Below are positions 1 through 15,489 of a stretch of DNA of 15,489 nt, one piece after another; positions within the stretch are counted from its first letter, which is position 1, and each line of letters begins with the position of its first letter. The position numbers and the translations under genes are program-made. The DNA lies in the NCBI GenBank assembly GCA_054661495.1, contig BAAFSQ010000235.1:1-15489 (forward strand), given 5' to 3'. The DNA is from Zygophlyctis sp. KS116. Lineage: Eukaryota > Fungi > Chytridiomycota. The notes beneath the pieces are model-generated. The model was not told where the DNA came from. It worked only from the letters and a program-made list of their open reading frames with translations, and did not search any database.

Positions 1-2279
1 TTGAGGTATCGAACCTGGTGCTCGACTCTATGGACTTATTTCATTAAAAATATACCTTTTACCATCCCAGTCCTTGGGACGTTTGGTTTCGTTAGGTTTG
101 ATGCATCTAACATATGAAGGGACACACCGCATTAAAGTATCCACCAGGTCTTGAGATTGATTTTTGATCTTAAATGATGCTGTAGTTGGCCTTTTTTTGT
201 CGCTCTCGTCGATTTCTTCTGGGAAAAGATTAAGGATAAACTGACTTTCATTTAAATGAGAAAAGCATTACCTACTAGAGCTCTGCATCAACTGTATAAG
301 ATCTTTAAAGAGTGTGTCCTTGTTATTTTCTACAAATCCATCACAATCATAAGTCACATTTCCAGCGTAATGCTGAACTACAAACTGACGCTGCATACCA
401 TTATAATGCTTATGCTCTGAGCAAGAAAGTGTTAGTTTCTATGAATTAAATGCACATTAAAACTCACCTGGACAAACTTTTCATCGGCTCCCTCCGCAAC
501 AGCGTGCATCGTCGAGCAAACATCATCCAATACTTTGCGTAAATGATTGTCATAGAATTACCAGCCATAATACCTGGGGGTCTTTTACTCTCAATGAGCT
601 CAACGACAATTTTGTTATTAAAATACTCTATCGGAGTCCATTTAATCCCTTCCTTTTGATACTCTTCCTGTCTATTAGCCAGAAATTATTACCTGTTCTG
701 ATTTAAGTGTAAGTTCAATAAATATTTGCTGCAATTTTTCATTCACAAAATTAATACAAAATTGCTCGAAACCATTTCTATCAAATATTTCGAATCCAAA
801 AATATCTAACACACCAATGCAAAGCTGGGAAGTTGATTTTAAATTGGAAGCTATTCGTGCCATAGCCTTATTGACAGCTAATACAATCCAGTCAAACAAG
901 CGAAAATATAAAGCCTTGGCTAAAGCATCACGGTTATTTGATGCTTGCTGAACATTCATTGGAACTGTGTATGTCGAGCCTCTACGAGCCCCAAATCCAC
1001 CAGTTCGAAGGACCCGATTTAACAGTTTTTCTTTTAAGAGGGTCTCCTCGATGCAAAGTAAATATGCCGGAAACGCCAATGCTAAAAATTAAATTCTGAT
1101 CAATTACATTCAGGATCTGCTATAGCCGCTATTGTACCATCTTCTACAAAATCAATATTCCCTAAATGCAGAATCCCTGCTAAAATACTAAAAATAGAGG
1201 ATTTATCTTGTGCAGAGATCCCACATACATCCATAGCTTTTTTCATTTCTGCGTATTCTTCTAAATCATCGATCCCCGCAGCATCATATTCTCCACTTGC
1301 GTTCAAATATCTATAATATTTAGGCTCTATTAGCCCCAAATTTTCTTTATCTGCAGCAGTCGCACCTTTGGTTATTTGATAAAAAACATGAAAATTCCGT
1401 TCCCCCTTCCCAGGAGCCACAACACGAGACTAATGTTATTGAAAAGCGAAATACCTTTTCAAGCAAGAAATTTGAAATTTTTCCTCCAGTTGGAGCCCCG
1501 CCTCTTGAGAAATTAATCTCAAAATATTTTCCAAACCGTGAAGAATTATTATTCCTCAAAGTTTTTGCATTTCCAAATGACTCTAATAGAGGATTTGATA
1601 AAAAAATAATTGTTTTAATCTCATCAACTAATTTGCTCATTTCTTCTCCACCTCTTCCTGATGTAGCAGCAATAAATTTCCTACAATTATATATTCTAAA
1701 TGTTACATGATTAACTTTGCAGACTCTGTCTTTCCCGCACCTTGGAAATTAAAAAAGTTTGAAACGTACCTGATTCTCCAGAAATAATCACACATTGACT
1801 TTCTTCATCAATAATCATATTTTGAAACCTAAATTGTCAATAATTTTCATTATACATTCTATCTGCAACTGCATAAATATGTGGAGGCTGTTCAAATGCC
1901 GCCTAAAGTTAGATCATTTGCGTGTCAAGGGCGATGCAAAACTTGTGCAACAATTTCAAGCTACATAAATTCAACAAATCACCCTTGATCCCAATTTGAA
2001 GAAATTACTTACACTTCCGTGATATAAATCAATTTCTTTTTGAGTAAAATACGGCATTTGCTTATACGGATTTACCGCAACCAATGCAGGTCCAATATAA
2101 GTAAACATGCAGTCAGCATTAATTCTAAAGGATAAACAATACTGAATTACCGTTTTTTCAAGTTTTCTGTAATTTGTTCGTCCGAAACTTTGGTCAATAG
2201 AACCATGTCTTCAACGCCCTAAACTTTTAGCGGCAGCAAAGGATACATTTTGAGAGTTTTTAGATGTCCACTGACTCAT
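1..2279 (-). CDS. MYO1: Class I myosin heavy chain (motor domain; continues past the left edge of the window)
   Basis: The spliced translation begins [11 protein letters not shown]|[11 protein letters not shown]. It contains P-loop ISGESGAGKTE, switch [21 protein letters not shown], switch [14 protein letters not shown] region [11 protein letters not shown] and [16 protein letters not shown]. There are 13 GT-AG introns: 2219-2246, 2125-2150, 1903-2012, 1829-1855, 1741-1769, 1681-1706, 1430-1454, 1082-1107, 668-692, 533-561, 439-467, 245-271, 28-55. Confidence 0.96.
1925..1988 (-). repeat. Inverted repeat / RNA hairpin inside the 110-nt myosin intron
   Basis: TCAAGGGCGAT (1925-1935) and ATCACCCTTGA (1978-1988) form an 11-bp stem with one U-G wobble on the transcribed strand. 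Confidence 0.8.
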
Positions 2280-3319
2280 TCTTTAAAGCGCACTTAGAAT
2301 TCCTTCCTTTTCCCTATTTGAGCTCAGAGACTCAATTGCTTACTTTAGTTTACTTTTGTTTTTCTGGTCTCGACTTATTATCTAATAAGAGTTTATCTGA
2401 TAGTATGCCGGTTGATAAGAGTATAGAATGGATATATTCTCTACAATCTCAATTTGGATTTAAAGGGTTTTCTTCCGATAACGGACCTCACCTCACAATG
2501 ACGTACTGCGGACTATTATGTTTATTGATCTTGGGTGATGATCTATCAAGGATACACAAGACTGAATTTATTAATAATGCTAAAGATTGTCAAACTGATA
2601 CTGGAGCTTTTGTACCATTTAAAGGATCAACAGAGTCAGATCTAAGGTTTATGTTTAGCGCAATCGCTGTTTTAACAATTTTAAATAGCAATCATACAAT
2701 TAATAAGGACAAGGCTATAGATTATATTAAAAGTTGTAAAAGTTATGATGGTAAGTACTATAGCAGAGTCTTACTGATGTAATGACGCGCATTAATTGCA
2801 TAATCATAACTAAAAAATAGGCGGATACGGTCAAAATCCAGGACAAGAGTCTCATGGAGGATCAACTTACTGTGCATTAGCTTCTCTTGCACTATTAGAA
2901 GAATTAGATCCTAAAGACCATATGGATACAGTTGTATGGTGTTTAAATAGACAAAATGGAGGATTTCAAGGAAGGTAATAATCTTAAATTCAATTGAATA
3001 GAGTTAATAAACCGTTAGATTCTTGTTATTCATTTTGGATTGGTGCATCTTTGGATGTAAGTTTATTATAAATTTATGTTAGATTTTGGGTTTTTCCAAA
3101 TATATTTCAAAAGATCTGACTCAATTTATACAATCTACTGCAAAGGATAGAGGATATGGAAAAACTCCAGGTGATTATCCTGATCTTTTACATACTTACA
3201 TGTCATTATGTGGACTTTCAATAATAGGAAATAATAATCTTGAAGAGATTTATTGTCCTCTTGGAATCACAAAACGTACTTTTAATCGCTTATTATCTCT
3301 TCAAAACTTCAAATCTTGA
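2264..3319 (+). CDS. CDC43: Geranylgeranyltransferase type I beta subunit
   Basis: Prenyltransferase repeats: [100 protein letters not shown]. Introns are 2751-2820, 2975-3001 and 3057-3082. Stop TGA is at 3317-3319. Confidence 0.92.
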
Positions 3320-3989
3320 TGAAACATGTTCCCAATTGACAACATTCCAAATTGCTTTCAAGTAATCAGGCCGCACATTCTTGTAATCAAGATAATAAGC
3401 ATGTTCCCAAACATCAACTCCTAGGAAATAAACAATTTTAAAACGTACCTAATAAAGGTTCCAAATGTAATAATGGATCTTGATTAGGCGTGGTTGCAAT
3501 TTCTAGTTTTTGACTAGTTTTATTGTATCCCAACCATCCCCATCCAGATCCTTGAACTCCAGCAGAAGCAGCAGAAAATGCAGTTTTAAACGCATCAACA
3601 GATCCAAAATCTCTTTCAATCGCAGACTTGAGATTTCCTAATATTAAAAAGAATGAATTACCGGTTTTTAACTCTGCAGCATTACTCTTGCTGGGAGTTA
3701 AGCAATTCCAAAAAAACGTATGATTGATATGACCGCCACCGTTAAACTTGATTGCCGGCTCAAGACCAATGATTGCTTTTAAATCCTTTTTTGCAATTGC
3801 AGAATCCAACTTTTCAGACGCAATATTCAAATTAGCAACATAAGCTGCATGATGCTTCTTATGATGAAGCTCCATGATCTGAGCTGAAATAAACGGCTCG
3901 AGCTATGATATTATACAATCTGAATTTACCGCAGGATAGTCAAACGGAAGATCGGGAAGAGAATGCTTTAATCGCTTCAGTAACTTCAT
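3293..3989 (-). CDS. SOD2: Manganese superoxide dismutase (mitochondrial type)
   Basis: [53 protein letters not shown]. Introns are 3903-3929, 3638-3661 and 3421-3448. The protein ends ..SRFEVLKR with TAA at 3293-3295. Confidence 0.96.
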
Positions 3990-4046
3990 TGCAAATTTTC
4001 AGCGCTTAATGGCAGACTTTAATGATTGGAAAATTTATATAAACTA

Positions 4047-5155
4047 TCAACTAGTTACAGTAAATACTCTTGAATGATGTCTAAAAGATTGTGTCCTTCT
4101 AGTAGATGGAGGTACAGGAACTGTAATTGACTGAAATGATTGACTAGTCTTTATAGGAGGCATTGGTATTTTTGTTTTTAGACAAGGTGATTTATCAGTT
4201 TCTGGTATATCAATACTAGTAGGCCTTGTTTGTTTTTTTGATCCTGCTAAACGAGCATGAACTCTTGCTCGAAGAATTGAAATTTGTTTTTTACTAATTA
4301 TTGAAGATACTATAATTATTAAAAATAAAATTTACTTGGAGGAACTGGTTTCTTAATTGATGCAACAGATTTAGGACGATTTATACTATCATGATCCACT
4401 TCATCTGATTTAATTTGAATGTTTGTAATAGGATTACAAGACTCTTGTAAATTTTCCTTTATAATTGCCAATTGTATATTGTCTAATGGTACATCATCCA
4501 AAATTTCCAATTGAGGAATTAATGTACTTACAATATGTCTATTTCTTACAAGTATATCAGCACTTTTCTCAGATTCTTGAAGAACAGAGTCATAATTTAT
4601 AGGATTATCTAGAATTGTTAGAGATTTTAGATTAGGACAATAGACTAAATATTCAATTTGTAATAGATCTGATACAAGATTTCTAAAATTTAGAGAATAT
4701 ACTAACCTTTCAATATCTAGTATTTCTAAATTTTCCAACATACTAATTGCATCTAGACTTGTTATTTGATTAAATGCCAAATAAAGTTCTTTTAAACCAG
4801 TTAATGATCCCAACCCATCAATTTCTGATAAATTACATCTAGCCATCTTTAGACATTTTAAATTAGAATAACCAGTTCCTAAATCTCTTGAAATTATTTG
4901 ACAGAGATTACCTGATTGTAGGAACAAAACTATTATTTAATGTCAACAAGGACAAGTTTGGTAACCATTTTCCTGAATAATTATTTCAATATTATTACCA
5001 ATATTTCCAAGTCCGATTTCACTCCTTGTGTCAAATTTCATCGCCAGTTGTTGAATTTTGACAAGATCCGATTGACCAGCTATGCCCAGAATCTTTTGAG
5101 TTGTCAGCGATCCAAATAATATATCATGAATGTCTTGGCATGTACTCTTTTCCAT
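4047..5155 (-). CDS. LRRC56: Leucine-rich repeat protein 56 homolog (IFT/outer dynein arm associated, ODA8-like)
   Basis: The spliced segment [80 protein letters not shown] matches my recollection of LRRC56 LRRs, followed by a Pro/Ser-rich tail. Introns are 4973-4998, 4887-4911, 4683-4706 and 4310-4335. Confidence 0.82.
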
Positions 5156-5244
5156 TTTATAAATCTACGGTAATTTTCTCGGAATTTTCGAGCGCCAAAT
5201 CGACTTACAAGAGCTTCATACAAGTCAATTTTAGGAAATTCACA

Positions 5245-8114
5245 ATGGCCATGAGAGGGCTAAACGTTTTTATATCAGACTTGAGAAATTGCAGGACCAG
5301 AGAGTTTGAAACTCTTCGAATTAACAAGGAATTGGCAAATATTCGAAGTAAATTTAAAGACTTGAATTTAAATGGCTATCAAAAGAAAAAGTATATTGCA
5401 AAGCTTGCGTTTATTTATATAATGGGCTATGATATAGAATTTGGACATTCAGAAGCGATAAGTTTAATGTCATGCTCTGCGTATTCAGAGAAAAGTATTG
5501 TAAGAATATTCAATTTAATAAACCCATAAGGGGTACATGGCAGTCATTCTTTTTGTTTCGCAAAAAGTAGAATTTACAAAATTATTAATTAATTCTATTC
5601 AAAAGGATTTACAGGATTCAAATGAATTAAATGTTTGTTTGGCTTTACAGGCAATCGCAAATATTGCAAGTAAAGAAATGTTGGAGTCTTTAGGAAATAT
5701 TGTTTTAAAATTAATATTATCGTAAATATTTATGGTTAAAGTAAAAGGAGGTCTGAATATATAAGAAGAAAAGGAGCTCTAACACTTTTGGGTTTATATA
5801 GAAAATATCCAGAATTTGTGCTTCCAGAAGAATTATCAGATAAAGTTGTGAAATCTTTTGGAGATAATGTTTGTGATTTTTATAATAATTTTATAGATTA
5901 ATTTACAATCTACGTCTGCATTGGCCCTTTATTTGGCAAAGAAATCACCTGATAATTATATAAAATGTGTAGATTTGGCAATTTTACATTTAAATTCTGT
6001 AAATTTGATTATTTTAAAGGTAGATTATAATTGGGAAAAGTTGTTTACCGGATTTAGTATATTATGGGATTCCGGCTCCATGGTTACAAATACAATTGTT
6101 TCAGATTTTACAAATTTATGCTCCAATTTGTAAGTTTTACAATCTTATATAAAGTTTCTACTAATCAGAAGTTGCAGGTTGAAAAGATTGTTGAGGCGTC
6201 TTTGACGGCTCCAGAAGAAAAATCTGCAAATATTCAGAGAGCAAATATTAAGTTATCGGTTATATTTGAAGCTATTAAACTTATTATTGTTGTAGATAGA
6301 CAATCAAAAAATGTTGCTACAGCATTGACAATTTTAGCACATTTTTTAACAGCAAAGGAAACAAACTTTAGATATGTGGGTTTGGATATTCTGTCGCATT
6401 TTATTGAATATCCAGAAACAAAAGCACAAGTTTTGCTTCATATAGACACGATAATTGAGTCGCTCAAAGATAGAGACTTGAGTGTTCAGCAACGTGCACT
6501 GGATCTTCTATTTTATATATGCGATGGAAATATTGCTGGAAGGATTGTAAAGGAACTAATTGACTTTTTGCCGATTGCAAACTATGAAATTCATGATGAG
6601 CTGGTCCTCAAAATTGCGATTTTAGCAGAGAAATTTGGTAAGAGCCGTGCTTGGTTTATAGATATTATCTTGGAACTGATTAATACATCCGGAGAAAATG
6701 TTGGTGATGAAATTTGGTTTCGAGTAGTGCAAATTGTAACTAATCACGAGGAAGTTCGTGAATACTCTACATCTAGGATCTTGAAAGATATGAAACGAGA
6801 GCTCTGTAACGAGAAAATTGTACGAATTGCTGGATATATTATTGGAGAATACGGTCATTTAATCGCAAACGAGCCGGGATCCTCTCCTCTAGAGCAATTT
6901 ATGGCTCTTCACTCTAAATTTCGAACTGTTTCTAATTCGACCCGTTGTATTTTACTTTCAACCTATTTGAAAATGGTCAATCTCTTTCCCGAAATCAAGC
7001 ATGAAATAGTTAGAGTTTTTCAGCAATATAGCTTCTGTATTGATTTGGAGCTGCAACAAAGAGCATGTGAATATTTAGCGATTATTGAAATGGATACGGA
7101 TGATTTATTGCAAGCAATATGTGAAGAAATGCCGCATTTTCCAGAGAAGCATAATATTCTTATTAATCAGCTGGAGCTCAAATATCAGGATTCATCCAAT
7201 GAAAAAGCACTAAAACTTTTAAAGTCGCAAAGTGCAAAACCTGCAATCGACACGGATATATCAAGTCTAGTACTTTCTAATGAAGTGATTTCACCTTTTA
7301 AAGAAGAATCTCAGTCAACAGACTTGTTGGATTTACGTTCGGAAGATGTGGCCACACCTGTAAAGCCTTTCACTAATTTACTTCAAAAACTGTATACTGA
7401 AAATTCTGGAATTTTGTATGAAGATAATGCGATTCAAATAGGTGTTAAGATGGAATTCCGAAATAATCTCGGTAAGATTGCTGTATTTTATGGAAACAAA
7501 TTGAATGTTGGCTTAGATAATGTTTGCTCAGAAATAGAATCGGAGTCTTTTCTCAAGACCAACCTTGTACAATCCATAGCAGAAACAATTCCTGCCAGCA
7601 CTCAATATCATCAACTTTTTGATTTGGAATGCGTTTCAGTGATTAACACGCTTCCAATTTTAAAGCTCAAGTTTGAAATCGGCGCTCAAATCCCAAAAGA
7701 ATTCAGGCTTCAGCTTCCAATTATCGTATCAAAATTTATTGTTCCTGTTCATTTAAATTATTCAGTTTTTGCAGAACGATGGAAACAACTTGAATCTGTA
7801 AATCTCGAATTCAAGAATAGCATTTCGCTAGAGTCACTATCAAGCCCTCAAAATGTTGCAGGAATCCTAAAATCTTTAAATATTCAAGTTTTGGAGGGCC
7901 TAGATGAAGAATCACTAGAAATGAAAGGCTCAGGAATATTTTGTTCCACAAAGGAAGCCAAAGTTGGATGCCTGATATCCATTGTAAAGTCTGAATCGGT
8001 AATACATATAATCATAATCAATAGAGCCTTACAACAATTGTACGTACTACTAATCAGCCAGTATCATTTGCCCTGGGAGATGTAATTCAAAAAGCCTTAA
8101 CTTTTGTTGAGTAA
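5245..8114 (+). CDS. APL3: AP-2 adaptor complex alpha subunit (alpha-adaptin)
   Basis: Begins [31 protein letters not shown]. Trunk motifs [10 protein letters not shown] and [11 protein letters not shown], then the alpha ear ([23 protein letters not shown]). Introns are 5500-5530, 5722-5747 (or 5741), 5869-5896, 5999-6023, 6130-6154 and 7999-8024. Stop TAA is at 8112-8114. Confidence 0.95.
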
Positions 8115-8121
8115 ATAAGTA

Positions 8122-8161
8122 CAAGTATATTCCGATGACTCCAAGATATTCCGATGAGTTC
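8122..8161 (+). repeat. Imperfect tandem duplication (~20 nt) spanning the ARMH2-like start codon
   Basis: caagtatattccgatgactc / caagatattccgatgagttc, with the 12-mer atattccgatga exactly repeated. Confidence 0.75.
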
Positions 8162-8834
8162 CAGACGAGATTCATTCTTTTCTGTACTGGGCTATCGCTC
8201 CAAGAATCCTAATTCCTCCAAAGAAAATTCCAAAGGTCCAGTCAATCCCTATTTAAAAACATTGTCCGAACAAACAATGATTTTGCGAGATACTGTCTCT
8301 AGCATTCATGATCGGACATTGGCAAGTGAAAGAATCGCATATTGTATTTACATTGGAGGAGCTATTATTGAGCCATACTTGAAAAAAGACTCTCTAATCA
8401 TTGATGTAATTCTTTCGATTTTGATGGAGGAATCTGAGAATTTGGAATTAAAACTAGTAATATATTTTAAAAATCCAAAATCATAGAAATCAATTGAACT
8501 TTTACATGTTCTTACTAGATGTGGTAAAATCGTTCAAGAAATTTTAGGAGAGAAGAGAGCATTTGCAGTTTTGGAATATGTAATGATAAACTTTATTGGT
8601 AATTTTATAATCTAATTTAAAGGAGAAATGCGAAGATGGGCAGTCAGTGGACTATTAAATATGTCTTTTAAAAACCATTCAAAATACAAGACTCGTTTAA
8701 GTCAGATCTCTTTCAGGGTAATTTATAATTATTTACTTTAGCAATCCCTAGAATTAGCAATCCATGATGATTGGAGTTCTTGGAATTTAAATGAAGCCAA
8801 TGAACTAGAGACTTTAATCCAATTAATCAAGTAG
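8154..8834 (+). CDS. Armadillo-like helical protein, ARMH2 (C6orf229)-like
   Basis: RTLASERIAYCIYIGG and the C-terminal DDWSSWNLNEANEL resemble ARMH2 motifs as I recall them (RAQAAQKIGLLAFTGG; NWSGWTENFAEVL). Introns are 8457-8486, 8599-8622 and 8718-8741. Stop TAG is at 8832-8834. Confidence 0.6.
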
Positions 8835-8841
8835 GAAAAGA

Positions 8842-9525
8842 TTATTTCTTGACTCTATCCCCAAAAATCAAACTTCCAACACGAACATTTGTTGAACCTT
8901 GTCTTATAGCCAATTCAAAATCATTAGACATTCCAAAACTTTTTTCTAATTTGATTCCTAATTGATCTGATATATTATTTGCTAAATTATTTAATTTGAC
9001 AAAATCAGGATTTTCCTCTAAAGAATCTTGACGAACAGCACCAATAGTCATTAATCCTAATAATTGTAAATTATGACAATTGGTTAAAATGTGTTTTGCA
9101 ATTGTTAAACATTCAGAATCTTGCAGCCCATTTTTTGCATCTTCCATACTAGTATTAACCTGTAAGAAAATCCCCAATTTCCTATCAAATCCCCAATTCT
9201 TATTAAAATTATCAGCCATTTTTATAGAATCTATAGTTTCCACAACCAAATTTGGTATTGAAGTTAGAAATTTAATCTTGTTTGATTGTACTTTTCCTAT
9301 AAAGTGCCACATTATATCTTTTGGCGCATTAGTAGCCTTTTCAATCAATTCTTGTACATAATTTTCCCCAAAAACTCGTTGTCCAGCCTCATACGCAATC
9401 ATGACATCTTGTAATGGTTTAGTCTTTGAAACAGCCACAAGTCTCACTACACTTGCGTTTGCCTCTGATGCTTTCAGGATTTTCGCTTGTATTAATGCCA
9501 AGTTCTTTACGATATTCCCATTCAT
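8842..9525 (-). CDS. PLPBP: Pyridoxal phosphate homeostasis protein (YggS/PROSC family), intronless
   Basis: LVAVSKTKP (PLP-binding lysine), FGENYVQEL, WHFIG..QSNK, GLMTIG, SFGMSNDFELAI..GSTNVRVGSLIFG. Uninterrupted 227-aa ORF. Confidence 0.96.
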   Translation of the reverse strand: MNGNIVKNLALIQAKILKASEANASVVRLVAVSKTKPLQDVMIAYEAGQRVFGENYVQELIEKATNAPKDIMWHFIGKVQSNKIKFLTSIPNLVVETIDSIKMADNFNKNWGFDRKLGIFLQVNTSMEDAKNGLQDSECLTIAKHILTNCHNLQLLGLMTIGAVRQDSLEENPDFVKLNNLANNISDQLGIKLEKSFGMSNDFELAIRQGSTNVRVGSLIFGDRVKK

Positions 9526-9680
9526 TTTTAAAGTTGGTTTATATGAAAAACAAAAGACAATTTTTTAAATTTGTTGGTTGACCTGAATCTAAAACCCAAC
9601 TCTTGTATTGATTGAATCTCTTGAATCTCTTAAAAATCATGCCACTTTCAACTTTAAATCTTGCAAGTACAATCAATTCT

Positions 9681-10273
9681 CTACATTTCACCACATTCAG
9701 ATATAATAATTGGTAATTTTGGTCTATTATTAACTCCTACAGGTACAGATTCCATCTTTCTTAAAGTATACAGTCCATCCAATACACGTCCAAAAACAAC
9801 ATGTTTACCATCCAAGAATTCAGAACTAGAACAAGTAATAAAAAACTGACATCCGTTACTATTAGGACCTGAATTAGCCATTGATAATAGTCCTGGAGAT
9901 GAATGTTTCAAATTAAAGTTTTCATCATCAAATTTATCACCATAAATACTCTTGCATCCAGTCCCATCTCCCTAATAATTATTAATGTAAAATACATGAA
10001 TAAAATCACCGCCTTGCACCTTGGGTTAGATAATAGATTGCATACCATGAAATCCTTGATCACTCTATGAAAAACTACTCCTTTGTACCCAACAGCAGAT
10101 CCATTGATTTTATATTCTCCAGTGCACAATTGTCTAAAGTTTTCTGCTGTTTTAGGAACAACATCATGAAATAACTCAAACTTGATTCTTCCGGCTATCA
10201 ATATTAAGAAATTTATCATACCATTCTGTCCCCCAATTGTAATATCAAAGAAAACTACTGGATTCGGTTGCAT
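9681..10273 (-). CDS. PPIH: Cyclophilin-type peptidyl-prolyl isomerase, likely cyclophilin H (U4/U6 snRNP)
   Basis: [66 protein letters not shown], terminal CGEM. Introns are 10195-10221, 10020-10045 and 9972-9995. Confidence 0.88.
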
Positions 10274-10340
10274 TTTGAAATGTAAAACTGATGAAAAAAT
10301 TTATTTGACCTACAAATCTAAATTCTGCAATTTGAAAGAA

Positions 10341-12063
10341 TTAATCGTTTAGATTCACAACTTCAAATTCATCCTTGTCTTTAGTAGTTGGTTCTTCTTC
10401 TGATAATAGTGATTTTCCAATCTTTTTCATGTATGATCCAACACTTGAAAAAAGTAATGAAGTTTGTTTAATGGATTTTGAGGTTTCATCTTTGGAAATT
10501 TGAAAGGATTTAGACTGCTGACTCATCATACTCTTTCCAAATTCTGACATTTTAGCAGCGAATTGCGATGACAGTTGACTGGGTGCTCCATGACACGGAT
10601 GACAAGATTTGATGTTTTCAGAAAACTGGTATTCATTAATGCGAGAAAACCAGTCATTATAGTTTTGGGTTTGTTGCCATGCTTTGAAAAATAGATTTCC
10701 ATATTCTGGAATATATTCAGGCTTTTTAGGGGATTCAGAGACTGCTTCTATACTTGTCTTTGAAAGTTGTAATAAACTGGAGAGGTAATTGGTGATTTTA
10801 ATTCTAATTTCTTCATCACTTCCTTCATATACAATTTGATTAGAATTAACTTCCAAGTCTTCTAATGTTTTAGAATTTTAAAAAAATTAGAAATTACCTT
10901 CAGAGTTCCATGTAGACTGAACAGATTTGGTGATTTCTTCCATGAATTTTTTATCGGCTGATGTGAGTGATAAGACTTGATTTAAAGCTGATGATGAAAT
11001 TTCAACTTCTCCGCTATCTACATTTACTATTATATCAATGGAACAGGCTTTATAAGTGGTAAAAATAGAATTTGTGGTTCCAACTAGAAAAGATTTGGTA
11101 TCTTTTGACATTAGTATATCAATTTGTTGTAATGGAATATATGGTTGAAAAAATCCGCCCTTTAATTTTATAAGTCTAGTTTTACCTTGCCAAATACTCG
11201 GAGTGGAAATCCACAATCGTAAATTTGCCTTTTATTGGCATAATCTTCTCCAGAATCTTCATCCATTGATTTTAAATCACAATTATCTAAATTTGGAGAT
11301 CCAACATCATCCATATGTCTTAATAATTCTGGTATTAAAGAAACTAACCCATATTGAAATGTGCAAAGCCTCTCCACTTTACTCCCAAAGAATAAAATCT
11401 ATTATATTATCATCTTTATCCTACCCTTCTCTCTAGAAGTAATGCCTTTAATAAGAGCAGTACTTTACTCTTAAATTTATGAATAATATCACGCAAACTA
11501 ATAGCCATATACAAGGCATGATCGAGTGAAACAGTTCCAGAACTAGTCTTCAAATTATCATACAATGATTTTAATATTTCCAATTGAGAAAAATCCTTTT
11601 GAGCAAAATACGCTTGTGTAACTAATCCCAACTTTGATCTAACCGAACCCAAAATCGGTTGTGATGCTAAAACAACAACAGCCTTTTGAACCATTGACCG
11701 GGTCACATCTGCTGTTTTATTTAATAAAGTCTTGGTTAAGAATTGAAAAATCTTACAGTCGCATCTATTTGTCTAAAACAAGCCAAGCCAAAAGTTGTAC
11801 TTTTATAGGATTCCCATTGCGGTACTGGCGGGAGATGAAAATATATGAATTCTTCAGTTGAAGAATGAGCGCCATCAGGCAGACACATAAAAGGCTAAAA
11901 TAAGTCGTTGAAATCTACCATAAATGACCATTCTTCTGGTAAATTAGCATCATTAGGAAACGGAGGCCAAGTGAATTCAACCTGCGGACCATTTCGATGA
12001 TGAAAGGCTACCAGTAAAACTAGTATTATATTTTAAATAATTACCGTTTAGAATGATTGGCAT
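10341..12063 (-). CDS. AVL9: Late secretory pathway protein AVL9 (DENN-related)
   Basis: MPIILNVLLVAFHHRNGPQVEF, WSFMPFMCLPDGAH, VTRSMVQKAVVV, FQPYIPLQQID, FLVGTTN, YEGSDEEIR. Introns are 12020-12044, 11895-11918, 11731-11756, 11399-11424, 11160-11185 and 10862-10897. Confidence 0.92.
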
Positions 12064-12103
12064 TGGGTTTGAAGTCGCGTTTCTCCATCGTTTAGTCCGA
12101 AAC

Positions 12104-12536
12104 ATGATTAAAGGCTCTTGTACTAACGAATCTCTATCATCTGCTTGCTCTGATGATGCGATTAATAAAGCATCATCTAATTGTCTTTCAGAACTAATCA
12201 TGCAGTTTCCAGAATTGGGGAAAATGGAGATTCCTTTCAAAGTAAGAACGCGAATATACTCAATCTAGGCCAAACAATTACTAGAATCTAGAGCATGTTC
12301 TTATCCATTGAAAACGTATAAAGGATCATTTGTACCATAATTAATAATAATCTTAGGAAATCGCAGAGGTTAAAACTCAATTATCAAAGGTTTATTCGCA
12401 GGTTTATAAAAATCACATCTATCAGTACTCATTACAGCATGCAATCGAATATTTAAAAGTTGAAAATAGAAAATTAATGGACCGATTGCAAACAATAGAG
12501 TTAAAAAAGAGTTTTCAAGAGGTAATTAAAATATAA
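12104..12536 (+). CDS. Hypothetical small protein with a C-terminal coiled coil (~126 aa)
   Basis: Two typical short GT-AG introns (12242-12268, 12332-12356) join three open frames: MIKGSCTNESL..IPFK|AKQLLESRAC..GSF|EIAEVKTQLSKV..LKVENRKLMDRLQTIELKKSFQEVIKI*. An alternative in-frame ATG lies at 12053. I recognise no family. Confidence 0.62.
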
Positions 12537-12538
12537 AT

Positions 12539-13775
12539 TTAATGACTAGCTAAATGACGATCCAAGTCATACTGTCGACGAAATTTAAATGAACATAATC
12601 CACAAGGAAAGTTCAAATCGACTTCAGTTGTATAATTACCAGTTAATGATTCAATAAGAGTTGGAGAATTGAATGCATCCTTTCTCTTTTTTCTGGGATT
12701 TGGATTTATATGAGTCTTTGAATGTCTTTGCAACAAATTCTTACTAGAGAATTTTGATCCACATTCAGGCCATTCACATTCAAATGGTTTAATTTTTAGA
12801 TGAAATGATTTGACATGAACAGAAAGACTTTTATCAGTCATAAACATCCTTTCACAACCATCAATCCCACAACAAATATTTGGAAAATGAGATGGATCAT
12901 GAGTTTTTAAATGTGATGTTAAAATATCCTTTCTTTTAAAAGTTCTTGAGCAAACATGACAAGTTAAATTAGTATGATTGTCTTTGATATGTTTTTGAAG
13001 TTGAGACCACTTTGAGAAACTAGCTTCACAATCAGCTTGACCACAATGATATAATAATTCATTAGAATGAGTTCTAGAGTGAGCTTTTAGTTTTGATGGT
13101 GTTGGAAAACTTTTCTCACACTCTTGACAAGCATAAGGTAATTTCCCAGTATGAACTGAAGCATGCCTTTTTAAATGATCATGTTTTGCAAAAGTTTGAT
13201 CACACTCTTGACACTAATTATAAATTTTATTTGTCTACCTTCCAAGTTTTTTTCTTCTCATGAGTAAGCATATGTCGCTTTAAATGAGACTTGTAAGCAT
13301 ATCTACTTGAGCACCCTTCCACATGACAAGCATAAGGCCTCTTTCCTTCTAAAGTATCCTGATGCACTACTAAATGTCTTGTATAATGCTCTTTTCTTAT
13401 AAAAGTCTTGAAACATCCCTCATGAGTACATGCAAATGGTCTTCTTCCTGAATGAGTTAATAAATGTCTTGATAATCTTCGTTTAGTAGCAAAAGACTTT
13501 AGACATCCTTCATTCGGACAATAAAATGATTCCGTCTGATTTTCAAAGAGATTTTGAGTCTGATCTTGAAATCCTGTTCCATTCAATGCAATTTGATCTT
13601 GAACTACTTTAGCTTTTCCAAATTTCCGATCATTTATAACTAAAATCTCTTCCATATCTGAGTCCGGTTCTTCTTCTGATGTATGAGACTCTTGTGAGAT
13701 TATATCCTCCTCCTCTGAAGAGAGATCGGGAGGGAAATAAGCATCTTCTTCACTACTAAGATCTAGAGATGGCAT
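12539..13775 (-). CDS. Transcription factor IIIA-like C2H2 zinc-finger protein (10 fingers)
   Basis: Acidic N-terminus, nine consecutive C2H2 fingers (including CGQADCEASFSKWSQLQKHIKDNH), a basic spacer (RKKRK), then a tenth finger CGLCSFKFRRQYDLDRHLASH. This layout is like fungal TFIIIA (S. pombe Sfc2). One intron, 13214-13238. Confidence 0.8.
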
Positions 13776-13889
13776 AGCAAACCTTTTTTAGCCTGAGCCT
13801 TGTGTGTCACCCTTGAGTCTCAAACCAAATCTCACGGCACGTTTCAGCAAACTGATCAGGCGTCGTCGTGGCGTTGGGTAGATTAAATA

Positions 13890-14258
13890 ATGAAAACTAC
13901 TACCGGAAAAGGCTCTAAAGCAGAGCTCAAGGATAAAATACAAATCTCTTACAAACTTGAAGACTTTGATGATGAAACTCTAATCTTTGAAATGGATGAT
14001 CATTTAGTAATGGACTATGAAATCAAGACTGAGATTTTGGAAGATTATTCTTCTACACAATATGATAAGCTACCTCCCCTAGAGTCAATATTATCATCTT
14101 CTTTACCTATCAAAACTCCTGCACTGCCATTATGGAGGTCTGATTCTAGAAAGAATTTAAATACCTTTATAGCTCCACATATTCTATCTCAAAGTAGTAA
14201 TCAGGTAGTTTCTGGGTCTTTACCATCTTCTAGGAGGAGTAGACTGAATATGATTTAA
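13890..14258 (+). CDS. Small disordered protein with PRAS40 (AKT1S1)-like motifs
   Basis: Intronless 122-aa ORF with an A-rich start context that fills the gap between neighbours. Motifs FEMDD, SLPIKTP..W and GSLP..RSRLN occur in PRAS40 order. The ORF is likely real; the family call is an inference. Confidence 0.6.
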   Translation: MKTTTGKGSKAELKDKIQISYKLEDFDDETLIFEMDDHLVMDYEIKTEILEDYSSTQYDKLPPLESILSSSLPIKTPALPLWRSDSRKNLNTFIAPHILSQSSNQVVSGSLPSSRRSRLNMI

Positions 14259-14321
14259 GTAGAAAACTCTTATCGAATTGGCTATTTTACCAATTTATGT
14301 GCAATTCTTGCAGAGATTAGC

Positions 14322-15188
14322 TTATGGTCTAGTTGAAATACTTGCAAACCATTCATTTTTATATATATCTGAAATTTTAAATCTCTTGTTTGAGTTTATT
14401 TCCAGCATGGGTAAAATACAAGATGCTATAGGAGATGGTAACAGAATTAACATTTGATGCTTACCAATCGTAAATTGTACATATCTTGAATCATTGCAAG
14501 TTGCCTGTTCCCAAGGTAATCTTTGAAAATAGAAAATTAGAAAAAGAATTCCACAAGACCAAATATCTAGAGCAGGTAAATCAAGTTCACCATCAGTAAA
14601 TGCTTCAGGTGCCATGTATGGTATACTTCCAGCTCTTTTTTTAGATTTATGAAAACATTTTCCAAATGGTTCCTGAAAGATTTCTGCTTGTCCGAAATCT
14701 GAAATTTTGAGTATTTTCCTTGAATCACTTAATAATACTTTGGTTAGTCTTTAACAAATACAGTTTTCCGGTTTTAAATCTTTATGTGCAACACCCATTT
14801 GATGCAAATAACAAACTCCAGCTATCAATTGACTAAAATAACTACAAGTCTCTGATAGAGTAATAGACTGATTTAATAATAAATTTAACATATCTCCACC
14901 TGGTGCATACTCTAAAACCATAAACCATACATTCTGATCTTGAATCAAGTCTATTGTTTTTATAATATTTTCATGAAATAGACATGATCCAATAGTAAAT
15001 TCTGCTGTTATTCTTTTTAGATATTCCTTTTGAGATTCATTATCTCTCTTGCTCCGAAATTCTTTAATTGCAAATGTTTCTTGAGAATCGGACATGGTTG
15101 CTAATTTAACCTGATATTACTCTAAATGTATTACAATTGATGATGATCCATAACCAATTATTTTTTTATTGATATGATATCCATTCAT
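14322..15188 (-). CDS. Ser/Thr protein kinase, fungal HAL/NPR (Hrk1/Sat4-like) family, catalytic domain only
   Basis: IGYGSSSIV, FAIKEFR, EYLKRITAEFTIGSCLFHENIIKTIDL, HKDLKPEN, DFG, GSIPYMAPE, DIWSCG, LPW..A..D. Introns are 15111-15134 and 14738-14761. An alternative in-frame start lies at 15260. Confidence 0.88.
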
Positions 15189-15408
15189 GATGAGGAAATA
15201 TTTAGAAATGCTGAAGCTTTTTGCACGAGATAGAAGTAAAAGAAATTGATAAGTTTTCATTTGATGCTCAGATAAAAATCATGAGAAAAGACTTACAATA
15301 TGAGAATCTTATCAGATCTTGTGTCGAATAACAATGTCCGATATTGTCCAGTGGCCAAGTCTAGAGTGGCCAGTCTCAAGTGCACAGGCGTAGGAGCGCA
15401 GTACTTAA

Positions 15409-15489
15409 ATGTCTGCGCTGAATTTGGATAAAAAGGATACAAAAGTCTGGCTTGTCAAAATTCCAACGTTTCTCCATGAGCAATGGACT
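15409..15489 (+). CDS. TFG2: TFIIF beta subunit (RAP30/Tfg2), 5' fragment running off the window
   Basis: MSALNLDKKDTKVWLVKIPTFLHEQW matches the L-x-L..VWLVK(V/I)PxxLxxxW N-terminal signature. An in-frame TAA lies directly before the ATG. Only 27 codons are visible. Confidence 0.78.
   Translation, partial: MSALNLDKKDTKVWLVKIPTFLHEQWT

Follow-up and report, generated by a model that had tools for sequence, protein, structure and literature searches.

The myosin I and GGTase-I beta genes in the 15,489-nt stretch of DNA analyzed here (the window) very likely form a genuine, evolutionarily maintained head-to-head coding overlap in an ultra-compact, uncultured, chytrid-like fungus, as judged from gene models and from their conservation in relatives. 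By coordinate check, positions 2264-2279 (16 nt) are common to both coding sequences on opposite strands, reading M-S-T-D-S-F on the plus strand and M-S-Q-W-T-S on the minus strand; this antisense stretch comprises the first five codons plus one base of each gene. On the minus strand, myosin I would start at ATG 2279 with an 11-codon first exon that encodes the short N-terminal extension of the motor, and removal of a 28-nt intron would join this exon to the motor domain. On the plus strand, GGTase-I beta would start at ATG 2264. An earlier note on this DNA had proposed that no intergenic DNA separates the two genes and that 16 nt are coding on both strands, which follows from the support for exon 1, the intron and ATG 2264 laid out below. 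That both frames are real coding is indicated by comparative evidence for each strand and by a suppression of synonymous-site variation that is confined to the shared 16 nt.

Introns of the window myosin, the window GGTase and the Gorgonomyces genes were modeled automatically by a shortest-path method and then revised by hand and with tblastn; single exons served as queries in profile and structure searches, whereas joined exons were translated locally and checked for open frames. Two codons before the myosin ATG (2279-2277, minus strand) stands an in-frame TAA. Exon 1 (2247-2279; 33 nt, ATG plus 10 codons) is predicted to encode a short stretch that extends the protein N-terminally of the motor domain, and is followed by intron 1 (2219-2246; 28 nt, GTATCC...GTTTAG), whose GT and AG are kept, with the frame restored, in every lineage. 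The motor domain starts with exon 2 (2151-2218; 68 nt in all lineages), which reads GVEDMVLL...NLKK-R. Beyond a 26-nt intron 2 (2125-2150) in the gene model, exon 3 (2013-2124) matches PF00063 Myosin_head at profile positions 25-58 (E 3.3e-07; the shortness of the piece, 37 aa, keeps its score under the gathering cut-off), and the remaining motor domain (1-2012), interrupted by ten more introns, one of 110 nt and the others of 25-29 nt, runs off the window. A TAG directly upstream closes the exon 2 frame, so without splicing Met 2206 would be the sole possible myosin start. Among the 13 modeled myosin introns, 12 are 25-29 nt long and 12 carry a GTA donor, their AG is mostly preceded by A or T, and intron 1 is the most GC-rich (0.43 vs. 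0.18-0.35).

The myosin model stays open over 614 codons and contains the P-loop GESGAGKT. Its tail lies outside the window; at L001, a 98%-identical locus, downstream ORFs match PF00063, PF06017 (TH1) and SH3, with PF06017 and SH3 domains both present in a 407-aa ORF, and the Gorgonomyces orthologue has the same domains (motor, TH1, SH3). On these domain matches, the minus-strand gene is a long-tailed class I myosin. The predicted N-terminal extension before GV.D(M/L).LL is part of the gene model and conserved in the five lineages and in Gorgonomyces. In myosin-I, an N-terminal extension of about 10 residues docks between motor and lever and tunes ADP release and force sensing (PMC11892617).

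The GGTase ATG (2264-2266, plus strand) stands directly behind an in-frame TAG (2261-2263) that is present in four of five lineages; in the lineage of L004 and L007, TTG takes its place and is preceded by 10 further sense codons, none of them ATG, and then TAG. The next in-frame ATG is M48 at 2405. Exon 1 (2264-2750, ending SYDG) matches PF00432, the prenyltransferase alpha-alpha toroid, over residues 5-163 (E 8.7e-38; 130.9 bits, where the cut-off is 26.5). Exons 2-4 (2821-2974, 3002-3056, and 3083-3319), preceded by introns of 70, 27 and 26 nt, lead to a stop at 3317-3319. The resulting 310-codon frame is open and contains the motifs DSCYSFW and LLHTY, which may, by reference to rat GGTase-I, supply the zinc ligands (Asp, Cys, and His of the beta subunit). 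A search of solved structures returned GGTase-I beta at E 1e-25, RabGGTase beta at 6e-18 and FTase beta at 2e-4; the best solved relatives are the GGTase-I beta chains 8rdx_B and 1n4p_B, aligned from residue 6, and the source annotation of the gene's relatives reads GGTase type-1 beta. Among beta subunits, these similarities place the plus-strand gene nearer to that of GGTase-I than to those of RabGGTase and FTase. Pfam matches, solved structures and the domain matches of relatives thus bear out both identities, long-tailed class I myosin and GGTase-I beta, that had been assigned earlier. A ciliate genetic code was considered for this DNA and rejected; there are long ORFs without TAA or TAG, and the relatives are fungal. 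An animal with tiny introns was likewise dismissed as the source, since chytrids give the best named hits.

Conservation was assessed across five diverged metagenome lineages (window/L001/L002; L003; L004/L005/L007; L008; L006), whose GGTase exon 1 is 62-71% identical to that of the window in the other four. All five share a 33-nt myosin exon 1 without indels, the GTA donor, the AG acceptor, the GGTase ATG and the overlap, and in each the AG acceptor precedes GG[CGA]-GT[TA]-GA. Between these fixed points, intron 1 drifts in sequence and measures 28, 26, 23, 23 and 24 nt. Mean pairwise identity is 0.90 in exon 1, 0.63 in intron 1 and 0.80 in exon 2. Variable columns fall mostly on third codon positions of the myosin frame, both in the non-overlapped 17 nt of exon 1 (3 of 4) and in exon 2 (18 of 23). 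The conservation of 2247-2263, where counts are small (4 variable columns), could be caused in part by a GGTase 5′ leader. The 16-nt overlap itself is identical in three lineages, with one change in L008 and two in L006, each of which alters both proteins. None of the five GGTase third positions in the overlap varies, and in every later 15-nt bin three to five of five do; on both strands, third-position variation is suppressed inside the overlap only. The geometry of the two frames accounts for this: within the overlap, the wobble position of either frame opposes the second codon position of the other, so that every site is constrained on at least one strand and the 16 nt are nearly frozen.

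A more distant vantage point is provided by Gorgonomyces haynaldii (L012), which shares with the window a block of six genes (myosin, GGTase, Mn-SOD, LRR, AP-2 alpha, and Ala_racemase_N). Its myosin exon 1 homologue reads MAFQWSSKAQATN and shares the peptide QW[ST]SK with the window lineages. Removal of four 19-nt GT..AG introns, the first of them at the homologous site, yields exactly the recorded 1094-aa product. The two ATGs are 29 nt apart in this genome, with no overlap. The synteny check suggested earlier therefore has a positive outcome, as the exon/intron/exon architecture and the overlap recur in four further lineages and a homologous form occurs in Gorgonomyces; on the same comparative evidence, the first exon and its 28-nt intron, as proposed in the earlier note, can be regarded as real. 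Since Gorgonomyces has the pair, its presence there indicates that the myosin-GGTase pairing predates the overlap. No myosin-GGTase adjacency was found in the Clydaea, Geranomyces, P0130, P0131, P0133 and P0134 lineages, and elsewhere GGTase stands head to head with other partners, SOD in L009 and PGI in L015. The ancestral state was probably a divergent pair with a tiny spacer, such as the 29 nt of Gorgonomyces, whose continued contraction would have let both start codons slide past one another; on this comparison, the overlap is best read as the result when a divergent spacer that was tiny to begin with contracts still more.

Compaction is evident around the pair as well. GGTase and Mn-SOD overlap tail to tail by 27 nt in the window, 30 nt in L003 and 46 nt in L006, and the 310-codon GGTase gene overlaps its neighbors at either end. 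Another relative has a head-to-head spacer of 8 nt. The other two head-to-head pairs of the window keep 89 and 114 nt between their ATGs, against which the myosin/GGTase pair is an outlier even within its own genome.

Could either start codon be misplaced? Suppose that Met 2206, the M of GVEDM, is the myosin start, that 2247-2279 is conserved only for GGTase, as its coding sequence together with a core promoter or 5′ leader, and that the GT..AG stays unused; no coding overlap would then exist. Met 2206 is indeed present in every lineage, and GGTase constrains 2264-2279 anyway. Neither point explains why an indel-free exon 1, with its ATG, open frame and GTA donor exactly at codon 11, persists in five lineages although the 23-28 nt that follow it drift, why the AG always abuts the Gly codon, or why the variable sites in the non-overlapped part of exon 1 are mostly (3 of 4) synonymous in the myosin frame. 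In Gorgonomyces, moreover, the QW[ST]SK peptide and the same-site intron are required by the recorded product, and exon 1 there lies outside GGTase coding sequence, which therefore cannot explain the conservation of the exon. We consider a start at Met 2206 quite improbable. It is also very unlikely that the GGTase start is displaced, be it to a codon further downstream, to one other than ATG, or to an upstream exon lying antisense within the myosin gene. The TTTTTAG right before ATG 2264 does resemble a splice acceptor, and many homologues have longer N-termini. However, 2263 cannot be the end of a 23-31-nt GT..AG intron, as a GT is missing at that distance upstream, and the L004/L007 lineage has TG for AG at the 2261-2263 site, an acceptor that is thus not conserved. 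N-termini are equally short in Gorgonomyces and P0131. The protein begins M[SP][TS][DH]SFF in all clade members, with M1 invariant and MS.D/SFF conserved in all five lineages (MSRDYKYF in Gorgonomyces), and ATG 2264, the start favored from the outset, is the sole one conserved among relatives. A start at M48, a residue missing in two lineages, would remove PF00432 profile positions 8-50. Third positions, finally, are frozen in codons 1-5 only, as expected for two-strand reading.

If the overlap is real, a coding overlap without intergenic DNA logically places each transcription start inside the other gene, as had been anticipated; we infer that each lies within coding or intron sequence of the partner. 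The 5′ UTRs would then probably be very short, the two mRNAs would be antisense at their 5′ ends, and two initiation complexes could probably not share one DNA template simultaneously. It is natural to ask whether the overlap is regulatory, with crossed promoters that are mutually exclusive per template, or complementary 5′ ends that pair as RNA, linking Rho/Cdc42 prenylation to myosin-I output. The geometry would force convergent transcription over at least 16 nt plus both leaders, the gene pairing is older than the overlap, being found in Gorgonomyces, and both products act on the actin/Rho axis. Yet tiny spacers make persistence of linkage expected whatever the function, the pair is unlinked in Clydaea, Geranomyces and other relatives, where GGTase can face SOD or PGI instead, and no conserved non-coding element is visible, which together make a regulatory role very doubtful. 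The more specific suggestion of a toggle, in which initiation sites inside each other's first codons make the two complexes mutually exclusive and the mRNA 5′ ends are complementary over both start codons, is likewise unlikely; if true, it would mean reciprocal coupling of the expression of a Rho/Cdc42-prenylating enzyme and of myosin I in a chytrid clade. In a milder form, transcription in this clade may initiate from elements within coding sequence and produce near-leaderless mRNAs. As to such elements, the earlier proposal that the GGTase promoter could reside in the GC-rich intron 1 gains no support from the comparison, as the orthologous introns of 23-26 nt have a GC content of 0.23-0.35 and no common motif. 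Comparison of the orthologues revealed no conserved non-coding motif in or around intron 1; nor is a conserved embedded element visible, since synonymous sites vary freely both in myosin exon 2 and in GGTase codons 6-40. When the 70 nt preceding each of nine start codons of the window were inspected by eye, no common motif was seen either. We regard the coding overlap as a side effect of genome compaction that is tolerated, rather than a regulatory device; it looks like the state in which genome shrinkage ends, not like a mechanism of a new type.

The locus offers a clean eukaryotic nuclear case in which translated starts overlap on opposite strands and the history is traceable, with the 29-nt spacer of Gorgonomyces, a species with a named public genome assembly, as an outgroup and five lineages that display how an overlap freezes sequence evolution. 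It also raises a question for transcription: how does RNA polymerase II find two starts without promoter DNA outside coding sequence? On the practical side, gene callers, whether ORF-based or of the standard eukaryotic kind, will overlook first exons of 33 nt and introns of 19-28 nt and will not accept overlapping models; N-termini in such genomes will thus be systematically truncated.

Coding overlaps are already documented in other compact eukaryotes. In Giardia muris, 441 genes (9.5%) overlap, by a mean of 21 bp (PMC7641422), and microsporidia have overlapping transcripts, with mRNAs that run into neighboring genes (PMC2742732). As in these organisms and in nucleomorphs, adjacent nuclear genes here share a few to tens of coding bases under extreme gene density. 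Unlike those cases, the overlap in the window is one between the starts of two genes on opposite strands; it involves a spliced first exon, belongs to a fungus rich in introns, and is documented as conserved in five diverged lineages with a non-overlapping outgroup. Bidirectional promoters provide a second comparison: the two genes diverge from closely spaced start regions that presumably occupy one nucleosome-free region, but the pair lacks shared intergenic promoter DNA, and its transcription starts must cross, which would make the transcripts convergent over the overlap.

The two proteins, for their part, have known counterparts. The myosin resembles other long-tailed class I members (vertebrate MYO1E/F, and fungal Myo3/5/MyoA) in its motor, TH1 and SH3 tail. 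An N-terminal extension ahead of GV.DMVLL tunes force sensing in Myo1b and Myo1c (PMC11892617); unlike in known class I myosins, the extension predicted here has an exon of its own, 33 nt long, which on the antisense strand codes for part of another gene's product. Like PGGT1B and Cdc43, the GGTase is a PF00432 toroid, but it differs from them in that helix 1 follows a very short N-terminus of 5 residues.

On the minus strand of the window, the myosin I ATG (2279-2277), with a TAA in frame two codons to its 5′ side, opens an 11-codon reading frame that ends at 2247 and is followed by a 28-nt first intron (2246-2219, GTATCC...GTTTAG). From 2218 onward the canonical beginning of the myosin motor can be read, in a frame closed directly 5′ by a TAG. 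On the plus strand, the GGTase-I beta ATG at 2264, directly preceded by an in-frame TAG, opens a 172-codon frame in which residues 5-163 hit PF00432 (E 8.7e-38) and whose best solved relatives are the GGTase-I beta structures 8rdx_B and 1n4p_B, the alignment starting at residue 6; the modelled gene comprises 310 codons in four exons (2264-2750, 2821-2974, 3002-3056 and 3083-3319). Database searches used single exons, and joined exons were translated only to check open reading frames. The two frames share 2264-2279, as the earlier note had claimed; the coordinates check on both strands, and, judged from sequence, a true two-strand overlap of the coding starts is likely.

Intron 1, which follows the 33-nt myosin exon 1, stands out neither by its length nor by its splice sites among the 13 introns of a myosin model that holds 614 open codons, GESGAGKT included, and extends beyond the window edge. 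Twelve of these introns measure 25-29 nt, the outlier being the third, of 110 nt (1903-2012), and the donors are GTA in 12 cases and GTG in one. The window as a whole is AT-rich (33% GC) with ultra-short introns.

Sister loci were gathered by word search with GGTase exon 1, contig look-ups and one metagenome scan, and with the window they make up five lineages, in all of which the head-to-head pair and the exon 1/intron 1 layout are kept. Listed with the identity of their GGTase exon 1 to that of the window, these are the window itself together with a near-identical strain (L001, L002; 98%, intron 1 of 28 nt), L003 (71%, 26 nt), L004/L005/L007 (67%, 23 nt), L008 (66-68%, 23 nt) and L006 (62%, 24 nt). 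The 23-nt introns of L004/L007 and L008 fall below the 24-nt floor proposed earlier for window introns. In every lineage myosin exon 1 is exactly 33 nt, running from ATG to AAT and then GTA, and the acceptor AG adjoins GG[CGA]-GT[TA]-GA[AG]-GA[CT]-ATG. Mean pairwise identity is 0.90 in exon 1, 0.63 in intron 1, 0.80 in exon 2, 0.59 in intron 2 and 0.81 in exon 3. A drifting, length-variable spacer with fixed GT and AG, in the right phase and between conserved exons free of indels, is the classical signature expected of an intron in use. Exon 1 has 17 nt that lie outside GGTase coding; three of the four variable columns among them are third positions of the myosin frame, the remaining one being a Ser/Tyr change. 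In L008 the reading frame exits myosin exon 3 early, after ...KQMPYFT, which suggests an extra or shifted intron there relative to the other four lineages.

Could GGTase instead begin at its second in-frame ATG (2405, M48), or in an upstream exon spliced to an acceptor just before 2264? Several points favour ATG 2264 as the predicted start: the N-terminus M[SP][TS][DH]SFF is shared by all five lineages; M48 is missing from two of them; no GT is present 23-31 nt 5′ of 2263; the acceptor-like AG before the ATG has become TG in L004/L007; and GGTase N-termini are also short in Gorgonomyces haynaldii (MSRDYKYF) and in a further relative, P0131. L004/L007 have 10 more sense codons 5′ of the start, with no ATG among them.

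Given ATG 2264, the overlap itself offers a further line of evidence. Codon positions of the two strands pair 1:1, 2:3 and 3:2, so that the wobble position of each lies opposite the second codon position of the other, and therefore no site in the overlap can change silently for both genes. Three lineages agree at all 16 nt; a single change in L008 makes GGTase S2P and myosin T5A, and two changes in L006 make GGTase T3S and D4H and myosin Q3D. None of the third positions of GGTase codons 1-5 varies, against 3-5 of five in each of the following 15-nt bins, and one of five myosin third positions varies in the overlap versus three of six in the rest of exon 1, exon 2 having 18 variable third positions. 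This local loss of synonymous change matches the dual-coding prediction and argues, independently, that both frames may well be read.

Conservation of exon 1 might also be ascribed to GGTase coding, on which Gorgonomyces, among the named chytrids reached by search with query P0004, bears directly. Its locus (L012, GCA_025526955.1) holds myosin I (-), GGTase-I beta (+), Mn-SOD (-), an LRR protein (-), AP-2 alpha (+) and an Ala_racemase_N/YggS-like protein (-), a six-gene block collinear between window 1-9525 and L012:2611-13034, which hints that the window fungus is akin to the order of this species. For the AP-2 alpha frame (6064-8085), metagenomic relatives show 50-98% identity, and the best named matches, at 38-45%, are all Chytridiomycota, from which the source of the window is taken to be an uncultured, chytrid-like fungus. 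The Gorgonomyces myosin range opens with an ATG giving MAFQWSSKAQATN, then a 19-nt GT..AG element, then GVEDMVLL; excising this and three other 19-nt elements yields exactly the recorded 1094-residue product, and the public model therefore has a homologous exon 1 (QW[ST]SK) with an intron at the same site. All four introns of this gene (L012:2611-5971) are exactly 19 nt, GT[AG]...TTGAT[GA]..AG, with a common TTGAT motif; this length is near that of the shortest known spliceosomal introns. Because Gorgonomyces exon 1 falls outside the GGTase coding sequence, GGTase coding cannot account for its conservation. The two ATGs are there separated by 29 nt, and the overlap seen in the clade of the window is thus best read as additional shrinkage of a divergent spacer that was minimal to begin with. 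The adjacency was not found in Clydaea, Geranomyces or four other relatives. As for why the peptide was kept despite the squeeze, it resembles, in position and length, the myosin-I N-terminal extension, which in Myo1b and Myo1c docks between motor and lever, where it determines ADP release and sensitivity to force (PMC11892617); by analogy, a similar role may be the reason.

The earlier note's crossed starts, each lying inside the other gene, hold as an inference from the overlapping coding starts. Myosin transcription would begin at or above 2280, within GGTase codons 6 onward, and GGTase transcription at or below 2263, within one of the first two myosin exons or the intron between them. The transcripts would then converge and be complementary across a minimum of 16 nt in addition to both leaders, and both initiation complexes could probably not occupy one template together. 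The further proposal that GC-rich intron 1 doubles as the GGTase promoter finds no such footing: its GC of 0.43 is the highest of the 13 myosin introns (others 0.18-0.35), but the idea is unsupported because orthologous introns have GC of 0.23-0.35 and no common motif. Synonymous sites vary freely in GGTase codons 6-40 and myosin exon 2, and intron 1 is not conserved; therefore no embedded sequence-specific promoter element is visible. As elsewhere among compact eukaryotes, initiation probably makes few demands on sequence and yields very short leaders.

At its other end GGTase meets Mn-SOD tail to tail, and these two genes share 27 nt in the window (3293-3319), 30 nt in L003 (1324-1353) and 46 nt in L006 (1263-1308); GGTase is therefore a gene without private flanking DNA; in Gorgonomyces a 1-nt gap separates the two. 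The remaining divergent pairs in the window have 89 and 114 nt between ATGs, so -16 nt is its extreme value. Among further relatives, L015, which lacks the myosin-GGTase adjacency, has a GGTase (45% identical) head to head with a phosphoglucose-isomerase-like frame, named by eye, the ATGs lying 8 nt apart (L015:538-547). In L009, GGTase is head to head with Mn-SOD, and the ends of the called GGTase gene and of an opposite-strand Med8-like gene share 4 nt (L009:3670-3673).

For the question of how transcription begins where promoter DNA is lacking, the window's overlap makes a good test case. It is not new in category, since overlapping coding sequences are on record from other compact eukaryotes, and we regard it as a well supported instance of an already known phenomenon: overlaps averaging 21 bp affect 9.5% of Giardia muris genes (PMC7641422), and overlapping transcription occurs in Microsporidia (PMC2742732).

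What the first reader, a model, noticed from the sequence alone, without database searches (positions are those of the whole stretch)
13890..14258. Candidate fungal PRAS40-like TORC1 regulator with a TOS motif
Seen: the 122-aa orphan has three motifs in order: LIFEMDD (FEMDD at 13986-14000), SSSLPIKTPALPLW, and C-terminal FIAPHIL..QVVSGSLPSSRRSRLNM. Known (from memory): human PRAS40/AKT1S1 has the Raptor-binding TOS motif GLFVMDE, then KSLPVSVPVW (mTOR site S183), then RIAASMRAL..QVFGDLPRPRLNT (mLST8-binding region and Akt site T246). The 4E-BP1 TOS motif is FEMDI. PRAS40 is usually described as animal-specific and absent from yeasts. Inference: this may be a divergent PRAS40 homolog kept in an early-diverging fungus. 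The Akt phospho-acceptor would be lost (RSRLN-M instead of RPRLN-T), giving a possibly Akt-independent TORC1 inhibitor or substrate.
Basis: partly seen in the sequence, partly recalled or inferred. Interest (0 to 1): 0.85.

Follow-up and report, generated by a model that had tools for sequence, protein, structure and literature searches.

The report
Minimal fungal PRAS40-like TORC1 regulator
This small gene is a stripped-down member of a protein family found across chytrid fungi and an aphelid that appears to be the fungal counterpart of PRAS40, a brake on the growth-control kinase TORC1 that the literature treats as animal-only, and the family also resembles the plant S40 proteins.

Summary
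The 122-aa ORF is a real single-copy gene: RNA contigs from three studies lie on it, and orthologs keep four short blocks while the linkers drift. It belongs to a family across chytrids and an aphelid, mostly 230-550 aa long. Homology to PRAS40 rests on two independent lines. (1) The family's N-terminal domain, folded without any motif, has an arthropod PF15798 (PRAS) cluster as top Atlas hit (TM 0.66, 195 residues). (2) Fungal core profiles rank human PRAS40 first among 177,635 PDB sequences with TOS, S183 and GDLP in register, but weakly (E 0.1-0.16; one profile missed it). Synteny shows the window gene is an ortholog that lost the N-terminal domain. Correction: loss of the T246-type site is lineage-specific; 10 of 16 long members keep R-x-x-S/T in the tail. 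15 of 28 members also hit plant S40 (PF04520). No member reaches the PRAS cut-off and TORC1 binding is untested. One GenBank chytrid entry already carries the automatic name; I found no paper. No earlier scan note covers this.

The parts
13890..14258 (+). Single-exon, single-copy ORF, 122 aa: minimal PRAS40-like protein lacking the family's N-terminal domain
13980..14000 (+). TOS-like motif LIFEMDD (F33-D37), candidate Raptor-binding site
   Evidence: F-x-[LMFI]-[DE] present in 27/29 members; aligns to human FVMDE
14091..14135 (+). Block 2, LSSSLPI..P...W; invariant S71 aligns to human S183; tail is the candidate Lst8-binding strand
   Evidence: S71 and P73 invariant in 28 sequences; aligns to KSLPVSVP; strand role inferred
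14163..14195 (+). Block 3, FIAPHILS; the only predicted helix (residues 96-102); candidate FRB-binding element; also matches the S40 PPH motif
   Evidence: F, P, H invariant; AF2 helix; PF04520 hits
14214..14255 (+). Block 4, G-S-L-P then RRSRLN; G-x-L-P aligns to human GDLP; no R-x-x-S/T acceptor in this clade
13776..13889 (.). 114-nt spacer shared head-to-head with the TFIIIA-like zinc-finger gene; too short to hold the lost N-terminal domain
   Evidence: 45-77 nt in orthologous loci
12539..13775 (-). TFIIIA-like C2H2 gene (exons seen), upstream synteny anchor
   Evidence: 45-53% identity of the first exon to the divergent neighbour in L001, L002, L007
14322..15095 (-). Protein kinase gene (exons seen), tail-to-tail downstream synteny anchor
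   Evidence: 39-59% identity to the same neighbour in L007 and L009

Best explanation
The gene is a miniaturised ortholog of a chytrid/aphelid protein family that shares ancestry with animal PRAS40. Shown by computation: family membership, loss of the N-terminal cysteine-motif domain, coiled coil and RVxF motif, and loss of the C-terminal R-x-x-S/T site. Inferred: the mostly disordered protein docks on TORC1 at several points like PRAS40. FEMDD enters the Raptor TOS pocket, block 2 offers S71 to TOR and its tail pairs as a strand with Lst8, and the block 3 helix covers the FRB substrate-recruitment surface. It would act as a tight substrate and competitive inhibitor. Without the T246-type site it would not be released by AGC-kinase phosphorylation and 14-3-3, so its level or TOR's own phosphorylation of S71 would set the brake.
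For: Membership: 32.1 bits against a profile of long members only, best of 5,000 shuffles 12.7; only hit in the genome, E 1.9e-6; hhalign 97%. Synteny with a domain-bearing ortholog, L007. N-terminal model (pLDDT 81.6) has an arthropod PF15798 cluster as top Atlas hit, TM 0.66 over 195 residues, next 0.32. Human PRAS40 is top PDB hit for two core profiles. One member hits PF15798 over positions 34-121 of 130, E 0.12. GenBank names KAJ3045212.1 'Proline-rich AKT1 substrate 1'. Raptor pocket residues R54, R305, R446, Y475 and the FRB domain are conserved in this genome. Fungal TOS recognition is established in fission yeast (PMC8542387). Human PRAS40 114-245 alone inhibits mTORC1 (PMC13401988).
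Against: No fungal member reaches the PF15798 cut-off (best 13.4 of 27 bits); the window protein hits nothing in Pfam or PDB. PDB ranks are sub-significant; profile A8 missed PRAS40, A3 found nothing, and A9 was chosen after seeing GDLP. The Atlas hit compares two predicted models, about 70 aligned residues are a coiled coil, only 27% of the cluster carries PF15798, and I could not fetch its sequences. Block 3 did not align to the human FRB helix in any printed alignment and its predicted helix is 7 residues against 21. No binding data.
Confidence: 0.72

Rival explanations
1. It is a true PRAS40 homolog and TORC1 substrate but not an inhibitor: a phosphorylated adaptor or output, in long forms perhaps recruiting PP1 through RVxF, with the mini form a reduced remnant.
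For: 14/16 long members carry R/K-x-V-x-F just before the TOS, suggesting a scaffold role. Even in animals PRAS40 loss gives no global mTORC1 hyperactivation (PMC6325617). Block 3 differs from the human helix.
Against: The mini clade lost RVxF and the N-terminal domain yet keeps all TORC1-facing blocks under strong constraint, which matches the minimal inhibitory human fragment (PMC13401988).
Confidence: 0.15
2. It belongs to an S40-like family that reached PRAS40-like motifs by convergence, because any TORC1 binder must fit the same pockets; there is no common ancestor with animal PRAS40.
For: Sequence scores favour S40: 15/28 members hit PF04520, two exceed its cut-off, whereas PF15798 is barely touched. 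Short linear motifs converge easily.
Against: Convergence of motifs does not explain the shared folded N-terminal domain with an arthropod PRAS cluster, nor GDLP and the R/acceptor spacing in register.
Confidence: 0.08
3. The motifs bind something other than TORC1 (for example Atg8, a phosphatase or another WD40 protein) and the resemblance is chance.
For: FEMD-type acidic-aromatic motifs are low in information; nothing was tested physically; the window protein itself has no database hit to PRAS40.
Against: Four blocks in the human order, the N-terminal fold match, and the published link of Arabidopsis S40-7 to the TOR complex (PMC12097154).
Confidence: 0.05

Closest known systems
PRAS40/AKT1S1 (Pfam PF15798), human and invertebrate
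   Same: Order of TOS, S-L-P with the S183-equivalent serine, helical element, G-x-L-P and basic tail; long fungal members share an N-terminal fold plus coiled coil with an arthropod PRAS cluster and often keep R at P+3 and S/T at P+6, as in R243/T246.
   Different: Below the Pfam cut-off; block 3 reads F-x-x-P-H; the window protein is 122 aa, has no N-terminal domain and no R-x-x-S/T site; long fungal forms add an RVxF motif.
Plant and green-algal S40 senescence regulator family (Pfam PF04520), e.g. Arabidopsis S40-7
   Same: S-x-P-I/V-x-I-P and P-P-H blocks; 15/28 members hit the family; an Ulva protein found by the fungal profile also has a TOS-like DIFELDD; S40-7 is a published TOR-complex interactor (PMC12097154).
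   Different: The window protein has no PF04520 hit and lacks the S40 C-terminal part of the model (matches end near position 140 of 167).
TerminaTOR (engineered human PRAS40 114-245, S183A; PMC13401988)
   Same: Same span, from just before the TOS to R-L-N, without the N-terminus and without T246.
   Different: Natural; keeps the S183-equivalent serine; inhibition untested.
4E-BP1, S6K1, fission yeast Psk1 and Atg13 (TOS substrates)
   Same: TOS-like pentamer; FEMD is identical to 4E-BP1's first four residues.
   Different: No PF05456 match in the genome (weak test); no kinase domain; TOS is N-terminal to three further conserved blocks.

Membership tests
PRAS40/AKT1S1 | Pfam PF15798 score above 27 bits | tested here: not met
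   Window protein no hit; best family member 13.4 bits, E 0.12
PRAS40/AKT1S1 | TOS motif of the F-x-hydrophobic-acidic-acidic type | tested here: met
   FEMDD; 27/29 members; aligned to FVMDE
PRAS40/AKT1S1 | S183-type S-L-P site followed by V/I-x-V/I-P | tested here: met
   S71 invariant; aligned to KSLPVSVP
PRAS40/AKT1S1 | Long amphipathic FRB-binding helix (human 212-232) | tested here: inconclusive
   Only helix predicted is at the right place but 7 residues; not aligned to the human helix
PRAS40/AKT1S1 | G-D-L-P block before the basic tail | tested here: met
   GSLP in the window; GDLP in five relatives incl. the aphelid; aligned to human
PRAS40/AKT1S1 | Akt/AGC site R-x-R-x-x-T246 | tested here: not met
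   0/5 in the mini clade; R-x-x-S/T in 10/16 long members
PRAS40/AKT1S1 | N-terminal domain of long invertebrate-type forms | tested here: not met
   Absent from the window gene and not found elsewhere in the genome; present in syntenic orthologs and matched structurally to a PRAS cluster
PRAS40/AKT1S1 | Binds Raptor, mLST8 and FRB and inhibits TORC1 | not testable with these tools
   Partner surfaces on Raptor and TOR are conserved; Lst8 not checked; no complex modelling available
Chytrid/aphelid family of SPPG_01304 (this work) | Significant score against a profile of long members only, plus synteny | tested here: met
S40 senescence regulator (PF04520) | Pfam score above 22 bits | tested here: not met
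   Window protein no hit; relatives P0028 24.6 bits and P0030 28 bits pass
Tco89 (PF10452) and 4E-BP (PF05456) | Pfam match | tested here: not met
   No hit for the protein or the genome (controls uninformative)

The most novel reading that the evidence does not exclude
Animal PRAS40, this fungal family and plant/algal S40 proteins form one ancient superfamily of multi-motif TORC1 pseudosubstrate regulators older than the animal-plant split, and the 122-aa protein is a natural switch-less minimal TORC1 inhibitor that lost its folded domain, RVxF motif and AGC-kinase release site.
Probability: 0.45. Interest if true: 0.88.

Novelty: new variant of a known kind. Interest (0 to 1): 0.74.

Why it matters
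PRAS40 is described as an animal-specific addition to TORC1 (PMC3236823), and a 2025 survey of 183 fungal proteomes that included Spizellomyces and Powellomyces lists no PRAS40 in its query or result sheets (PMC11836306). A chytrid/aphelid family moves its origin to at least the animal-fungal ancestor. The S40 link would give the plant S40 proteins a concrete mechanism. The long forms point to two unstudied features, a cysteine-motif N-terminal domain shared with invertebrates and an RVxF motif. The mini form is a ready test of which elements are enough to brake TORC1.

Tried and rejected
Single-sequence searches of Pfam, PDB and the ESM Atlas were blank. PF15798, PF04520, PF10452 and PF05456 scans of the genome were blank with uninformative controls. 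A hidden intron or longer N-terminus was rejected: RNA contigs are gapless and the spacer is 114 nt. A split-off N-terminal gene was not found; the one candidate on contig C17 is a coiled coil of an LRR gene. Repeat proteins P0012-14 and P0032 were dropped as spurious hits. Foldseek on PDB gave only weak GFA/MsrB/cereblon/yippee-type matches and VIA-align only coiled coils. The core tree is poorly resolved and does not place the organism. Yang 2017, Oshiro 2007 and Van Leene 2019 were not available. Spliced models (Raptor, L007, L012) were searched exon by exon; the joined step was left out.

Full report
Observation. It lies head-to-head with a TFIIIA-like gene across 114 nt and tail-to-tail with a kinase gene. 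Contigs from three independent metatranscriptomes cover 13891-14178, 13935-14162 and 13892-14119 without gaps and with at most one mismatch; the only other long piece in the 3.5 kb tested lay on the kinase gene. These are contigs, so they suggest but do not prove transcription. The genome (12.7 Mb) holds one copy. Its placement among chytrids rests on the named relatives below and on earlier scan notes; I did not place it independently.

Close relatives. Iterated searches found four orthologs of 105-111 aa at about 50% identity. Their loci share neighbours with the window: the divergent TFIIIA-like gene in L001 and L002, the kinase in L009, and TFIIF-beta in L002, L008 and L009. Conservation is confined to four blocks: TOS region 9-10/12, block 2 12-13/18, block 3 7-9/10, block 4 13-15/17, against 4-8/28 in the first linker; synonymous sites are close to saturated.

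A wider family. A profile of eight cores against 1.84 billion representatives returned 37 proteins. Named ones come from Spizellomyces (SPPG_01304), Powellomyces, Rhizophlyctis, Chytridium, Dinochytrium, Irineochytrium, Phlyctochytrium, Chytriomyces, Boothiomyces, Nowakowskiella, the aphelid Amoeboaphelidium and the green alga Ulva. No named Dikarya or Mucoromycota member appeared, but one non-iterated search cannot show absence. Long members (230-550 aa) read: C-x-C-x-N ... C-x-x-C domain, coiled coil, low-complexity linker, R/K-x-V-x-F (14/16), TOS-like motif, S-S-L-P-I, F-V-A-P-H, basic tail. The window protein belongs to it: 32.1 bits against a long-only profile versus 12.7 for the best of 5,000 shuffles, sole genome hit, hhalign 97%.

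Synteny fixes the direction of change. Locus L007 has the same TFIIIA-like gene upstream (45% identity) and the same kinase downstream (57% and 39%), and between them a gene whose exons carry CGCLN, CLVC and YSHAF before the coiled coil and core. Locus L012, beside the LRR and CAP-Gly genes of the same block, hits the N-terminal profile at E 4e-10. So the window gene is an ortholog that lost the N-terminal domain, and that domain was not found elsewhere in the genome.

Link to PRAS40. First, an AlphaFold2 model of Spizellomyces residues 1-235, which contain none of the motifs (pLDDT 81.6), found as top Atlas match a cluster of 681-aa, mostly arthropod proteins of which 27% carry PF15798, TM 0.66 over 195 residues; the next row was a bacterial GFA protein at 0.32. 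The coiled coil alone, about 70 of 235 residues, cannot give that score. Second, the 28-sequence fungal core profile ranked human PRAS40 (5wby) first of 177,635 PDB sequences, E 0.16, with FVMDE and KSLPVSVP in register; a nine-sequence profile of blocks 2-4 ranked 5wbu first, E 0.1, adding GDLP. These are sub-significant, the second set was chosen after seeing GDLP, and two other profiles missed PRAS40. Third, one member hits PF15798 over most of its length at E 0.12, and GenBank's automatic name for the Rhizophlyctis member is 'Proline-rich AKT1 substrate 1'. Together I put common descent at about 0.85. By the Pfam test the protein is not a member, so I file it as a divergent homolog, not as PRAS40 proper.

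The T246 question. Taking S183 as the serine of KSLP, the human register is P240, R243, T246 (T246 as Akt site from PMC6325617; residues 244-246 from memory). Chytridium, Dinochytrium, Phlyctochytrium and Irineochytrium end P-S-P-R-K-x-S, and Spizellomyces P-K-S-R-K-T-S-F: arginine at P+3 and serine at P+6. Ten of 16 long members have R-x-x-S/T in the tail and none of the five mini members does. The loss is recent. The seven AGC kinases found in the genome look like Ypk1, Sch9, two Pkc1, an S6K-type and two NDR kinases by eye, with no PH-domain Akt seen (not exhaustive, PKA not searched).

Mechanism. In human mTORC1, PRAS40 binds Raptor by its TOS motif, mLST8 by a strand and FRB by helix 212-232, and is released by T246 phosphorylation and 14-3-3 (PMC6325617). 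In this genome Raptor keeps R54, R305, R446 and Y475 (PMC8542387 prints R335, where the human chain has lysine, also conserved) and the FRB domain is highly conserved. The modelled core is disordered except for a helix at residues 96-102. I infer TOS to Raptor, block 2 to TOR active site and Lst8, block 3 to FRB, giving a tight substrate and competitive inhibitor with no AGC release switch. The engineered human fragment 114-245 has the same span and fully inhibits mTORC1 (PMC13401988). That the strand follows S183 directly is from memory. All binding steps are inferred; inhibitor versus plain substrate is open.

S40 link. Fifteen of 28 cores hit PF04520, best E 2e-6, and two relatives pass its cut-off. 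The Ulva protein has a TOS-like DIFELDD before the shared blocks. Arabidopsis S40-7 is shown among published TOR-complex interactors with a top AlphaFold-multimer score (PMC12097154). This suggests one superfamily, at about even odds; I could not compare the S40 and PRAS profiles directly.

Novelty. PRAS40 is called animal-specific in PMC3236823, and the 2025 fungal TORC1 survey has no PRAS40 column in its supplementary sheets. Searches for a fungal PRAS40 or a PRAS40-S40 link found no paper, within a library that lacks most subscription journals. One automatic annotation exists. Verdict: real gene, probable divergent PRAS40 homolog in a new minimal form; new variant of a known kind; interest 0.74.

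Noticed in passing
window 13868-13875; L002, L008, L009 upstream of the ATG: A GTGGCG(T/C) element lies within about 25 nt upstream of the start codon in the window and three orthologous loci although the spacers are otherwise unalignable by eye; candidate core promoter element.
   Followed up: no
P0015, P0017-19, P0023, P0026-29, P0031, P0034, P0038-40: 14 of 16 long members carry an R/K-x-V-x-F motif 30-100 residues before the TOS, a PP1-type docking consensus; lost in all short and mid-length members.
   Followed up: partly
P0019:1-150: The N-terminal domain has C-x-C and C-x-x-C pairs and weak structural matches to GFA/MsrB/cereblon/yippee folds; it has no Pfam family.
   Followed up: partly
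P0006, P0016, P0020, P0007, P0009, mini clade: Proteins range from over 500 aa to about 105 aa, suggesting stepwise trimming in compact-genome lineages; some shorter records are exon fragments (P0007, P0009 have upstream exons).
   Followed up: partly
L001, L002, L008 versus window 14322-15095 and L007, L009: The kinase gene between this gene and TFIIF-beta is present in the window, L007 and L009 but not called in L002 and L008: lineage-specific loss or move.
   Followed up: no
P0018, P0040: Two GenBank models fuse the family member to an unrelated upstream gene (UPF0047; a WD40 protein named coatomer beta'), probably annotation artefacts that hide the family.
   Followed up: no
G000:C57:1210-4165 and C76:33456-33752: Raptor and TOR genes are present and well conserved; seven AGC kinases found, none with a PH domain seen.
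   Followed up: partly
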